Positions 1 through 64,000 of a stretch of DNA of 64,000 nucleotides are shown in pieces (positions within the stretch are counted from its first letter, which is position 1; the number at the start of each line of letters is the position of its first letter). The stretch is from a virus (taxonomy: Duplodnaviria > Caudoviricetes), in the IMG/VR virus record IMGVR_UViG_3300028888_000047, positions 253,465 through 317,464 of that record; one strand, given 5' to 3'. The translations under genes and the position numbers were made by a program. The notes beneath the pieces are model-generated. The model saw nothing but the letters and a program-made list of their open reading frames with translations, did not search any database and had not been told where the DNA came from.

Positions 1-343
1 CTTTAGCATCTTGCCAAGACGAACCATCGCCCTTTGCATTGGAATGAACTGAAACTAACAAAACGTTTGCTGCGCCTTCCTTGTTACAAATAGTATTGAT
101 TCTTCTTATTCTTTCAGCTAATGAAGCATCAGCTTCTTCTGGAACAACAAGTCTTGCGTCATATCCCATAGAGATAAGTTTATTAACAACTAAATGAGAT
201 ATTACTCTATTATATTTCCATTCACGGAACCTACCACCATTGGTGAACTCAGAACCAATTTTTATAGAACTATCAAGTTTGGGGCTGTATTTTCCGTTTT
301 GCTCTGTATTACAACCGTGTCCGTTATCAATTAGTATTATCAT
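1..343 (-). CDS. N-acetylmuramoyl-L-alanine amidase (Amidase_3), partial; runs off the window edge; probable endolysin
   Basis: Not in the ORF track. Manual translation from ATG at 343: MIILIDNGHG...GRFREWKYNR...DASLAERIRRINTIC...LLVSVHSNA. It has the Zn-binding DxGHG, E and SxHxNA motifs of Amidase_3, Bacteroidales style. Confidence 0.9.
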   Translation of the reverse strand, partial: MIILIDNGHGCNTEQNGKYSPKLDSSIKIGSEFTNGGRFREWKYNRVISHLVVNKLISMGYDARLVVPEEADASLAERIRRINTICNKEGAANVLLVSVHSNAKGDGSSWQDAK

Positions 344-352
344 TTTCAAGTC

Positions 353-1555
353 TTAATTATTGATTTCTTCTATTGTTACATTATCATTACTCAATTCTAT
401 ATCTCCACAACCACACGCAGTACTATTTGTAACTGTTACTCTAATTTTAATTGAGTCACAAGTTTGTTCACAAGTATTACATGTAAAGGAAACATTTACA
501 TAAGTAGAACCGGTCGCAATACCGGTGATTGTAATAGTATCACTATTAATTGTTGAAGACGCTATAGAACCATCACTTGACCTAACACGTGTATCAGTAA
601 TACAAGAGCCCGACTCATTTATTGTTACTGTTCTGCTTTCACCAACAGGTATAGATATTTCAGCCCTATCTAACTTCAAAGTATTACAATCACATTCAAT
701 AGGAGGATTAGGGTTAGCTGCTTGCGTCACACTTAATATTTTACTGGTGCAAGGCTGAGCATTAAAATATGGAGTAATTGTAATATCGTTAAGTTCTCCT
801 GTTTGATTTGGTTTATAACTTATAAAGAATCTATTACCATTTTTACCATAATTCATTAAATCCCCATCAACTACAAAATTATATGAATTTGCACATTCAT
901 TATCAAACGTGTAAACATAATGACTTGATGATTCATTGTAAGGTATTGGAGTAAAAATAGATGGATTATAAACTTTTTCTATATAATCACAGCCACATGT
1001 TGCTCTTTTCCCTTCTTGCTTAACTATAAATTCTTTAGAACATTCTGTGCTTGTTCCTTGTATAATACCACGAACACGTAGTCTTACTTCTCTATCCTCC
1101 GGGTCTACATTTTCTTCAAAGGTAGCAACAGGGTTTCCGTTAGAATTTAGGCCAATATCATCTACCCAATCAGGTAACGTTCCACCTACAGGATTTTCAC
1201 GCCTTTCAATGAGGCAGCTCGGCCAATTAACTGTTAATAACTGAGTAGGTGTACTATAGCCTTTAGATGGTACTGTAACAATATTAGTACTTAGAGTTAA
1301 ATAATCGCAACTACAGCCAACTGGCTTACATCTTGTTACCGAAACTGATTGAGTTTTTGATACTTCTGAACATACAAATGTTACTGTACCATTTAAATCC
1401 GTTTCTGTTGAAGTTGTCGCCTCATCTGCTGTTATTATAATATTCATATTTCCTGAACCGCTATTTATTTCATGTTGCCTATCGTTTCTATTATAAACAT
1501 GAATCCAATTTTTATTTTTACTAACGGTCCAATTTAAGTTTCTAACTTCTGCCAT
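353..1555 (-). CDS. Multi-Ig/BACON-like, Cys-rich virion (fibre/adhesin) protein
   Basis: Start moved to MAEVRNL (ATG 1555) because the longer ORF overlaps the + strand gene and its promoter. BACON-like patterns (LNWTVS..NWI, ENxxxExRxxx..VKQ), an Ig/Big_2-like C-terminal domain, and four CxC linkers. Confidence 0.65.
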   Translation of the reverse strand: MAEVRNLNWTVSKNKNWIHVYNRNDRQHEINSGSGNMNIIITADEATTSTETDLNGTVTFVCSEVSKTQSVSVTRCKPVGCSCDYLTLSTNIVTVPSKGYSTPTQLLTVNWPSCLIERRENPVGGTLPDWVDDIGLNSNGNPVATFEENVDPEDREVRLRVRGIIQGTSTECSKEFIVKQEGKRATCGCDYIEKVYNPSIFTPIPYNESSSHYVYTFDNECANSYNFVVDGDLMNYGKNGNRFFISYKPNQTGELNDITITPYFNAQPCTSKILSVTQAANPNPPIECDCNTLKLDRAEISIPVGESRTVTINESGSCITDTRVRSSDGSIASSTINSDTITITGIATGSTYVNVSFTCNTCEQTCDSIKIRVTVTNSTACGCGDIELSNDNVTIEEINN

Positions 1556-1575
1556 ATCTTTAAAAACAATTTTAT

Positions 1576-1584
1576 TATAAATAT
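1576..1584 (-). promoter_or_regulatory. Putative phage late-promoter motif ATATTTATA
   Basis: About 20 nt upstream of the 1555 start. The same motif recurs before other operon heads (see findings). Confidence 0.5.
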
Positions 1585-1603
1585 TTCCGTGTTTTATATT
1601 TTT

Positions 1604-1615
1604 TTTGTATATTTG
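1604..1615 (+). promoter_or_regulatory. Bacteroidota sigma-A-type (early) promoter, -7 element TATATTTG
   Basis: TTTGTATATTTG, 20 nt upstream of ATG 1635; matches TAnnTTTG. Confidence 0.7.
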
Positions 1616-1634
1616 TAATAAAATAAAAAATATT

Positions 1635-2459
1635 ATGATTAAATGCATTATACACTTAGCTGATGTACATATTAGACCATTCGTCAGATTGGAAGAGTAC
1701 ACGGTTAAATTGAACGAATTAAACAAAAAAATAGAAGAAGAAATTAAAGGTTTAGAACATGATGAAGTTAGAATTGTAATATCTGGTGATATAGTTCATT
1801 CTAAAAATAGTATAAGTAATGAATTAATAGCCTTCGTATCATCTTGGATTAGACAATTGGAACAATTTGGAAAAGTAATTGTGATAAGTGGTAATCACGA
1901 CCTAATGGTTGGGAATATGTCTCGTGTTGATACGTTAACAGCAATATTTACAGCAGCACAATTTAACAATTCATTTCACCTTGATGAAATGTTAGGGTAT
2001 GATAGTGGGATTGTGCCTGATGAGAATGTATGTTGGGCATTATATTCAATATTTGCTGATTATAAAAAGCCTAATATAGAACAAGCAAAAAAAGATTTTA
2101 CAAATAATACAATTATAGGTCTGTATCATGGGACAATAGTTGGTGCAACACTAAATAATGGCACAATTATAGATAGTGGAGTTACTGGTGATGTTTTTGA
2201 AGGATGCGACTTTGTGGCAGCGGGAGATATACATAAAAGGCAAGAAATAAAAAGAGGAAATGTTAAAATTGTTTATCCTGGTTCATTAATTCAACAAACA
2301 TTTGGCGAAACGATTACACAGCATGGATTTGTTGTGTGGAATTTGGAAGATAAAACTCATAAATTTGTTGACTTATCAAATGATTATGCCCTCTATGATT
2401 TCGAAATAAAATCAGTAGAGGACATAGAAAATGATAAAGAAACATTAATCAATTACTAA
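1635..2459 (+). CDS. Calcineurin-like metallophosphoesterase, Mre11/SbcD/T4 gp47-like nuclease subunit
   Basis: Motifs HLADVH, SGDIVH, GNHD, LYHG, GDIH and YPGSLIQQ. Start set at ATG 1635, downstream of the promoter. Confidence 0.85.
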   Translation: MIKCIIHLADVHIRPFVRLEEYTVKLNELNKKIEEEIKGLEHDEVRIVISGDIVHSKNSISNELIAFVSSWIRQLEQFGKVIVISGNHDLMVGNMSRVDTLTAIFTAAQFNNSFHLDEMLGYDSGIVPDENVCWALYSIFADYKKPNIEQAKKDFTNNTIIGLYHGTIVGATLNNGTIIDSGVTGDVFEGCDFVAAGDIHKRQEIKRGNVKIVYPGSLIQQTFGETITQHGFVVWNLEDKTHKFVDLSNDYALYDFEIKSVEDIENDKETLINY

Positions 2460-2946
2460 ATATAACATTTATTAAATCTTCTTTGCATAAAGATGGTATT
2501 ATCCTTAAACTTCCCTTTCCGGTAGTCGGGGATACTACCATCAAATTGTCACCATTAATAAAATATGAAACATTAGAGTCGCTATCTATTTCCCATCCGC
2601 CAAAGCAGAATATGTTTATAATAAACTCCTCATTTGGCTGTTTATATTTTAGGAATATGGTTTTTTTCCCATTACATATTTCGTAACTAGGGTTTGTTGA
2701 AACATAGCAATTGTTTGAATAATAAACATCTAATGTGTATTGCCTGCAATAGCCATCACCATATGAAAAATGAACCACACCTTCGGCGGTAATCTCATCA
2801 ATAGGTATGTTAACATCTATTACACTTGAGCCACTTCCATTGTAAGAAGATAATGTGAAATTACCTTCCGCTTTACAAGACCAATACGTATTGGAGTCTA
2901 TTTCTATTGTATATCCGCTAGTTGTTATTGCACTAAATTGTTTCAT
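2449..2946 (-). CDS. BACON-like Ig domain protein
   Basis: IDSNTYW...FTLSSYNGSGSSVIDVNI pattern typical of BACON; last gene of the tail/baseplate run. Confidence 0.55.
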   Translation of the reverse strand: MKQFSAITTSGYTIEIDSNTYWSCKAEGNFTLSSYNGSGSSVIDVNIPIDEITAEGVVHFSYGDGYCRQYTLDVYYSNNCYVSTNPSYEICNGKKTIFLKYKQPNEEFIINIFCFGGWEIDSDSNVSYFINGDNLMVVSPTTGKGSLRIIPSLCKEDLINVIFSN

Positions 2947-2952
2947 AATTAT

Positions 2953-3918
2953 TTAGGTAATTATAAATTCTATTTCTTCTACGCCACCTTTTTCAGCGTC
3001 ATGATATTCGGTTTCTGTTAAAATTAGTTTAACTGTTGTCGGTTTTTCTTGTAACTTAAAAGAAACACCATTTAAATCTTTGCTTATAATTTCTGCCCCA
3101 ATTAAAGTAGAATCAAATGTACTATATACGTATAATGTTTTTATTTTATTACCACATTTTGATTTTTCAAACCAATTTGTGCAACTTACATAAGAAAGTT
3201 TTATATAATATACGTCTTCTCCAATAGTACTTGATGATGCTGTAAATGAACAGCTGCCTCCAGAACATGATAAGTTGTTAGAACTTGGTGTTAATGTACA
3301 CGATTTTGAGGATGATGATACTTTTGTAACTTCCAAATCTTCAATATGGTCAAATTGAGTTTCTGTATAACTTGTTATTTCTTGAACTGAAGTTACAGTC
3401 AATACTCCATTTTTTCCTTCTGAAGAATCAAAGGTAGCGTCTAAATAATTGCCTTTTACAATAATTGTATAAGTGTTATTGGCTTGAAACTTTGTATTTA
3501 CTTTAGGCTCTACCATTTTATAATCACTTTCTTTCAAAGGTATTATTCCCACTTCAGCACCATTTTCATCGTATTTTTTCAAATATACATTTAATGATTG
3601 AATAAGTTTATCATAAGAAATATCACATTCTGACATTTGCACATCGTCAACCCAAAGTTCATATGTATATTTTGTTTTATCTTGTTTTAAACAAACAACG
3701 TCATACAAATCAGTTCCCTTTTGCCTAAAAATGGCGTGGCCGTTTCTAGGTGAAAAATATATATTTTCATCTGCTATTATTTTTATATATTGTCTATTAT
3801 CATCCAATGTTTCACAAGATTTTCCATCTTGAGAAACGGTTACCCCGGGCTGATTTTTGTCAAAATAAGCCCAAGGAGCATCATATATTATAGCGTTCCA
3901 ACCTAGTCTTTCTTCCAT
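2953..3918 (-). CDS. BACON-containing tail-associated protein
   Basis: PW...IKIIADEN...RNGHAIFRQ...VCLKQ (BACON-like); beta-rich; Cys-containing. Confidence 0.5.
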   Translation of the reverse strand: MEERLGWNAIIYDAPWAYFDKNQPGVTVSQDGKSCETLDDNRQYIKIIADENIYFSPRNGHAIFRQKGTDLYDVVCLKQDKTKYTYELWVDDVQMSECDISYDKLIQSLNVYLKKYDENGAEVGIIPLKESDYKMVEPKVNTKFQANNTYTIIVKGNYLDATFDSSEGKNGVLTVTSVQEITSYTETQFDHIEDLEVTKVSSSSKSCTLTPSSNNLSCSGGSCSFTASSSTIGEDVYYIKLSYVSCTNWFEKSKCGNKIKTLYVYSTFDSTLIGAEIISKDLNGVSFKLQEKPTTVKLILTETEYHDAEKGGVEEIEFIIT

Positions 3919-3931
3919 TTTTTAATATTGT

Positions 3932-6900
3932 TTAGCAAATACCAGTTTCAGTAGTTCCCCATTGTTCTGGATTTTTAGTTGTATATTTTACACTACAAAT
4001 AATATTAGATGGTATTACTTGAGTTAAATAAGGTAATATTATAGAGTCTATATATTTTGTTTCTTCAAGCCACTCTTTTGAATACTCTTGTTTGTTTTTT
4101 ATGAAAAATTCTATTTCAACTCTTTTAGTGTTAACTATCTGATATGTACTACTGTCATCAATAGTACTACCATCATTTTCATATTTAAGATTATTTATGA
4201 CAACTTTATTACCAAGTGAATCGTCTATGATGGCTTTTCTTACTATATTTCCATAAATTTGGTCATATTTTTCGAAACATGATAACTTTGTTCTATCGTA
4301 TCCAAGTTTTAAAACATCTCCAAAATAATGGCATTTATTATCTTCTTTTAAATATTCATCATAATTTGTTTTGCAAACATCATTATCTATAATATTATCA
4401 AAAGCAAATTCCCTAGCATCATCCAAATATTTTAAATCATCATCTGTATATTTTCTATAGTCTATTAAATCATTGTCTATGACGTGCTTAAAAGGCTTTT
4501 GCAAATATGTTAAATATTCATGCCCATTATCATACTTCATATTACCCATATGTGGATTATTACCCTCACTATTATCAACAATACTATTTAATATGTAATA
4601 TTCAAACTCATCATCTTTTATTTGTTGCCAACCCAAAGAACTAAGTTCATTATTGAAGTCTGTGTTATTTAATCTAAAATAATTAGTGTAGTTGCCGCCT
4701 TTCATATATTTTCCGTTTTCAAAAACGGTAAATGTACTAATAGATGAATTTGTAGAATATGCGTCAATATAGTATTCTCCATTAGAATCCTTCAGCACAT
4801 ACACTTTAATTTCAGTATTGTAATAATAATTTTCTGTAAGGTTAATCCTTTGTTTTTTATTGTCAAAATATGGATTACTTATAACAACATAATCATCAAA
4901 TACTGCGTTTCCGATTGTTAAATAACCGTCGTTTGTGGTTACATATATGAATGTATCTCCTTCTTCATCATTATCAGTTAACTCATTAAACAATGGGTAT
5001 AAAATACCATCTATAACAGCATATCTACCCGATAAATCGGTAACCTGACAAATAATGCCATTTTGTGTTGCCAAAGATGTATCTGATAATAATTCTTGTA
5101 AAGAGCCAACAGACTTTATGTTTTTGATTGTTTCCGTAAACAATGGCATATTGTCATATGAATCAGACTCCATTAATATGTTGTTATTAGAATCAAACAT
5201 AAATGGTTTTTTTTGCAGCCACCCACCATTCATTTGATAATAAGGGTTTCCATCATATTTATCATACGAATTAAAGCAAGGATATAAATATCTTATATCA
5301 TTTCCATTAAGTGTTTTTGTAACTGATGTAACAGGCAAGCCTTGATAAGGCTCATATTCGCCAAAAGAATTGTATGAAATTAATTTAGTAGAATTCACCC
5401 AATCTAATTTGTACATATTCTTAGATGGTAGCCATTCATCAATTTTACCGGATGTAAATAAAGTATATTCCTTTACTTCATAGTCATATAAATCACACAA
5501 ATTGTTTTTATAGTTGTTATAATACTTTTCTCCTTCTTTGGTTAATGACAAACAATCTCCTTGTGTTAAATCTTTTTGGTTTGTAAAATATTTTTCATTG
5601 GTGTAAATATTATTTTTACTTTTTAAACCAAATAACGATAATAACATTTCTATACCTTCAACGGTTCCTTTATGCCTAAATATGCTTGGTGAATTTAATG
5701 AAAGTATTTTTAAAAACTCGTTATTAACATCAGCAAACGTATATTCATGTTCATCACTATATATTTTTATTAATTCACCAAAATCATTATGATAACCATT
5801 AGCAACATATTCACCTTGACCATCTGCTATTGCAGTTACATCTACTTCTTTATCATCATTACATGAATATACAGTATTAGTATCTACACTAAACTCAGTT
5901 ATACCACCAGTTTCGTCAGGGTTACACTTGCTATAGTTAGTTTGTTTTATTGTTGTTATATTTGAGTTTGAATAAGGAAAAACGCTATCGCTCATTTGAG
6001 AAAAAGTTCTAACTATTTCCATTTTATTTCTTGATGCTGTTTCATCAGAATCATAGAAATAGTTTAACTTTTCTGCTTCTTCTGTGCTAATTTCATGACC
6101 TTCTTCATCATATTTTTTACGAAAATACCCATCAATATCAATTGATACGCTTTCAAATCCTTTTATATATTCATTTAACTCAAACGGCTGTATTAAAGAA
6201 ATATCCCAACCTTGTTCTTCTAATTTATCCGTTAAAAAATAATCAGGTAAATTATTAACATTGTCGTAACTTATAACGTTTAAATCATCTATTGCTTCTA
6301 TATAGGTTTTAACCTCATCAAATTCTCTGCCAAACAACCTTATGGCTTTTTGAAATTTTGTTCCTGCCTCTAAATAAGGCTCTTCTTCTCCTGGTGTATA
6401 ATGCCTTGTATATGTCCAATCAAAATTTTTAATAGCCTCGTGAGTCATAGAACGCCACAAGTTATCTGTGAATTTTTCATCATAAAATTCTCCAACTTCT
6501 GACAATTCTTTTATGTAATCATTAAACAATTGATTATTAGACCCTATATTATAACCGCCATATGTAGTTGGAAAAGTAAATTGCCTAATGTATGTGTATA
6601 AGCCATAATCATTAGAATTAACTAATTCAAATGTGGCTGTATATATAGGATTAGTACCCCTGTTAAGTAAAACTTTTTCAAAGGGTTCTAAATTTTCAAA
6701 ATAAGCATCAATTATTTCTTCTTTTGGGCGAATTCTAATAGTAAAATTATTATAATTGTCTTCAACAAAATATTTTATTTCGTTGTTATTACCCATGAAT
6801 AGATAAATGTCAAGTTTACGCTCCAACTCGTCTTTTAATTTTGAGTCAATATTCGTATCATTTCCATTGTATTCTCCACGACTATTTTTGTCAGATTCAA

Positions 6901-8506
6901 AAACTAATTGTCTTGCGTCATCACAACAAATGCCGGTAGGATTTCCTTCAGCATCCCTCAATAAACCCGGTTCAGTTTTAAAATATGGTTCTTTTTTATG
7001 AAAAGATAAAGAAACCTTTCCAATATATTTTCCCGGTTCCGCACAACTTATAAAGCACTCTAATGACTCATCAAAACGTTGTGTTGCTTCTAAATAAACT
7101 GAAATTTCAGAATCGCAAGAAGATGAGTTTTTGGTGGCTTTAACGCTACCACTCATTCCATCTGTACTATCACAACATTCTAATGTATTATTAAACGAAA
7201 CAAGGAAGTTAGAATCTTCACGTTCATCTCTATCCACATTTACATTAAATTTTGTTTCGACTGGTACACTATCTGTTCCGCCTAGTCCATCAAATTTAAT
7301 TTCATCTATTACAACTGAAAATTCGTGCTCTTTATCTATTTTCCATTCTGAATCAATATCATGCTTTATGTAAGCAACGTAGTTATCTACGCCTCCATTA
7401 GCAAAGAATTTCAATGGGTCTGCGCCATCTTCAACAAATTTATTATGTATATTAATTCCAAATGGATTATCTATCAACGCAAAAGATTTTGCTGATATTA
7501 TATTACCATGTTTGTCTGTTATATATTTAAACTCTCTTGTATATGGTATACCCTTTTCTAATTCTTCTAACTCTTGGTTGGTCAATGGGTCAAGTAATGC
7601 TATGGTATTAGCAGTAATAGCACCTTCTCCAGCAACAGCTACAACACTAACTTCAGTTTCTAATCCACATTGTTCTGGTTCTTTTTTTATAACGTTGAAA
7701 GTACTATTTTCACAACTTGATGCAACAGAATGCGTCTTTTCATTTTCAAATGAAGTGTAATACCCTTTAATGCCTGAATTAATAACCACATATCCATTTT
7801 CACCGAACACAGCTTTAGCTGCGTCTTCTGTATATTGCACGCTTTCTACATTTTCGAATGTTTGTTCTGCTTCCAAATATGCATCAATTGTATTATAGCA
7901 CGAAGACTCGCTTTTTGTCGCCTCTATTGTGCCATTCATTCCATTTGTCTCATCATAGCAATCACTGGTGTCTATAAAACTCGCTTCAAATATTTTTTCT
8001 TCCCCTTTACTTTCGCCTTCTATTGTTACATTAAAATCTGAGCTTATAATAGTGCCGTTTTTACTCACATACAATTTTTCATATGGAACAAATAGTTCTC
8101 CTGGGAATGTTTTAATAATGTTATTAATGCATACCCTAATCAATTCAGCGCATGAGCCATAATAAGCAAAATCACGAAGGTCTTTATAGTCTTTTTTAAC
8201 TATGATTTTTTCATCATGGGATGATTTTTCATCCTTTTCGTAATTTTCAAGAACGTTTAAATCCCATATTTCTCCATCAATATTTTTATACCATTTGTTT
8301 TCAGATGTTTTATTATGACTACTATTATCATCATTTACAGTCATAACAAAATTACCACTTCTGTAAATAGGAACTTGACCCCTGGCGAATTGGTCTCTTC
8401 CGCCAATGGTAGTAATATCCCTTTCAAAAATAGCACCATCAGTTGTGTTCTGATGCTTTGATTTTAAAACATAGTTACTATGTGATTTAATGTACTTGTT
8501 GGCCAT
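3932..8506 (-). CDS. Large baseplate wedge/tail protein (gp7/P2-gpI-like motif)
   Basis: 1524 aa; FRHKGTVEGIEMLLSLFG resembles the KGT motif of P2 gpI/T4 gp7-type wedge proteins; internal duplicated segments. Confidence 0.55.
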   Translation of the reverse strand: MANKYIKSHSNYVLKSKHQNTTDGAIFERDITTIGGRDQFARGQVPIYRSGNFVMTVNDDNSSHNKTSENKWYKNIDGEIWDLNVLENYEKDEKSSHDEKIIVKKDYKDLRDFAYYGSCAELIRVCINNIIKTFPGELFVPYEKLYVSKNGTIISSDFNVTIEGESKGEEKIFEASFIDTSDCYDETNGMNGTIEATKSESSCYNTIDAYLEAEQTFENVESVQYTEDAAKAVFGENGYVVINSGIKGYYTSFENEKTHSVASSCENSTFNVIKKEPEQCGLETEVSVVAVAGEGAITANTIALLDPLTNQELEELEKGIPYTREFKYITDKHGNIISAKSFALIDNPFGINIHNKFVEDGADPLKFFANGGVDNYVAYIKHDIDSEWKIDKEHEFSVVIDEIKFDGLGGTDSVPVETKFNVNVDRDEREDSNFLVSFNNTLECCDSTDGMSGSVKATKNSSSCDSEISVYLEATQRFDESLECFISCAEPGKYIGKVSLSFHKKEPYFKTEPGLLRDAEGNPTGICCDDARQLVFESDKNSRGEYNGNDTNIDSKLKDELERKLDIYLFMGNNNEIKYFVEDNYNNFTIRIRPKEEIIDAYFENLEPFEKVLLNRGTNPIYTATFELVNSNDYGLYTYIRQFTFPTTYGGYNIGSNNQLFNDYIKELSEVGEFYDEKFTDNLWRSMTHEAIKNFDWTYTRHYTPGEEEPYLEAGTKFQKAIRLFGREFDEVKTYIEAIDDLNVISYDNVNNLPDYFLTDKLEEQGWDISLIQPFELNEYIKGFESVSIDIDGYFRKKYDEEGHEISTEEAEKLNYFYDSDETASRNKMEIVRTFSQMSDSVFPYSNSNITTIKQTNYSKCNPDETGGITEFSVDTNTVYSCNDDKEVDVTAIADGQGEYVANGYHNDFGELIKIYSDEHEYTFADVNNEFLKILSLNSPSIFRHKGTVEGIEMLLSLFGLKSKNNIYTNEKYFTNQKDLTQGDCLSLTKEGEKYYNNYKNNLCDLYDYEVKEYTLFTSGKIDEWLPSKNMYKLDWVNSTKLISYNSFGEYEPYQGLPVTSVTKTLNGNDIRYLYPCFNSYDKYDGNPYYQMNGGWLQKKPFMFDSNNNILMESDSYDNMPLFTETIKNIKSVGSLQELLSDTSLATQNGIICQVTDLSGRYAVIDGILYPLFNELTDNDEEGDTFIYVTTNDGYLTIGNAVFDDYVVISNPYFDNKKQRINLTENYYYNTEIKVYVLKDSNGEYYIDAYSTNSSISTFTVFENGKYMKGGNYTNYFRLNNTDFNNELSSLGWQQIKDDEFEYYILNSIVDNSEGNNPHMGNMKYDNGHEYLTYLQKPFKHVIDNDLIDYRKYTDDDLKYLDDAREFAFDNIIDNDVCKTNYDEYLKEDNKCHYFGDVLKLGYDRTKLSCFEKYDQIYGNIVRKAIIDDSLGNKVVINNLKYENDGSTIDDSSTYQIVNTKRVEIEFFIKNKQEYSKEWLEETKYIDSIILPYLTQVIPSNIICSVKYTTKNPEQWGTTETGIC

Positions 8507-8511
8507 GTCAA

Positions 8512-9411
8512 TTAAACTTTATCTTCTAATGTTTGACTATAATCTATAGATGTATTTTTATTCTTTTTTACTTCATAAACAGGTTGACCTGTTGCGCTAT
8601 CTTTTAATGTATAATGCTCAGATTGATGATATATTTGATTATTTTCATCAAATGTTGTAACCAAGCCATTATCAATATCTCTGAGTTGTGAGCCTTCAAG
8701 CATATATGCCATTGTGTTTAAATCATGTTCTGTCATTTCAATATCAAGCATAACAGGTTCAAATAATGTGTTTACAAATAATATTCTCTGTGTTGGCTTT
8801 CCTATATAAGGAGAAGCGCTTGATTTAAAACTAGGAGCCAATGAAGGTGTCAAAGTTAAAAATGATAAACTTGAACTTTCGTTATACCTATACGTATATG
8901 ACTTATTACTTGAATCGTTAGACGTTTGTATAATTGGTTCACACTTATTGTTACTAGTTACTAACCTATAATAATCAGTTCTTTTACCGTCATCGTCTAA
9001 ATAAATTATTCTATACCCAACAAGAGAATTATTGGTTGTTAATTTGCTTTTTAATTCTATATTTGCGTTGCCATCCAATATAATTCCTCTAATATTAGGG
9101 AAAGCTGTAAGTGTGCTAACATCTGATATGATAGCAGGTATTTCTTTTGGCTTAATATAAACTGTATAAAACCCTTTCCTATTAAAATATTGTAATGGTA
9201 ACTTTAAATTATATAATCCCTCTAAAACATTATCTGTTGCGCCACTTTCACCATTATAAATGACATCACTTAATATAGATGATGGTAATTTGGTAAAAAC
9301 AGAACTCTCTACGCTATCACTATTTCTTGTTTCGTGATAAGCGTAAAATATATCAACATCGTTACTTGTTATTCTTGAAGGAATCGTTGTTCCATATACA
9401 CCTTGTGACAT
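8512..9411 (-). CDS. Putative virion structural (baseplate) protein
   Basis: 299 aa, tightly packed in the baseplate operon; no catalytic motif recognised. Confidence 0.45.
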   Translation of the reverse strand: MSQGVYGTTIPSRITSNDVDIFYAYHETRNSDSVESSVFTKLPSSILSDVIYNGESGATDNVLEGLYNLKLPLQYFNRKGFYTVYIKPKEIPAIISDVSTLTAFPNIRGIILDGNANIELKSKLTTNNSLVGYRIIYLDDDGKRTDYYRLVTSNNKCEPIIQTSNDSSNKSYTYRYNESSSLSFLTLTPSLAPSFKSSASPYIGKPTQRILFVNTLFEPVMLDIEMTEHDLNTMAYMLEGSQLRDIDNGLVTTFDENNQIYHQSEHYTLKDSATGQPVYEVKKNKNTSIDYSQTLEDKV

Positions 9412-9426
9412 ATTGTAATTTATTCT

Positions 9427-12225
9427 TTAATACTTATTTATTTTAAAATATCCATTACCCATATTTTCTATGGATTCTACACTTTTTATCTCTTGAAGTT
9501 TTAAATGCTTTTCATATGCAGCACTTATACCTCTATCTATATAAATATCTGCTTTAATATTTTGAGGCATTGATGAAGCCAAATTAAATTCAGTTCTAAA
9601 AACAGGAGTAGCTATCACCCCATTATTTTTTTCAAAACCGCCAAACAATTCTTCATTAACCAAATGCCCATTATTATCATATAACATAGGCGTTATTTCA
9701 AAATATGTAGAAACATCGCTTTTTGCAATATCATTGAAATCAGTCAACTCAATAGAACTTACGTCTTGAGAAAGTAAATAATATTTAAATGTAAATGCTT
9801 CATCATCATTTAAATAAAATGTTCCTACTTTTTTATAAACGTATACACTATCTATATACTTGACGCCATAACTGTTATCTATTCTACTATAATTGGTTCC
9901 ATCTTTTTCTATCTCTGTTCCCAAATAGTAAGTAATGTCACACATCATTGTGTTAACTACTGTGGAATTATTTAATGCGTCATATTCTCTTTCACAATAG
10001 TTAATGGCATCCAATGCGTTATCTTCATTTGCGCTATGCCTTATAACCTTTTTATGTGATGAGTCCTTATAGTAAAACTCAATATTTGTTATTATATTAC
10101 CTATAAAATGACCACCGAAGTTTTTTAACTCTGAAACTTCTCCAACTTTATAAAGAATATCCAATGTACACTCATCGTATGTTACATTATAATGAGAAGT
10201 ATCATCAGTTTTATTTATATCAACAACACTTCTAAAATAGCCTGGTAATTCATTGCCTAAATCATCTGTACTAATTTCTTTCCTTCTAATTAAATCTAAT
10301 TTTGAATCGCAATACCCACTAACAATGTTACAATTTTTCTTTTCAAACAGATAATATATTTCAACAGTATTATCCAATAAAACAAATTTATCTATACCAA
10401 GAATATTTAATTGCTCCTTTGAAGGAATCTTATAAGTAAACATATATGAATTTGTTGACTCATCATATTCCAAAACATTAGGAATTACAATATTGCCATT
10501 TAAAATATAAAAAATTGTCGAGCCATAGTTAAAATACCCTTCTAATGCTTGATATGTAAATTCAACGCCATCTTCTTCAATAGTCAAATAATTATCGTCA
10601 ACAAAATATAATACGTCGTTATATAAAACATATTTTCCACTTTTTACATTGCAGCCTTCATCATAACAATTAGAGCCTTTAAGAAAATAAATTTTTTCTA
10701 CGCCATTATCAACTTCAACATATTTTCTTTTACCGTTAAATATAGCATATTCCAAACTACCATCTTTAAAAACCGGCAATTTATTGTTTTTTCTATATTT
10801 TACATCAGCTATTGTATTAGAATCATAGCATAATTCAACATATTTACCATCAATAACTTCATATGTGTTGCCATTAATACAAACATTTTCTATTTTATTA
10901 ATTGGTATTTCAGAAGTTATTTTTTCTGGGTTGTATATTATTTTGCCATTTAATGGAGAAAAAGTGTATGACGTTACTCCTTTAACATCAAATTCATTTG
11001 TATTATGGCTAATATAATAATCAGTATAATTGAGCCAATCATCTTTCTTAAAAACATTTTCATAATAATCATTGTATTCATATCCACTTACATTATTACT
11101 TTTAATAACATAAGTTTCATCAGAAGCACTCTTTTCACCAGTTTCATTGTTTGTTATATATGGTTGATAAATTGTAGTTCCCGCTGATGATGATAATGTA
11201 TTGTGATAATCTACACCTTCTTCCCATTCATTAGAAAAAATAGACATTTCTCCAAAGTCATCAATAGAATTTGACAATGAAATTGGTATTGTTATTGATG
11301 CTGAATTTGTTACAGTACAATTTATGTCAATTCTTTCAGCCCAATTTTTTAAATCATTATATAATTCTGCCCCTCCAAGATTAATGTATTTAACACAATC
11401 ATCATTTTTACAATCTTCAGTTGCTGCTAATTGTCCATATTTTTCATACATTTCCTTAAACCAACGATACCATTTTATTGCATTAGAATAAAATAGTGTG
11501 GTCATTTTCCACGCATCAACAAATTTTGCCGGAATACTATATTGTAATATGTAATTGCTCGTAATCCAATTATATGTTATGTCGCCGCCAAGGGCAATAA
11601 ATTTATCATCTAAATCCTTATAAAAAGTTTCTTGCCATTCATTTCTCACCTTTATTTCCCCATAATAGTACTCTATTGCATCATTGTAACTTTTTTTACC
11701 ATCTACATTTTTTATAAGTTTATAATAATTTTCAAAAAAAGAGTACCACTTGTTAAGCGTATAATATGTTATTATCTTAACGGGAACGCCTGTAACGCCA
11801 CTTACTATAGTTCTTCCACTATATCTTGGGTCTGTATCTGATGAAGGGTTAAACAAATCATAATAATCATCAGTTCCTGATTTTGGTATGTTAACATAAA
11901 TGTCTGTAAATTCAGTAATATTGTCTGCTACTTCATTTGGTATTATAATATCACTTGGGATTAATCCATAGTTTCCATTAGGAAAATTAACTGAGTTATT
12001 TTCGTTAAATGTCATAAACTCAACTCCATGCTCCAATTGTGAAACATTTATATTATACTCTGATGCTCTTTTAACCGCGTCACGATAACTATAAAACTTC
12101 TCTTCTACATTTTTACCACAAGAATACAAATATGGTATCTTCCAGAAATCAACCAAAGATGGTATAATTCCCGGAAGCCTTGATTTTAAATCATTTAACG
12201 ATATTTTTTTGTGTATTACTTTCAT
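9427..12225 (-). CDS. Putative virion structural protein
   Basis: 932 aa, Tyr/Asn/Asp-rich, translationally coupled to the upstream gene; baseplate operon context. Confidence 0.4.
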   Translation of the reverse strand: MKVIHKKISLNDLKSRLPGIIPSLVDFWKIPYLYSCGKNVEEKFYSYRDAVKRASEYNINVSQLEHGVEFMTFNENNSVNFPNGNYGLIPSDIIIPNEVADNITEFTDIYVNIPKSGTDDYYDLFNPSSDTDPRYSGRTIVSGVTGVPVKIITYYTLNKWYSFFENYYKLIKNVDGKKSYNDAIEYYYGEIKVRNEWQETFYKDLDDKFIALGGDITYNWITSNYILQYSIPAKFVDAWKMTTLFYSNAIKWYRWFKEMYEKYGQLAATEDCKNDDCVKYINLGGAELYNDLKNWAERIDINCTVTNSASITIPISLSNSIDDFGEMSIFSNEWEEGVDYHNTLSSSAGTTIYQPYITNNETGEKSASDETYVIKSNNVSGYEYNDYYENVFKKDDWLNYTDYYISHNTNEFDVKGVTSYTFSPLNGKIIYNPEKITSEIPINKIENVCINGNTYEVIDGKYVELCYDSNTIADVKYRKNNKLPVFKDGSLEYAIFNGKRKYVEVDNGVEKIYFLKGSNCYDEGCNVKSGKYVLYNDVLYFVDDNYLTIEEDGVEFTYQALEGYFNYGSTIFYILNGNIVIPNVLEYDESTNSYMFTYKIPSKEQLNILGIDKFVLLDNTVEIYYLFEKKNCNIVSGYCDSKLDLIRRKEISTDDLGNELPGYFRSVVDINKTDDTSHYNVTYDECTLDILYKVGEVSELKNFGGHFIGNIITNIEFYYKDSSHKKVIRHSANEDNALDAINYCEREYDALNNSTVVNTMMCDITYYLGTEIEKDGTNYSRIDNSYGVKYIDSVYVYKKVGTFYLNDDEAFTFKYYLLSQDVSSIELTDFNDIAKSDVSTYFEITPMLYDNNGHLVNEELFGGFEKNNGVIATPVFRTEFNLASSMPQNIKADIYIDRGISAAYEKHLKLQEIKSVESIENMGNGYFKINKY

Positions 12226-15164
12226 TATTCAGCAACTTCAACTATAGATTCATTAGCAAATTTTGTTTCAAATAAATTGAACACCATTACATCATTATCA
12301 ATTACCAATTCTGAGTTTTCCCTTAAATTTTCAGGTAAATAATAAACATATTTTCCTGTTTCTTTGTTATATATGATGTTTATAGGTATATAAGTTTGAT
12401 TATAAATATCATTTAAAGCGAAACCATTCTTTAATTTTTCAACGTCTTCAGATTTGTGCAAATATAATGGTTTGTGCGTAGCATTATCTCTCGGAAGCAT
12501 AAATTGTATTGTTTTACCTATGCCAGCGTGATTAAACTCCACCTTTAAATATATTGTAGCTTCGCGCATTTTCTTTGTGTATTCTTTAAACATATACATA
12601 TAAAACCCTTCAGATGATGTGTCTGTATTATATTTGTCCTTTATAACAAATCTACTACTAAGTCTGCGTTCTTCAGTAAATGCGCAAATGTGTTCTTCAC
12701 TATTAAATATGTCGCTGGGCTCCCCAAAAACAGAAATAAAACTATCCTCACTCATTGGGTTGAATATGTTGTAATAACCTTCCCTATAAGCATTGTCTAT
12801 GAACTTTTTATAAGCGTGATTAGCGTCAAAAAAAACAGTAGATGTGCATAGTAATACTTGTGTCTTGGGGTTTGGCGTACTATAATATGATAATCGCAAA
12901 AATGTTTTTTTAAGCTTATTTGCTATGCTTTTTACATCACCATCTGTAAAATTAATTAACCCCAGCAAATCTGATGCTGAATGCAAAGATTTAATAGCGT
13001 TTTGGCCACACAACTCATCGTGTTGCACATTCTTATAAAAATTATTATCAGTCACAAACCAATTTGACATTGCATAATTTGCGGTCTCAATGTTACTAAA
13101 ATCTCTATCATCTTCTATTACTTTCCAATTTTCAAGATTTCTTGTTCTAAAATGTAAATTAAACTGTAACTCTGTAATTGGACAAAACACATAGTTTTCT
13201 GGTGTACCACTTTTCCAAACAGGATAATATACATCTTTTTCCATATCAACAATTTTATTGATTGAGTTATCTTTAATATAATCAACAAAATCATTTTTAA
13301 CAACATCTTCCCTTAACAAGTTATTTGCAGAATTGTTTAAAAGAGGAAAGTTAAATGAAATATAATCTTGAATTCTATAAATTTTAATTTTTTTCTCCAA
13401 CGCATAAAAATCTAGTATTGAATATGGCGCTGGGCTTGACATAGAATTCATTAATCCATTTTCTACTGATAATAACTTATTGCCAAAAGTGTCATATCTA
13501 AGTTTAAATCTAAATGATTTCCAATTGTTAACAACGACTCCACAAATATCGCGCCTAACCTCATCCATTTCCTCGTCACTTATTGTATCATTATCAACGT
13601 CTGGATAAACAATATAACTACTAGAACCATCTATGTTAGAGACGAACAAATTAAATGAAACCATTTCATTTATGACTACATATTCACTACCATCATTATC
13701 AACTATAACAGGGTATTTAACATTGTTTATTGTCACACCACTTGTTGTTTTAACACTATATTTGTTATTATTAATGCCATATTCAATTTTTATGTTATCT
13801 TCTGTTGAAAAATCTGACTTATAATAAATTTTATTACTTAATCCTGCTTTTTCATTATTAACATTAAAAAGCATAGTTTCACCATTAACAACGGTGCTTG
13901 CGCTATCATAATCGTCATTAAAATAAGTTAAAACATATTCATTATCTGACATATTAACAGTGTCATATAAATGGTCTTGAACATAATATTTTTTTCCATT
14001 ATATGTTATATATCTTTCAGTGTCAATTTTAACGTATTCTATTATTTCAATTGGCGCTGTGCTTTCAGCAATTATGTGATTTCCCTCCGAAATATCAAAA
14101 TTGTCACTAGAATCAATGATAATTAAAAAACAGCCATCGTTTTTTTGACTTATTAAAACATCATTGATTTCTAAATATAAATCATCCTCAGGAATATATA
14201 TGGCGCTTCCAGTATACTCTAAATCATGATGCTCCTGATATATAGAATCATTACCATAATTGTTTTTTGCTTCATAGAAATTACCATTTATAGTAACGCC
14301 ATAACCAATATAAGCCCCACCGTCGTCATAAACTTCCTCCAAGTAATAGTTTTCGCCTTTGTAATTAACAAAGTGCTTGTAGCCCCCATACATTACGTCA
14401 TCTGCTTCAATAACTGGTTCTTCTTCCTTAATCAATAAAAACTTTTGCTTCCTTTTCCATTGGCTAGGAAAAAAATCCACTACTAATAGATTACCATTAT
14501 TATCAGTATCAGCGCTAACGTTGCAACCATCTATAAGCCCTATCAACTCATTTGCATTAATAGGGTCGTGATTTTTGCTTAGTCTAATTTCTGGAAATGT
14601 ATTTGAAAAATCTACCTCATATACATAGTCTCCTACAACTAATTTACCATCTTCTATATTTAAAAACGTTTTAATTATAACTTTTTCGTCATAAAAAGAC
14701 GCTTTATAAAATGAATGATTAATTAGATACCCACTTGGAGAATTACCATTACCATCAAAAAAATATGATATATCACCGTTATATTCAATATAATTTTGTT
14801 CTACGCCACTTATGATATAATCCCCTTCATCAAAAGTCTCATATTTTTTGTTGTAAACAATCACATAACTTCCATTTTCATCAGAATATATTGGAAGTTT
14901 TAAAGCAGTTTCTATTTTTTTAACAGGCAATTCTATTTTTACGCCCAATTTACCTTGTATTTTAACGTTTTCAACGTTTATGGTGCTTTTATCGCTATTT
15001 AGAAGATAAGGGCTTTCAATTATAACGCTCTCTCCGTTTATAAGACCTGTGTTATAATCAGTGTAACCTGAAATATATGATAAATCAGGTGACACATACA
15101 AATCAGTGATTGGAAAATCGTTTAATTCAATTTCTTTATTCGTTTTAACTTTATATTTTAACAT
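12225..15164 (-). CDS. Putative virion structural protein
   Basis: 979 aa, beta-rich (YxxYNGxxY repeats); baseplate operon context. Confidence 0.4.
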   Translation of the reverse strand: MLKYKVKTNKEIELNDFPITDLYVSPDLSYISGYTDYNTGLINGESVIIESPYLLNSDKSTINVENVKIQGKLGVKIELPVKKIETALKLPIYSDENGSYVIVYNKKYETFDEGDYIISGVEQNYIEYNGDISYFFDGNGNSPSGYLINHSFYKASFYDEKVIIKTFLNIEDGKLVVGDYVYEVDFSNTFPEIRLSKNHDPINANELIGLIDGCNVSADTDNNGNLLVVDFFPSQWKRKQKFLLIKEEEPVIEADDVMYGGYKHFVNYKGENYYLEEVYDDGGAYIGYGVTINGNFYEAKNNYGNDSIYQEHHDLEYTGSAIYIPEDDLYLEINDVLISQKNDGCFLIIIDSSDNFDISEGNHIIAESTAPIEIIEYVKIDTERYITYNGKKYYVQDHLYDTVNMSDNEYVLTYFNDDYDSASTVVNGETMLFNVNNEKAGLSNKIYYKSDFSTEDNIKIEYGINNNKYSVKTTSGVTINNVKYPVIVDNDGSEYVVINEMVSFNLFVSNIDGSSSYIVYPDVDNDTISDEEMDEVRRDICGVVVNNWKSFRFKLRYDTFGNKLLSVENGLMNSMSSPAPYSILDFYALEKKIKIYRIQDYISFNFPLLNNSANNLLREDVVKNDFVDYIKDNSINKIVDMEKDVYYPVWKSGTPENYVFCPITELQFNLHFRTRNLENWKVIEDDRDFSNIETANYAMSNWFVTDNNFYKNVQHDELCGQNAIKSLHSASDLLGLINFTDGDVKSIANKLKKTFLRLSYYSTPNPKTQVLLCTSTVFFDANHAYKKFIDNAYREGYYNIFNPMSEDSFISVFGEPSDIFNSEEHICAFTEERRLSSRFVIKDKYNTDTSSEGFYMYMFKEYTKKMREATIYLKVEFNHAGIGKTIQFMLPRDNATHKPLYLHKSEDVEKLKNGFALNDIYNQTYIPINIIYNKETGKYVYYLPENLRENSELVIDNDVMVFNLFETKFANESIVEVAE

Positions 15165-18025
15165 GGGTCAAATTCATTTTCGTTATAATTGATTTTATTT
15201 GAAGGGCTGAAATTATGATAATTGTTTATATCCTCACCATCCGGAACATAATCAAAAGCATCATCGCTAACATCTCCCAAATGTTCTTTTTGAGGGTCTT
15301 GCCTTCTCAAGAAGAAATTAATGCTTCTTTTAATGTAAAACGCTCCATTTGTAAATGGATATATGTTTTCATTTTCTTCTATCCCATTTGAAACAACATT
15401 TCTCCACCCATATCTACAAAAGCCATCCAATATAACGTTTGCGTAATCGGGAATATTTTCAGGCTTTTTAAGCAATACATAATCATTAACATTAGCAAAA
15501 TCAAGTCCTGAGCTATTAACAATTTCGCACGTAAATTTGTTTAAATCAATTGGCTCAATAACAACAACATTATACGCTTTATTTGTAGAACGATTATATA
15601 GCATTAATTTCTCATTTTTTGAAAAACTATTTTTTAAAACTGTTTTTATTTCATTGCTGCTTATTGAATATATTTCATATTCTATTGCTTTTTCAGTGTT
15701 TAATGTGTTTGAAACTGTTTTGATAGGAATTCTATAATGAGGTTGATAATAATAACCTTCTTTAAAAGAAAGCATATCTTTATAATCGTCAGGTACTGAA
15801 TGATTTAATGGACCATTTTCAAATGCCTCAAATGGGTCTACCTCATAATCATAATTTATAACCGTTAATTTATTTTCATCTACTTGTATTTCATCGTGAC
15901 ACAAGCGACCAATACCATAATCTCCTGTGGCAATATGACAACTTCTAAAAAATGTTAATGACTTTGAAGTTGGATTTATGTTAGATAGTTCCCTTTGAAC
16001 GGTGTTAAATCTATGCATAGACATTTGTAATGACTGTTCATCACAATCTATAGGAGAATAACAACAAATATCACCGTAATATTCATAATCTTTGCCTATT
16101 TCAACTTCCCCCAAATCTTTTGTTTCTCCATATGTTAAATCTCTAACATCATATAAAGTAGTTGATTGTCCTATGTTATACCATTCTCTATAATAATCAG
16201 ATAGCACAAAACTGTCATGTATTTTACCAAAACAATGAGAATATTCTACCTCTTCACTACCTAAATCAAATTCTTCATCTATCCCATACCATTTTTTATA
16301 CCCTTTGTTGTTTTTTACAATTGTCAGATATAAATCACTTAATGGTCTTCCAAGGTTATCCTTTAAAAATGAAGTATCAAAATCATCAGTAAATACTATT
16401 TCAACAGAATCATCACCATACGCAGTGTTGGCAAATCCCAATTTGCCAATGTGACTTTCAAAATTACTTCTCCAATCTTTTGGGTCAGAAAATCTCTCTA
16501 TTAAATCAGAACCTTCTTTATATAAGGTATAATCATTAACTTCTTCGTTTTTAAACTTGAAATTTGGCAACCTTGAAAATTTTCTTACATAATATTTACA
16601 TTCCACGCCATTCACCACCCTTCTTATATGTATATCTTGCGCATTTGGGTCAACATTACACCTATTGCTTTCACATATTGGATAATAAATACCGTTATCA
16701 TCTTGATAAACACCACCACTGTCAAATCTATCGCCTTCAGTTTCAACCCATTCATTTGATATATCAAAAGATGCTTTATGCACTTGGAATATAAAGTTGT
16801 CAACAACGTTTAAAACCTGAACAGAGTCATAAACTAAATCATCTGATTTGTATATATTAACGGTGTCGCCAACCATTAAACCATGTTGGCAAATTGTATA
16901 TATTGTTAATACAGACTCTCCATTATCATCAACAGTATATTCATCAAACATATAAACCTTTAAAGATGTATTACCACTGCTATCTATTCTGAAAAATGGA
17001 AAGTCATTACAATTATTCATTTTTACAACGTTTTTACTTGGGTAAGTAATACAATAATTCCAATTGTTTTCAACCCTTCTTCTATATTTATTGTATTTTG
17101 GCGTAAAAGAATATAAATCTCTGCCGGGATACATATCTATAAATTCGCCAACTTCTTTATTATTTATAGTTCTGTTTATATATTTCCCATAATCATCAAG
17201 CACTCCATCCAATTTAACCGAAGCGTTTATAAACGGATTTTTAAATCCATACCATCCATTGCTATTTATTAATTTGTTTTCAACACAATCTTCAAAACTC
17301 ATTATATCTATATTTTGGTATAAATGTAATGGAACTTGGTCTTGCCTAAAACCACTTCCAAGCTCATATCTAACAAAATTTTCCGAAACAATAACACCAT
17401 TACTGTCACGCATATAATCATCTATTGTGTTGAAATCATTGCTAACATATTTATGTTTACCTTCTGTGATACCGATAGTACCTGCATGCACCGGTATGTC
17501 ATAGCCTTGACCATATACATCGGAAAATTTACCAATTTTCTTTGTAGAATTTATATCATTGTAGTTTACCGCTTTAAAAACTTTATTTCTTATAATGTGA
17601 TTATTAAAAATGTCTATTCCACAATGATAATCAAAACCAAATCTTTCACTGGATAATTGTGTATCTCTAATTGCTTGATATTGATTCCAAACGAAATTTG
17701 TGTCCTTACCTATTATATTATTGTCAATATAACCACTTTCGAAATTAAGGCATTTAACATCATCAGTTCCTTCATTTTTAACTATTTCAGTATATGGATT
17801 AAATAAAATATTACTGCAAAATGGATTTATATTAACAACCAATCTAAATTTATTACTTTTTTTACGCTCATCAATATAAACATCATAAGCATCAATCGTA
17901 CCATCAATAGAATCTTCCGGTAATAATTTCTCATTACCGGTCAAATTAAGTGTTAATGATGAGTTTTCGTTAACTGACTTTTTATTAATTGAACTATTAA
18001 GTAATATTTTTTCCGTGACTTCCAT
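15158..18025 (-). CDS. Putative virion structural protein
   Basis: 955 aa; HGLMVGDTV beta-barrel motif common in phage baseplate/tail proteins. Confidence 0.4.
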   Translation of the reverse strand: MEVTEKILLNSSINKKSVNENSSLTLNLTGNEKLLPEDSIDGTIDAYDVYIDERKKSNKFRLVVNINPFCSNILFNPYTEIVKNEGTDDVKCLNFESGYIDNNIIGKDTNFVWNQYQAIRDTQLSSERFGFDYHCGIDIFNNHIIRNKVFKAVNYNDINSTKKIGKFSDVYGQGYDIPVHAGTIGITEGKHKYVSNDFNTIDDYMRDSNGVIVSENFVRYELGSGFRQDQVPLHLYQNIDIMSFEDCVENKLINSNGWYGFKNPFINASVKLDGVLDDYGKYINRTINNKEVGEFIDMYPGRDLYSFTPKYNKYRRRVENNWNYCITYPSKNVVKMNNCNDFPFFRIDSSGNTSLKVYMFDEYTVDDNGESVLTIYTICQHGLMVGDTVNIYKSDDLVYDSVQVLNVVDNFIFQVHKASFDISNEWVETEGDRFDSGGVYQDDNGIYYPICESNRCNVDPNAQDIHIRRVVNGVECKYYVRKFSRLPNFKFKNEEVNDYTLYKEGSDLIERFSDPKDWRSNFESHIGKLGFANTAYGDDSVEIVFTDDFDTSFLKDNLGRPLSDLYLTIVKNNKGYKKWYGIDEEFDLGSEEVEYSHCFGKIHDSFVLSDYYREWYNIGQSTTLYDVRDLTYGETKDLGEVEIGKDYEYYGDICCYSPIDCDEQSLQMSMHRFNTVQRELSNINPTSKSLTFFRSCHIATGDYGIGRLCHDEIQVDENKLTVINYDYEVDPFEAFENGPLNHSVPDDYKDMLSFKEGYYYQPHYRIPIKTVSNTLNTEKAIEYEIYSISSNEIKTVLKNSFSKNEKLMLYNRSTNKAYNVVVIEPIDLNKFTCEIVNSSGLDFANVNDYVLLKKPENIPDYANVILDGFCRYGWRNVVSNGIEENENIYPFTNGAFYIKRSINFFLRRQDPQKEHLGDVSDDAFDYVPDGEDINNYHNFSPSNKINYNENEFDPC

Positions 18026-18030
18026 TTTAA

Positions 18031-20964
18031 CTATTTTTTATCGCATTTAGAGATGAACTGTTCATAGAACTTTTCAATTGCTGTACTACCTTGATTTAAG
18101 CCAAAATAAAAATAAAATGAATTATTATACAAAGGAAAAGCGTATTCTTGATTACCTGGATTATAATCTACAGCGACTTTATCATTCGTCGCGTCGTACC
18201 CATAAAAATGCCTTTCAAATTTTAATTCATTGTCTAAACTTATAGAATCTAAATTAGAGCCAAACCTAAAATCCAAATAATCTTTATTTCTATAATCTTT
18301 TGTTTTATTATTTTCCGTTCCTCCTGACGTATAATTTTGTGCGATATATTCCATTCTGCCATCAAAATTATTTGGGTATAAAAATTTTAAATCATATTTC
18401 TTATATCCGGTTAATTCGTTTGGGATTTCACCAATCAATTTTTTATAATTCATAGATGCAAATTGAGAACGAGAATCGACATCTTCAATTTCTCTTTTTG
18501 TAATCAAACCATCCATAAGCAACGTATCTGAATAATCTGACCAATCAAGCGTAAAGTTATATGTTACATTACAATCAAGAGTTGTACCCAATTCACATAT
18601 TCTTTCAACATTTGGAATTGTTTTTACATCACTTTGTGGTAATATTAGTTTAACTTCCTTTTCTATATCAAATATCCATATCTTATCTTTAATGTTTTGT
18701 GTTTTATAATACATTCCAAAAAACAAACCAGACCCCAAATAATACTTATACCTATCATCATTACTATCAACACCGTGTTCTTGCCAATAGTCTCCCCAAT
18801 TCATTCCGTTAAATGACACTTTTGTATCCCCTTGATAAGTGGTATTCCCACTATAAGATGGCTTATATGCGCCAATTGACGGAATATTAGATGTTGTCGT
18901 AGGTAAGTTGTACATTACTTTTGGAACGCCATCAATATCATCGTCCTTTAAACTACCTAACAATATTATATCAGTAGAAAAAAGTCTTATGTATTCACTT
19001 TCGTCTTTCTCCTCGATGTTTTTTAGCTTAGTACCATAACTATAATAAAAAACATCGTCATCATATTTTGTTTTTTTATTTTTTATTATTCCATCATAAA
19101 ACTCTTTACTACCATATGGCATTTTAGTGAATTTATATTTATAGCCATTTTTTTCATTGGTATAAACTGTATTTTCGGTTGGAATTCTTAAATTACAATT
19201 TGAATATATGTATGACCCACCGTTAAAAAGCATCATTTTATTTGCAGTATCTTTAACTCTCTTACACTCACAAAATAAACTATCACGTTCTGCTTTCCCA
19301 TTTTCAGTGTTTGCTTTGGTTTTTAAGTGCCAAAACCACGAAGGAAAATAAAGACATCCGTTTAACCAATCATTATAAAAATCAAGACCTATACCTTCCT
19401 GTTCTTCCAAAACCTTTTCCACAGCAGCATCAATACTTACAATATATGAATGACTTTTTAAAAAATTCCAAAACCCAACAAGAGAATACCAAAAATTTTC
19501 ATCGCCATAGATTTTATTACGAACCAAATCTTGTAATGCATGAAATGCGGGTATTGATAAATTTAAGTTTATTTTATTAAAAGGTAATAAATTATTTTTT
19601 TTCGCACCACTTTTGTTTACCCCCTTTATTGCTAGATAATTTTCAATATAATCATATATATTTCTCTGTAATCTTGGAATATAACCTTTTACAGAATATA
19701 CTTTATTCCAATATAAATCTCTAAAACAATCTTCAGGGGTATTCGTTCCAAACTCATAATAATCGTAATTTTCTTCACAATTTATTACTTTTTTATCAAC
19801 CACCGGCTTGGTATACTTATTTATTAAGTCCGGATTATTCGGTACAAGATACCTTGCCTTATGCGAACTTAAATTGTTAGCACCATTTTCATCAAGTGTT
19901 ATTCTAAACCTAACTCTTGCCCTTGTCGGTATTCCTTTTGAAATGTCATTTGTTGGAACTATATTTCCCTTTTCATCGGTTCCAACATAATCAAGATTCA
20001 TCGGTATCTGATAACACCATACACCATCACTATCAATCAACTGATTGCCCTTAATGGTATATTCTTCAACATCACCATCTACTGTTTTTCTAATCATTTC
20101 AATGTTACCCTTACTTACAGTAAGTTGGCTTGCTTCCCCAACACTAGCATCAGGTATACAATCATGACTAATGTAACTTGAGCCGTCATCAGTTATAACG
20201 GACCCCAAGAACACACAAGTGGTTTCAAACTTATATTCTAACGTTATATCCTTTCTTGTAATAGCTATTTCGTTAGAATCTTTATCTCCCCACAATGGAT
20301 ATACAGTAACAGATGTGCTCTGATTAAACAACTGAGGTAAATCGTCCAAATTGGTACTTTTCTTAAACTGCGTTGGACTTTCAAATAAATCAAGCGAATA
20401 TCCTTTGTAAATGAAATCTCTTGGCTCTTGAGATAAAATTCCAATATCTGACAAATCAACGTCAACATGAAGCATTTGTTCTCCTGTAGGAACGCCAAAT
20501 ATCATATAATCTCCTGCGTTATTTGTTACTGTTGTATATTTGTAATATTTGTCATATATTTCAATAACCGAATCATTGTCAAGAACAAGTTGTTTTTTTG
20601 GAAATGAACCAACCGCTTGGTGGCATTCAAATTCTTTATAATTTGGCAACAAATTATATTTTACGTTTCTACTATCAGTATCATTAACAAAGTTATATGG
20701 ATATACTGTTCTTATATATTGATTTAATTTATCTGCCTCAGATAAAGGTATAAATACAGAAACCTTTGCGTTTGGAATTCCAAACGCATCATTAGCAAGA
20801 ACTCTACCAACTATAACACCATAGTCGGCAGAGTGAAGCTTGTATAAATTCTCCTGGCTTAATTCAAGAGAAAGTATTTCATATATGTCAACATCTTGTT
20901 TAAGACTTACGTTTAAGTATTGGTCAGCCCCAATGTTGGCTTTAATTGTGTAACTATTATTCAT
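18031..20964 (-). CDS. Virion structural protein with an N-terminal carboxypeptidase-regulatory-like (Ig) domain
   Basis: GVIVGRV...GIPNAKVSVF...TVTNNAGDYMIFGVPTGEQMLHVD is a CarboxypepD_reg-like pattern; directly downstream of gp6. Confidence 0.5.
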   Translation of the reverse strand: MNNSYTIKANIGADQYLNVSLKQDVDIYEILSLELSQENLYKLHSADYGVIVGRVLANDAFGIPNAKVSVFIPLSEADKLNQYIRTVYPYNFVNDTDSRNVKYNLLPNYKEFECHQAVGSFPKKQLVLDNDSVIEIYDKYYKYTTVTNNAGDYMIFGVPTGEQMLHVDVDLSDIGILSQEPRDFIYKGYSLDLFESPTQFKKSTNLDDLPQLFNQSTSVTVYPLWGDKDSNEIAITRKDITLEYKFETTCVFLGSVITDDGSSYISHDCIPDASVGEASQLTVSKGNIEMIRKTVDGDVEEYTIKGNQLIDSDGVWCYQIPMNLDYVGTDEKGNIVPTNDISKGIPTRARVRFRITLDENGANNLSSHKARYLVPNNPDLINKYTKPVVDKKVINCEENYDYYEFGTNTPEDCFRDLYWNKVYSVKGYIPRLQRNIYDYIENYLAIKGVNKSGAKKNNLLPFNKINLNLSIPAFHALQDLVRNKIYGDENFWYSLVGFWNFLKSHSYIVSIDAAVEKVLEEQEGIGLDFYNDWLNGCLYFPSWFWHLKTKANTENGKAERDSLFCECKRVKDTANKMMLFNGGSYIYSNCNLRIPTENTVYTNEKNGYKYKFTKMPYGSKEFYDGIIKNKKTKYDDDVFYYSYGTKLKNIEEKDESEYIRLFSTDIILLGSLKDDDIDGVPKVMYNLPTTTSNIPSIGAYKPSYSGNTTYQGDTKVSFNGMNWGDYWQEHGVDSNDDRYKYYLGSGLFFGMYYKTQNIKDKIWIFDIEKEVKLILPQSDVKTIPNVERICELGTTLDCNVTYNFTLDWSDYSDTLLMDGLITKREIEDVDSRSQFASMNYKKLIGEIPNELTGYKKYDLKFLYPNNFDGRMEYIAQNYTSGGTENNKTKDYRNKDYLDFRFGSNLDSISLDNELKFERHFYGYDATNDKVAVDYNPGNQEYAFPLYNNSFYFYFGLNQGSTAIEKFYEQFISKCDKK

Positions 20965-20967
20965 TCT

Positions 20968-22962
20968 TTATATCAACTTTGTTCTAACTTGAATATCACT
21001 GGATGGGTTATATATTTCAAAACAACTATTATAATCACTTAATAAAACGTGGTCAATAGAGTCCAAATCTATTTTAAATGAGTCAGCATTACTATCCACT
21101 TTAAATATTCCGCCTTCTTTTGACTCAGAATAAGGGCATTTATCTGAACTATATGCTCCATTATAAATGTTATATACTTCAAAATTAATCATTGATATTA
21201 CTCCATCTATTAGCATTATTTCCTTTTCTAAATCGCCCACGAATATATTTTCTCCCATATCGTGTCTATCTATAGACATATATTCTTTAATCTTTTCAAT
21301 AACATTAGTAATAACGGTAGGCACATCATAGGTTTTACTTACAAATATATCAACTGAAAAACCCAAATTGTATATTTTTCCGCTCCTGCATTCTATATAA
21401 TCGCCAAGAGTTTTATAATGCGACATATATTCTTCTATATTTTCGACCAATGTTTCAGGTAATGCTTTTACAAGTTTTCCATTGGCGTTCATACCAAGCA
21501 TACTAATTACTATTTTGTTATTTTCTTCAATTGCAGAAACCCTATACGGCGCTCCATATTTAGGGGGCATCATCATCAGCCTATATTTATAGTCCTTTAC
21601 AGTAATACATCTTTCTTGAGAAGCATTATTGTATTTTGTAAGATATTTTATTTCTTCTGTTGATGGTGCGTCTTTTCCTGCAACAGCAGTACTTGTATTT
21701 GTAACGCTTAATGAATTTAAAATACTTCCCCTAATGTTGGCAACAGATGTATCGGTCGTAGCGTTTTGCTTAAATTCAGCAACTGTAAGCGAAATAGAAT
21801 TAATCGCTCCAACTCCTATGTTGCTTGACACACCTCCACCTACTCTATATAACACAAACATTGTCCAACCTTCTCTAGGTAACACACCAAGCATATCATT
21901 ATTAATAATATTTGACATTATTCTTTCAGAAAACTTGGTTTTAACTTTTGGTAATTCATCATATAAAACGCCACTACCAAAAATAAGTTTTATATATCCA
22001 TTATCTGTATATTCAGTGATAAATTTTTGTGTTATTGGCTTCCACTTACCTCTATAATATCTTGTGGTTCTTATTGAGCTTCCATTGTCATCTGTTTCGG
22101 TATAATCATCATACATTTCTGGGTTGAAATAATCCTGTAATATGCCATTATCTATTTTTACTTCGGACATAAACCTATATTGTTCAGCCAAAGAATCCAC
22201 CTCAAAAAATCTAAATGTATCAGCAGCTTCTGATGTCATTTTATATTGTTCCGAATCAACATAAAACTCAGAAATTTCTGGGTCATTCTGAAAATTAGAT
22301 GTTTCTTTAAAAATTACAGATTCAATATTCATAACATTCTTTTCAGGCAGTACAATTTCCATAAAAGGCTTTAAATCTTGTTTTAATATCACCTTTTTAT
22401 ATATTCTTGTGCTACCATTTACAGCTAATGTGCTTTTTGTTACCGTGTATGCAGTTACAATACCATTAGTGTTTCTAAGTGGAACAAACGTTCTATTAGA
22501 ATATCCATTTTTATTAAATTGTTCACTAAAATCAACATCTTCATATAATTGAAAATTAAGATTTCCGGCCGATACAACAGTACTTTTCTTAACTATTGGG
22601 GCATAATTCCAATCTGGAGAAGATATGTTACCAGTAGTAGTATCTCCTACCGGTAACACACAGCTTAATTCAATCTCACACATACTTGCCTTTGGACCAG
22701 GAACCTTTAAACCATTTGTACGGGCAATATTTAGAACGGTGCTTTTTAACTTAGCACTATTCACGTTTGTCTCTTGATACATACGGTCAATATGGTATGA
22801 TAAGTTATCTCCAACAGAAGATACCAAATCAATAAACCAAGACCCAACACTTGAGTCGTTAAAACTATCTGATAGTTCAGGATAATACTTATTACTGAAC
22901 TTTATTAACTCAGATTTATAATCATCAAAATTTCTAGCTAAAAAATTTATTCCTTTTTCCAT
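20968..22962 (-). CDS. Baseplate wedge subunit (T4 gp6/baseplate J-like)
   Basis: NFLARNFDDYKSEL...DNLSYHID...A...G, LIFGSG, YRVGGG..SNI, AGKDAPSTEEIK...ASQERCITVKDY; follows gp25. Confidence 0.85.
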   Translation of the reverse strand: MEKGINFLARNFDDYKSELIKFSNKYYPELSDSFNDSSVGSWFIDLVSSVGDNLSYHIDRMYQETNVNSAKLKSTVLNIARTNGLKVPGPKASMCEIELSCVLPVGDTTTGNISSPDWNYAPIVKKSTVVSAGNLNFQLYEDVDFSEQFNKNGYSNRTFVPLRNTNGIVTAYTVTKSTLAVNGSTRIYKKVILKQDLKPFMEIVLPEKNVMNIESVIFKETSNFQNDPEISEFYVDSEQYKMTSEAADTFRFFEVDSLAEQYRFMSEVKIDNGILQDYFNPEMYDDYTETDDNGSSIRTTRYYRGKWKPITQKFITEYTDNGYIKLIFGSGVLYDELPKVKTKFSERIMSNIINNDMLGVLPREGWTMFVLYRVGGGVSSNIGVGAINSISLTVAEFKQNATTDTSVANIRGSILNSLSVTNTSTAVAGKDAPSTEEIKYLTKYNNASQERCITVKDYKYRLMMMPPKYGAPYRVSAIEENNKIVISMLGMNANGKLVKALPETLVENIEEYMSHYKTLGDYIECRSGKIYNLGFSVDIFVSKTYDVPTVITNVIEKIKEYMSIDRHDMGENIFVGDLEKEIMLIDGVISMINFEVYNIYNGAYSSDKCPYSESKEGGIFKVDSNADSFKIDLDSIDHVLLSDYNSCFEIYNPSSDIQVRTKLI

Positions 22963-23351
22963 TACAATTGTGCAATTATACTGTCATTAGTTAATTTATT
23001 TCCTTCTTTTACAGAATAATCCATCCTCACAAATATCTCAGCTCTCTCATCATTGCTCTGAACGACCCTTATATCATTCATTATACAATTTGGAACATAC
23101 CTTTGCACGGATGCAACTATCTCATTCTTAACACTTTCCCATGTTTCAGAGTCATTTGGGCTGAATATATATTTAATTAAATCTGTACCAAACTCAGGAT
23201 TTCTTATTCTTTGACCCTTTGGGGTGAATATCACATGCATTATCTGACTCCTAACCTTATCCTTCTCAGTCATATTAACATCACAAAAGAAGTTCTGATA
23301 ATCATTAGTAGTGAAAGGAAATTTTATGTTAAAATACTGCCTTTTTGCCAT
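22962..23351 (-). CDS. Baseplate protein gp25/GPW family
   Basis: IKFPF...TPKGQRIRNPEFGTDL signature; 129 aa. Confidence 0.9.
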   Translation of the reverse strand: MAKRQYFNIKFPFTTNDYQNFFCDVNMTEKDKVRSQIMHVIFTPKGQRIRNPEFGTDLIKYIFSPNDSETWESVKNEIVASVQRYVPNCIMNDIRVVQSNDERAEIFVRMDYSVKEGNKLTNDSIIAQL

Positions 23352-23423
23352 CGTTACATTTTTAATATATAATTATCTAAAAGATAACTTTTTATCAATG
23401 TTTGTAAACAAAAAAAGACAGCT

Positions 23424-23918
23424 TCATTTAGCTGCCTTTTTCCAAAACAAATTGGTAATATCTTTAAATTCTATCTTCTTAGCTCCATCCTGCAATCTTT
23501 CATGAGATAATTTATATAACCGTTGATTGGTAGTTTCTTTATTAAGTCCTCCCAATTTTTCATCATAATGCCCAAGCTTAATATAATCAAACCAATCGAA
23601 CTCAACATTTTTATAAAAATTATCCATTCCGCTGTACCACCCGACCTTTAATCCTCTAACCTCATGAACATATTCAGCAAGAGCACAAATTGCATCAGGA
23701 GAAGCGTCACCACCCATAAAACAAACACAAGATATGCCATCGTTTTTATCAATTAATGAATCAAGTTCATCGGTTGTTAATTCAGTTCCAACATCATCCC
23801 ATAAAAACTTTGAATGGCACCCCGGACATTTGCAAGGGCAGTTTGTTATATTGATTGCCAATGTTATTTCATCTGGTATTTCTTCAAATACCACCATTGA
23901 ATTGTAATATTTAACCAT
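23424..23918 (-). CDS. nrdG: Anaerobic ribonucleotide reductase activating enzyme
   Basis: Radical-SAM motif CPCKCPGCH, MGGD, YIKLGHY and TTNQRLY; adjacent to nrdD. Confidence 0.93.
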   Translation of the reverse strand: MVKYYNSMVVFEEIPDEITLAINITNCPCKCPGCHSKFLWDDVGTELTTDELDSLIDKNDGISCVCFMGGDASPDAICALAEYVHEVRGLKVGWYSGMDNFYKNVEFDWFDYIKLGHYDEKLGGLNKETTNQRLYKLSHERLQDGAKKIEFKDITNLFWKKAAK

Positions 23919-24174
23919 TTTCCAACTCGTTTAACTTATTTTCCAAATCCTGCACATTGAAAAGCCCAATAAATCTACCAACCTCTTTGTTATTTTCATC
24001 AATAATGATTGTTGTCGGCACATTTCTAATGCCATAATTCATTAATTCCTTTTCGTCTGCGTCATCAACATCAACCTTTTCTATTTCGCATCTATTGAAA
24101 TTCTTCAATTTCTGCTCCAATACCCTGCATGGACCACACCATGAGGCTGAAAACTTCTTAATCTTATATTTCAT
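23911..24174 (-). CDS. trxA: Thioredoxin
   Basis: FSASWCGPC active site and cis-Pro motif IRNVPT; 87 aa. Confidence 0.9.
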   Translation of the reverse strand: MKYKIKKFSASWCGPCRVLEQKLKNFNRCEIEKVDVDDADEKELMNYGIRNVPTTIIIDENNKEVGRFIGLFNVQDLENKLNELENG

Positions 24175-24196
24175 CTTTTAAACACATTTTAAATAA

Positions 24197-24219
24197 ATGG
24201 AGTACACTTGGTACTCCAT
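24197..24219 (-). terminator. Stem-loop after nrdD
   Basis: Perfect 9-bp stem ATGGAGTAC/GTACTCCAT with a 5-nt loop, right after the nrdD stop. Confidence 0.5.
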
Positions 24220-24222
24220 ATT

Positions 24223-26418
24223 TTATTCTTTGTTATAATATCTCATTTTTGCTTCAACCTGCCTTGGCTCGCAAAATGAACTTTCTCTTTTTAAATAACC
24301 TATTATTCTTGTTAAATAATCCAAGTTTTTACTTCCACATTTAGGGCAAGAATCTAACGTATCTTTACTTATATATCCACATTCGTTACAAACTGTATTT
24401 TTGCAATTGAATGTAAAATAACTGCACCCATATTCAGAAGCAACCCTCAATAATTGTCTATATTGGTCAAACGATAAGTGTTCGTTTATGTTAATGTGGG
24501 CAGCTTGGCCTCCATCGCACCATTTAACAAAGTCGTTGCCGTGCAATTTCATTTTATCAAGTATAGATAAGCTACTATCTTCTGGATTAAAGAAATAACT
24601 ACTATACATTATATGTTTAGGAGAAACATAATACCCGTCCTTTTTATCCCAATTATAGTTTTTATTAGAGAGATTTTCACCTGGTACAAATTCTGTATTG
24701 TACATGCAATCTCTTGTTCTATCTTTTTTGTTAGAAACATTAATTGTTTCGAGAATTGTATTTACAAATTCTTTATAGTAATCATTCAAATTTGCATCTA
24801 TTGATAAAAATTCTGCTGCATCTGTTAAACCGTTTACGCCAACCGTCAAATATTGTTTTTTCATATTTATAAAGCCGCCTTTATAAACATCTAACATGTT
24901 AGCGTTAAAGAAATCCTTTATAATTTCATTAAAAGCTCTTTGGTACTTATGCACTCTTTCTGTCATTTCAGTAATTCCATCATGAATGTACGAATAAAGT
25001 AACTTTTTATCTTTTACACTTTTAATATCTACTTGTTTTCCTTTTTCAATATCAGTATTTTCAACTTCTTTGAAATATAACCTCGTTGCGTTTTGTATGA
25101 CTCTATTTAAATTAATTGTCATAACAGATTTAGAACCAGTTGCTACTGACGCTGTTCCCATTGAGAATTGATGCGTCGTATGATTGTGTTCTTCATCTAA
25201 CTCGCTGTCTTTCAATGAGTTACGAAGTCTACAGCAGCTTGAGAGACTGTCTGGCGAATCACTTAAATAGCAGAAGAATGAATGACCTTCAGACCACATT
25301 TCTGCTGTAAAATCAGCATATTCTTTGTCAACTATATCGTGGCCATCTGTAAGCATTGCCATTGTTTCCACGGGAAATGTTAAAACATATTTGGTTCTTT
25401 CTTCATTAAACCATTTCATAAATTTCTTCTGCAACCAAGACAATGTTTCCCACTTTGGTTCAGTTCCATCTGGAAATTTAAATCCGCTAAAAACGCCTTC
25501 AAAATAGTTTCTATCAAAATAACCTACATTCCAGAAGACCGTCTGGTAGCCGCGATTTCCGGCTGGCATATTCATTGAATGTACTACTTGTTGGAAACAA
25601 TTCTCAATCACTTGTTCAAGAGTTCTGCCTTTCCTGTTTATTTCAACCTTTTCACCTAATTTACTTAAATAATCATCGCCATAATCTTTTCTAATGAAAT
25701 AATCCATATACATCAAAAACTCAGGTGTAGCAACGGCTCCCATAAATTGCGAAGATACAGAATAAACAAGATTAATGAATTCTCCACAGTAAGACTTTAA
25801 ATCTGTTGGCGCTGTTGATTGGCCTCCAAGATTTTTTAATCCATCTACAAGGAAAGGATACATCGTTATAGCTACACAATATGGATAGCCTGGAGTTCCA
25901 CTTTCATCGTGCTTGTAAAGCACATGACTTTCAAGGTCTTTTATATATTGGTCTGCTAATTTTTTAGAATATAATGCTTTAATCTTATTGTGCATTATAT
26001 ATCTATTTTGCTGAATATTCTTGCCTTTGTGTAGTTCTTGACCAAGAGTTACAACATTTTTGTTTTCTACATTTGCATTTGAGTCGTATTTTGAACCTGT
26101 TGAAGCGTTCGAAGCATCAATATAGTCTCTTATGAAATCACTATCTTTCTTTAGAGTTTTATTTTTTCCTTCAGCTTCTTCATATGCTTTAATATACGCT
26201 CTCGCAACTTTTTTATTGACTGACATTAAGGCTTCTTCTATTTGCCTTCTTATTTCCTGAGAACTAATTTTATCATATATTAAAAGGTTTTTTATTAATG
26301 AATCAATTAATCCGTCAGGACAAATTTCATTTGTGGCTACATATGCCTCACAAATGCCATGTTTAATTTTAGAGGCATCATAATCCTCAAAAGAGTCATC
26401 GTTTTTTCTTACTTCCAT
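24223..26418 (-). CDS. nrdD: Class III (anaerobic) ribonucleoside-triphosphate reductase
   Basis: N-terminal ATP cone, YKHDE, SSCCRL finger loop, CxxC...CPKC Zn site, and glycyl-radical motif RIIGYL. Confidence 0.96.
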   Translation of the reverse strand: MEVRKNDDSFEDYDASKIKHGICEAYVATNEICPDGLIDSLIKNLLIYDKISSQEIRRQIEEALMSVNKKVARAYIKAYEEAEGKNKTLKKDSDFIRDYIDASNASTGSKYDSNANVENKNVVTLGQELHKGKNIQQNRYIMHNKIKALYSKKLADQYIKDLESHVLYKHDESGTPGYPYCVAITMYPFLVDGLKNLGGQSTAPTDLKSYCGEFINLVYSVSSQFMGAVATPEFLMYMDYFIRKDYGDDYLSKLGEKVEINRKGRTLEQVIENCFQQVVHSMNMPAGNRGYQTVFWNVGYFDRNYFEGVFSGFKFPDGTEPKWETLSWLQKKFMKWFNEERTKYVLTFPVETMAMLTDGHDIVDKEYADFTAEMWSEGHSFFCYLSDSPDSLSSCCRLRNSLKDSELDEEHNHTTHQFSMGTASVATGSKSVMTINLNRVIQNATRLYFKEVENTDIEKGKQVDIKSVKDKKLLYSYIHDGITEMTERVHKYQRAFNEIIKDFFNANMLDVYKGGFINMKKQYLTVGVNGLTDAAEFLSIDANLNDYYKEFVNTILETINVSNKKDRTRDCMYNTEFVPGENLSNKNYNWDKKDGYYVSPKHIMYSSYFFNPEDSSLSILDKMKLHGNDFVKWCDGGQAAHININEHLSFDQYRQLLRVASEYGCSYFTFNCKNTVCNECGYISKDTLDSCPKCGSKNLDYLTRIIGYLKRESSFCEPRQVEAKMRYYNKE

Positions 26419-26606
26419 TAAAGCAAAACTTTAAATTAATTATTTTTACATTTCGGTTAACCATTTTTTTATTTTTTACATCTTGATGTGAAAATAAATA
26501 TGCCGAAAAAAAATAAAAATCGCCAAAAAAATTAAATTAAAATTGGCTATCTTTCTTAATTCAATGATAGCCAATGATTTTGGAAAAAAAATTTTTTTAT
26601 TTTTTT

Positions 26607-28034
26607 TTATGGTGCATTTTTCTGCCTATTCATGATATTTACTATTTTATCTTGGATGTCTTTATCCCTATCTTTTTTAAAGGCTAACATACCGTTAAAT
26701 TCATCAACATTATCAGTACTAATTATACAAGTACCATTGTTAAATTCAACGTTATCAAAGACTTTTCCTGCCTTTCCTGCTCTATTTTTCAATATCGCAA
26801 TAGTGGCCTTACTTTCTTCAATATCTTCAACTGTTCTTGCAATTGACATTACGATGTGAGCAATTTGAATCTTTTTGAAAGAGCCACCCGCTTTATCCAT
26901 TGTAACTACTTCAACATTAAGTGAGTCCTTTGTGCCTTGAACTGGAATCCAAATACCAATGTTAAGTTCTCCTGCCATTGATTCGAACTTTCTCATTGTT
27001 TTTCCTTCCTTTTCCCATTTATCATCACTTGAATCACCTTTGCAAAGAAGACATTCAAAATAGTCAACAATAACAAGGTCAGGACTAAAGCCCATATTTT
27101 TAAGTTTTATTATTAGCCTTTTTATATCATCAGCGGTTTTTTCTCCACTTGGTAATCTAATAATTCTAAGATTTCTTTGAAGGGTTTCCCTATCCTTATA
27201 ATGCTCCAAAGTATATTTAACCTTATCAATATATTCAGGTTTTGATAAGTCTTTTGCTTCCACACCGGTTATTCTACCAAAATGCTTTCTTTGAATTTGT
27301 TTTACCCTGTCTTCAAAAACTATTTGTAACACTTTATACCCGTCATTATTATTCTGTGGAGAACGATAAGTTGCTGCAAATGAAGCTATTGCTGTTGTTA
27401 GGCTCGTCTTACCGAATGAGCTGCTTCCAACTATAACACCCAATTCTCCCTTTCCAAGTCCGCCTTCAAGCGTTTCATCTATTTTACCTATTCCTGTCGG
27501 TATTGCTATTCTATAGTCTTCTGACAATGTTTCTGCTTCATTTTCAAAAACACTGTGCCCTAAATCTTCGCTTGTTCCTTGCGTAAGAGCTTTATTGAGT
27601 ATTTCAACGCATTTATCATAGTTTTCAATATCACCTTTACCTGCGATTTTAATAATCTCATTTGCGACGCGAATCATGTTTTGTTGTTTAAAGAATTTTT
27701 CAGATAATTCTCTTACAAAATTAGAATCTTCAGATGACATTTGATGTATTTTATCAACTACAGCATCATAATACTCTTTTTCTGTAGAATTATGCGATTT
27801 GCTTGCTAAAACGAACTTTAGTGTATCATAATTGGCAGGTTTTCCTTCTTTTCTATAATATTCCCTCATAACCCCAACCAATGTTTTAAGGTTTGGGTCT
27901 GTAAAAAGGTTTTGGTCAATGATGTCGCACAAATCTTTGAAAAATTCTTTATCTTCAATAAATTCATGTACGAGTTTATACTGAAAGTCTTCTCCTAGAA
28001 AACCCAATTTATTTGTTTGTGCGTTCTTTGCCAT
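26607..28034 (-). CDS. dnaB: Replicative DNA helicase (DnaB/T4 gp41-like)
   Basis: IPTGIGKIDETLEGGL, Walker A GSSSFGKT, Walker B VIVDY, and KNRAG. Confidence 0.92.
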   Translation of the reverse strand: MAKNAQTNKLGFLGEDFQYKLVHEFIEDKEFFKDLCDIIDQNLFTDPNLKTLVGVMREYYRKEGKPANYDTLKFVLASKSHNSTEKEYYDAVVDKIHQMSSEDSNFVRELSEKFFKQQNMIRVANEIIKIAGKGDIENYDKCVEILNKALTQGTSEDLGHSVFENEAETLSEDYRIAIPTGIGKIDETLEGGLGKGELGVIVGSSSFGKTSLTTAIASFAATYRSPQNNNDGYKVLQIVFEDRVKQIQRKHFGRITGVEAKDLSKPEYIDKVKYTLEHYKDRETLQRNLRIIRLPSGEKTADDIKRLIIKLKNMGFSPDLVIVDYFECLLCKGDSSDDKWEKEGKTMRKFESMAGELNIGIWIPVQGTKDSLNVEVVTMDKAGGSFKKIQIAHIVMSIARTVEDIEESKATIAILKNRAGKAGKVFDNVEFNNGTCIISTDNVDEFNGMLAFKKDRDKDIQDKIVNIMNRQKNAP

Positions 28035-28041
28035 TTTTCAA

Positions 28042-28791
28042 TTATTTTTTAGCGGTTTCTACTTCTAATCTCTTTTTTGCGTCTTCTGATGCCAATTTAA
28101 ACCATTTCCTTTCCAATTTTCTGTTATGCGCTTCAATGTTGTAATCATAAACTACTTCATTACCATCTTTATCTTTTCCATACTTTTCAGATAAAGTGTA
28201 ATCGCCAATTTTGGCGTAAGTACCTTCATGAGTTGAGCAAGTTTCACATATTTGCTTTGTTATCTGTAGCAATAAATCAGATTTATCCATAATCATTGCC
28301 TTTAGAACCTGATGTTCAAAGCTCAGTCTATCTTCATTTGTCTTAAAGAAAGATTCCTTATCATATGTATAAACCCTACCATCTTTAGAAACAATCTTAA
28401 CTACCTTATTACTAATGTCAACCTTATCTCTAATCGCCTTTGGGTATGCATATCCGTCCCAAATCTTACTAATTACCACTTTTTTCTTATCCAACACTTC
28501 AAACTTGAATGTGCATTCCCAAGGCTCAATTGGCTTGCCTACTAATTCGTCAAACACTTCAGGTTCTGCCGGATTAAAGAAATACCACGTATAAACTCTA
28601 CTTTTAGACTTCAAATCATTATCAATCATATTAACGATTTCATCCACTTTGTCTTTAAACTCCATAGACTCCATACTGTGTTCAATAAAATCATTGATTT
28701 TAAAGTTTCGTTTACAAATAATGTTGTTATTTACATACAACGCAAATTCAAATCTCTCTTCCTTGTAAGTTTGTTCTTTTAAGTTAGCCAT
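28042..28791 (-). CDS. Hypothetical protein
   Basis: 249 aa ORF directly upstream of the helicase; no motif recognised. Confidence 0.6.
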   Translation of the reverse strand: MANLKEQTYKEERFEFALYVNNNIICKRNFKINDFIEHSMESMEFKDKVDEIVNMIDNDLKSKSRVYTWYFFNPAEPEVFDELVGKPIEPWECTFKFEVLDKKKVVISKIWDGYAYPKAIRDKVDISNKVVKIVSKDGRVYTYDKESFFKTNEDRLSFEHQVLKAMIMDKSDLLLQITKQICETCSTHEGTYAKIGDYTLSEKYGKDKDGNEVVYDYNIEAHNRKLERKWFKLASEDAKKRLEVETAKK

Positions 28792-28825
28792 AACTAAATA
28801 AAAATTAATTGTTAAACATATATTT

Positions 28826-29074
28826 TTAAAAAACTCTATTCTGTGCTGCTTTTATAAAATATCTAAGCGCTTTTTCTGACGTGTCCATGTATTTAAACAC
28901 CTTTGTGTTATAATATGTTTCTTCACCGTCATTAAATGTTTTATAATATACCAATTTATATGCAGTTTTACCATCAAAATCGTTTATAAATTCGCCATGA
29001 AATGAATAATTTGGATTTCTAAACTGTAATAATGATATTGTTTCTTGATATTTTCTTATCAATTCCTCATTCAT
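28826..29074 (-). CDS. Hypothetical protein
   Basis: 82 aa ORF with ATG start, directly behind an early promoter. Confidence 0.6.
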   Translation of the reverse strand: MNEELIRKYQETISLLQFRNPNYSFHGEFINDFDGKTAYKLVYYKTFNDGEETYYNTKVFKYMDTSEKALRYFIKAAQNRVF

Positions 29075-29111
29075 AACAAATATTTTTTAAATTTAACATC
29101 TATTAACACTA

Positions 29112-29143
29112 CAAATATACAAAACATTTTTTTAAAAAACAAA
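29112..29143 (-). promoter_or_regulatory. Bacteroidota sigma-A-type promoter (TTTG-N20-TATATTTG)
   Basis: Both the -33 and -7 elements are present. Confidence 0.8.
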
Positions 29144-29145
29144 TT

Positions 29146-30309
29146 TTATGTTATTTTTTTAGCATATTCTTTTTCTTTTAAAATAATGCGCTCGTAAGGA
29201 CCAAGTAAATTGCCAAATTTTGACTCTTCTAACATATCCGTCATTTCATTTTCATAAATGATTTCATATATATTCTTAACATCCCTATCTTCAATATTCA
29301 TTGGGGCATATAACTCTTCTTTTAAGCCTTCCAAAGCTTCATCGGTTAATAATGGTTCTGACAAATCTATGATTTTTTTATTTATTTCATAAATGTCTTT
29401 GCCCTGTATGCCATCTGTAACGCGATTAACGATATTTTCAAGCGATTTGAGAGGCTTTTTTTTATCAGCCTTTCTCTCTTCCAACAAAGACTTGGAACGT
29501 TCTACAACGGCTTTTAATGACGTTTTTTCATTTTTCATTTCGGGAAACAATTTTAATAATGTTTGCTCGCCTAAGCCCTTTATTCCTTTTATGTTATCAG
29601 AAGCATCACCGCATAATATTTTTTTAACTAAAACATTTTCGTGAGTTATTCCAAGCTCTTCAACTGAATTCTTTGGTGTTATAAACTTTTTTAACGTCGG
29701 TATATATTGGCAAACCTCGTCATTTATTAACTGTGTTAAATCTCTATCGCCACTTACAATTACAACCCTTTCATTTGGCTTCTTATTTTTAACATAATAA
29801 GCAATAAGGTCATCACCTTCAACATCATCGTATATAAATTGTCTTATGAAGAGATTTTCAAGAATATCTTGTATTATTCCTCTTTGTCTTTGAAATGATT
29901 CATCATCAGTTTCAATTCGTTTAACTTCATATTTTTTGTTCTTACTATTTTTCAAAATATTTTTTACAAAATTATTTATTTTTTTATCATAATCAGAAAC
30001 GCCGGATGTTAATTCATAATGCTTATCTCTGTTTGCCTTATAATCCTTATAATAATTCCACCTGAGACTTCCTGAATTGAAGCCATCCCAACAAACTATA
30101 CAAAAATCAAAATCCTTTTTCTGTAATATTTGCCCCAATATTCTCAAGAATAAAAATATTGCTCCATATTCTTGACCCTTTGAATTCATTCTCTTATCAA
30201 CCAATGACATCTTTAGTAATGAATTGCCATCTACACATAATGTATAAATTAATTTTTCATTGCTAACATTGTTTGCTTCTGCTCTATTCTTTTTAACTAC
30301 TTGTTTCAT
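29146..30309 (-). CDS. rnh: 5'-3' exonuclease / T4 RNase H-like flap endonuclease
   Basis: VDGNSL, WDG, YKANR, VEGDDLIA, SGDRDLTQL and GDASDNIKGIKGLG (helix-3-turn-helix). Confidence 0.92.
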   Translation of the reverse strand: MKQVVKKNRAEANNVSNEKLIYTLCVDGNSLLKMSLVDKRMNSKGQEYGAIFLFLRILGQILQKKDFDFCIVCWDGFNSGSLRWNYYKDYKANRDKHYELTSGVSDYDKKINNFVKNILKNSKNKKYEVKRIETDDESFQRQRGIIQDILENLFIRQFIYDDVEGDDLIAYYVKNKKPNERVVIVSGDRDLTQLINDEVCQYIPTLKKFITPKNSVEELGITHENVLVKKILCGDASDNIKGIKGLGEQTLLKLFPEMKNEKTSLKAVVERSKSLLEERKADKKKPLKSLENIVNRVTDGIQGKDIYEINKKIIDLSEPLLTDEALEGLKEELYAPMNIEDRDVKNIYEIIYENEMTDMLEESKFGNLLGPYERIILKEKEYAKKIT

Positions 30310-30566
30310 TTAAATTTATATGTTTTTTCCGGTGTTATAATTTCCCAATACCAATCAATATTAGGGTCATACTTATAATTTGGCTTTGCGTCATAATATA
30401 CCTTTTTTAACTCTCTATACAATACCAACGCTGCATCCTCTGGAGTGTATGCTATAGTTTTTATTGCTTCCCATTCTCTGAAGGTAAGTTCTTTTCTTAC
30501 AAAAAAACTTTTTTTCTCTATTCCTACTTTAGAATAATCGTATATCTCATATTTGTATTTACCCAT
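30306..30566 (-). CDS. Small hypothetical protein (N-terminus paralogous to the upstream gene)
   Basis: Start set at MGKYKYEIYDYSK (ATG 30566), overlapping the upstream stop codon. Confidence 0.6.
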   Translation of the reverse strand: MGKYKYEIYDYSKVGIEKKSFFVRKELTFREWEAIKTIAYTPEDAALVLYRELKKVYYDAKPNYKYDPNIDWYWEIITPEKTYKFK

Positions 30567-30837
30567 TGTTATAAACATTTAAAAAATCTTCTCTATTGCT
30601 AACATATGTTGGAGTATATATTGGGCCTGTATATGTTGACAAACTTGTTAATATACTTCTATCAAGTTCTACCGCAATTTGTTCAGAAAGAATTGCTGTT
30701 AATTCGCCTTCAACGGAAATATTGTTAAATGCTGTAATATCATTAGCTAATTCAGTTGACCATACTACTTTACACACCTTTGGCTTACATATTTCAATTT
30801 TTGAATAATCGTAACTTTCAAATTTATACTTTCCCAT
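30559..30837 (-). CDS. Small protein containing a T4 gp23 major-capsid-like fragment
   Basis: WSTELANDITAFNNISVEGELTAILSEQIAVELDRSIL matches the conserved gp23 segment (W/Y-x-x-ELAQD...D-x-E-x-EL-x-x-IL-x-x-x-I-x-x-EI-x-R). Confidence 0.75.
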   Translation of the reverse strand: MGKYKFESYDYSKIEICKPKVCKVVWSTELANDITAFNNISVEGELTAILSEQIAVELDRSILTSLSTYTGPIYTPTYVSNREDFLNVYNNG

Positions 30838-31207
30838 AATTTACAACTTTTACATTTAACCCTTTTTCTTCTGCAATTTTAATCATATGCTCAGTTCCAT
30901 GAGAACTTCCATCCCAAAAAGCAATTAAGCCATCAGCAAGTTCTGCCATTTGTTCATTCCTTCTAAATCCAGCTGATTTTCCATGCTTTTTCCAATCAGC
31001 AGGATAAACTTCCAAGTCCAAATCTTCATCAGAAGCATATTTCTCACCCAATTGGTCAGCACCACGTGCTCCACCACTAACAATAATAACGTTATGTGTT
31101 TTTTTCTTTTCTCGTAGAACTTTATTACAAGTCTCTTTTAATAACTTATAATTGCTAAACCCTCTTGAACCTGCAATAATAACCTTAAAATTTTCTTTTT
31201 TACCCAT
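30824..31207 (-). CDS. SLOG-family protein (YspA/DUF2493-like)
   Basis: VIIAGSR, IVSGGARGAD, ADWKKHGKSAGFRRNEQMA and AFWDGSSHGT. Confidence 0.88.
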   Translation of the reverse strand: MGKKENFKVIIAGSRGFSNYKLLKETCNKVLREKKKTHNVIIVSGGARGADQLGEKYASDEDLDLEVYPADWKKHGKSAGFRRNEQMAELADGLIAFWDGSSHGTEHMIKIAEEKGLNVKVVNYGKV

Positions 31208-31222
31208 AAAATTGCATTTTTA

Positions 31223-31254
31223 CAAATATACAAAAAAATGTTAAAAAAAACAAA
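31223..31254 (-). promoter_or_regulatory. Bacteroidota sigma-A-type promoter (TTTG-N20-TATATTTG)
   Basis: Both elements are present; drives the SLOG / capsid-fragment / rnh unit. Confidence 0.8.
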
Positions 31255-31310
31255 AAAAAGAGGCAAGAAAAAATCTAACCTCTTATTAAAAAATATTTGT
31301 AAAAAATAAA

Positions 31311-32474
31311 TTACCTTACCATTATTCCACTATAAGGCATGGCCTTCATTTTGAGAACGTTCATAAGACTTTCGTTCATATCAGCCTGATTCTTCATTTG
31401 ATTCCAAGGCAACATTCGGTCTAATCGTTCTTTTAACTCGCCCAACACAGCTTCCTTTTCCTGTTTTCCTTGGTCTAACAACATTGAATAATCAAGTTGC
31501 ATTTCAGCTTCAGGTATCTTAACCACTCCGCTTGCATAACCTCTAATATTGCCAAGCAATATCTTCGCCTCAGCTATTAATAAACGTCTTACAATCTGCT
31601 GCGTTGGATAATTAAGCAATTCATAATGCATCTTGCTCAAAGGAACTTGGTCAGGCGTGATTAACAATGTGTCCTTGTTGTCAAGCATACATTGCTCAGT
31701 TGCATCGTTTTCACCGGTGGAAACATCGTAGTAGGTATACCAACAAATACAGTTAATGTATCTACCCCATCCATAAGCATCGTCTGCTGACAATCCTCCA
31801 AGCATATTTTTAGAACCAGGAGTAGACATAAGGTGTACAAGGTGTGTTCCATTTGGCCCAGCTGTTACCTTATAAGCCAAATCGCCTCTTAGAAGTGAGT
31901 TTTTATATTTAAGGTCAGCAGCAAGTAATGCTGTATCATAAGCAGAGCCAACATAGAATCCAATTAAACCCATACCATTCTGATATGTTCCATACTGTCC
32001 CCAACCACCTCCAATACCTGTATCAAGCATTCCTACGTTTCCATATAATGCTGCTTTTGTGGTTGAAGGGGTAATATACATTACTCTGTTTATTTCTCTA
32101 CCTGCAGGAATTACGTACACTTGTTTTCCTTTTTCAATGGTAAAAAAGTCTTTTTTAAGCTCCCACCTTGTTCCGCGTTGCTGAAGACCAACTTCTTTAG
32201 AAAACCACTCTGACCAATCACGTGACCAATCAAGTGTCCTTGTGCTTAACGCAAATGCAAGGTCTGCCGGGTTGTCTATTAATTGGTTTTTACCCATCAT
32301 ATTAAGCCATTGGGATTCGATTACCCAATTTTGCACATATGAAGCATAATCGCCAACACACATTTCAAGAAGGTCGCATAGTTGTTCATCTTCTAACTGA
32401 ACCGGACGAATTGGCGCTCCGCAGCTTGTACGAACTTTCCTAAACAAGTCTTTTATTTCATCTGTTACTATCAT
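31311..32474 (-). CDS. Neck/head-tail connector protein (T4 gp13-like)
   Basis: GAPIRPVQLEDEQL at the N-terminus, and AEAKILLGNIRG...IPEAEMQLDYSMLLDQGKQEKEAV at the C-terminus. Confidence 0.8.
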   Translation of the reverse strand: MIVTDEIKDLFRKVRTSCGAPIRPVQLEDEQLCDLLEMCVGDYASYVQNWVIESQWLNMMGKNQLIDNPADLAFALSTRTLDWSRDWSEWFSKEVGLQQRGTRWELKKDFFTIEKGKQVYVIPAGREINRVMYITPSTTKAALYGNVGMLDTGIGGGWGQYGTYQNGMGLIGFYVGSAYDTALLAADLKYKNSLLRGDLAYKVTAGPNGTHLVHLMSTPGSKNMLGGLSADDAYGWGRYINCICWYTYYDVSTGENDATEQCMLDNKDTLLITPDQVPLSKMHYELLNYPTQQIVRRLLIAEAKILLGNIRGYASGVVKIPEAEMQLDYSMLLDQGKQEKEAVLGELKERLDRMLPWNQMKNQADMNESLMNVLKMKAMPYSGIMVR

Positions 32475-32495
32475 ATTGACAATCTTTTAATTACT

Positions 32496-32509
32496 TATAA
32501 ATATTTATA
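32496..32509. promoter_or_regulatory. Palindromic, bidirectional putative late promoter TATAAATATTTATA
   Basis: Perfect 14-bp palindrome in the 51-bp gap between divergent genes; gives ATATTTATA on both strands. Confidence 0.6.
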
Positions 32510-32525
32510 TAAAAATTAAAATTGC

Positions 32526-33344
32526 ATGAAAGGTATAATATTAAATGAATCTATTATAAAAAAGGCTTTACGTGAGTCCATTAATGAAATGATGGATGAG
32601 GATAGGATTGAAAATCAGGATGGGACTGTTGAGGTTGATAATTTTGAAGCATTAAAAGAGATAATAAAGTTTGAAAATCCAGGAGATACATTATATTTTA
32701 TACAGATAAAGAAAAGAGATAAGGATAATCCCGGACAACATTCAAAATTCCAAGCAGCAATGCACTTGAAGGAATATTATATTAAATCTCTTCAGGAATT
32801 TGATGCAGCAGAACCAGAAATAAAGGACATTTGCAAGCGTGAAAGTGCTCGCGCTTATATATGGCTTAATGCAAGGTCTAAAGCCATTGTGGATAGGTAC
32901 ACTCAACGAAATATGGATTATTGGAAACGTCATCCTCGTGAAGGCTACAAATACGGCTGGAAGGCTCAAGCTCTTGCTGCTGCCAAAAGTCTTGATATAG
33001 ATGATAGACCTTTATGTTTTGTTGACGTAGATTCTGATGACCAAAATGATATAAATATGGCCATGCAAATCATACAAAGAGCAGGAATTAAGCCGTTATA
33101 TGCTTATAGAAGTTTAAATAATGGAATTCATATAATATTACCAAATAAAGAAGATGCAAAGAAACTTGATTTTTCGCCCATTAACGGTAACTTACAAGGT
33201 ATGGGAAGAAAGGTTCAAATGAACGCAAAGGTTGGTATCGAAATTGATAAACCCGCTTTGCTTTATGCGTGCCTTGTTCCACAGGGATATGGAAAACAAC
33301 AAGCAAGATTCGCAAAATTCACAGGACAAAATAAAAAACCATAA
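32526..33344 (+). CDS. AEP (archaeo-eukaryotic primase/PrimPol)-like protein with a putative capsid-targeting leader
   Basis: hhhDxD (LCFVDVD) and S-x-x-x-G-x-H-hh (SLNNGIHII) resemble AEP motifs I and II; leader ILNES...LRESINE. Confidence 0.55.
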   Translation: MKGIILNESIIKKALRESINEMMDEDRIENQDGTVEVDNFEALKEIIKFENPGDTLYFIQIKKRDKDNPGQHSKFQAAMHLKEYYIKSLQEFDAAEPEIKDICKRESARAYIWLNARSKAIVDRYTQRNMDYWKRHPREGYKYGWKAQALAAAKSLDIDDRPLCFVDVDSDDQNDINMAMQIIQRAGIKPLYAYRSLNNGIHIILPNKEDAKKLDFSPINGNLQGMGRKVQMNAKVGIEIDKPALLYACLVPQGYGKQQARFAKFTGQNKKP

Positions 33345-33347
33345 GTT

Positions 33348-34055
33348 ATGAAAAAGATAATATTAAACGAGAATTCTTTTAAGCTTTTCAAGAAGTTTTT
33401 GGTTAATGAAATAGTATTACCTAAAGGCGTTTCTTTTTGTACCAACCCAAAGGATGAAATATTTTATAAAACTTGTTTAAAAAAATTAGATAACATACCT
33501 AATTTAAGAACAGATAAATATAAGGACTACGACCTTGAAAATGCTTATAATGAGTGGGCTAAAACAGGTTTTTCAAAAGATTCTTTTGAATATAGAACAT
33601 GGTGTGGCTTATTAAAAAACTACATGGATTACCTAAGCACAAGTATCAATTTTGTTAAATTCAATAAGGTTGATAGAATTGGTGATGCAAGAGCACATTA
33701 TGTTTTTGTTGACCCAAAATGGGTGGAAAAAATGAATGATGGAAAAGAAGACTATCAAGGCATATTTTCTTTAACATTAAAAATATATCAAAACAAGGTA
33801 ATATGGAATGATTTATTTTTTAATCCAATATTTGAAACTTTAAAAAACGAAATTAAAGAGATAAGAAAATTTGCAACGATAAAAAGAAAATTGGATAAAA
33901 AATACGATTTACTATTGCCTTTGGAAGAATATATCGAAATAGGTAAATTCATGTCAGACGAAAATAACGCAAAACCTGAACTGTTTTATGATAATAACAC
34001 TAATTATTCCCAGGATTTAACCGTAAATAACGATGAATTTAACTGGGGCGGATAA
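33348..34055 (+). CDS. Hypothetical, putative internal head protein
   Basis: Leader MKKIILNEN...LVNE; C-terminus DEFNWGG. Confidence 0.5.
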   Translation: MKKIILNENSFKLFKKFLVNEIVLPKGVSFCTNPKDEIFYKTCLKKLDNIPNLRTDKYKDYDLENAYNEWAKTGFSKDSFEYRTWCGLLKNYMDYLSTSINFVKFNKVDRIGDARAHYVFVDPKWVEKMNDGKEDYQGIFSLTLKIYQNKVIWNDLFFNPIFETLKNEIKEIRKFATIKRKLDKKYDLLLPLEEYIEIGKFMSDENNAKPELFYDNNTNYSQDLTVNNDEFNWGG

Positions 34056-34069
34056 ACAACAATAAATAA

Positions 34070-35629
34070 ATGGCTAAATTATTAAAATTTGGAGTAGGAT
34101 ATATACCAAAGAAGGTTTTTAAAAATAATAAAACTGGTGAAAAAGAAGAAAAAAGCTGCGTAAGTCTTGCCTTATTTTCAGATTTAAGGTCAGGTGCTGC
34201 TGCATTTCCTCAAATACAAAGTTTTATGAGGGATAACGCGACATTGGATAAAAAAGATGGCACTATATTCATTACCATACCTGAAGATAAGTTTGAAATC
34301 TTTGCAAAGGGTAAATTATTGGAAAGAATTTTATCAACATTTGAACAAACCACAGGATATGTTGCTGATTCTAAAGACATTTCAGAATTGGTTCAAAGAT
34401 TTAACATTGCCAAGGACGAGGTTTTAAACTCTAATAAATCAGATTTAGACGCTATTACAAGCCAATATCTTGAAGACCTTATATCAGGAATAGAAAGGGA
34501 CTTTAATGACCCAAGATTCCAACAAATTATGAACTCAATTCATACGTTCTCTTATAGTAGTATGGGCGGCGGAATAAACAATGTTCAAGGTTCATATAAT
34601 GATAGTGACGTGGTGCTTAAAGAAACCAAACTATCGGTTGAAAATGTTATTAGAGTACTTTCACAATGGCATAAAGCAGGAAGACCTGGTATTCCTACAT
34701 ATCTTGCAACAGAAAATCAATGGCATAGATATTTCAACGGTACTGTTAAACAAGATGCGTTGAAGTTATATGTCGTTAGACCTGATAAAGTAAATGGAGT
34801 ATCTACAAATACTGTTACAAGACAATTAGGAATTGACCCAAATTCTGCCACGTCAGGAGGCGCAATAGGTAGAGGTGTTAATTCAATAGCAAGAGGCGGT
34901 GGTATGGATAAATGGCGTGGAACACAAGAAGCATATGCAATGACTTGTTATTACGACATATCTGACGTTGATGGCGTTGACCCAAATCTTTTAACCGGTA
35001 ATACAGCAAATTATTATGACCCAAATACAGTTACAGCAGATACAACAGATGCTGACACAGGCGATATTGTAACTCAAGACGCACAGCAAAACGATATAGT
35101 CAATGATAATCAACCAATGACAGAAGATTTGCTTAGAAAGAAGCTTTTGAAATATGCCGCTGATAATAAAATAGATGGTATACAATTAGCCATTCAAAGA
35201 GACGGCACAATTGGTGGTCTTGTTTTCATGATTAATCACTTAAAAGCTGTATTCCGTAATCGTAATGCAGAAGAAAAGAAAGCTACAGCTGAACAAATAT
35301 TATTCGTTGTTTTGAAACACTATAATATATTTGAAGATGAGATTAATCAGCTTTATAAGAAGTTTATTTCCAAACTTAGAACGCCAAAAGGAAAGGTTAA
35401 TGAGAAATTAATATATGATATTTGGTCATTCGCGTATGATATTATTTCAAAACTTGATTCAATCAATGAAGAACAAGGAGGTTCATTAACATTAATGGAT
35501 GTCATTGGCTATCTTGGATTTACTGTTGATGAATTTAAAAGAATGCCAAAAACAGAGGAAGAAGCTAATATGATGATGAATGGCGTCAGAGAATCTTTTA
35601 TAAAAACATTTAATAAGTTGTTAATTTAG
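34070..35629 (+). CDS. Protein with an ArdC-N-like ssDNA-binding (antirestriction-type) domain
   Basis: LSVENVIRVLSQ...PTYLATENQWHRYFNGTVKQDALKLYVVRP...YYDISDV follows the ArdC-N pattern (S-x-x-N...Q...T-x-x-QW...V-K...P...F/YDIS). Confidence 0.6.
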   Translation: MAKLLKFGVGYIPKKVFKNNKTGEKEEKSCVSLALFSDLRSGAAAFPQIQSFMRDNATLDKKDGTIFITIPEDKFEIFAKGKLLERILSTFEQTTGYVADSKDISELVQRFNIAKDEVLNSNKSDLDAITSQYLEDLISGIERDFNDPRFQQIMNSIHTFSYSSMGGGINNVQGSYNDSDVVLKETKLSVENVIRVLSQWHKAGRPGIPTYLATENQWHRYFNGTVKQDALKLYVVRPDKVNGVSTNTVTRQLGIDPNSATSGGAIGRGVNSIARGGGMDKWRGTQEAYAMTCYYDISDVDGVDPNLLTGNTANYYDPNTVTADTTDADTGDIVTQDAQQNDIVNDNQPMTEDLLRKKLLKYAADNKIDGIQLAIQRDGTIGGLVFMINHLKAVFRNRNAEEKKATAEQILFVVLKHYNIFEDEINQLYKKFISKLRTPKGKVNEKLIYDIWSFAYDIISKLDSINEEQGGSLTLMDVIGYLGFTVDEFKRMPKTEEEANMMMNGVRESFIKTFNKLLI

Positions 35630-35631
35630 GC

Positions 35632-36801
35632 ATGGATAAAAATATATTATTAAAAGCGTTGGAAAAACAAAAATTGACTGAAGAAATCGTAAATAGGGAT
35701 GAAATATATGTTTATCACTGCGCAAAATACGAAACACTTCAATCAATAGGAGAAGTTGGCTTTGAAAGATATTTCACAGCTGGCGGTGTTGGTAATGCTT
35801 ATGGCCCAGGTATATATTCAACATTTGATTTGGATAGCAGCATAGTTAATGCCAAAAGAGCTGAATATGGAAATGTAATTCTAAAATGCAGAATTAAATC
35901 TTTAAGAAATTTCCTTATATACACACCAGATGTTGCAAAACAAATATATGGAAGAAGTGACGTTGATTTTCAATTAAGAAAAATCCTTAATCCCGATGAT
36001 TATAAAAAATTAAAAGCAGAAGGAAGAACGCCCAACACAAGGTTTTGGATGGTTGGTGATAATATTTATAAACTAATTATAAATGACCCTTCACTTGGCA
36101 TTCAATATACATCTTATTGCTGCCATGCTGCTGACTGGTACGGAGGAAAAAATCCTTCATTTGATAATTCAATTGATGGTTTTATATTTAAAGGTCCACA
36201 TGATGGATATGTTTGCATTATCAGAGACTTTAAGATTGTGTATCCCGTTGAAATCAGCTTTAGTGTTAGAAATGGGGAATATTATAGAACCGGTGAGGTT
36301 AAATTTGAACCATTTAAAACACATGAGTTCTTTGAGGACTTTGCCAAAAATGATGTTGACTTGGTAAGACAATTGAAAAAATTAAATATGCTGAACCAAT
36401 TTGACACATATACTTGTCCAAAATGCGGTGGTGATGGGCATACTTGTAATGGTTCTTATTGTGCAGCTTGTTTTGGAACGGGACAGAAACATAAAGTACC
36501 TGAATATTTTTCAAACAACTTTGCAAGAGTTGAAATTGGCGGAAAATATAATTATCTGTATAGAAAGAATTATACGCATGGAGTTATTTCTCCGGTCGGA
36601 TTCGATGAAGCGCCATTAACATTTGATAAAAATAATCAAGCGTTGGTTAAATATAACGGGCAAAACCTAATTATTAAATTAACAGAACCGCCAATAAGAT
36701 TTTCAGTGTATACACCCGAAGGAGAATATCTATGCAATCTAAAACAACTTGATACATACTTTAATGAAATTGAAAGCGATGATGACTTTGATTGGGGTTA
36801 A
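35632..36801 (+). CDS. PARP-like (H-Y clade) ADP-ribosyltransferase with a DnaJ-type Zn finger and a WG-repeat-like segment
   Basis: YVYHC, GNAYGPGIYST and YGNVILKC; CPKCGGDG...CAACFGTG; FSNNFARVEIGGKYNYL; C-terminus DDDFDWG. Confidence 0.65.
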   Translation: MDKNILLKALEKQKLTEEIVNRDEIYVYHCAKYETLQSIGEVGFERYFTAGGVGNAYGPGIYSTFDLDSSIVNAKRAEYGNVILKCRIKSLRNFLIYTPDVAKQIYGRSDVDFQLRKILNPDDYKKLKAEGRTPNTRFWMVGDNIYKLIINDPSLGIQYTSYCCHAADWYGGKNPSFDNSIDGFIFKGPHDGYVCIIRDFKIVYPVEISFSVRNGEYYRTGEVKFEPFKTHEFFEDFAKNDVDLVRQLKKLNMLNQFDTYTCPKCGGDGHTCNGSYCAACFGTGQKHKVPEYFSNNFARVEIGGKYNYLYRKNYTHGVISPVGFDEAPLTFDKNNQALVKYNGQNLIIKLTEPPIRFSVYTPEGEYLCNLKQLDTYFNEIESDDDFDWG

Positions 36802-36807
36802 ATAATA

Positions 36808-36835
36808 AAAGGTAGTGAAACTAATCACTACCTTT
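36808..36835 (+). terminator. Intrinsic terminator of the + strand cassette
   Basis: 11-bp stem AAAGGTAGTGA/TCACTACCTTT followed by ATTTTT. Confidence 0.75.
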
Positions 36836-36861
36836 ATTTTTCAATAAATATAAACTAAATT

Positions 36862-36884
36862 ACCGGCGGATTTTTTCCGCCGGT
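36862..36884 (-). terminator. Stem-loop terminator after uvsX
   Basis: GC-rich 9-bp stem ACCGGCGGA/TCCGCCGGT next to the stop codon; convergent gene junction. Confidence 0.7.
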
Positions 36885-36887
36885 TTA

Positions 36888-38087
36888 TTATTCCTCTATT
36901 GTTTCACTCTCTGTAAATTCAATATCAGCTTCTACAATATCAGATGGTTTATTTTCATCACCATTCCTTAATTTCTCCAACTGCTCCAAAATGTATTTAA
37001 CATTTTCCTTTTTATATTTGTCAATATCATTTTCTGAAATTAATCCATTATGAACGCAAGCCATACTACCAGTATATGTGACATTCCAAGGCGTTGGTAA
37101 TTGGTTCTTTGTTACTTTTGCCTTTGTAATAATACCATATTTGAACTCTTCACCTTTAGCGGTCGCCTTTAACTCTTTAACAGCAGATTTAGCGATTCCA
37201 CCCAGGTGGATGATTAATCTTGCCCCATAAAACATGGTTTTTCCGCCTTTTAACTCAATTGATGGCACACCACCCATAGAATTCATAGAATCATTCCATA
37301 TCTTGTTTACACAAAAGAATGTATTAGTATATGGTTCACTTACTTTTCTTGATAATGGAATTCTATTATTAATGATGTTATTAAACGCTTGTGATATTGC
37401 ACCTGCATCGAAAAGGTTATTACCGCTTTTACTAGTATATGACTTAAAAGACTGTATAGAACCTATACTATCCCATATAAAACAAAGCGGGAATGGACAT
37501 TCTCCATTTTCTTGCTTATCGAGGAAGTCATTAATGGAATATGCAATATCTTCAAGAACAGCTTCTTTTCTTTCCTTTGACGTTTCCTTCCCTGCTGAAT
37601 AGTCCATTTTTCCATGTTTCTTAGCTAAGCCTTTATTATCAAGGAAAACGAAGAATCCTTTATAGTTTCTAATTCCATTCTTTACTTCTCCAGTTTCATC
37701 ATCAACAATATCTCCATAGACTGGTTCGGCTTGAACACCACAATCAATTGCATATTTCCAGTCAAAATTACCTTCTGTTTCATAAATAATTGGAAGAATT
37801 CCTTCCCTTTGGCAAGCTGCAATGAGACAGTTCTTAATTGTTGACTTTCCAGTGTTTGACCAACCTGTTGCAATTGTTAAATATCCCTTTGGAATTCCTG
37901 GTAATTTAAGTGCGTCTTCAAATGCTTTTGGTAAAACAATAAATTCAGTTTCTTTTTCTGCACTTGACATTTTAAGTTCACTCATTTTTATTGGTTCTTT
38001 TGTTTCTTCAACATCAAACCCCCAACTTTTTTTCAGTTCATCAATGTTTGGTTTTGTAAAAACCTTCTTTTTTATCGCTTGTTTCAT
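36888..38087 (-). CDS. uvsX: RecA/UvsX-like recombinase
   Basis: LPGIPKG, Walker A GWSNTGKST, YETEG, Walker B FIWDSIG, KGGKTMFY and VTKNQL. Start set at MKQAIKK to avoid overlap with tdk. Confidence 0.88.
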   Translation of the reverse strand: MKQAIKKKVFTKPNIDELKKSWGFDVEETKEPIKMSELKMSSAEKETEFIVLPKAFEDALKLPGIPKGYLTIATGWSNTGKSTIKNCLIAACQREGILPIIYETEGNFDWKYAIDCGVQAEPVYGDIVDDETGEVKNGIRNYKGFFVFLDNKGLAKKHGKMDYSAGKETSKERKEAVLEDIAYSINDFLDKQENGECPFPLCFIWDSIGSIQSFKSYTSKSGNNLFDAGAISQAFNNIINNRIPLSRKVSEPYTNTFFCVNKIWNDSMNSMGGVPSIELKGGKTMFYGARLIIHLGGIAKSAVKELKATAKGEEFKYGIITKAKVTKNQLPTPWNVTYTGSMACVHNGLISENDIDKYKKENVKYILEQLEKLRNGDENKPSDIVEADIEFTESETIEE

Positions 38088-38095
38088 AACTATTT

Positions 38096-38698
38096 TTATT
38101 TTTCTCTTATTAATTTCTTCCAACATTTTCTACATATCGCATGATACAAGTCATCGCCTCCTACAAGTATTTGACTGCCTTCGGTTATAATTTTACCATC
38201 TTTACTAAACCTAGCGTTTATAGAAGCTTTTTCGCCACAATCACACGATGATTTAACCTCATGTATCTCATCAGCAATTTCAAATAATCTTTTTGAAGCC
38301 GGAAATAATTTTGATTTGAAATCAGTTCTTAAACCATAACAAATAACATTTATATCAAGAAAATCAACAATATCAGTCAATTGGTCAACTTGTTCTTCGG
38401 TTAGGAATTGGCATTCATCAATAAAAATCCATTTAAGATGTTTATCAAGATTTTCCTCTTCACGTTCCTTAACATATTCATTGATAACATCAAATATATT
38501 GATATTTGGTTCAATTGAAATGCATTCCCTTTCAAGCCCTGCTCTTGATTTAATAACGTTTTTTCCATCCCTTGTATCTGCTGATGGTTTAAAAACCAAT
38601 ATTGGTATGTTCTTTTCATCGAAATCATGAGCCGCTGCTAACAGCCTTAACGACTTCGATGAACTCATAACACCGTGATAATAATAAATCTTCGACAT
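38096..38698 (-). CDS. tdk: Thymidine kinase
   Basis: GVMSSSKS, IKSRAG, FIDECQFL, YGLRTDF, and the Zn site CDC...YHAICRKC. Confidence 0.95.
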   Translation of the reverse strand: MSKIYYYHGVMSSSKSLRLLAAAHDFDEKNIPILVFKPSADTRDGKNVIKSRAGLERECISIEPNINIFDVINEYVKEREEENLDKHLKWIFIDECQFLTEEQVDQLTDIVDFLDINVICYGLRTDFKSKLFPASKRLFEIADEIHEVKSSCDCGEKASINARFSKDGKIITEGSQILVGGDDLYHAICRKCWKKLIREK

Positions 38699-38713
38699 TT
38701 ATTAATTTTTTAC

Positions 38714-39700
38714 TTAAAATGGTAAATCATCACCATCCATTATTACACCACCAAAGTTTTCTTCAGTTGGTTCTTGTTTTGGAAAATCTGAAAAGTCTTT
38801 CTTATGTTCAGTTAGATTTTCTTTTAATTCTTCCTCTTCAGCTTTTTTATCTTCCTCTGCTTTCTCAGCACTATCAACATACTTGTTTTTATTCTTATCA
38901 AAAACAGGAATTCCACCCTTTATGACAATTTCCATATACTCATATGGTTTAACAGTATAAACCTCATTCCATTGTTTTGGGTCATTAATCCAAGCCATTC
39001 CTTGTTCATAAGAATCTGTTAATGGTGTTTTTTCCTCATCGTCAACAACCTTTGTAACAGTCTTTCCATTTTGGTCTCTTGTTAACGTAATGATTAAGTC
39101 CTTTCCATCGTTTACATCAAAGATATTGCTTTCCTTGCCCTTTCTTTCTGCTGCCTTTTTCCTTTCAAAGTAGATATTAAGAATTTTATCATAAACTCCA
39201 TCTTTCTTTGCTGAATCATTGAAAAGCCAAAACTTTGGACCATCTTCCTCATGTTCGCGTTCAATACAACGTACAATCCACGCTGCCTTTGCTCGATTCA
39301 TGAATTCAATATCACCATACTTTTTCTTTTCAACCTCATTTGTTATTTCATTTCTTAATTTCTTTGCTTCAGCGGAAACTTCACAGAATGGACATTTATC
39401 ACCCATTTTGTTGTGTATTGGGCATACAAAAGTACGCCAACCTCCGGGACTTAATTCCTTGTTGACTTTAACTGTGTGAATAGAAACTTTTTTGAATGGA
39501 CTACCACCTTCTGGGGAAAACGGTAATAATCTAATTGTAAGTGTTTTTGATTTCTCTCCAGGTCTTAATCTTGCCTGAAGATAATTCTTTTCATTGAATT
39601 CTGTTTTCTTTTTAGTTGTTGTAGTTGCTGCATGCTCTCTTGCATACTGTTCTGCTACTGCATCTGCATCGATGTTTGCGGTTAAAATTTTTTCTGCCAT
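38714..39700 (-). CDS. Single-stranded DNA-binding protein (T4 gp32-like)
   Basis: IRLLP...PF...H...CP...CPFC Zn motif, IFDVNDGKDL, and acidic tail DDLPF. Confidence 0.85.
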   Translation of the reverse strand: MAEKILTANIDADAVAEQYAREHAATTTTKKKTEFNEKNYLQARLRPGEKSKTLTIRLLPFSPEGGSPFKKVSIHTVKVNKELSPGGWRTFVCPIHNKMGDKCPFCEVSAEAKKLRNEITNEVEKKKYGDIEFMNRAKAAWIVRCIEREHEEDGPKFWLFNDSAKKDGVYDKILNIYFERKKAAERKGKESNIFDVNDGKDLIITLTRDQNGKTVTKVVDDEEKTPLTDSYEQGMAWINDPKQWNEVYTVKPYEYMEIVIKGGIPVFDKNKNKYVDSAEKAEEDKKAEEEELKENLTEHKKDFSDFPKQEPTEENFGGVIMDGDDLPF

Positions 39701-39749
39701 ATTATTAAATTATTAAAAATGCATCATAAGATGCTTAAATTCACTATTA

Positions 39750-39779
39750 CAAATATACAAAAATTTTTTAAAAAACAAA
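39750..39779 (-). promoter_or_regulatory. Bacteroidota sigma-A-type promoter (TTTG-N18-TATATTTG) for the ssb-tdk-uvsX unit
   Basis: Both elements are present; an ATATTTATA motif lies just upstream (39792-39800). Confidence 0.8.
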
Positions 39780-39810
39780 AATATTTTCTTATATAAATAT
39801 CAGGAAAAAC

Positions 39811-39843
39811 AAAAAAGAGTAACCACCTTGATTACTCTTTTTA
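39811..39843 (-). terminator. Intrinsic terminator
   Basis: AAAAAAGAGTAA/TTACTCTTTTTT inverted repeat with T-tracts on both strands. Confidence 0.7.
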
Positions 39844-39851
39844 TATCTTTT

Positions 39852-40697
39852 TTATAGGCCAAATATCTTTTTCAAATTTTGGTCCAAATCGTCTGGAACG
39901 CTAAATGTATCAGCAATTTCTCTCTCACTGAAATCATCAACATCATCGTTTGTTATAACATATTCCTGTGTTGTTGGTTCTTGATTATCAGCATATGCTG
40001 AATAATTACTATCCTTTTCCTTATCTGCCCAATAATCAGTTGGTTTAATCTTAAATGGGTAAGAATCTAATGAACGAAGGTTTAATTTCTCAGTTTGAGT
40101 TGGGTTTCTTTTTTCAAATTCAGCTTTCAAATCTGCGATTTCCTGATTGTTTTTATCAAACATTCCTTCCAAAGATTCAATTGCCCCAATAAGCTTTTCA
40201 ATTCTTGAATCGACCTTTCCCAAATCTCTTCCAACTGAATTAACCTTATCATTTACTTTTTCTTGAGCATCTGTAAGGTCATCAACATCAATTACCTCTT
40301 CGTCCTCTTCAGGCTCTCCTTCATCTAAACCTCCCATGTCATCAGGGCCTACCGGCATTCCTCCCATAGGGTCGGCGCCTCCTGCCATTGGGTCAGCATT
40401 TGGGCCAGGCATTCCACTATCAAGTGCTCCACCTGCCATTGGGTCTCCTCCAGGGGCTCCACCTTGTGCGTCAGGTGCGGGTGGCATTCCTCCGCCCATA
40501 GGGTCTCCACCAGGAGGCATTCCACCCATTGGGTCTTGTCCCGGTGCTCCACCCATACCTTGTTGGTTTTGTTGCTGATTTGGGTCTTCTTCTCCTTCTT
40601 CCTCAATTGGGAAGCCATAAGATTCTCCCAAAGCCCTGACAAAACGCAAGTGAGCTTCGAAAAGGTTATTTTCTTTTAAGTATTTATAGTTTGCCAT
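39852..40697 (-). CDS. Acidic, Gly/Pro/Met low-complexity protein with a coiled coil; possible prohead core/scaffold-type protein
   Basis: Five DPM(G/A)G repeats, an acidic stretch, a heptad coiled coil, and N-terminal LKE/LFE/LGE sites. Confidence 0.45.
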   Translation of the reverse strand: MANYKYLKENNLFEAHLRFVRALGESYGFPIEEEGEEDPNQQQNQQGMGGAPGQDPMGGMPPGGDPMGGGMPPAPDAQGGAPGGDPMAGGALDSGMPGPNADPMAGGADPMGGMPVGPDDMGGLDEGEPEEDEEVIDVDDLTDAQEKVNDKVNSVGRDLGKVDSRIEKLIGAIESLEGMFDKNNQEIADLKAEFEKRNPTQTEKLNLRSLDSYPFKIKPTDYWADKEKDSNYSAYADNQEPTTQEYVITNDDVDDFSEREIADTFSVPDDLDQNLKKIFGL

Positions 40698-40706
40698 TGT
40701 TCTATA

Positions 40707-40937
40707 TTAGTCTACTAAAAGCTGTTTATTATCTTCAGTTAGAATTGTCTTTGAACTCTCAGTTCTTTCGATTAAACCCTTATCCTTCTTAATTCTCTTA
40801 ACCTCTTTTTCAGGAGCATTATTAACAATTGCTTCTGCCATTGAAATCTTATCCATAACTTCTGTTTTAATTTCGTTATTTATAGCGTTCTTTTTCTGTG
40901 GTTTAACGCTTTGTGAATGTTTAATTATAAATGCCAT
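40707..40937 (-). CDS. Small hypothetical late protein
   Basis: 76 aa, preceded by ATATTTATA (40959-40967). Confidence 0.55.
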   Translation of the reverse strand: MAFIIKHSQSVKPQKKNAINNEIKTEVMDKISMAEAIVNNAPEKEVKRIKKDKGLIERTESSKTILTEDNKQLLVD

Positions 40938-40970
40938 AATAATTCTATTTTATTTATATATAAATATTAT

Positions 40971-41384
40971 TTACATTAAAAAAGAGCATTTATCTTCTAT
41001 TTTTGATAGATTATTTATAGTTAAATTACCGTTTGTAATTAAAATAAGTTTATCTTTGTATAAACTCCAATTAATTTCAACTTCATTATACGGTTTTTCT
41101 TCAGTAAAATTATAATTTTCCTCAATTATTCTGTTTAAAGCATTAATTGAGAATAAGCATCCATTTTTAACGTGCAATATCGTTGAATTTGGTATTTTTT
41201 TGATAAAATTATCCTTATTATACGTCTTGAATGTTGTTAAATATTCTTTTTCATTAGAATCGATTGAATAAACAAAAACTCTTTCCAAATTGATGTGAAA
41301 TTTTTGTTTAAGCGTTTCTAAAAACGAAAGAATTCTATTTTTTACTACAAACGTTCCAATTATTACTCCTTTTTTTTCAGACAT
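40971..41384 (-). CDS. Hypothetical protein
   Basis: 137 aa ORF in the operon. Confidence 0.6.
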   Translation of the reverse strand: MSEKKGVIIGTFVVKNRILSFLETLKQKFHINLERVFVYSIDSNEKEYLTTFKTYNKDNFIKKIPNSTILHVKNGCLFSINALNRIIEENYNFTEEKPYNEVEINWSLYKDKLILITNGNLTINNLSKIEDKCSFLM

Positions 41385-41389
41385 TTTAA

Positions 41390-41983
41390 TTAAATAATTG
41401 ACATGAAATATGGAATTACATATTTCTTATTTCCAATTTCTGTTTTTATACTTTTCACACAATCTGAAGCATTGGTACAAATTATATTATTTTTGTTTGA
41501 ATATAATTTTTTAAAAATTTTCTTTATATCTACTTTTATGTATTCCAAAATTGATATTGAAATTCCCAAAATTGCATCATTGTACAAAATATAAAACATA
41601 TTGTTACTTATATAAATATATTTTCTTTCTCCGGAAAATAATATATTATATAATTTTTTTATTTTACTATATTTTAAATTTAATATATTAATATAATAAT
41701 ATTTTATATTACTAGATATATTATTTATTATATAATTATAAAAATAGTTTATATCATTCTCAAAGTCAACCCTTTTTTCAGTTTTTTTAAATGTCCAAAA
41801 TAAGTTATCATTGACTTTTTTATCCAAAATTGAGAAATTTTCAATATATTTCTTGGCCAAATCTATGCCAACTATTAAAACAGGTTTCGTTGGGTCTGCC
41901 AATGAAATATCATCAACAACACCAACGAAATCCTTAACATCTTTTATCTTTCTATCCGTAACAATATAGCCTAATTTTTGCAT
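41390..41983 (-). CDS. Hypothetical protein
   Basis: Start set at MQKLGY (ATG 41983), downstream of the promoter at 42003. Confidence 0.6.
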   Translation of the reverse strand: MQKLGYIVTDRKIKDVKDFVGVVDDISLADPTKPVLIVGIDLAKKYIENFSILDKKVNDNLFWTFKKTEKRVDFENDINYFYNYIINNISSNIKYYYINILNLKYSKIKKLYNILFSGERKYIYISNNMFYILYNDAILGISISILEYIKVDIKKIFKKLYSNKNNIICTNASDCVKSIKTEIGNKKYVIPYFMSII

Positions 41984-42002
41984 ATTACAATAAATTTTTA
42001 AA

Positions 42003-42014
42003 CAAATATACAAA
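42003..42014 (-). promoter_or_regulatory. Bacteroidota sigma-A-type promoter, -7 element
   Basis: TTTGTATATTTG, 20 nt upstream of ATG 41983. Confidence 0.72.
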
Positions 42015-42035
42015 AATATTTTTAAAAAAAGAAAT

Positions 42036-45000
42036 TTAACTCCTTAAACATTTACCATTGTAACAAGTTGATGGCTTTTGATTGGTTGATTTTCCATTTC
42101 CATTATATTTTATTATCCAGAAAGTACCCGGACCACTGTTACCATAGACATAAGGTTTATTTTGTTTAAAATCACTATACCAACCATTTCCGTCTCCGCA
42201 ATACATGCAAACGTGTCCAACATAATTGAAATCACTTCCTTTAGTCATACCCATAACATCACCAACTTCAGGTTTGTAGTTTTTAAATTCATTTGAATCT
42301 GTCTTACCTGTTAATTCAAATCTCCATCCTCCTTCATTAACCATGTTAAGAGCCTTTCTATAGCCATTTCCTGAAGGACATTCTATACCGCCAGCAAGCA
42401 CTGCTTGTTGAACAGCAAAAGCACATATATGCTTAGATTCACTTAAACCATGTTGTATCAAGAAATTAGCAGCCTTTCCTGCGTCCCAATTTCCAATTTT
42501 CATGTTTTCTTGTAAAACTCCACCAACTCCATTAATGTTATCTTCCATTCCAAGTTCTTTCATAATGCTACTACAATCTTCAATCTTATATTTTTCAAAC
42601 AACGCTTCATAATTATCCAATTGATTGTTTGTATCACCTTTTAACTGTTGACTTGGAGAACCATATGCCTTTACCAATGCATAACAGAAATCTTCATGTA
42701 TTCCATCATTATTATTTTCTCCCTTCGGTATAACAACTTTTCCAATCATTTGACTTGGATTATTTTCAGATGTCACTTTGATATTCTTATAAGTGCTACC
42801 TTCTTTAACATGAACCAAAAAAGCAACAGGTAATACGTGTTGTGATGAACCATCTCCTGGTAATATCCAATTAATTGTATCAACTTTATCAGAATATGCT
42901 GATAAAATCATATCCAATACAGAGCCAAATTTGCTACTGTTATTGCCATTTGTTAGCCATATTGTATCACCATCACTCTTTTCTGTTTTTATACCAATGT
43001 TAACTTTATTTGATGAAGAGGATGAAGTTTTATTTAAAGAATTTAAAAATGCAGTAGCCAAATCAGAAACTTTACCTTTTGCATTTCTTGCAACAGGTGC
43101 AGTTGATGAAGTATTACTGTTATATGCATTAAAATAAGCTTTTGCTTTCTCTATTCTCAAGTCATTTTCAGCTAAACCTTGCATGCATTTTTTACACCTT
43201 TCATACACAGCAGCAAATATCTTTGCAGCCTCTACTGCGCTACTTGCATTATTAAGTAAATCTTTTAAATTCTTACCTGGAAATTGCTTCCAATATTCAT
43301 AATTTAGCTTTTTATTATAGTTTGGTATTTTTGCATATGATTTAATTATGCTATTATGCAGAAATTCTAATTGTTTGTCTGCGCTTGGTAAATCTGATGA
43401 TGTAATTGAACGCGAGCATGATGGGTCTGTAGCTGTACCATATGGGTTTCCATTAACCAAATCACATAGATTTGTAGCGTTCCACATACACAATCCGCCT
43501 GATTTATATCCATTACTATCAACAATTAAGTTATTGGCTTTAAAAAGAGATTCTTCCCACATATTACCGACTATTCCGGCTGCTGCTGATGTAGAATAGC
43601 CAAATGAAATTAACTTGCTCATTAAAGATTTGGCACTATCCTTTTCTGAACCACTTAATTTAACATTACCATCATCAATTACCAACGGATATACCTTATA
43701 TGGACAGTTATTAGCAACTCCTGCTGTTAATTCTTTAACTGATACACTATCAGAATTTCCATTTTCTTCACCATTTCCTGTTTGATTATTTCTTTCTCTT
43801 ATAGAATCCTCACGTGCAATTCTCGTGCAAACATTTGACATTCTAACGCCAACAAATTTTGTAACCATATTACCAGGTTCTATATGGTGAGACACCTTTT
43901 CTATCAAATAAGTGCCTCTAAACATTGGAACATTGTTTAACACAAAGTACATAAGAGGCTGTACCCATGCACAACCCATCATTGTTACCGTACATGTGTA
44001 TGAGTTATTTGAATAAATTGAAAATAAATCTTGGCCATAAGTATAAATTTTAGACCTATCGCCGGTTTGTTCTCCGGTGTTGTTTTGACAAGCAATAGCA
44101 AATTGAGCCTTAATTGATTGCTCAGTTACAATTGGGCTATCCATCGACACATCAACATCTTTAAAATAACTTTGATACATTTTTCCATAAGAAACCCCAA
44201 AAGCTGGAATATTATATCTTGTTGATGAATTTGCGTTTCTTGATGTCAACGCCTCTGGCCATTTGTTCGTTGTACTTGGCGGTTGATTTATCATAAAGCC
44301 ATCATTTTCATATTCACTGTTTTCGATGTCAAGATAATTTGATGACTCATATGGATACATAACAATGAAATTTGGATGGTCTTTTATATATCTTATTTCA
44401 TTGAATGATATTGTATCAAACATTTTTTCAAGATTTTTCTTATCTCCCAAATCTATAAAGTTTTGCACACATAAGAAATTAAGTTTATTTTGTTGATATA
44501 ATCCTGATAAAAATGATAATAATGAGAATTGTTCATTTCTGTAGCAACTAACAACTCTATCGCAAAAATCTCCTATGTTAATTTTAATGAATTCGGCTTT
44601 GTTGTAATAAGCGTCTATGAAATAAAAATACTTATCTTCTCTATTATCATCAAAAAATGCTTCTATTGTCAAAGATTTATTAAATTCTTCTTCACTTATA
44701 CCAGCAATCCATTTATCATAAATCATCTTGCAATATCTATATATACCAATTTTTATATCATCATTGGAATCGTCTGGTTCTTTTGCTTGTGATATTTGTG
44801 TGCTTACTCCATCACTGTCAACTTTAATATTTTGTATTACTGATAAGAATCCATTAAAGAATTGAATTAATTCACCAGTATCTGCTTTAGGAACAATATC
44901 ATTTGTTTCATTAAAGTATTTACTATTTTTAGAAAAAATACACCCAGCTAAAGCGAAATTACAAGCGTGTATTGCACTTGGTCCTCCGTCTCTAATTCCG

Positions 45001-48000
45001 AGTCTTAAGCCTATTGTTCCATCTTCTGAACTTCCTTTTGAATCTTCATCAATTGTTATGTAGTTTCTGAAGAAATTGTCATCCAATTCGCCTTTTAAGA
45101 AATCCATTATTGAATTGTATGACTCGTCAAATTTCTTAATATCTTCATTTTTCCCTCCAAAAACGCCATTGTCTTCAATTTCAGGAATTTTTAAAAAGAA
45201 TTCTTCATATGTTCTTTCCTTATTTCCATCTTTGTGAATCAAATGAAGTTCAAGCCCCTCTCTCATTTCGTTAAATGAACGCAATAATGAGTCATTTTTG
45301 ATGCCATTGTTAATCCAATTACTGAATATGCCCATTAAACGTTCTATAACACTTCTATTAAGCGTTTTAAGAGCGTCTACTTGGTCTTTATAATGGTATG
45401 TGGTAATCTTACCATCTGACAATGCTTTCTTGCCCTCAGAGGTAGTTTCTGCCCATAATAGAGCACCCGCAAATAATACAGCAGGTAACGGTATTACTTG
45501 CATTGTTCTTTGCTTATTGCAAATAAATTGCAAAATAATCTTATGATAATTTATAGCATAACCAAGAGAAGCCAAAAACAATAATGCTTTTGCTTTAACA
45601 TCTTTTTGCCAATAATATAATAATTCTCCAAATATAGAAACATCTCTATTTGGTTCTAAATCAGTATCAACACCAGGAAATTCTGTAAATGTGAAATCTC
45701 TATAGTTAAATTCCTCTAAGTATTTAGTATATCCATCTGACCCCTTTCGCTTAACATCATTTCCATCTTTATCTTTCCAACCCTTGACCCATATTTGTCC
45801 ACTTCCACCGTTTCCTGGATACTCTTTATTAAAATAATTCATATTATACCCATGTTCAAACGATTCGTTTGAAAAAGCGTTTTTAGAAGTTGGAAGCATA
45901 CAAGAGCCATTAGAAGGAGTTATTGCTGATGCATTTTCTATTATATATGCTATAATATTTTGTGCATTACTATCATTAAGGCAATTATCTTTATAAAAAG
46001 TTGATGAATACTTACACTCTTTTAAGAATTTTTCTTGATAATACCCAATATTGTCAATTCCTGTTAATTGTGATTCAGCAATAGTTGAAAATCTATTTAT
46101 ATTTGTATCATATGTAAATGAATTTTCTTTGGCTATAACTCTATTTGATTTTGTATCTCTATATGGTGATGTGTTTATATAATCATTACTATAATGTGAT
46201 TTTGTAGATTGCTTTGTTTCATTGTTTATTTTACTCCAAGATAAATTTTGATATGGTATAGTAAATCCAGAATTAGCGAAACAAATATTCAAACTACCAT
46301 CAGCATTTATTATCCCTCTATTTGCTTCTCCGTTAAATTGCCAAGGCCAAGAGTCACCGGTCTTCCTTATTCTTCCTTCAGAACCCATCATCATTTCAAG
46401 AATATCATCTCCATTAAGCCCTGAAATTTTTTCACTAAAATCTTTATTTACTTTGTTATTACTAAGGAAATTATAAGCCTCAGCCTCTCCTAAAGCAGTG
46501 GCTTGAGAACCCCAATCTTGGAAATTAGTGGTAGACAATATTTGTACGGCCCTTAAACCAACAAGTCCTAAAACGTTAGGTAAATCATTAGAGTCTAATA
46601 TACCGTCTAAATATGGCTTACTATCAGCAATCATATCAAGTGGTGTTAATGGATATTTGGTAACAGATGTATTTGAAGTTGTAGAACCACCACCATTACC
46701 TGCCCCTTCTGAGTCTTCGTATTTCTGTATATCTTTAGCAATTTCCTTTACACCATTTATAATTCCATGAACAAGGTCTTTTTCTCTAAAATCTCCTTCA
46801 TAATTTCCTACCCAAGATTCTTCTCTTATTGTAGAGTTTTCTCTTTTAACTTCAGTTGTTACTTTTGGGAATGGTGGAACTATAGTAGCTTTATCATTGT
46901 CTTTATTCTTTATATCAGAAAAGTCTCTTATATCTCCAACACGTAAAGATTCTATTGTTCTTGCGGGTTTTTGACCACATATGATTTTAGATGTTTCAAA
47001 AATCATCCTTGCAAACGTCTCAAAATGAGCCATTACAATTTTTGTAATATTTTCTACTGTAGGATGAAAGCCTAATGCTTTAGAAACAGCAGTATCGTGT
47101 AATTTTTCAATTTCTTTTTCTACTTCTTTTGTTCTTTCGCCATTTGCTTCCTTGTAAGATTCTAATATGTTAACAAACCCATTATCATAAAAATAATAAG
47201 CATATTTATTGTTTAATAGCCTGCTTACGTTTTCCTTATTACTTTCATTAACTCCTTGTTTGAATAAATTATAAAGTTCTTCGTTGTCGCTTTTAATATC
47301 GTCATTTACTTTATCTTCCATAAATACTTTTTTCTTATCAGCGGCAGAAAAAATCCTTTGTTTTGAATCAAACTCATGAAATTTACTTACTTCGGGCAAT
47401 TTTTCATCCGGGAATTCAGAATTATACTTTTCTAATTCCTCAACAAATGTATCATAATAGTTATCTAATTGGCTTGTTTCTTCAAAACAATCTTCAAAAT
47501 CATCTCCTGATATTTCATCAGCTATCAAAATAATAGAACTTTTAGGAACTCCATTTTTGCTATTAACAGAATAATACATGAGTTTTAATTCATCTTCTGA
47601 ATATTTTCTTTTGACAATTCTTGAAATTTCTCTCGCATAATTGCTATAAGCTATTTCTATATTTTGATACCTTTCTGATTTTTTATCAAGTGTTACTTTT
47701 TCTTGAGCTGTGGGGTCAGATTGAGAAATTCTATCTGCCATAGACTCGATGTCTTTCATTTTGTTTATGAGCCATCCAATCTTTGGCATCGCTATTTCAT
47801 TTTCTGAAGTTCCTGTAATTTTAAATTTTCTACTTTCCCAGTATTTTGCTCCAATATAATCAGAATAAGGTGCAGCAACCAATCCATTCATCATAACATC
47901 ATTTAGAAATGAAAAATGGTATCCTACAAATTTAGCTGTACAACCAAAATTACCTGTTTTTGAGTCAAATCTTCCTCTAAAATCAGCACAAGTTAATTCA

Positions 48001-48629
48001 TATGAAACAGGATTTCCATAAAAACCCTTTACATATAACCTAAACTTTGGATATGGAAACGTGAAAAAACATTGGAAAAAAGTATTTGCAATATCAGTAT
48101 ATTTTTCTCCATTTATTGCCTTATCTGATATTAAACTTGACTCATATAACTCTTTTTGAGCAAATAATGCGACTCCACGAATATCAGTGAATTCTATTGT
48201 TACTTCAGGAACCATATAACTGTTATATGCAATATCAATAGAATTAATACCAAACATTTCAGTTGAAGGACCATTTTTCTTTAAATCTCCAAGATATATG
48301 TCTGTGTAGTTGGTGGTTAAAGAGTTCATAGTAACTCCACTTTCTCCAATAGGCACTTTAGAGCCTTGCATGAAATTAATTGAACTATCGCCATCCAATT
48401 TTGTCATGTAACTTAACACCATAGTTTTACCATTTGAAGATTTACTTGTCTGTACATTTCTACCTCTTGTTTCAACTTCAAGGTTAACAAAAACACAATA
48501 ATCCTCAAGTGGTGGCGTAAACTCATAAGTATTGAGCCCATTTGCATCATATTCCTCAACAGAATTGATGTAATTAGGCTCTACATATACTATATTATTT
48601 TCTATTCTTCCAACTCTTGTTTTTCCCAT
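42036..48629 (-). CDS. Baseplate hub / tail-associated lysin (hub domains + phage tail lysozyme + CHAP/Tae-like amidase)
   Basis: 2197 aa. Hub-type end motif GTYLIEKVSHHI...TKFVGVR; lysozyme motifs AAAGIVGNMWEES, GLCMW, QLEFL and YERC; C-terminal HICAFAVQQA...GDV...GHVCMY...WYSDFKQ. Confidence 0.78.
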   Translation of the reverse strand: MGKTRVGRIENNIVYVEPNYINSVEEYDANGLNTYEFTPPLEDYCVFVNLEVETRGRNVQTSKSSNGKTMVLSYMTKLDGDSSINFMQGSKVPIGESGVTMNSLTTNYTDIYLGDLKKNGPSTEMFGINSIDIAYNSYMVPEVTIEFTDIRGVALFAQKELYESSLISDKAINGEKYTDIANTFFQCFFTFPYPKFRLYVKGFYGNPVSYELTCADFRGRFDSKTGNFGCTAKFVGYHFSFLNDVMMNGLVAAPYSDYIGAKYWESRKFKITGTSENEIAMPKIGWLINKMKDIESMADRISQSDPTAQEKVTLDKKSERYQNIEIAYSNYAREISRIVKRKYSEDELKLMYYSVNSKNGVPKSSIILIADEISGDDFEDCFEETSQLDNYYDTFVEELEKYNSEFPDEKLPEVSKFHEFDSKQRIFSAADKKKVFMEDKVNDDIKSDNEELYNLFKQGVNESNKENVSRLLNNKYAYYFYDNGFVNILESYKEANGERTKEVEKEIEKLHDTAVSKALGFHPTVENITKIVMAHFETFARMIFETSKIICGQKPARTIESLRVGDIRDFSDIKNKDNDKATIVPPFPKVTTEVKRENSTIREESWVGNYEGDFREKDLVHGIINGVKEIAKDIQKYEDSEGAGNGGGSTTSNTSVTKYPLTPLDMIADSKPYLDGILDSNDLPNVLGLVGLRAVQILSTTNFQDWGSQATALGEAEAYNFLSNNKVNKDFSEKISGLNGDDILEMMMGSEGRIRKTGDSWPWQFNGEANRGIINADGSLNICFANSGFTIPYQNLSWSKINNETKQSTKSHYSNDYINTSPYRDTKSNRVIAKENSFTYDTNINRFSTIAESQLTGIDNIGYYQEKFLKECKYSSTFYKDNCLNDSNAQNIIAYIIENASAITPSNGSCMLPTSKNAFSNESFEHGYNMNYFNKEYPGNGGSGQIWVKGWKDKDGNDVKRKGSDGYTKYLEEFNYRDFTFTEFPGVDTDLEPNRDVSIFGELLYYWQKDVKAKALLFLASLGYAINYHKIILQFICNKQRTMQVIPLPAVLFAGALLWAETTSEGKKALSDGKITTYHYKDQVDALKTLNRSVIERLMGIFSNWINNGIKNDSLLRSFNEMREGLELHLIHKDGNKERTYEEFFLKIPEIEDNGVFGGKNEDIKKFDESYNSIMDFLKGELDDNFFRNYITIDEDSKGSSEDGTIGLRLGIRDGGPSAIHACNFALAGCIFSKNSKYFNETNDIVPKADTGELIQFFNGFLSVIQNIKVDSDGVSTQISQAKEPDDSNDDIKIGIYRYCKMIYDKWIAGISEEEFNKSLTIEAFFDDNREDKYFYFIDAYYNKAEFIKINIGDFCDRVVSCYRNEQFSLLSFLSGLYQQNKLNFLCVQNFIDLGDKKNLEKMFDTISFNEIRYIKDHPNFIVMYPYESSNYLDIENSEYENDGFMINQPPSTTNKWPEALTSRNANSSTRYNIPAFGVSYGKMYQSYFKDVDVSMDSPIVTEQSIKAQFAIACQNNTGEQTGDRSKIYTYGQDLFSIYSNNSYTCTVTMMGCAWVQPLMYFVLNNVPMFRGTYLIEKVSHHIEPGNMVTKFVGVRMSNVCTRIAREDSIRERNNQTGNGEENGNSDSVSVKELTAGVANNCPYKVYPLVIDDGNVKLSGSEKDSAKSLMSKLISFGYSTSAAAGIVGNMWEESLFKANNLIVDSNGYKSGGLCMWNATNLCDLVNGNPYGTATDPSCSRSITSSDLPSADKQLEFLHNSIIKSYAKIPNYNKKLNYEYWKQFPGKNLKDLLNNASSAVEAAKIFAAVYERCKKCMQGLAENDLRIEKAKAYFNAYNSNTSSTAPVARNAKGKVSDLATAFLNSLNKTSSSSSNKVNIGIKTEKSDGDTIWLTNGNNSSKFGSVLDMILSAYSDKVDTINWILPGDGSSQHVLPVAFLVHVKEGSTYKNIKVTSENNPSQMIGKVVIPKGENNNDGIHEDFCYALVKAYGSPSQQLKGDTNNQLDNYEALFEKYKIEDCSSIMKELGMEDNINGVGGVLQENMKIGNWDAGKAANFLIQHGLSESKHICAFAVQQAVLAGGIECPSGNGYRKALNMVNEGGWRFELTGKTDSNEFKNYKPEVGDVMGMTKGSDFNYVGHVCMYCGDGNGWYSDFKQNKPYVYGNSGPGTFWIIKYNGNGKSTNQKPSTCYNGKCLRS

Positions 48630-48637
48630 TTCAACTT

Positions 48638-48958
48638 TTAAGTTAAACCATATAATTCTTCATAAACATCAATATCATTATTATATTGCGCTATCACTGC
48701 TTCCAATGGATAAGGAATTCTAATTCTCGCCCCGTCTGGTATTTTAAACTCCAATGAACCATATTCAGGATTGGCTTGCATTATCAACCAATCATAGTTT
48801 GCGTCACCATAATATTGATATGATAACAAATCAAGCCTTGTCTTACCTGCAACATAATATGTATAATAATCAGTTGTTCTTTTAGGTATTTCTATAAATG
48901 GGACATGTAATATTGCCCCATTTCTTCTAAATTTATAATAACGGTCGTAAGATGCCAT
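48638..48958 (-). CDS. LysM-like baseplate protein (T4 gp53/P2 gpX-like)
   Basis: TRLDLLSYQYYGDANYDWLIMQANP...IPDGARIRIP. Confidence 0.8.
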   Translation of the reverse strand: MASYDRYYKFRRNGAILHVPFIEIPKRTTDYYTYYVAGKTRLDLLSYQYYGDANYDWLIMQANPEYGSLEFKIPDGARIRIPYPLEAVIAQYNNDIDVYEELYGLT

Positions 48959-48962
48959 AGTT

Positions 48963-51900
48963 TTAAACTGTTAAATTCTTAGTTCCAAGTTTAGTTATAT
49001 TTCCATCCTCATCATAATCAGCCAATTCAGCCCTATCATCATATACCTCAGTATTTGCATAATAGTTAAATGAAAGAGCATTTTGTAACCTTGTAATATG
49101 CCCAGCAAGACTGCTACCACCAATAAACTTAAATCTCATATTAATGTCAGCAATCATTGGCATAACTCCAATACCCTCTGTATTTAAATCCCACATCAAT
49201 GGGTCATAGCTTATTGATAAACTATCTATCAATATCTTGGTATAATAGAAATCACCAATTCTTAATATACATACAGGAGGTCTACCAAATGATAAGTTAT
49301 TTGCTGTATTGTCAACAGCGAAATTATCACTTTGGCCAATTGTCGGTCCTTGTCTTGTACATTGCTGCAAGAACGTTAATCTTGCATTAAATCCTTCAGG
49401 ACTTATTGAATGGAATGCAGGGTCAAAATACTTAATTTTATCACTTATTTTATGATGCAAGAATGGTTCTTCCTTTTCCAACATTGAGAAGAACTTTGCC
49501 TCATTGTCATATCTTGTAGGCTTATTATTCTTAGTTCCTTCTCTTTCTGTTACATTATTTGCTCCAGTATCATTAAATATGTCAGAAGGCAAATAACTTG
49601 CAGGATTAACAACAGCACCTGCTTTGGTGTCATTGTTATGAGTCATTATTTGATTTAAAATGTTTCCACTCTTTCCTCTATCTCCAACAATATATCCATT
49701 AGAATCATAATTAAAATACTTATAATGTTCAGAAAAATCAGCAACAGCCCCATACAAACTGTTAAGGTTTACATTTCCTCCCCTAACACTTGCCCCAACG
49801 TTAAACGCCAATCTATTAATATTATCACTTAAAGCATTCATTCTAATGCTTTTAACTCTATCCTTTAAAGCCCTTTCAGCAATTAATTCATTTTCGCCCC
49901 TATCATCAAAATAAATTCTATCATCAATGTATGTTTGTTCAGTATTACCTGTCTTATAATTAGTTTGATACATATCATCAATACTTGTTTGAGAATCTAT
50001 TGGCGTGTTTGGGTCAGTAGTCATAAATTGTTCCTTTGTGGAGTTTTGTATAGTATTTGATGCTGCTGTTTTAAACTTGATTGTTACACAAGTACTTCTC
50101 CAAAGTTTATTATTTAATGAACTTTCATCGCCATTATTAATGCCACTACCTTCTCCTCCAATTTCTCCTGGAGTAGCCTTTACTGTATTTGCGTCGAACT
50201 TATTACTCTTTTTACATAACCAATTTTTTACTGTAAATGCCCTATCTTTTCTAAGTTCGTTGTTAAGTTTATCGTGGCCTTGAACTGAAGCCGTTCCAAC
50301 ACATTCAACGCTTTCAATTTGATACCTATTTATTAAACTTTTAAACAAATTAACTTTTTTAGCATCATAAAGACCTTCTAATACGGTTACTGCGTCACCG
50401 CCTTCCAATGCAACATACACATCAGCTAAGCTGAATAAATAATCTGTGTCTTCAATAGAAAAATGTTTGGCTACAATATCCAAACCGGATTTTGAATTTA
50501 AGCAATAACTTGCGCTATCTGTATAGCTTTCTTTTTTCAAAAGTTGGTTTTTATAATCATTGTCTACCCTATAATACCATTTTCTTTCCCACCATGTGTT
50601 TGTGCTATCACCTTCTTGCACATATAATGATGTTTTTCCATCATTACAATGTAACCCATTGCCATAATTACCTACCTTTATGTCAGCAATAAAGCCATTA
50701 TTATAAGTGGTTTCATCAACACTTCTTATAATACTTATAGGTTTATCTGGACGCATTTCATAACCACCATATCCATTATCAGTCTTTGCATATTGTATAT
50801 CATAATCGGTTGTCTTATCTTCCATATAACAACCCTTAGATGCGCTATAATGCCATCTTTTTTCCTTACCGGCTCCTAACCCATTGGTTAAGTATTTCAT
50901 AGCAAAATCAACATCGTCATCTTTACCACTATAGTTGTTAGGGAAAAAGACATAGAATTTTAATTCCTTAACATCAGGAGAAGGAATTGCTTCATCATAT
51001 ACTGCATTTTCTTCTTCAGATTCAGGAGATGGTTTAGCAGTAAGCATATCGCACCCAGCAAAGAATCTTAATATCTCTTGTTCAGGGTCCTTTGTTTCAT
51101 CAACAGAATTTGAGCCACTCTTTCCCTTATTTTCCCAATAGTTTATAATTGAAGGGTGGTCAATTAATATTTTAAAACTTAAGTTACCTGTTCTTGTGGT
51201 ATTTGTGTATGTATATATTCCTTCACCACGTCCAATGAAATTATTTTCATTCCAATTAACACTAACATCTTCATTAAATTTCAAGTCATACGGTGGAAAC
51301 CACATTATTCTACCACCAAATGGTCCTTTTTGTTCAGATGATAACCCACCGGCTTGGAATGTTTCTCTTGATGCTGCGTCTGTGCTAAATGCTCCCTTCC
51401 AAGCAAGGTTTTCAATTGAAAACATACAGTTTTTAATATCGACCTTTTTATTTGGGTTGCCATTATCAATTGGTGTTATATTAACAAGGCCATTATTTTT
51501 ATTTAACGTGCCAAACCTTTCAAGTCTTTGTCTGCCGTTATCAAAGCCAATGTCAGAATGGTCTGCTGTGAATTCTTTAAAGCCATACTTATTATATAAA
51601 TCATTTGCGTCCAATCCCAAAGGTCTTATAGCGTCTTTTAATCTGTGATATTGATGATGGAATGTCCATACCCTACAATATGGATTTTCATAGCCTTCAG
51701 AATCATCAGGAGAAAGTTTTAATAAGTTTCTGCCATGAGATAAACCATACTTTTTACTTACTGCTGTTTGAGTAGTATCAGTCATATCATCCTCGCTTGA
51801 GTCTGTATGAAAACGAGCTATGATTGTTTTGTATTCGCCCTTTTTAAAAGCATCATTTGTCTTTTTAAGAATATCATTTGCAGTTAAACCTGTACTATAT

Positions 51901-53027
51901 GAAGTATATCTTGTAAATTTTGCACCTGAATTGAAACTTCCTGAATAAATTGTTGTGGCAGACCCTTTTTCATTTTCAGTATAAACATATACGCCTCCGT
52001 CCATAACGTCAGATGCGTTAGAACTAAGATTATATTTTTCATACGATTTAAAAATATATCTTATTGGCCCTTTAATTCCATATTCATATCTAGGAGTGAT
52101 TTTCATGGAATTAATATAGTCTTTTGAAAAATCTATTTCTATTGAATCTCTTTTTGTGTTATCGACATAACGTGAACTATTAATTCTATATTTGTTTTCT
52201 TTAATAGAATTATCAAAAAAGACTTTTGATTTATCACTTAATGAATTATAAAATCCGGAATAAGCTCCAATATCGTTATAATGGCCATAATTTGAAACAT
52301 AAACAGGACTATCAGTATCATTTAACGGAGATAATATATCTTCAATTCTTCCAGTCTTTTCATTTACTTTATAAGCGTATGATTTAGTTTTTTTTAAATT
52401 TTTTAAATTTTTTGTTGTAATACCATAATATCCACTTAGTTGTTCTGTAATTGAATTAGTTAATTTATTATTGGCAACAACAGCATTTCTAAGTGTTTCC
52501 CTATTATAATAAGCACCACTTTCTCCCAAATATGTATCAGTACCTGTTCCATTATTATTTGTTGGTACAAGTGTGTTATTAATTAATGCTTCAATTGCAT
52601 ATTGGCCTTCTATAACGCCAACAGAAGCGGCTTCATCACTTATATGGAATAAGTCAACTTCATTTATATTTTCAACACTAATTGTAGCACCGTAAACGTT
52701 TCTCATATAATCGATATAGTTTGCGGTACTGTTTTTATTACCATCAAGATAAAACCAAGGAGTTTTAACAATAGAATTATAGAATGGATTGGCAACTTCT
52801 CCAATTGGCGTGCTATACCCATCATACACATATTCCATATTTCCTATGTTTCTATTTATATGGTCAAGCATAAGAGGATAGCTTTTATTAAGCAATCCAA
52901 TTGGTGCTGTCATAAAAGTATATAAGCTACCGTTGTTGAAGATATTTCTAATATCCCCAAACGCAGCTTCATTTAATACCTTTGCTGTTTTATCAAGTAT
53001 GCTTGATGCTTCTTTTAAAAAACTCAT
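48963..53027 (-). CDS. Tail-tube initiator-like baseplate protein (gp48/gp54-type) with an inserted OmpA-like domain
   Basis: FPPYDLKFNE..VNW..NFIGRGE.IYTY...R...LSF and PPVCILRIGDFY...SLSISYD...PMIADINM flank VGTAS...NNELRKDRAFTVKNWL...WRS. Confidence 0.62.
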   Translation of the reverse strand: MSFLKEASSILDKTAKVLNEAAFGDIRNIFNNGSLYTFMTAPIGLLNKSYPLMLDHINRNIGNMEYVYDGYSTPIGEVANPFYNSIVKTPWFYLDGNKNSTANYIDYMRNVYGATISVENINEVDLFHISDEAASVGVIEGQYAIEALINNTLVPTNNNGTGTDTYLGESGAYYNRETLRNAVVANNKLTNSITEQLSGYYGITTKNLKNLKKTKSYAYKVNEKTGRIEDILSPLNDTDSPVYVSNYGHYNDIGAYSGFYNSLSDKSKVFFDNSIKENKYRINSSRYVDNTKRDSIEIDFSKDYINSMKITPRYEYGIKGPIRYIFKSYEKYNLSSNASDVMDGGVYVYTENEKGSATTIYSGSFNSGAKFTRYTSYSTGLTANDILKKTNDAFKKGEYKTIIARFHTDSSEDDMTDTTQTAVSKKYGLSHGRNLLKLSPDDSEGYENPYCRVWTFHHQYHRLKDAIRPLGLDANDLYNKYGFKEFTADHSDIGFDNGRQRLERFGTLNKNNGLVNITPIDNGNPNKKVDIKNCMFSIENLAWKGAFSTDAASRETFQAGGLSSEQKGPFGGRIMWFPPYDLKFNEDVSVNWNENNFIGRGEGIYTYTNTTRTGNLSFKILIDHPSIINYWENKGKSGSNSVDETKDPEQEILRFFAGCDMLTAKPSPESEEENAVYDEAIPSPDVKELKFYVFFPNNYSGKDDDVDFAMKYLTNGLGAGKEKRWHYSASKGCYMEDKTTDYDIQYAKTDNGYGGYEMRPDKPISIIRSVDETTYNNGFIADIKVGNYGNGLHCNDGKTSLYVQEGDSTNTWWERKWYYRVDNDYKNQLLKKESYTDSASYCLNSKSGLDIVAKHFSIEDTDYLFSLADVYVALEGGDAVTVLEGLYDAKKVNLFKSLINRYQIESVECVGTASVQGHDKLNNELRKDRAFTVKNWLCKKSNKFDANTVKATPGEIGGEGSGINNGDESSLNNKLWRSTCVTIKFKTAASNTIQNSTKEQFMTTDPNTPIDSQTSIDDMYQTNYKTGNTEQTYIDDRIYFDDRGENELIAERALKDRVKSIRMNALSDNINRLAFNVGASVRGGNVNLNSLYGAVADFSEHYKYFNYDSNGYIVGDRGKSGNILNQIMTHNNDTKAGAVVNPASYLPSDIFNDTGANNVTEREGTKNNKPTRYDNEAKFFSMLEKEEPFLHHKISDKIKYFDPAFHSISPEGFNARLTFLQQCTRQGPTIGQSDNFAVDNTANNLSFGRPPVCILRIGDFYYTKILIDSLSISYDPLMWDLNTEGIGVMPMIADINMRFKFIGGSSLAGHITRLQNALSFNYYANTEVYDDRAELADYDEDGNITKLGTKNLTV

Positions 53028-53072
53028 AGTATTGAAAATATAATCTTTATTTTAAAATTTTAAATATTAATA

Positions 53073-56000
53073 TTAATCGCTGAATTTGTTTTTTGAAGAG
53101 TATTCTTTTCTTGTTTTACCAGCATTTGCGTCTTCATTCACCCTTTTGCTTATAATATCTGCAAGCTGTCTCTTAAATTCAGGAGTTTCCAATAACTTAG
53201 ATATATCAAAGTCAATTGACTTTCCATTTCCTTCAAGTTTAATAGTTCCACTAACATTTAAATTAATATCAGTTTTCTGAGGAACATTGCTAGCTTGTCT
53301 ATTTTCTCCTTCTTTATTTGGCGAAACCTTTAAGAAACCTGATACGTCAGGTAAAGCTCTTATAGATGGAGAAATTGGTGTCAAGCCAAGAGCTTTCATG
53401 CTAACCTGTCTGCCCAATATTGAAGCAACATTCTTATCAATTGAAGTTAAAATCTTAGCAACAGGAGCAGAGCCTTCAACTGAATTAGCTAACATCTTCT
53501 CTTCTCTTTCTTTCAGCTTGTCTTCTTCTCCACCGCCAAATAAACCACCAATACCCTTGCCAATAAACTCGCCTGCTTTAGAGCCTAGCCAACCGCCGGC
53601 TATTGTACCTAACGGTCCAAATGCAGACCCAAGAACTGCCCCTGCCGTTGCACCAATTGCCATACCGGCAGAACCTCCGTAACTTGCATTTTTCTCTTTA
53701 GCTGCCCTATCCTTTGCACGAGCTTTTTCTAAGTCAGACATTCCGCTTTTTTCTATTTCATCAACCTTGGCATCATATTGACTTGATGCTGCTGACATAT
53801 CACTAATAGCGCCTCCAATAGCCAATGCTGTTCCTATAGGTCCTGCTGCTTTCCCAAGTACTTTACCAACACTTCCAACTTTTCCTAAAAGTTTTCCTGC
53901 ATTTCCAACCTTACTTACAGCATTTGTTGTTTCGCTGACAACTTTTGTGGCATTACTTGATGCTTTTGCTATAGCATTAGATTTTTTTACATCTTTAAGA
54001 CTCTTTAATGCTTTTGCTTTTTTACGTTTTGATAGCCTTTTTTGTTTAGCAGACATTGTAGCTTCTTCGGTAGTTGCGACTGCCATTTCTTGTTCAACAG
54101 CTGGAGAAGCAAACAAAGACTTAACATCTGTTTTAAAATTTCTTGCTCCTTTTGCCATTTTTGTGTTTGATAGCCAATCAGAGGCATACATACCTCTGAT
54201 TTTCAAATCAGCAACTTTATTTCTATAATAATGTCCTATTCTGCCATTTGAAATTTTTGCTCCTAAACGCCTTCTACTTCTATCAATATGTAATAAACCT
54301 CTTGTTAAACTTCCCATTAATGTTCTCCTTCGAGCAAGAGACATTAATCTGGTTGAAAAGCTTCTTGTTGCTCTTGTAGCATCAGTAGCAGCATCAGCAA
54401 TATCTTCCAATTCTTCAACCAATGTTCCGTCACCAATACTACCGTTCATAATGGTTTGCCCATTCATCATAACAGTAGGATTCATTAGTGTTATAGGTCT
54501 ATTAAATCCTCCCATTGGCATCATTCCCATTGGCTGCATTCCACGCATCATTCTGCCTTGCATAAGCATTCCTGCCCCACTGCCAAGCATTCCTCCTATT
54601 CCCATGTTTCCACCACTTAATAGGTTTCCTAATGCCATGTTAGTGCCAATGCCATGCATTCCAAACTTTCTACCCAATTTATTACCACCATAAGCCATTA
54701 AACCTGTAGTGGCAATGTCTCTAAGTAGGTCGAATAATCCTTTTTGTTCACGAGGATTTAATATCATTTCACCGGCATTGGCTAACACTGGAGTCTTATC
54801 ACCCATAGTGGAAGAACCTTGGATTACAGTACCAAGAGCTGCATGAGGAATAGGCTCCACTAAACCGCCTTCAGCAAATCCTTCAGTGCCATGAGTAAAA
54901 ACATCCATTTGACCAATAGGCCACGATAAGTTCTTAAACAAGTCCCAAGGTTGGAAACTATTACCATTAAGCCAACCGGATAATGTACCCATTAAACCAT
55001 TTTGGATTTGTGAGGTGAATGCATCCCATTCAGCTCCTAAACCAGTAATGTTTTCTTTTGTAGATGTAGTACCCCTTGCACGGCCTAAAGTTCTTTCAAG
55101 AATTGTTTTAATGTCAGCAACATCATTCCACAACCCTTCCTCTGTCATTTGAGAGTCTTGTGCAATTTTCAGTTGCTCTTCTGTAAGGTCTTTTAAGAAT
55201 ACCTTTTCTTCTTTACCATCATTTAAAAGGGTTACAAAATGTTCGCCGGTTTCTTCATCAACGTTTGTCCTTGAAAGATTTTTAATAGCGGCCAATTGAG
55301 CTTTGTCCCATTCCTTATTGTTTTTAGCCCTGAGTTCTTCCTCAACTTTTTGATTTTGAATTTCAGCCATTGCAGGGTTAGTAATTTGGTCAACTGTCAT
55401 ACCGAGATTACTAGCAAGCTCACGCATCATGCGCATTGTAACTGGGTCAAATGTTACAGCTCCAGTTTTTTCATTATATGAGCCCTTTCCTCTGATAGTT
55501 CTGAGAATTCTTTCTTGGAATGCCTCTGGGTCTGCCATCGATTCATACATAGCACCCATTGGATTGCTGAATTCCCTTGCAAAACTACCGCCAAGCATTT
55601 GAATATTAGCAGAAGTACTGATAGCCTTATCAATGTCAGCAAACTTCTCTGTGGCAGACATTATTGCGTTCATATCCATTCTCATTGAAGCGGCTCTTAA
55701 CGACATCTTCTCAATATCATTAACGCCATTTCTGAATGAATATGATGCAGCAAGCTTAATATTGTCAGCCATCATTTTGGTTGCCTTAGCAGGACTAACG
55801 CCTAATGCTTTAGCCCTTTCTTGCAATCTTCCTGTGTATGCCGTTGCCCTAGCAATACCTATACCAACTTTATCGTACTCATCGACGAGTCTACCTGCAT
55901 CTTCACCTGCAATTTTTGATAAAGCAGACATATGAGCAAGCTGTTCTCTTGATAAGGTAACATTTCTGCCAACCGCTTCAGCATATGATTTTTGGAAATC

Positions 56001-56306
56001 AGCAATTTCCTTGGCAGTTATACCGTATTGTCTTGCAAGCTCTTTTGTGGTTTGCATTAACTGACGGTCATAACGCATAGCCATTTCACGACTCATGGCC
56101 ATAGAACGACCTGTTTGGAATGCAATATCTTGCATTTCAATCCACTTTCCGCCAATAAAGTTAAAAGCACTTATAGCATCAGATTTCAATTGACTAAAAA
56201 CTTCCTTATATGCGCTCATCTGCATATATGCATCTATTGCCATTCCTGCTTTCCCACCAAGTTTTGCTCCAAGTCCTCTTAAGAGTGCGGCTGCTGCTGG
56301 TCCCAT
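53073..56306 (-). CDS. Tape measure protein
   Basis: 1077 aa, Ala/Gly-rich helical sequence, FAEGG...GDKTPVLANAGEMILN motif, C-terminal glycine-zipper; downstream of the tail chaperone pair. Confidence 0.8.
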   Translation of the reverse strand: MGPAAAALLRGLGAKLGGKAGMAIDAYMQMSAYKEVFSQLKSDAISAFNFIGGKWIEMQDIAFQTGRSMAMSREMAMRYDRQLMQTTKELARQYGITAKEIADFQKSYAEAVGRNVTLSREQLAHMSALSKIAGEDAGRLVDEYDKVGIGIARATAYTGRLQERAKALGVSPAKATKMMADNIKLAASYSFRNGVNDIEKMSLRAASMRMDMNAIMSATEKFADIDKAISTSANIQMLGGSFAREFSNPMGAMYESMADPEAFQERILRTIRGKGSYNEKTGAVTFDPVTMRMMRELASNLGMTVDQITNPAMAEIQNQKVEEELRAKNNKEWDKAQLAAIKNLSRTNVDEETGEHFVTLLNDGKEEKVFLKDLTEEQLKIAQDSQMTEEGLWNDVADIKTILERTLGRARGTTSTKENITGLGAEWDAFTSQIQNGLMGTLSGWLNGNSFQPWDLFKNLSWPIGQMDVFTHGTEGFAEGGLVEPIPHAALGTVIQGSSTMGDKTPVLANAGEMILNPREQKGLFDLLRDIATTGLMAYGGNKLGRKFGMHGIGTNMALGNLLSGGNMGIGGMLGSGAGMLMQGRMMRGMQPMGMMPMGGFNRPITLMNPTVMMNGQTIMNGSIGDGTLVEELEDIADAATDATRATRSFSTRLMSLARRRTLMGSLTRGLLHIDRSRRRLGAKISNGRIGHYYRNKVADLKIRGMYASDWLSNTKMAKGARNFKTDVKSLFASPAVEQEMAVATTEEATMSAKQKRLSKRKKAKALKSLKDVKKSNAIAKASSNATKVVSETTNAVSKVGNAGKLLGKVGSVGKVLGKAAGPIGTALAIGGAISDMSAASSQYDAKVDEIEKSGMSDLEKARAKDRAAKEKNASYGGSAGMAIGATAGAVLGSAFGPLGTIAGGWLGSKAGEFIGKGIGGLFGGGEEDKLKEREEKMLANSVEGSAPVAKILTSIDKNVASILGRQVSMKALGLTPISPSIRALPDVSGFLKVSPNKEGENRQASNVPQKTDINLNVSGTIKLEGNGKSIDFDISKLLETPEFKRQLADIISKRVNEDANAGKTRKEYSSKNKFSD

Positions 56307-56383
56307 ATATTATTCAAAAACTAATTTTATACAGTTATTTTAATTACATATAAATACTAAATATTTCATTTTTTTAAATAAAA

Positions 56384-56407
56384 ATGGGAACTTTTTGAAG
56401 TTCCCAT
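56384..56407 (-). terminator. Intrinsic terminator after the tail chaperone genes
   Basis: 10-bp stem ATGGGAACTT/AAGTTCCCAT followed by a T-rich run on the minus strand; GTATTTATA motif for the TMP gene at 56349-56357. Confidence 0.7.
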
Positions 56408-56745
56408 CATCTATTTGTTGCATTTTTAAGATTTTGTTGGTCAATATCGGTATATGCATCAATTGCTTCTGTCTTGGCTGTTCCGCCTTTTTGCATATCT
56501 TCATATTCTTTTCTTTCTGACTCTGCTGCTTCATTATGCTTCAAGATATAAAACTTTCTATCTCTTGTTGGCATTTTTAACAGTTCATCAAAAGGCATTT
56601 TTATATGCTTAAAACAGCCAAACAACTCTTCCTTAAGATACCTTTCATAATCAGGCGATATTCCAGAAAACAGTATCGTTCCATTCAAGAAAGGTTTTAA
56701 ATGAGCCACCTCCAAGGCTCTCAGGTCTTTCAATTTCAACCTCAA
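56407..56745 (-). CDS. Tail assembly chaperone C-terminal (gpT-like) ORF, probably reached by programmed frameshift
   Basis: No ATG before the conserved-looking core (PDYERYLKEELF...MPTRDRKFYI); overlaps the upstream ORF end in the +1/-2 frame; directly precedes the TMP. Confidence 0.6.
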   Translation of the reverse strand: MRLKLKDLRALEVAHLKPFLNGTILFSGISPDYERYLKEELFGCFKHIKMPFDELLKMPTRDRKFYILKHNEAAESERKEYEDMQKGGTAKTEAIDAYTDIDQQNLKNATNR

Positions 56746-58024
56746 AATCTAACCCCGGTTCATTATCAAGAATATATCTCCTCAGCATAAGAGAATCATT
56801 AGCTGGCATATTGTAAATAGCCTTTCTAATATATTCTTTATCATAATTGCCATTAATTGCAACTATCTGCATTTCCATCCTATTGGTAATTGCTCTATTG
56901 AACCTATTTTCATTTTTATCTTCTATTTTCTTAGCCCATTCGTTAATCTTTCTTGTTGCTTCAAGAATAACTGTTTTTTCCTTTGAATCAAGTATTGAGT
57001 CAGTTTTTAATAAGTTTGTGATTGTTCTATTCGCATCCCTCAAATCAAGAGCATTCATTCCCTCTCCTTCAATTCTTGAAAGGATTCTTAAATCATTTTC
57101 TTCTTTTCTCGTCAAATACTTAAACTTAACTTCAACTCCTGATTTTGGTAATGTATATGAAAAATGACCATTTTCATCACCCTTTAACTTAAACTCCTTT
57201 GATTTAATTTTGGTTAAATCAACAGTAGTTTCAATCACCTCTCCTGAATCAGGGTCAGTTACAGCAACAGGGAAATCAACGCCATAACTTGTTGCTCTAA
57301 GAAACAATACAATTGCATCGACATCACCGCTTACCAAATCTTCAACATTAATATCCTTATTTACTATTTTATTATTAAGCAAATAATCAATTACAAGTCC
57401 ATCACGATAAAGGTTTGGAGAAGTAATGATATTTTCATCATAAGCAGTTAAATAAGATACAGGTATTCTACCAACTTTATTTTTATAGCATTCTCCGTTA
57501 CTTGGCAATGAAATGACATCATATTGAGCAGTCGAATCAATATTGTTAAATGTTGTGTTTGTCGGATTTACAATTTCCTCGCCATATTTAATTCCTGTTT
57601 CTTGTTCAATATGTGTTTCTGTACCTCTTCTCTTACGTTTCTTAATTCTTTCTTCTTCCTCTTTTTTATGACTTTCCAAAATATCAAAAATTGAATCAGA
57701 AGAATCATTTGTATTATTATTGTTTGAAAAGAAATTTGAATTATTCAAGTTTTCAATATCTTCATCTTTTTCAATAATTGGCTTATGTTCAATTACAATT
57801 GGTTTTATTTCTTCCTGGGGAATTTCAATATGCTGAATTGTGCCATTCATAATGTTCTTTATCTTTTGTTGAACTTCTTCTTGAGCTATTTCAATTCTCT
57901 TAACAGCTTGCTCTGTTCCTCTGACTTTTGTTTCTTCTTTGGAACGTTCATACATTTCATTTGTTGCCTGTAATATTTTAATTTCCTTTTCTTGTTCAGG
58001 GGTTAACTTCTTTTTGCCTGCCAT
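56651..58024 (-). CDS. T4 gp26-like baseplate hub / tail assembly chaperone
   Basis: SLPSNGECY, YLTAYDENII, LVSGDVDAIVLFLRATSYG, YTLPKSG.EVKFKYLT, and DS..LRRYI...EPGLD. Confidence 0.75.
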   Translation of the reverse strand: MAGKKKLTPEQEKEIKILQATNEMYERSKEETKVRGTEQAVKRIEIAQEEVQQKIKNIMNGTIQHIEIPQEEIKPIVIEHKPIIEKDEDIENLNNSNFFSNNNNTNDSSDSIFDILESHKKEEEERIKKRKRRGTETHIEQETGIKYGEEIVNPTNTTFNNIDSTAQYDVISLPSNGECYKNKVGRIPVSYLTAYDENIITSPNLYRDGLVIDYLLNNKIVNKDINVEDLVSGDVDAIVLFLRATSYGVDFPVAVTDPDSGEVIETTVDLTKIKSKEFKLKGDENGHFSYTLPKSGVEVKFKYLTRKEENDLRILSRIEGEGMNALDLRDANRTITNLLKTDSILDSKEKTVILEATRKINEWAKKIEDKNENRFNRAITNRMEMQIVAINGNYDKEYIRKAIYNMPANDSLMLRRYILDNEPGLDFEVEIERPESLGGGSFKTFLEWNDTVFWNIA

Positions 58025-58031
58025 AACTATT

Positions 58032-58640
58032 TTAAATATTTTCGATTAATGTTATTTTTTCTGCCAAAATTGCATATTCATCATCATCGCCTTTATCTAA
58101 TATCTTGCAATTTTCAAATCTTACATATTTTGTTTCATTGGCTTTATTTAAAAATTCAACATAGAATGTTCTTGTTGGTTCATTTTGCCAAACTTTATCT
58201 TCTCCAAGAGCGTTTTTATATTTTGGGTTATTAAGATTTTCATGCTCCTCAATCCAAAAATTATAATCCTCTTCAAATTCTTCATCCATTGAATCACGGT
58301 TAAACTTGATGATATTAATTACAACATCTTGAGATAATGCGTTTGAAATCAAATTATCAACAGTTTCATCATTTCCGTTTTCATCAAAAAGCAATGCTTC
58401 TGATTTATAATTATTCTCTTTTGCATTTTTTGATGATTTTGATAAAGCACCAAAACTTGCAGTAGTTTTATTTCCTTTCATACTAATGTGGTATAACGCA
58501 TCCTTAGTGACGCCTGAATATTTTCTATTTTCTCTATCCATAGCATCAAAGAAATCATCATCAGACTTATAGTAATCGTTGCTCATATCAAAATCGCCAT
58601 CATCAAAACCTTCCAATTTTACATATAACGTAATATTCAT
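58032..58640 (-). CDS. Acidic hypothetical protein
   Basis: 202 aa ORF in the operon; no motif recognised. Confidence 0.55.
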   Translation of the reverse strand: MNITLYVKLEGFDDGDFDMSNDYYKSDDDFFDAMDRENRKYSGVTKDALYHISMKGNKTTASFGALSKSSKNAKENNYKSEALLFDENGNDETVDNLISNALSQDVVINIIKFNRDSMDEEFEEDYNFWIEEHENLNNPKYKNALGEDKVWQNEPTRTFYVEFLNKANETKYVRFENCKILDKGDDDEYAILAEKITLIENI

Positions 58641-58654
58641 AGTATCAATATTTT

Positions 58655-59620
58655 TTAAAAAATTAAATCTAAATTTCTAACAAGTCCTTCCAACCTCATT
58701 TCATCTGGTTCATATTGAATATCATTATTAACCCTATTAAAATCAATCAGTGCTTTACTAACAATTTTCAAAAACTTATCAATTCGATAATCTAATGCGG
58801 TTATTAACCTTTGTCTAAACATTTTTATTGCCTTATTACCTGTACATCTATCGCCATATGTTTGTTTTAAAAATTCATTACAAATTTTTCTACCCTTTTC
58901 TTTTTTTATTAACTCATCAAACACGTCTACAATGTTTTTTAGCACAAGGTTTTCTCTATACATTCTGAATTCATTAAAATAGTCTGTAATGTTATTTCTG
59001 TTTATATAAGTTTTTTGTCGAATTTCTTCATATGTTTGATTCACAAAAGCAGAAACTTCGTCATTATCAATTAAATAAATAGCCTTTCTAAGCATATCAA
59101 ACACATCATTACCGTATTTTGTTTCATGTTTAGTATTAAATGCAGAAGTATATAAATTGTTAGATTTATTAACAGATTTTAAAGTATTTCCATTATTTTG
59201 TGATAAAATTGAAAAATATCTATATGCATGCTCTACTTCATGAGAAAAAACGCGCATAAAAAGATTTTTATTTACCACATTTGGATTATCAGTCTTTTCA
59301 CTAATTTGTATTGTACAATTGATTAATCTTTTATCATTACTCAAATGCTCAAAATCATTTTCAGGAATAAATTTACTATTATAATCAGCATCTTTAGTAT
59401 AAGAAAAATATTTAATATTTATGGTTTTTATGAAGCAATCATACTTCAAAACATAATTATTAATTCTTCTTATATATAATCCTGGTCCGACTAAATTAGG
59501 CTTTAACGTAGAAATGCAGTCATATAACTCTTCTCCAATTTTATTATAATTGTTAATCATACCTGCTGCTTCATCTAAGTGCAATGTGAAGTATTTTCTT
59601 TCAATATCGTATATGTTCAT
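58655..59620 (-). CDS. Zincin-like metallopeptidase (HExxH), putative internal head protein
   Basis: FSHEVEHAY plus downstream DEVSAF (third ligand); N-terminal LDE site. Confidence 0.6.
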   Translation of the reverse strand: MNIYDIERKYFTLHLDEAAGMINNYNKIGEELYDCISTLKPNLVGPGLYIRRINNYVLKYDCFIKTINIKYFSYTKDADYNSKFIPENDFEHLSNDKRLINCTIQISEKTDNPNVVNKNLFMRVFSHEVEHAYRYFSILSQNNGNTLKSVNKSNNLYTSAFNTKHETKYGNDVFDMLRKAIYLIDNDEVSAFVNQTYEEIRQKTYINRNNITDYFNEFRMYRENLVLKNIVDVFDELIKKEKGRKICNEFLKQTYGDRCTGNKAIKMFRQRLITALDYRIDKFLKIVSKALIDFNRVNNDIQYEPDEMRLEGLVRNLDLIF

Positions 59621-60141
59621 TATTTTAATATGTTTTTATGCCGTTTATTCTTACTATTTAACTTCGTTTGTACCTTATCCTCAATATATAGCCTTTCCTT
59701 CAATGCTTTCATAACGCCTGATGGGTTATTCCTTATGTCATATTCCCATATTCTCATAATTGGGATGCCATGCATTAATGCCCATTCATTTTTATGCTCG
59801 TCAACACGTTTATTTTTCTTCTGCATTGGAGATAACTTATTTTCATCAACAACCCTTGGGTCAGAGTGATAATATGAGCCATCAATCTCAAGCAATATCA
59901 TGCCGCCTTCTTTTGGAAAAATTGCAAAATCATAAAATCTTCCAATATCCTTTGCTTCAAACTGCCAAACATATTCTATACCAAGTTTATCCAAAAATTT
60001 CTCAGCAAAATCTTGTTCCAATTTCGACGTTCCAAACTTTGGATGCACCCGTTCAAGTTTACCATTTGGCTTTCTTAAACGGGTTTTTGTTTTTGGTTTT
60101 TTGCCATCTATTTTTTTACCTCTTTTAATTGGTTGTTTCAT
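59620..60141 (-). CDS. Vsr/DUF559-like PD-(D/E)XK endonuclease
   Basis: SKLEQDF, FYDF, LEIDGSYYH, DEHKNEWA and IMRIWE. Confidence 0.8.
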   Translation of the reverse strand: MKQPIKRGKKIDGKKPKTKTRLRKPNGKLERVHPKFGTSKLEQDFAEKFLDKLGIEYVWQFEAKDIGRFYDFAIFPKEGGMILLEIDGSYYHSDPRVVDENKLSPMQKKNKRVDEHKNEWALMHGIPIMRIWEYDIRNNPSGVMKALKERLYIEDKVQTKLNSKNKRHKNILK

Positions 60142-60961
60142 TCAACTTTTCGTTTGGCGCTAAAATATGTAATTTTTCAAAATGAAAATTCAAAATAGTT
60201 TTTCTTAATTCTGCTGATTCATAAGTAAACCCATCGCTGTCAGCATATTTGAACTCACAATTTGCAAAAACCATTTTATAAAGCAATTCGCCTGAATTGG
60301 TAATAATATCTACAATTATATCACCGGCATATCTATCTTTTTGAAGTTTTAAAGCAATTTTTGATAGAATATTGTAAGTTCCATCTTTGCTTTTCTCAGC
60401 AAAGTCATTCATGGTAACTGAAAGGTTTCCATTGTCTTGATAATAAAATGAAGAAACCCTCCATTCATCAATGTTAATCTTTTCCTTATTAAATCTAACA
60501 ATAAAATTAGACCTGCTTATCCATTGAGAATTTGAAATCTTTTCCTGAACATCAGCATATGTTGGCTTTTTATTGTATTCTTTTCTTTCAACAATTTCTT
60601 TTAACTCGTTTTCAGGTATAAATCCAACAGGAGTAGGCTTTTCAATATCGTCAAAGAAATTCTTTCTTATATCATATAACTTCTTATATTCACATCTTTT
60701 CTTTGCTGCTTGAATAAACTTATTACCATTTAATTTTTCCTCACTTATTGATGGGTCTTTAGTAAAACTATTAATTGGAGTTGCCAATTTCGGGTCAAAT
60801 AGGCTTATTAATTCTTGTTCAATATTATCCCTTTCCTTGATAATTGTGTTTAAAGAATCACCAGTATTACCATTTTTCTTCATCTGTTCGATTGTATTAT
60901 CATACATCTTTAAAGTATTATATTTTAAAGATATTTCATATAACATTTCTTTTTTGTCCAT
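60125..60961 (-). CDS. Divergent tail-tube (gp19-like) paralogue with an N-terminal extension
   Basis: The C-terminal ~125 aa align by eye with the 62723-63211 tube protein (see findings). Confidence 0.6.
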   Translation of the reverse strand: MDKKEMLYEISLKYNTLKMYDNTIEQMKKNGNTGDSLNTIIKERDNIEQELISLFDPKLATPINSFTKDPSISEEKLNGNKFIQAAKKRCEYKKLYDIRKNFFDDIEKPTPVGFIPENELKEIVERKEYNKKPTYADVQEKISNSQWISRSNFIVRFNKEKINIDEWRVSSFYYQDNGNLSVTMNDFAEKSKDGTYNILSKIALKLQKDRYAGDIIVDIITNSGELLYKMVFANCEFKYADSDGFTYESAELRKTILNFHFEKLHILAPNEKLNETTN

Positions 60962-60969
60962 AGGTATTA

Positions 60970-62427
60970 TTATTTTTGATTTTCTTGTAATTTTTGTTTT
61001 TCTTCTATAGTGTCCACGTTTTTATCTTTTTTATACTTGTCTTCAGTAACAATAACAGGATAAGCCTTCAATTTTTTGAATTTATTTATTATAAATACAT
61101 TTGTTAACCTTTCAGCCAAATACCCACCAATTCTATATTGATATTCAACGGTATTATTTGGATAACTTTTCTTTAAATATTTATCCTTATTATTTTCTAT
61201 CCTTTTTGTAATATCAGTTCCAACTATTTCAACATAATCATCCAAAACGCCTTTAATAAACTTTATATATTCCAAAAAGTTTTCACGTTTCATAATGAAC
61301 ATATTGTATGGAGCAAATAATTTGCTATTCATTACAATTTTAAACGCCCTTGTATATTCAGGGTATTTATCAGCCAAAATCCCACCAATTATATATAAGT
61401 CCTCAATATTATGGCATGATGCATATTGCGCTTTATTAGTTCTTCTAAAAACAATTGGCTTGGCAATCACGCAATCAACTGATTTAAATAATTCATCAAT
61501 ATCTGGAATATTATCCAAAAAATTAAAATATCTACGATAGTGACAAAATCCAACATAATCTTTTAGTTCAATGTTATCTGCTATATAAAAATAAGATAAT
61601 AATTCTGAATAAAAATCATCTTTTAAAACATATTTGCTGTTATTAAAGTCTCTCGTGTCAATTATTTTATATACTTCATTATTAACAACTTTCTTAAAAT
61701 CTTTGTGCGTGCAAATAAATATATCTATATCGTTTTTATTTTTTTCACATAAGTAAGAATATTTTTTCAGCCATTCTTCAACACTACGTTTTTTTGTTTT
61801 TGCTAACTTTATCCAACTACCAGCGCCATAATGTACAATGTATTTTTTTTCATCTATTTCTTTAGTTTTAAACCCTACACAGTCATAATAAAATGATGAA
61901 CCGGTATCATATTCATCTCCCTCTTCTGAAACTCCTACTATTCTTTTTTCATCAAAATATCTTATTCTATTTTTTTTAGCTTCTTTAACATTGATAAAAC
62001 ATATATGCGGAGAAACTCTTGTTTTCTTAGATAAACAATTTTTTTTAGTGTCGCCAACGTATATATAATTTTCATCATAAATTTCTGTTATATCAGTTTT
62101 AAGTAACACATCAGAATCAAGCAAAATAAAATTATCATTTATCAAATCAAAACATTTGTCAACACTACTTGCGTGTTTTATTGTCCCAAAATTACTTTCA
62201 GCACCAAAACTTGTATTTGCTTTACATTTTTCTAATAAATTATTGAAATTTATTATTTTTTCACTTGTGTTGTCAAAAACAGTTACATTTTCAAACTCAT
62301 TTACAAACGGTTCTTTATCCGAATTATCAAATACATATATATTCGTGCCAGGAGTATGCTTATTAACGCTTTTTATGCAAGCAGACGTAAGCTTTTGTGT
62401 GTTATAATTTACAATTAATATGTTCAT
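60970..62427 (-). CDS. Glycosyltransferase fusion: GT2-like + DUF4422
   Basis: ILIVNYN...VFDNSD...LLDSDV (GT-A DxD); IFICTHK...YSEL...YVGFCHYRRYF...YNMFIMK...RIGGYLAERL (DUF4422). Confidence 0.82.
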   Translation of the reverse strand: MNILIVNYNTQKLTSACIKSVNKHTPGTNIYVFDNSDKEPFVNEFENVTVFDNTSEKIINFNNLLEKCKANTSFGAESNFGTIKHASSVDKCFDLINDNFILLDSDVLLKTDITEIYDENYIYVGDTKKNCLSKKTRVSPHICFINVKEAKKNRIRYFDEKRIVGVSEEGDEYDTGSSFYYDCVGFKTKEIDEKKYIVHYGAGSWIKLAKTKKRSVEEWLKKYSYLCEKNKNDIDIFICTHKDFKKVVNNEVYKIIDTRDFNNSKYVLKDDFYSELLSYFYIADNIELKDYVGFCHYRRYFNFLDNIPDIDELFKSVDCVIAKPIVFRRTNKAQYASCHNIEDLYIIGGILADKYPEYTRAFKIVMNSKLFAPYNMFIMKRENFLEYIKFIKGVLDDYVEIVGTDITKRIENNKDKYLKKSYPNNTVEYQYRIGGYLAERLTNVFIINKFKKLKAYPVIVTEDKYKKDKNVDTIEEKQKLQENQK

Positions 62428-62469
62428 GTATATATTTTTTATAAAAAATAAACATTATTGCAAAAAAAT

Positions 62470-62499
62470 AAAGGAATAGATGAAAATCTCTATTCCTTT
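62470..62499 (-). terminator. Intrinsic terminator
   Basis: 11-bp stem AAAGGAATAGA/TCTATTCCTTT followed by a T-tract on the minus strand. Confidence 0.6.
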
Positions 62500-62624
62500 T
62501 TCAATGTATATTGATATACTCCGCATCCACAATCATATATCCTATATATTTCTCTTTCTAACATTATCTCATGCTCTGTTTTATCCTTATCATAGCCTCC
62601 CTTAACCAAAACATCTTTTCTAAA
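62490..62624 (-). pseudogene. C-terminal remnant of a Hef-like homing endonuclease
   Basis: FRKDVLVKGGYDKDKTEHEIMLEREIYRIYDCG matches the C-terminus of Hef-like phage endonucleases; no in-frame ATG between the promoter (62641-62652) and this segment. Confidence 0.68.
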
Positions 62625-62640
62625 AATAATTTTAATAATA

Positions 62641-62652
62641 CAAATATACAAA
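62641..62652 (-). promoter_or_regulatory. Bacteroidota sigma-A-type promoter, -7 element
   Basis: TTTGTATATTTG upstream of the endonuclease remnant. Confidence 0.65.
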
Positions 62653-62722
62653 GAATTAATTAAAAAAATAAAAAAACATATATTTATTAAAAAATAATTA
62701 ATTATTAAAAAATAATAAAGAC

Positions 62723-63211
62723 ATGTCAGATTTACTTTTGAAAATGCCACTTAACTACGAACCGTTAAGGAAAAATAGATGGCTATTTAGATTCCCGGCA
62801 GATTTGGGAATACAAGAATGGTGGTTATCTTCAGCTTCTCGTCCTTCAATCACGCAGGAAGAGACACAGATACCATTCTTAAACACATCAACTTGGGTTG
62901 TAGGTCGTTATACATGGGATACAATTCAGGTTACACTTCGTGACCCAATTGGTCCATCCGCATCACAAGCTGTTATGGAATGGGTTCGTTTACATTCTGA
63001 ATCAGTTACCGGAAGACAAGGCTATGCGGCAGGTTATAAGCGTGATGTTGAGCTTGAAATGCTTGACCCAACAGGTGTAGTTGTATCAAAATGGATTCTT
63101 AAAAACTGTATGCTTACAACCGTTAACTTTGGAGACCTTGATTACCAAAGCTCTGACCTTGCGACCATACAACTTACTTTGAGATTTGACTATGCAGTAT
63201 TGGCGTATTAA
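62723..63211 (+). CDS. Tail tube protein (T4 gp19-like)
   Basis: YEPLRKNRWLFRF, SASRPSI, GRYTWDTIQVTLRDPI, GYKRDVELEMLDPTGVVVSKW and FGDLDY; ATATTTATT upstream at 62680-62688. Confidence 0.9.
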   Translation: MSDLLLKMPLNYEPLRKNRWLFRFPADLGIQEWWLSSASRPSITQEETQIPFLNTSTWVVGRYTWDTIQVTLRDPIGPSASQAVMEWVRLHSESVTGRQGYAAGYKRDVELEMLDPTGVVVSKWILKNCMLTTVNFGDLDYQSSDLATIQLTLRFDYAVLAY

Positions 63212-63233
63212 TCTGAAAATCAACAAGTTACAA

Positions 63234-63264
63234 AAAAATGGCATACTTTTTGTGTGCCATTTTT
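63234..63264 (+). terminator. Intrinsic terminator after the tail tube gene
   Basis: AAAAATGGCATAC/GTGTGCCATTTTT hairpin followed by a T-tract. Confidence 0.75.
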
Positions 63265-63291
63265 GTTTTTAAAATATTTTTTGTATATTTG
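63262..63291 (+). promoter_or_regulatory. Bacteroidota sigma-A-type promoter (TTTG-N18-TATATTTG)
   Basis: Both elements are present. Confidence 0.78.
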
Positions 63292-63329
63292 CGTTATGAA
63301 AAGGGAAGAAATAATTGAGCAAGCTAAAT

Positions 63330-63707
63330 ATGATTAAACTTTTACTTTTAATGTTTTTTTGCCACCTAATTGATGACTTTGTACTACAGGATAAATTCAC
63401 ATATTTAAAACAAAAATCATGGTGGATTAACACATGCAAAAATGAAGGACTTTCAATTGAGAAATATGGGAAGGATTACATTATGGCGTTATTTGAACAC
63501 TCGCTTGAATGGTCAATTGCAATAATGCTACCGGCAATATTCTTATTAAACATCAATGAATTCCTTTTATTGGGTTGTGTAATAGCTAATACAGTTATTC
63601 ATTATATTGTAGATAACGCAAAAGCAAACCAATTGAGATTGAATTTAATACAAGACCAAATAATACACTTTTTACAAATAATAATAACGTGTATTATAAT
63701 AGCCTAA
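63330..63707 (+). CDS. DUF3307-family membrane protein
   Basis: HLIDDFVLQ...K.K, H, HYIVD..K and QDQIIH motifs with hydrophobic helices; start set at ATG 63330. Confidence 0.8.
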   Translation: MIKLLLLMFFCHLIDDFVLQDKFTYLKQKSWWINTCKNEGLSIEKYGKDYIMALFEHSLEWSIAIMLPAIFLLNINEFLLLGCVIANTVIHYIVDNAKANQLRLNLIQDQIIHFLQIIITCIIIA

Positions 63708-63904
63708 AAAAAGCAATAATATAGAAGTTGACCCAAATAACTACTAAAAATGAACAGCCAAACACGGTTGCTCATTTTCTTTTTTGTTAATAATGAATAA
63801 ATCCCATTGGCATATTCAATGTATGTCAATGGGATTTCGTAATTTTGCATCTGCCATCAAGTTTCCTCTCTGCGATGTTTACTATCACCGTGTGATATAA
63901 TAAC

Positions 63905-64000
63905 ATGGAAGCTGAAAGAAAGGGCAGAAAGGAGTTGTTGCCTATGAAAAAGAACTTTTTCAAAACAACCAAAGAATACATCTTGTATGTTAAATCTTTG
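63905..64000 (+). CDS. Start of an unidentified ORF, truncated by the window edge
   Basis: In-frame ATGs at 63905 and 63944 (MEAERKGRKELLP-MKKNFFKTTKEYILYVKSL); GAAAGGAG precedes the second ATG. Confidence 0.4.
   Translation, partial: MEAERKGRKELLPMKKNFFKTTKEYILYVKSL

What the first reader, a model, noticed from the sequence alone, without database searches (positions are those of the whole stretch)
30559..30837. Stand-alone major-capsid fragment expressed from an early promoter: candidate immune decoy or assembly modulator
Seen: a 92-aa intact ORF, translationally coupled at both ends, whose core is the most conserved gp23 segment (WSTELAND...ELTAILSEQIAVELDRSIL). It lies among replication genes behind a host-sigma promoter, far from head genes. 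Known: several defence systems are triggered by major capsid protein (Lit via the gp23 Gol peptide, CapRel, PifA). Inference: an early mini-capsid mimic could occupy such sensors before real capsid is made, or poison capsids of competing phages.
Basis: partly seen in the sequence, partly recalled or inferred. Interest (0 to 1): 0.75.

Follow-up and report, generated by a model that had tools for sequence, protein, structure and literature searches.

The report
Stand-alone capsid-fragment mini-protein in jumbo phage
A rumen jumbo phage keeps, under selection, a 92-residue gene made from one conserved piece of a T4-type head-shell protein; similar uncatalogued "mini-capsid" genes occur in other uncultured phages, and what they do (most likely tune or interfere with head-shell assembly) is untested.

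Summary
Window 30559-30837 (minus strand) is an intact 92-aa ORF that overlaps both neighbours. It passes Pfam's Gp23 cut-off, and residues 12-70 align to T4 gp23 residues 257-319. That stretch is the E-loop return strand, the short acidic P-domain helix that holds the head-size residue Ala275, and the spine helix. It is not the Gol peptide.

It is a real gene. About 20 homologues of 64-101 aa keep the same synteny, with dN/dS about 0.32 (0.12 in the N-terminal tag, 0.22 in the helix). A conserved terminator followed by a Bacteroides-type promoter (TTTG-N20-TATATTTG) heads the operon.

New findings:
- The next ORF is a diverged paralogue that shares the N-terminal tag.
- The tag is itself derived from the capsid protein.
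- Other uncultured T4-like phages carry small ORFs, each a shared tag plus a capsid-protein segment. Two have such an array between the portal and prohead-protease genes, where T4 has core genes 67 and 68.
- The 317-kb record holds no full gp23-type capsid gene, but it is truncated.

My best reading is a P-domain mimic that modulates shell assembly (confidence about 0.35). Immune decoy, rival-phage poison and an unrelated exapted function remain open.

The parts
30559..30837 (-). ORF A, 92 aa: a mini-protein derived from a capsid-protein segment (the finding itself)
   Evidence: Family alignment A1. dN/dS 0.32.
30790..30837 (-). N-terminal tag of A (residues 1-16, MGKYKFESYDYSKIEI). It is shared with ORF B and is the most constrained part.
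   Evidence: Invariant columns. Omega 0.12. Only two copies in the genome. In a related mini-protein the equivalent tag aligns to the capsid-protein strand 'YSSLEFE' just before the E-loop return strand.
30628..30789 (-). Capsid-like core of A (residues 17-70): hairpin strand, short acidic helix (STELANDITAF) and spine helix (ELTAILSEQIAVELDRSIL)
   Evidence: Aligns to T4 gp23 257-319. About 60% identical to capsid proteins of rumen jumbo phages. Helix omega 0.22. AF2 predicts a helix at 40-68, but the model is low-confidence.
30562..30627 (-). C-terminal tail of A (residues 71-92, with the conserved EDFLNxYNN end)
   Evidence: Conserved in family A1. tblastn alignments to cyanophage capsid proteins run through residue 92.
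30306..30566 (-). ORF B, 86 aa (90 aa from the alternative ATG at 30578): a diverged tandem paralogue of A with the same N-terminal tag
   Evidence: A natural hybrid, P0178, joins the N-half of A to the C-half of B. AF2 pLDDT 84, with a strand, short helix, long helix and hairpin.
30824..31207 (-). SLOG/YAcAr-domain gene, first gene of the operon, overlapping A's start
   Evidence: Pfam YAcAr 1.5e-16. PHROG 289.
31223..31254 (-). Bacteroides-type promoter match: -33 TTTG (31251-31254), 20 nt spacer, -7 TATATTTG (31223-31230), ending 15 nt before the SLOG ATG
   Evidence: The same boxes and spacing occur in L113, L121 (the -7 box only), L125 and L126.
31258..31284 (-). Terminator-like hairpin (AAGAGG...CCTCTT followed by a T-run) after the gp13-like gene
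   Evidence: The stem sequence differs between loci but still pairs (win, L113, L121, L125). The simple terminator scan did not call it.
29146..30309 (-). 5'-3' exonuclease (RNase H/FEN type) downstream in the same operon
   Evidence: Pfam 5_3_exonuc_N 4.4e-28.
31311..32474 (-). T4 gp13-like neck (head-completion) protein, immediately upstream of the terminator and promoter
   Evidence: Precomputed Pfam Phage_T4_gp13 (weak). Weak PHROG 211 match.

Best explanation
ORF A is a domesticated piece of a T4-type (gp23-like, HK97-fold) major capsid protein. It holds the base of the E-loop hairpin, the short acidic P-domain helix and the spine helix, behind a short N-terminal tag that also comes from the capsid protein. 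It is translated as an independent small protein together with its diverged paralogue B.

Most likely it mimics the P-domain or E-loop edge of a capsid subunit. By binding unassembled or assembling capsid protein, or the scaffold surface that this edge normally meets, it would modulate shell assembly. That could mean holding subunits, setting inter-capsomer geometry or setting head size.

Shown: the homology, the independent conserved ORF, purifying selection, operon structure, the promoter match, and related mini-ORFs in head-gene modules of other phages.

Inferred: that it binds capsid protein or scaffold, and that it affects assembly.
For: (1) Homology to exactly the gp23 block 257-319. In T4 this block contains Ala275, where a single substitution gives about 80% isometric heads. 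It lies in the short negatively charged P-domain helix that contacts the adjacent capsomer (PMC9958956).

(2) The spine helix is kept almost as in real capsid proteins: 16 of 20 residues match the capsid protein of a co-occurring rumen jumbo phage. Paralogue B has drifted, so A stays under a capsid-like constraint.

(3) Homologous mini-proteins P0036 and P0067 (hhalign E 2e-20) lie between the portal and prohead-protease genes, upstream of the scaffold gene; in L202 the full capsid gene follows (L201 ends after the scaffold gene). T4 encodes the prohead-core, size-determining proteins gp67 and gp68 at that position (PMC9026906).

(4) Neighbouring mini-ORFs there carry other capsid-protein segments behind the same tag, with z 8.7-10.5. 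Together they cover the elements of a P-domain.

(5) It is a real gene. About 20 homologues share its synteny and omega is 0.32.

(6) The gene upstream is a gp13-like neck protein.
Against: - In this phage clade the gene sits with replication and nucleotide-metabolism genes behind a host-type promoter, not in a head module.
- A and B evolve 2-3 times faster than their neighbours. The mini-ORFs in the head modules have omega 0.4-0.7, against 0.055 for the protease. That pattern also fits a conflict gene.
- The AF2 monomer model is poor, pLDDT 55.7.
- T4 gp67 and gp68 are not homologous.
- The phage's own capsid protein is not in the record, so no cognate partner could be examined.
- Some family members lack the short acidic helix.
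Confidence: 0.35

Rival explanations
1. Exapted small domain with a job unrelated to capsids. An old capsid-gene fragment was recruited as a small alpha/beta protein. Together with paralogue B it serves the SLOG protein, the 5'-3' exonuclease or the replisome, for instance as an adaptor or regulator.
For: - Conserved placement between the SLOG gene and the exonuclease, with overlapping starts and stops.
- B has lost all capsid likeness yet is kept and folds confidently, pLDDT 84.
- Other stand-alone mini-ORFs lie next to helicase and methyltransferase genes.
Against: - A's spine helix stays close to the capsid-protein consensus in distant phages. That is unexpected if the partner were not capsid-related.
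- Homologues sit in head modules.
- B's model has no significant structural neighbour that would point to such a role.
Confidence: 0.2
2. Anti-defence mimic. Made early, A occupies or desensitises a host sensor that recognises the conserved capsid segment, before the real capsid protein appears.
For: - Early-type promoter.
- Faster evolution than neighbours, as in conflict genes.
- Many defence systems sense capsid proteins (PMC13728456).
- Other mini-proteins are strings of the most conserved capsid motifs, some in non-native order. This suggests selection on motifs, not on the whole fold.
Against: - The segment is not the Gol block.
- Known capsid sensors are activated by binding their ligand, so an early mimic should trigger them (established for Gol/Lit, PMC3014915).
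- I found no capsid-fragment decoy in a November 2026 review of phage countermeasures.
- No defence gene or host was available to test.
- Homologues in late head modules would be co-expressed with the capsid protein.
Confidence: 0.17
3. Weapon against rival phages. A is a dominant-negative capsid fragment that poisons the shells of related T4-like jumbo phages co-infecting the same cell.
For: - A's core is 57-64% identical to capsid proteins of other rumen jumbo phages.
- One of these (a 334.7-kb contig) is in the same metagenome, 3300032030, as a contig that encodes the identical ORF A.
- Early expression fits exclusion.
- The assembled 317 kb holds no gp23-type capsid gene that A could harm.
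Against: - The record is truncated, and it has T4-type neck, tube and baseplate genes. Its own capsid protein is therefore probably gp23-like and would be poisoned too.
- Phage L202 carries a mini-ORF and its own matching capsid gene side by side.
Confidence: 0.12
4. Non-functional relic of a capsid gene duplication, or a gene-calling artefact.
For: It is short, partially homologous, and no function is known.
Against: - Intact in about 20 homologues down to about 50% identity, with conserved length, start, stop overlaps and synteny.
- Omega is 0.32 overall and 0.12 in the tag, with dS near 1.
Confidence: 0.03

Closest known systems
T4 gp23 major capsid protein (Pfam PF07068; PDB 5VF3, 6UZC, 7VS5)
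   Same: Clear sequence homology over gp23 residues 257-319: the E-loop return strand, the short acidic P-domain helix and the spine helix.
   Different: A has 92 residues, against 521 in T4 gp23 and 571-685 in the full-length relatives examined here. It has no N-arm, insertion domain, A-domain or C-terminal P-domain strands. It is a separate gene in a non-head operon.
T4 prohead-core proteins gp67 and gp68 (head-size determination)
   Same: Small proteins. Homologues of A (P0036, P0067) occupy the same slot between the portal and prohead-protease genes. The proposed role in shell geometry is similar.
   Different: No sequence homology (hhalign probability 0.2%). In this window A is not in a head module. 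Incorporation into a core and cleavage are untested.
T4 Gol peptide / Lit protease
   Same: A short stretch of gp23 acts as a stand-alone signal to a host system.
   Different: Gol lies in the first quarter of gp23 (PMC3014915), whereas A matches 257-319. Gol activates the defence and does not block it.
Capsid-protein paralogues and satellite capsid remodellers (T4 gp24 vertex protein; SaPIbov5 Ccm; SaPI CpmB; P4 Sid). From my own knowledge, not tested here.
   Same: Extra proteins, some homologous to capsid proteins, that change how the major capsid protein assembles.
   Different: gp24 and Ccm are full HK97-fold proteins. CpmB and Sid are not capsid-derived. None is a tagged fragment of under 100 residues.
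Protein-mimic anti-defence factors (e.g. DSAD1 against the tail-tube sensor DSR2). From my own knowledge.
   Same: A phage protein that engages a sensor of a structural protein.
   Different: These are not fragments of the sensed protein. No sensor is known here.

Membership tests
Pfam PF07068 Gp23 (T4-type major capsid protein) | Match to the family profile above the gathering score | tested here: met
   31.7 bits against 24.4, but only profile positions 151-198 of 376.
Pfam PF07068 Gp23 (T4-type major capsid protein) | Complete HK97 fold: N-arm, E-loop, P-domain and A-domain, in a protein of several hundred residues (521 in T4 gp23; 571-685 in the relatives examined here) | tested here: not met
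   92 aa. Nothing in the ORF or elsewhere in the genome matches the C-terminal half of related capsid proteins.
Pfam PF07068 Gp23 (T4-type major capsid protein) | Encoded in the head-morphogenesis module with protease and scaffold | tested here: not met
   Flanked by a SLOG gene and a 5'-3' exonuclease, with DnaB and NrdD downstream.
T4 Gol peptide (Lit activator) | Corresponds to the 29-residue conserved block in the first quarter of gp23 | tested here: not met
   Aligns to gp23 257-319. Gol position taken from PMC3014915.
T4 prohead-core proteins gp67/gp68 | Sequence homology to gp67 or gp68 | tested here: not met
   hhalign of A1 against gp68: probability 0.2%. gp67 is an acidic 80-mer that looks unlike A by eye; it was not aligned.
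T4 prohead-core proteins gp67/gp68 | Gene located between the portal (gp20) and prohead protease (gp21) genes | tested here: not met
   Not met for this ORF. Met for its homologues P0036 and P0067 in L201 and L202.
T4 prohead-core proteins gp67/gp68 | Incorporated into the prohead core and cleaved by the prohead protease | not testable with these tools
   Needs proteomics of proheads.
Anti-defence decoy or mimic | Binds a host immune sensor and blocks its activation | not testable with these tools
   Host and sensor are unknown.
Tagged mini-capsid-segment ORFs (class proposed here) | Small ORF made of a lineage-specific N-terminal tag, shared with neighbouring small ORFs, plus one or more conserved capsid-protein segments | tested here: met
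   A and B share the tag. A's body is capsid-like (z 24). The same design is seen in L201, L202 and L206.

The most novel reading that the evidence does not exclude
A is one member of a widespread, undescribed class of phage 'mini-capsid' proteins. Each is a short lineage-specific tag followed by one or several of the most conserved linear blocks of the T4-type capsid protein, sometimes in shuffled order and often in tandem arrays. They would act as molecular mimics of unassembled capsid protein, either to blunt capsid-sensing host immunity or to sabotage the capsids of competing phages.
Probability: 0.25. Interest if true: 0.85.

Novelty: new variant of a known kind. Interest (0 to 1): 0.62.

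Why it matters
Major capsid proteins are the commonest trigger of bacterial anti-phage sensors, and they set head size. A conserved, separately expressed copy of the segment that includes T4's head-size residue would be a new kind of assembly or conflict factor.

The same design (tag plus capsid segment) recurs in several uncultured phage lineages. It was not seen as a second copy in any of the 672 GenBank phage records that match. This points to an overlooked gene class that could be tested in T4 itself.

Tried and rejected
- **Stop-codon recoding.** A's stops are all TAA, and reading through stops in six frames gave no longer capsid gene.
- **Split capsid gene.** Three ORFs match three successive capsid-protein parts: genome 211345-211860, 174580-175692 and A. 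No C-terminal half exists, and L202 has mini-ORFs beside a full capsid gene, so I rejected this.
- **Hunt for the phage's own capsid gene.**
  - Pfam Gp23, PHROG 138, T4 portal, S77 protease and Terminase_6C searches of the genome gave no full capsid, portal, protease or terminase gene; the Gp23 and PHROG 138 searches matched only ORF A.
  - Thirty ORFs scanned against PHROGs gave tail and replication genes only.
  - Walking off the record's start reached a ClpB-like gene syntenic with G004.
  - Another assembly also breaks about 0.8 kb after the gp19-like tube gene near the record's far end.
  - An exact-word scan of IMG/VR found no extension.
- **Complex prediction of A with B.** No verdict, score 0.09. 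This is no evidence either way.
- **AF2 model of A.** pLDDT 55.7, too poor for a fold search.
- **Fold searches with B's model.** Foldseek against the PDB found nothing at E <= 0.001. The best VIA-align Z was 4.5, within noise.
- **Homing-endonuclease-linked partial duplication.** No endonuclease gene is adjacent, and the ORF is conserved and selected.
- **Mini-ORFs in 160 kb of G001 and G004.** None found.

Full report
**1. The observation**

Window 30559-30837 on the minus strand is a 92-aa ORF, ATG to TAA.
- Its start overlaps the stop of the upstream gene (30824-31207) by 14 nt.
- Its stop overlaps the ATG at 30566 of the next ORF by 8 nt.
- The in-frame stops upstream are TAA.
- Pfam Gp23 matches residues 23-70 at 31.7 bits, above the curated 24.4. 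PHROG 138, major head protein, matches at 1.9e-7.

A profile of the family against PDB sequences hits T4 gp23 at E 6e-7, with residues 12-70 aligned to gp23 257-319.
- In T4 this stretch is the strand RQLKAAYS, the short helix IELAQDLRAV, and the long helix ELSGILATEIMLEINREVV.
[quoted passage not shown] It reports that A275T gives about 80% isometric heads (PMC9958956).
- Gol, the Lit activator, lies in the first quarter of gp23 (PMC3014915). The ORF is therefore not a Gol mimic.

**2. It is a gene, not a relic**
- The word-indexed search found 15 homologues of 64-101 aa at 49-87% identity.
- The exhaustive search added more, among 308 hits at E <= 0.001.
- The alignment (A1) has three conserved parts: an invariant N-terminal tag (M.K.K.E.YDYS), a nearly invariant helix (ELTAILSEQIA.E.DR.IL) and a conserved end (EDFLN.YNN).
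- Seven family genes give dN/dS of 0.20-0.45 among the divergent pairs (the two near-identical pairs, dS 0.13-0.29, gave 0.75 and 0.27).
- Pooled omega is 0.32: 0.12 in the tag, 0.22 in the helix, and about 0.47 elsewhere, with dS near 1.
- A evolves 2-3 times faster in dN than the flanking gp13-like, SLOG, exonuclease and 249-aa genes.

**3. Context**

The order is conserved in all longer loci: gp13-like neck protein, sometimes an extra gene, SLOG/YAcAr gene, A, B, 5'-3' exonuclease, small ORFs, DnaB helicase, NrdD.

Two features lie between the gp13-like gene and the SLOG gene.
- The first is a hairpin followed by a T-run. Its stem differs between loci but still pairs.
- The second is TTTG, 19-20 nt, then TATATTTG, ending 14-17 nt before the ATG. 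This matches the Bacteroides -33/-7 consensus, which I cite from my own knowledge.
- These are consensus matches, not proof of early expression.

**4. The neighbour is a paralogue**
- ORF B (30306-30566) starts with the same tag.
- Its family (A2) keeps the tag.
- AF2 folds B confidently (pLDDT 84) as a strand, short helix, long helix and hairpin. That is the same element order as A's capsid-like core.
- A natural hybrid, P0178, has the N-half of A fused to the C-half of B at the start of the long helix. This indicates that the two are homologous there.
- B has no detectable capsid similarity (z 0.5) and no significant structural neighbour.

**5. The genome and its capsid gene**

The window is the last 64 kb of a 317,464-bp IMG/VR record rated 95% complete and 'linear'.
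- A is the only Gp23 or PHROG 138 match.
- A profile built from 26 full-length relatives, run against all ORFs and against six frames with stops read through, finds only A and a 171-aa ORF at genome 211345-211860. The 171-aa ORF resembles the capsid N-terminus.
- BLAST adds a 370-aa ORF at 174580-175692 that shares the capsid insertion domain.
- No T4-type portal or S77 protease is present.

The record is truncated, so absence of a capsid gene is not established.
- It begins inside a lysozyme-like gene whose 5' part is not at the other end.
- Other contigs extend past the start into a ClpB-like gene, in synteny with G004 at 204-209 kb.
- An independent assembly also breaks about 0.8 kb after the gp19-like tube gene.
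- G004's portal and a weak terminase-like match lie in the stretch that has no counterpart in G000.
- With T4-type neck, tube and baseplate genes present, a gp23-type capsid gene in the missing roughly 17 kb is the most economical guess.

**6. Relatives of the core**

Full capsid proteins of 620-685 aa in rumen jumbo phages (G001, G004, G005 and others) are 48-64% identical to A over residues 1/20-66.
- G004's helix, ELTAILSEQIAAEIDREIL, differs from A's at 3 of 19 positions in that stretch.
- A G004-like contig and a contig encoding the identical ORF A occur in the same metagenome, 3300032030.
- All 672 GenBank phage records that match have a single matching place, which in every listed record lies in a full-length gene (nearly all annotated as capsid or head protein). 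Cultured phages therefore show no stand-alone copy at this sensitivity.

**7. A wider class**

Many small hits are not truncated capsid genes.
- Of the 84 hits under 200 aa, 49 have more than 30% of their length outside any capsid-profile match. Nearly all of these start with Met.
- P0036 (141 aa) and P0067 (118 aa) are homologous to A (hhalign E 2e-20).
- They lie in T4-like head modules, between the portal and prohead-protease genes, with the scaffold gene downstream; the full capsid gene follows in L202, whereas L201 ends after the scaffold gene.

That slot holds 5-6 small ORFs which all begin with a common tag (..FDSIEY..). Several of them carry different capsid-protein segments.

| Mini-ORF | Capsid-protein residues matched | z |
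|---|---|---|
| L201 5001 | 314-387 | 31 |
| L202 5001 | 330-388 | 29 |
| L201 4703 | 411-522 | 10.5 |
| L202 5361 | 510-557 | 8.7 |
| L201 4127 | 73-108 | 8.9 |

- In the L201 alignment the tag itself aligns to the capsid strand YSSLEFE just before the E-loop return strand.
- A third contig, L206, has another array with a different tag (IPKPITYRQWK). One of its ORFs strings together N-terminal and C-terminal capsid motifs in non-native order (z 20).
- Other mosaics appear among the representative hits.
- Some stand-alone copies sit next to helicase or methyltransferase genes.
- The L201 and L202 mini-ORFs are 36-44% identical with omega 0.4-0.7. The adjacent protease is 89% identical with omega 0.055.
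- T4 has gp67 and gp68 at the same position. These are prohead-core proteins implicated in head-size determination (PMC9026906), but they are not homologous to A.

**8. Interpretation**

Solid points:
- A is capsid-derived.
- It is independently encoded and selected.
- It is tagged and paired with a paralogue.
- It is part of a recurrent design in uncultured T4-like phages.

The function is inferred. I favour a P-domain or E-loop mimic acting on shell assembly, at about 0.35. The reasons are the capsid-like constraint on the helix, the T4 head-size residue in the matched block, and the head-module position of homologues.

The early-type operon and fast evolution keep three rivals alive: an exapted non-capsid role (0.20), an immune mimic (0.17) and a rival-phage poison (0.12). 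A neutral relic is very unlikely (0.03).

I found no description of such proteins in the literature searches or in the scan's earlier notes.

Noticed in passing
G000:C1:211345-211860 (-), outside the window: A 171-aa ORF whose residues 33-115 resemble the N-terminal block of gp23-type capsid proteins (KW..G(F/L)L.G ... FPI.RRV; z 11.4). It belongs to a conserved family of 160-188 aa, with 46 clusters, found in contigs up to 412 kb. It partly overlaps the block that contains T4's Gol region.
   Followed up: partly
G000:C1:174580-175692 (-), outside the window: A 370-aa ORF whose residues about 180-335 are 27-32% identical to the insertion domain of rumen jumbo-phage capsid proteins (E 1e-13 to 2e-15).
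   Followed up: partly
L201:3709-5426 and L202:3605-5588: Arrays of small ORFs between the portal and prohead-protease genes. Five to six of them start with ..FDSI(E/D)Y.., and several carry different capsid-protein segments. They evolve much faster than the flanking head genes.
   Followed up: partly
L206:1741-3423: Another array, with a different shared tag (IPKP(I/K)TY(R/H)xWK). The ORF at 3010-3423 is a mosaic of N-terminal and C-terminal capsid motifs in non-native order, with an internal second tag.
   Followed up: partly
P0020, P0039, P0042, P0052, P0065, P0082, P0092, P0095: Small proteins made of two or more conserved capsid-protein blocks, with the insertion and A-domains missing. 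Some are in permuted order, and one has two spine-helix blocks.
   Followed up: no
window 64000 (record end) and G000:C1:1-188: The record starts inside a lysozyme/SLT-like gene. An independent assembly breaks at the same point, about 0.8 kb after the gp19-like tube gene (window 62723-63211). The missing stretch is syntenic with the G004 region that holds ClpB, terminase and portal.
   Followed up: partly
window 32526-36801 (+): Three genes of the four-gene plus-strand cassette next to the gp13-like gene have homologues 6-17 kb from the capsid gene in the distant jumbo phage G004 (201-212 kb against 218 kb). This is a trace of shared neighbourhood.
   Followed up: no
window 31258-31284 (-): A terminator-like hairpin whose stem changes between related loci while staying paired. 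The simple terminator scan missed it.
   Followed up: partly

Follow-up and report, generated by a model that had tools for sequence, protein, structure and literature searches.

The cassette described here lies on a 317 kb viral contig (95% complete) and was analyzed within a window of 64 kb, the window being the whole stretch of DNA under study. The phage is T4-like, a jumbo phage with a Bacteroidota-type host. Four genes, c1 to c4, follow each other on the + strand with intergenic gaps of 3, 14 and 2 nt (Table 1), and since the genes on both flanks are on the - strand, the cassette is inverted. Both GC and AT skew change sign across 32–36 kb. Stop codons separate all four ORFs, and they are also separate ORFs in relatives. 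The setting is one of replication and recombination genes (UvsX, thymidine kinase, gp32, a DnaB-like helicase and a FEN exonuclease) rather than head genes. DNA and protein searches with the cassette against a phage collection gave no match, nor did PDB searches with single sequences. None of the four reached the threshold in a Pfam scan, and a PHROG scan returned only phrog_14949, to which c1 belongs; c2 has no match in either collection. A four-gene + strand operon with a palindromic promoter and a terminator had been proposed in a sequence-only reading of this DNA, and the ORFs, the palindrome and the hairpin with its T-run bear this out. The arrangement supports a self-contained operon under a promoter class that is common to virion genes.

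Table 1. Positions in the 64 kb window of the cassette genes, their domains and the flanking elements.
Feature	Position	Strand	Basis
Divergent neighbor, T4 gp13-like neck (head-completion) protein, probable	31311..32474	-	ESM Atlas features
Perfect 14-nt palindrome TATAAATATTTATA, candidate bidirectional late promoter	32496..32509	.	sequence
c1, AEP (archaeo-eukaryotic primase)-like nucleotidyltransferase, predicted, 272 aa	32526..33344	+	invariant motifs
N-terminal tag of c1, residues 1-25	32526..32600	+	tag HMM built without c1
c2, protein with conserved N-terminal leader and acidic-aromatic C-terminal tail, 235 aa	33348..34055	+	homologue alignment
c3, three-part protein, 519 aa	34070..35629	+	AF2 model, homologue alignment
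c3 core, residues 182-309, ArdC-N-like fold, candidate ssDNA-binding domain	34613..34996	+	one fold match
c4, PARP-like ART protein, 389 aa	35632..36801	+	AF2 model, Foldseek, VIA, family profile
Intrinsic-terminator-like hairpin and T-run, operon end	36808..36835	+	sequence
Second terminator, opposite-facing	36862-36884		sequence

The product of the divergent neighbor was assigned as probably gp13-like by ESM Atlas features, with a score of 0.99 and 30/30 matches being Phage_T4_gp13 clusters; it gave no sequence match in Pfam, PHROG or PDB, and shares 80% identity with its counterpart in the relative L002. Between this gene and c1 lies the palindrome TATAAATATTTATA, with the ATG of c1 17 nt downstream, and within it the motif ATATTTAT is presented to both divergent genes. 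In total, 23 genes carry ATATTTAT or TATTTATA 22–30 nt upstream of the ATG (class B), including those for a 1492-aa tail fiber with a Peptidase_S74 chaperone, a BACON-domain protein and the probable gp13-like neck protein, as well as the gene at the head of the tail-lysin operon. Replication genes are unlike these in having TTTG/TAnnTTTG promoters (class A). The class-B motif is retained upstream of the cassette in the relatives L001, L002 and L004. Since ATATTTAT precedes the tail fiber and probable gp13-like genes, late expression of the cassette is plausible, but promoter B is perhaps not strictly late, because it is also found upstream of homing endonucleases, nrdD and gp32. A sigma-70-type candidate (TTGACA-18-AATATT) upstream of c1 was rejected, as such matches are no commoner in this region than in shuffled sequence.

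Alignment of 24 homologues of c1 revealed three invariant motifs, C-F-x-D-x-D (D167, D169), N-N-G-x-H (H202) and I-D-K (D241), which match, in order, motifs I (hhhDxD), II (sxH) and III (hD) of the AEP / PrimPol enzymes. Six of the 24 match positions 1–65 of PF01896 at 16–18 bits, where the cut-off is 26.8; c1 itself has no match to PF01896, and PF24387 gave no match. The Atlas lead for c1 is also AEP-like (0.93). The AEP-like motifs recognized earlier from the sequence are thus supported, with a sub-threshold score for PF01896, and c1 is a predicted AEP-like nucleotidyltransferase. Its homologues number at least 134, with 50–88% identity, on contigs of up to 410 kb.

Leaders rich in [IL]xE had been noted at the start of c1, c2 and c4, together with INEE and VRES strings in c3, and all of these strings are present in the sequences. 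A bare [IL]xE means little and is not significant, because one occurs within the first 25 residues of 141 of the 445 ORFs in the genome (32%). A more extensive tag, 'LTESDL...ESVxxIIxE', spans about 25 residues and heads some 15 unrelated ORFs across the genome, with internal copies also found. The leader of c1 matches a tag HMM that was built without c1 (iE 1.6e-4), and c1 homologues of other phages match it with values down to iE 4.6e-7. The leader of c2 carries two [LI]xE sites, with E8 and E21 invariant in an alignment of its 15 homologues, and a leader HMM built without c2 matches an unrelated ORF at genome positions 198512–198898 (iE 1.7e-5); the c2 leader is a weaker variant of the tag. 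The match of the c4 leader to the tag HMM is not significant, and c3 has no tag by this HMM, so that the shared leader stands for c1 and, in weaker form, for c2, but falls away for c4.

Promoter B precedes 7/15 tagged genes versus 16/430 others (p = 1.9e-6); the tag family is real and statistically robust, and is tied to one promoter class. Between tag copies, 48% of identical residues use identical codons, showing conservation at the protein and not the DNA level, and this low figure rules out recent DNA duplication as their origin. The strong copies end in phi-phi-x-E, an ending that had been required in choosing the seeds. A Pfam scan of ten tagged proteins found nothing, and a literature text search for the tag motif gave no match.

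The AF2 model of c3 (pLDDT 69 overall, 65–83 in the core region) and the alignment of its 18 homologues divide it into an alpha/beta N-domain (residues 1–120), the conserved core, an acidic disordered linker (310–347) and a helical C-domain. Among 48,161 chains compared by VIA, the best match of the core was ArdC of R388 (6sna_A), at a Z score of only 6.4, with 79 residues aligned (rmsd 3.0; chain residues 45–135). ArdC was absent from the top Foldseek matches of the model in PDB and BFVD, where only the N-domain had matches, weak and LAGLIDADG-like. The ArdC-N HMM PF08401 matched none of the 18 homologues, a six-frame search of the genome with it found none at E up to 10, and a c3 profile search against PDB sequences gave no ArdC-N match. 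An hhalign comparison of c3 with an alignment of nine plasmid ArdC-N domains gave a Prob of 0.1, and its short aligned segment lies within the stretch of ArdC-N that VIA had also matched. The sequence lacks HExxH and the helical C-domain has no peptidase match, indicating that a zincin metallopeptidase domain is absent. The ArdC-N domain that had been read into c3 therefore retains one fold match but failed every sequence test, and c3 is possibly an ssDNA binder.

In the AF2 model of c4 (pLDDT 82), a PARP-like ART domain (residues ~20–224) is followed by a CxxC zinc ribbon (257–284), which is missing from 6/17 homologues, a beta-rich WG-repeat-like domain (287–365) and the acidic tail DDDFDWG. 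The top Foldseek matches, which reach probabilities of 0.97, are PARP14, PARP15, tankyrase, AcrIF11 and MbcT, and the top 30 matches of a VIA-wide comparison are almost all ART folds, aligned over residues 20–224 with Z scores of 5.0–6.4. Residues H29, Y57, G58, G60 and Y62 are invariant in the 17 homologues, and in the family profile they fall on the HG...YGKGVYF motif of PARP10, 14 and 15, its His and Tyr included (E 0.0016–0.003). There are two candidates for the third catalytic residue: E207, which is Ala in two of the 17, and D191, which is invariant and stands at the start of the penultimate strand. PARP10, 14 and 15 are themselves not known to carry the Glu. Against Pfam PF00644 c4 scored 12.9 bits (cut-off 26.7, E 0.077); WG_beta_rep and DnaJ_CXXCXGXG were other weak Pfam matches, and tblastn against the phage collection gave no match. 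An ADP-ribosyltransferase had been predicted here, and the fold comparisons agree: the model of c4 as a PARP-like ART fold with His and Tyr motifs is well supported.

Both c2 and c4, and their homologues, have acidic tails ending in an aromatic residue. These resemble the DDLPF tails found on two other products of the phage, its gp32-like protein and a second SSB-tailed ORF.

Identity to relatives is 28–58% for the cassette proteins compared with 78–85% for the flanking genes. Cassette content and gene order vary among relatives, the c3 and c4 genes lie side by side in L001, L002 and L004, and all four families are conserved across phages (at least 134, 15, 18 and 17 homologues for c1 to c4, respectively). 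A gp21-type (Peptidase_S77) protease gene lies beside a gp23-type capsid gene in 4/4 relatives tested, and the portal and protease genes of one relative have a tagged ORF of 64 aa between them (iE 1.1e-6). Neither a gp21-type nor an S78 protease is encoded on the contig studied here (95% complete), which also lacks a full capsid gene, the head module being absent. As an argument against packaging, the absence of the gp21-type gene was set aside, given that all four relatives encode the protease beside gp23. With the protease present in relatives and the head module absent here, packaging of c1 and c2 is a reasonable idea; for c3 and c4 the case is weaker. The sole candidate protease on the contig is ClpP-like, and its gene adjoins that of a weakly tagged acidic protein. 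Its label in PHROGs is head maturation protease, but since its score is that of a true ClpP and its context is not that of a head module, it was rejected as the head protease.

The interpretation that we favor, if tentatively, is of a late, fast-evolving accessory operon from which the tagged c1, and probably c2, would be loaded into the head and delivered with the DNA. The single-element promoter ATATTTAT in the palindrome would fire both ways, toward the gp13-like neck gene and toward c1 to c4. The tag would act like the capsid-targeting sequence of T4 by docking late-made proteins to the prohead core, and would then be removed by the gp21-type protease of the clade, cutting after Glu. In this way c1, and probably c2, would be carried in the head to the next cell together with the DNA. 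The conserved pair c3 and c4, a candidate ssDNA binder and a putative PARP-like mono-ADP-ribosyltransferase, may be carried along by binding to tagged partners or may work in the cell that makes it, and c4 would most likely modify a host protein or nucleic acid. We infer the late timing, cleavage, packaging and injection, as well as all of the enzyme activities. A broader form of the proposal is doubtful: across a large clade of T4-like jumbo phages of Bacteroidota, the tag would serve as a portable signal for capsid loading, with a cargo formed by a changing set of about 15 enzymes and orphan proteins, including the AEP polymerase and, via partners, the PARP-like ART paired with the ssDNA binder. 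Such a system would amount to a modular 'split polyvalent' ejectosome whose cargo is legible in the sequence.

A credible alternative is that the operon is late but acts within the producing cell, in recombination-dependent replication, DNA-end handling or host shut-off. In that case c1 would act in the priming or extension of DNA and c3 as an ssDNA binder; the acidic-aromatic C-tails would let c2 and c4 dock to an SSB- or clamp-type hub, and the target of ADP-ribosylation by c4 would be a replication, repair or defense factor. The tag would have some other role, for example as a common helix for assembly or docking, or in marking proteins for regulated proteolysis by the phage ClpP-like protease. 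The setting of the operon amid the UvsX, thymidine kinase, gp32, DnaB-like helicase and FEN exonuclease genes is in keeping with such a role, the SSB- or clamp-binding-like tails would fit a job at the replication fork, the ClpP-like protease gene lies next to that of the weakly tagged acidic protein, and c3 has no tag. Action in the producing cell accounts less readily for the [IL]-x-E with which all strong tag copies end, in a clade that has a gp21-type protease, and for the tag copy in the head module of one relative. The promoter class also indicates co-regulation of the operon with virion genes, and core replication factors do not usually diverge so fast.

The 317 kb contig yielded no Toprim/DnaG-type primase, and c1 could therefore be a replicative, AEP-type primase that works with the nearby DnaB-like helicase, leaving c2 to c4 as unrelated accessory or anti-defense genes with no common delivery. 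This would agree with the much wider and stronger conservation of c1 (at least 134 homologues, against 15–18 each for c2, c3 and c4), and with the differences in cassette content and order between relatives. We consider it unlikely: c1 has neither a zinc finger nor a helicase-binding domain, its family keeps the tag, and it is on promoter class B while the replication genes on the helicase side are on class A. Moreover, a DnaG-like primase may lie outside the contig, which is only 95% complete, or be too divergent to detect. Least probable by far, and disfavored, is a grouping without functional meaning, in which ordinary N-terminal helices head an arbitrary set of orphans, for while [IL]xE is common and 0/4 proteins reach the Pfam threshold, the tag family is robust and tied to a single promoter class, the c3-c4 pairing and the promoter are kept in distant phages, and each of the four families is conserved in other phages.

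Were the tag to direct proteins into the head, the genomes of uncultured jumbo phages from gut and rumen would by themselves show which proteins are injected, and the tag could serve as a handle for putting foreign proteins into such capsids. As a conserved pair, c3 and c4 form a defined module of two genes, and its divergence far outpaces that of its neighbors, as would be expected if it took part in host conflict. Should the operon act in the producing cell, the acidic-aromatic tails would single out phage proteins that dock onto SSB or clamp hubs at a late stage of infection.

In T4, the internal proteins and Alt carry a capsid-targeting sequence that is removed by the gp21 prohead protease, and Alt is injected. 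The cassette and its tag family are similar in that unrelated proteins, presumed late, share a short N-terminal sequence ending in [L/I]-x-E, a gp21-type (Peptidase_S77) protease and a gp23-type capsid occur in the clade, and an ART is among the candidate cargo. In contrast, the tag spans about 25 residues, compared with about 10 for the T4 sequence, and there is no sequence similarity between the two. The proteins tagged here are c1 and, more weakly, c2. The ART, c4, is not Alt-like: it is a PARP-like ART of the H-Y type that is without a significant tag, whereas Alt is of the R-S-E type. ArdC of plasmid R388 (PDB 6sna / 6i89) is the best structural match of the c3 core, but c3 has no significant sequence or profile similarity to it, lacks the zincin domain and has other flanking domains.

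Polyvalent proteins of phages and conjugative elements are predicted to be delivered with incoming DNA (Iyer et al. 2017; PMC5512222), and ArdC-N and primases are linked there mainly to conjugative elements, not to phages (PMC5512222). The repertoire overlaps with that of the cassette in an ART of the H-Y-[D/E] class, an AEP/PrimPol and ArdC-N, the last by fold only. The cassette differs in encoding four polypeptides, with no zincin/MPTase, MuF or portal fusion, and its domains, being on separate genes, do not make up a polyvalent protein. The sequence-only reading had offered the cassette as its best candidate for an undescribed system, a label that is too strong, as head-packaged phage ARTs, PARP-like ones included, and an effector repertoire of ArdC-N, PrimPol and ART have already been predicted in the literature (PMC5512222, PMC9503650). 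A context of late or virion genes has been read as head packaging for phage ARTs of the PART (PARP-like) HY-[EDQ] clade (Iyer et al. 2022; PMC9503650). With these, c4 shares the PARP-like fold, the His and Tyr motifs, a contractile-tailed jumbo phage as its carrier and the late or virion-gene context, and it differs from them in its zinc ribbon, WG-like beta domain and acidic tail and in its tight pairing with c3.

The four + strand ORFs of the cassette (c1 to c4) lie in the final 64 kb of a single, linear contig of 317,464 bp with an estimated completeness of 95%, and were found exactly as the sequence-only reading had given them. Their products have 272, 235, 519 and 389 aa, they are spaced by 3, 14 and 2 nt, and the strand skews change sign over the cassette. 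The palindrome 5' of c1 and the terminator 3' of c4 were also both found. This anatomy stands, as do most of the domain calls made with it. The surrounding genes are T4-like replication and recombination genes on the - strand, coding for a DnaB-like helicase, a FEN-type exonuclease, a UvsX/RecA-like protein, thymidine kinase, NrdD and a gp32-family SSB (PF08804, E 1.7e-15); baseplate and tail genes are located farther away.

Features in and around the cassette, elsewhere in the contig and in related phages (w, window positions; g, whole-record numbering)
Feature	Coordinates	Strand	Context
c1, c2, c3, c4	w 32526-33344, 33348-34055, 34070-35629, 35632-36801	+	cassette ORFs
Perfect 14-nt palindrome TATAAATATTTATA	w 32496-32509		within 51-nt spacer 5' of c1
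Hairpin and T-run	w 36808-36835		3' of c4
Second hairpin, G+C-rich, terminator-like on both strands	w 36862-36884		between cassette terminator and end of UvsX-like gene
YspA/SLOG-family (PF10686) protein, 127 aa, resembling DprA N-terminal region	w 30824-31207	-	among replication genes
Second promoter class, TTTG...TAnnTTTG, often TTTTGTATATTTG	w 31208-31310, 28792-29145, 39701-39851, 62428-62722		5' of replication genes
Tagged ORFs (examples)	g 338-1408, 14193-14588, 41229-42588, 110496-111395, 241961-242893, 249923-251565		outside the window
HNH homing-endonuclease genes	g 96827-97963, 159893-160657	-	ATATTTAT at same distance
142-aa ORF ending EPEDDLPF	g 177657-178085	-	bacterial SSB-type tail; separate from gp32-like protein
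146-aa acidic protein, weak tag, DDDDLDW tail	g 232092-232532	-	after ClpP-like gene
ClpP-like protease (PF00574, 174 bits)	g 232626-233306	-	PHROGs label 'head maturation protease'
64-aa tagged ORF, largely two ...KILKEDFG[FY] units	L053:7078-7272	+	186-kb relative, between portal and gp21-like protease genes
Extra cassette gene, 544 aa	L002:11775-13409	+	after c2

The best-supported domain call of the cassette is the PARP-like ADP-ribosyltransferase (ART) of c4, which is supported by structure and profile alike. The AlphaFold model was good (pLDDT 82, pTM 0.75), and its Foldseek matches were PARP14, PARP15, tankyrase, PARP10, MbcT and 6kyf, an ADP-ribosylating anti-CRISPR entry (E ~0.01, probability up to 0.97), while in a VIA search, independent of Foldseek, nearly all of the 30 best matches were ART folds (Z 5.0-6.4, over residues 20-224). 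The profile of the c4 family (18 homologues) matched the PARP10, 14 and 15 sequences (E 0.0016-0.003), with YVYH falling on the strand of the catalytic His and GFERYF..YGPGIY on GFNRSF..YGKGVYF. Among the invariant residues are H29, Y57, G58, G60, Y62, D191 and G192; the classic ART Glu varies (two homologues have Ala in place of E207), and D191 is a candidate for the third catalytic position. C-terminal to the ART domain are a CxxC zinc ribbon, which 6 of the 17 homologues lack, a domain rich in beta strands that weakly matches the WG repeat, and an acidic tail with the end DDDFDWG. Homology to Alt was rejected, as Alt is an ART of the R-S-E type (PMC5512222).

The AEP-like assignment of c1 draws on at least 134 homologues (50-88% identity, contigs up to 410 kb). 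An alignment of 24 homologues has the invariant blocks C-F-x-D-x-D, N-N-G-x-H and I-D-K, in line with AEP motifs I, II and III. The primase small subunit profile (PF01896) matched six of 24 homologues at 16-18 bits, under the 26.8 cut-off and always over profile positions 1-65, a stretch that includes motifs I and II; PF24387 gave no match. As a further lead, an Atlas feature search pointed to an 'AEP-like' cluster (score 0.93). The ArdC-N domain proposed for c3 is a fold-level lead only. The predicted model is moderate (pLDDT 69). The conserved core of the family (residues 182-309; 18 homologues) matched R388 ArdC best among 48,161 chains, with a middling Z of 6.4 (rmsd 3.0 over 79 residues, ArdC residues 45-135), and coincides exactly with the earlier placement of the motifs. 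All sequence tests failed: the ArdC-N Pfam HMM did not match the c3 family, a profile search of PDB sequences gave no ArdC-N support, and hhalign against nine plasmid ArdC-N domains gave Prob 0.1. An HExxH motif is absent from c3. No recognisable fold was found for c2 (15 homologues).

Packaging of the products had been proposed from their [IL]xE-rich leaders, but the bare motif is worthless as evidence by itself because it occurs within the first 25 residues of 141 of 445 ORFs. For c1, and to a weak degree for c2, the leader argument nevertheless survives, on evidence much stronger than the bare motif. A search seeded with these two leaders gave a well-defined module of ~25 residues (the tag), with a consensus of roughly K-Q-I-I-R-L-T-E-S-D-L-H-R-I-V-K-E-S-V-x-R-I-L-K-E, or 'LTESDL..ESVxxILxE' in short, that heads about 15 otherwise unrelated ORFs scattered through the genome and recurs internally in two proteins (residue 227 of ORF g 41620-42585 and residue 133 of ORF g 249926-250906). 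A tag HMM built without c1 recovered c1 among 2,890 ORFs (iE 1.6e-4), and c1 homologues of other phages down to iE 4.6e-7. The c2 leader is a weaker variant: one c2 homologue matches the tag HMM (iE 0.0014), and a c2-leader HMM built without c2 matches an unrelated 128-aa ORF (iE 1.7e-5). The c4 leader was not significant against the tag HMM, its family sharing L-x-E-E with an invariant E17, and c3 is tagless. Tag copies are 46% identical in protein but use the same codon at only 48% of identical residues, which rules out recent DNA copying as their source and means that it is the peptide that is under selection. A Pfam scan of ten tagged proteins gave nothing above the curated cut-off.

At 23 genes either ATATTTAT or TATTTATA is found 22-30 nt 5' of the start codon, and no element farther 5' is conserved; this motif is strongly enriched at tagged genes (7/15 versus 16/430, Fisher p = 1.9e-6). 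Besides eight tagged genes, the set includes the genes for a protein of 1492 aa that has a tail-fibre chaperone domain (Peptidase_S74) and for a BACON-domain protein, and the gene divergent from c1. The product of this last gene is putatively gp13-like by an Atlas search (30/30 matches to clusters of the T4 gp13 neck protein, score 0.99), an assignment that HMM searches did not confirm. The motif also stands at the head of the tail-lysin operon and is kept 5' of the cassette in the related contigs L001, L002 and L004; the FEN, gp32 and SLOG-family genes use TAnnTTTG instead. These placements support a promoter class that is specific to the phage and probably late, the timing of which we only infer, since the motif also precedes homing-endonuclease genes and accompanies other promoters 5' of nrdD and gp32. 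Genome-wide, the k-mers most enriched 5' of genes spell TTTG and TAnnTTTG, which is the Bacteroidota housekeeping promoter type, and this upstream signal points to a Bacteroidota host.

Searches of this contig (95% complete) found no Peptidase_S77 (gp21), S78 or full gp23, and no obvious portal or terminase, leaving the ClpP-like gene as the sole protease candidate; it scores like true ClpP, and its neighbours are small orphan genes, unlike a head module. In each of the four relatives with homologues of c1 or of c3-c4 (186-401 kb), the gene for a gp21-type protease (E 1e-23 to 1e-28) adjoins that for a gp23-type capsid protein (E 1e-59 to 1e-65), so the head module of this phage probably lies in the ~5% that the contig lacks at its ends. 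In one relative the portal gene is followed by a 307-aa gene, the 64-aa tagged ORF (iE 1.1e-6) and three small ORFs; then come the protease gene, an ORF of 189 aa whose leader resembles that of c2 (at only iE 0.6), a gene for an acidic, scaffold-like protein and the capsid gene. The tagged ORF is a candidate small prohead-core protein: the portal-protease interval is the site of the small core proteins gp67 and gp68 in T4, and by this analogy the tag copy there lends circumstantial support to a head-core role.

In the related phage L002/L003 the cassette occupies the same site with one gene more, in the order c1-c3-c4-c2. Identity to this phage is 78-85% for the flanking genes and only 58, 28, 37 and 31% for the cassette proteins, so that the cassette is evolving much more quickly than the genes around it. 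The c3 and c4 genes also adjoin in L001 and in L004, a distant phage, where a 152-aa cassette neighbour has the tail FWDDEDWD. At the C-termini of c2, c4 and their homologues are acidic runs capped by an aromatic residue (DDDFDWG, NDEFNWGG, DDDEDF, DEDEDY, DEEDEW), and one extra L004 cassette protein has such an end too. Such tails resemble those of SSB and T7 gp2.5 and clamp-binding peptides, and the gp32-like protein of the phage itself ends in DDLPF. They favour docking to a common partner and keep alive the alternative that the cassette products act at the replication fork. Protein c1 could be the replicative primase of the phage, since no DnaG-type primase was found in the contig.

Capsid delivery of c1 and c2 is a coherent hypothesis that we regard as possible, if somewhat short of probable, and for c3 and c4 delivery is less likely again. 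A literature text search for the tag motif found no description of the tag family, and none was found of the conserved c3-c4 pair. Virion-packaged phage ARTs, PARP-like ones included, and the ArdC-N/PrimPol/ART effector repertoire are comparative-genomic predictions already published (PMC5512222, PMC9503650), and these cover the general idea of virion-packaged effectors.
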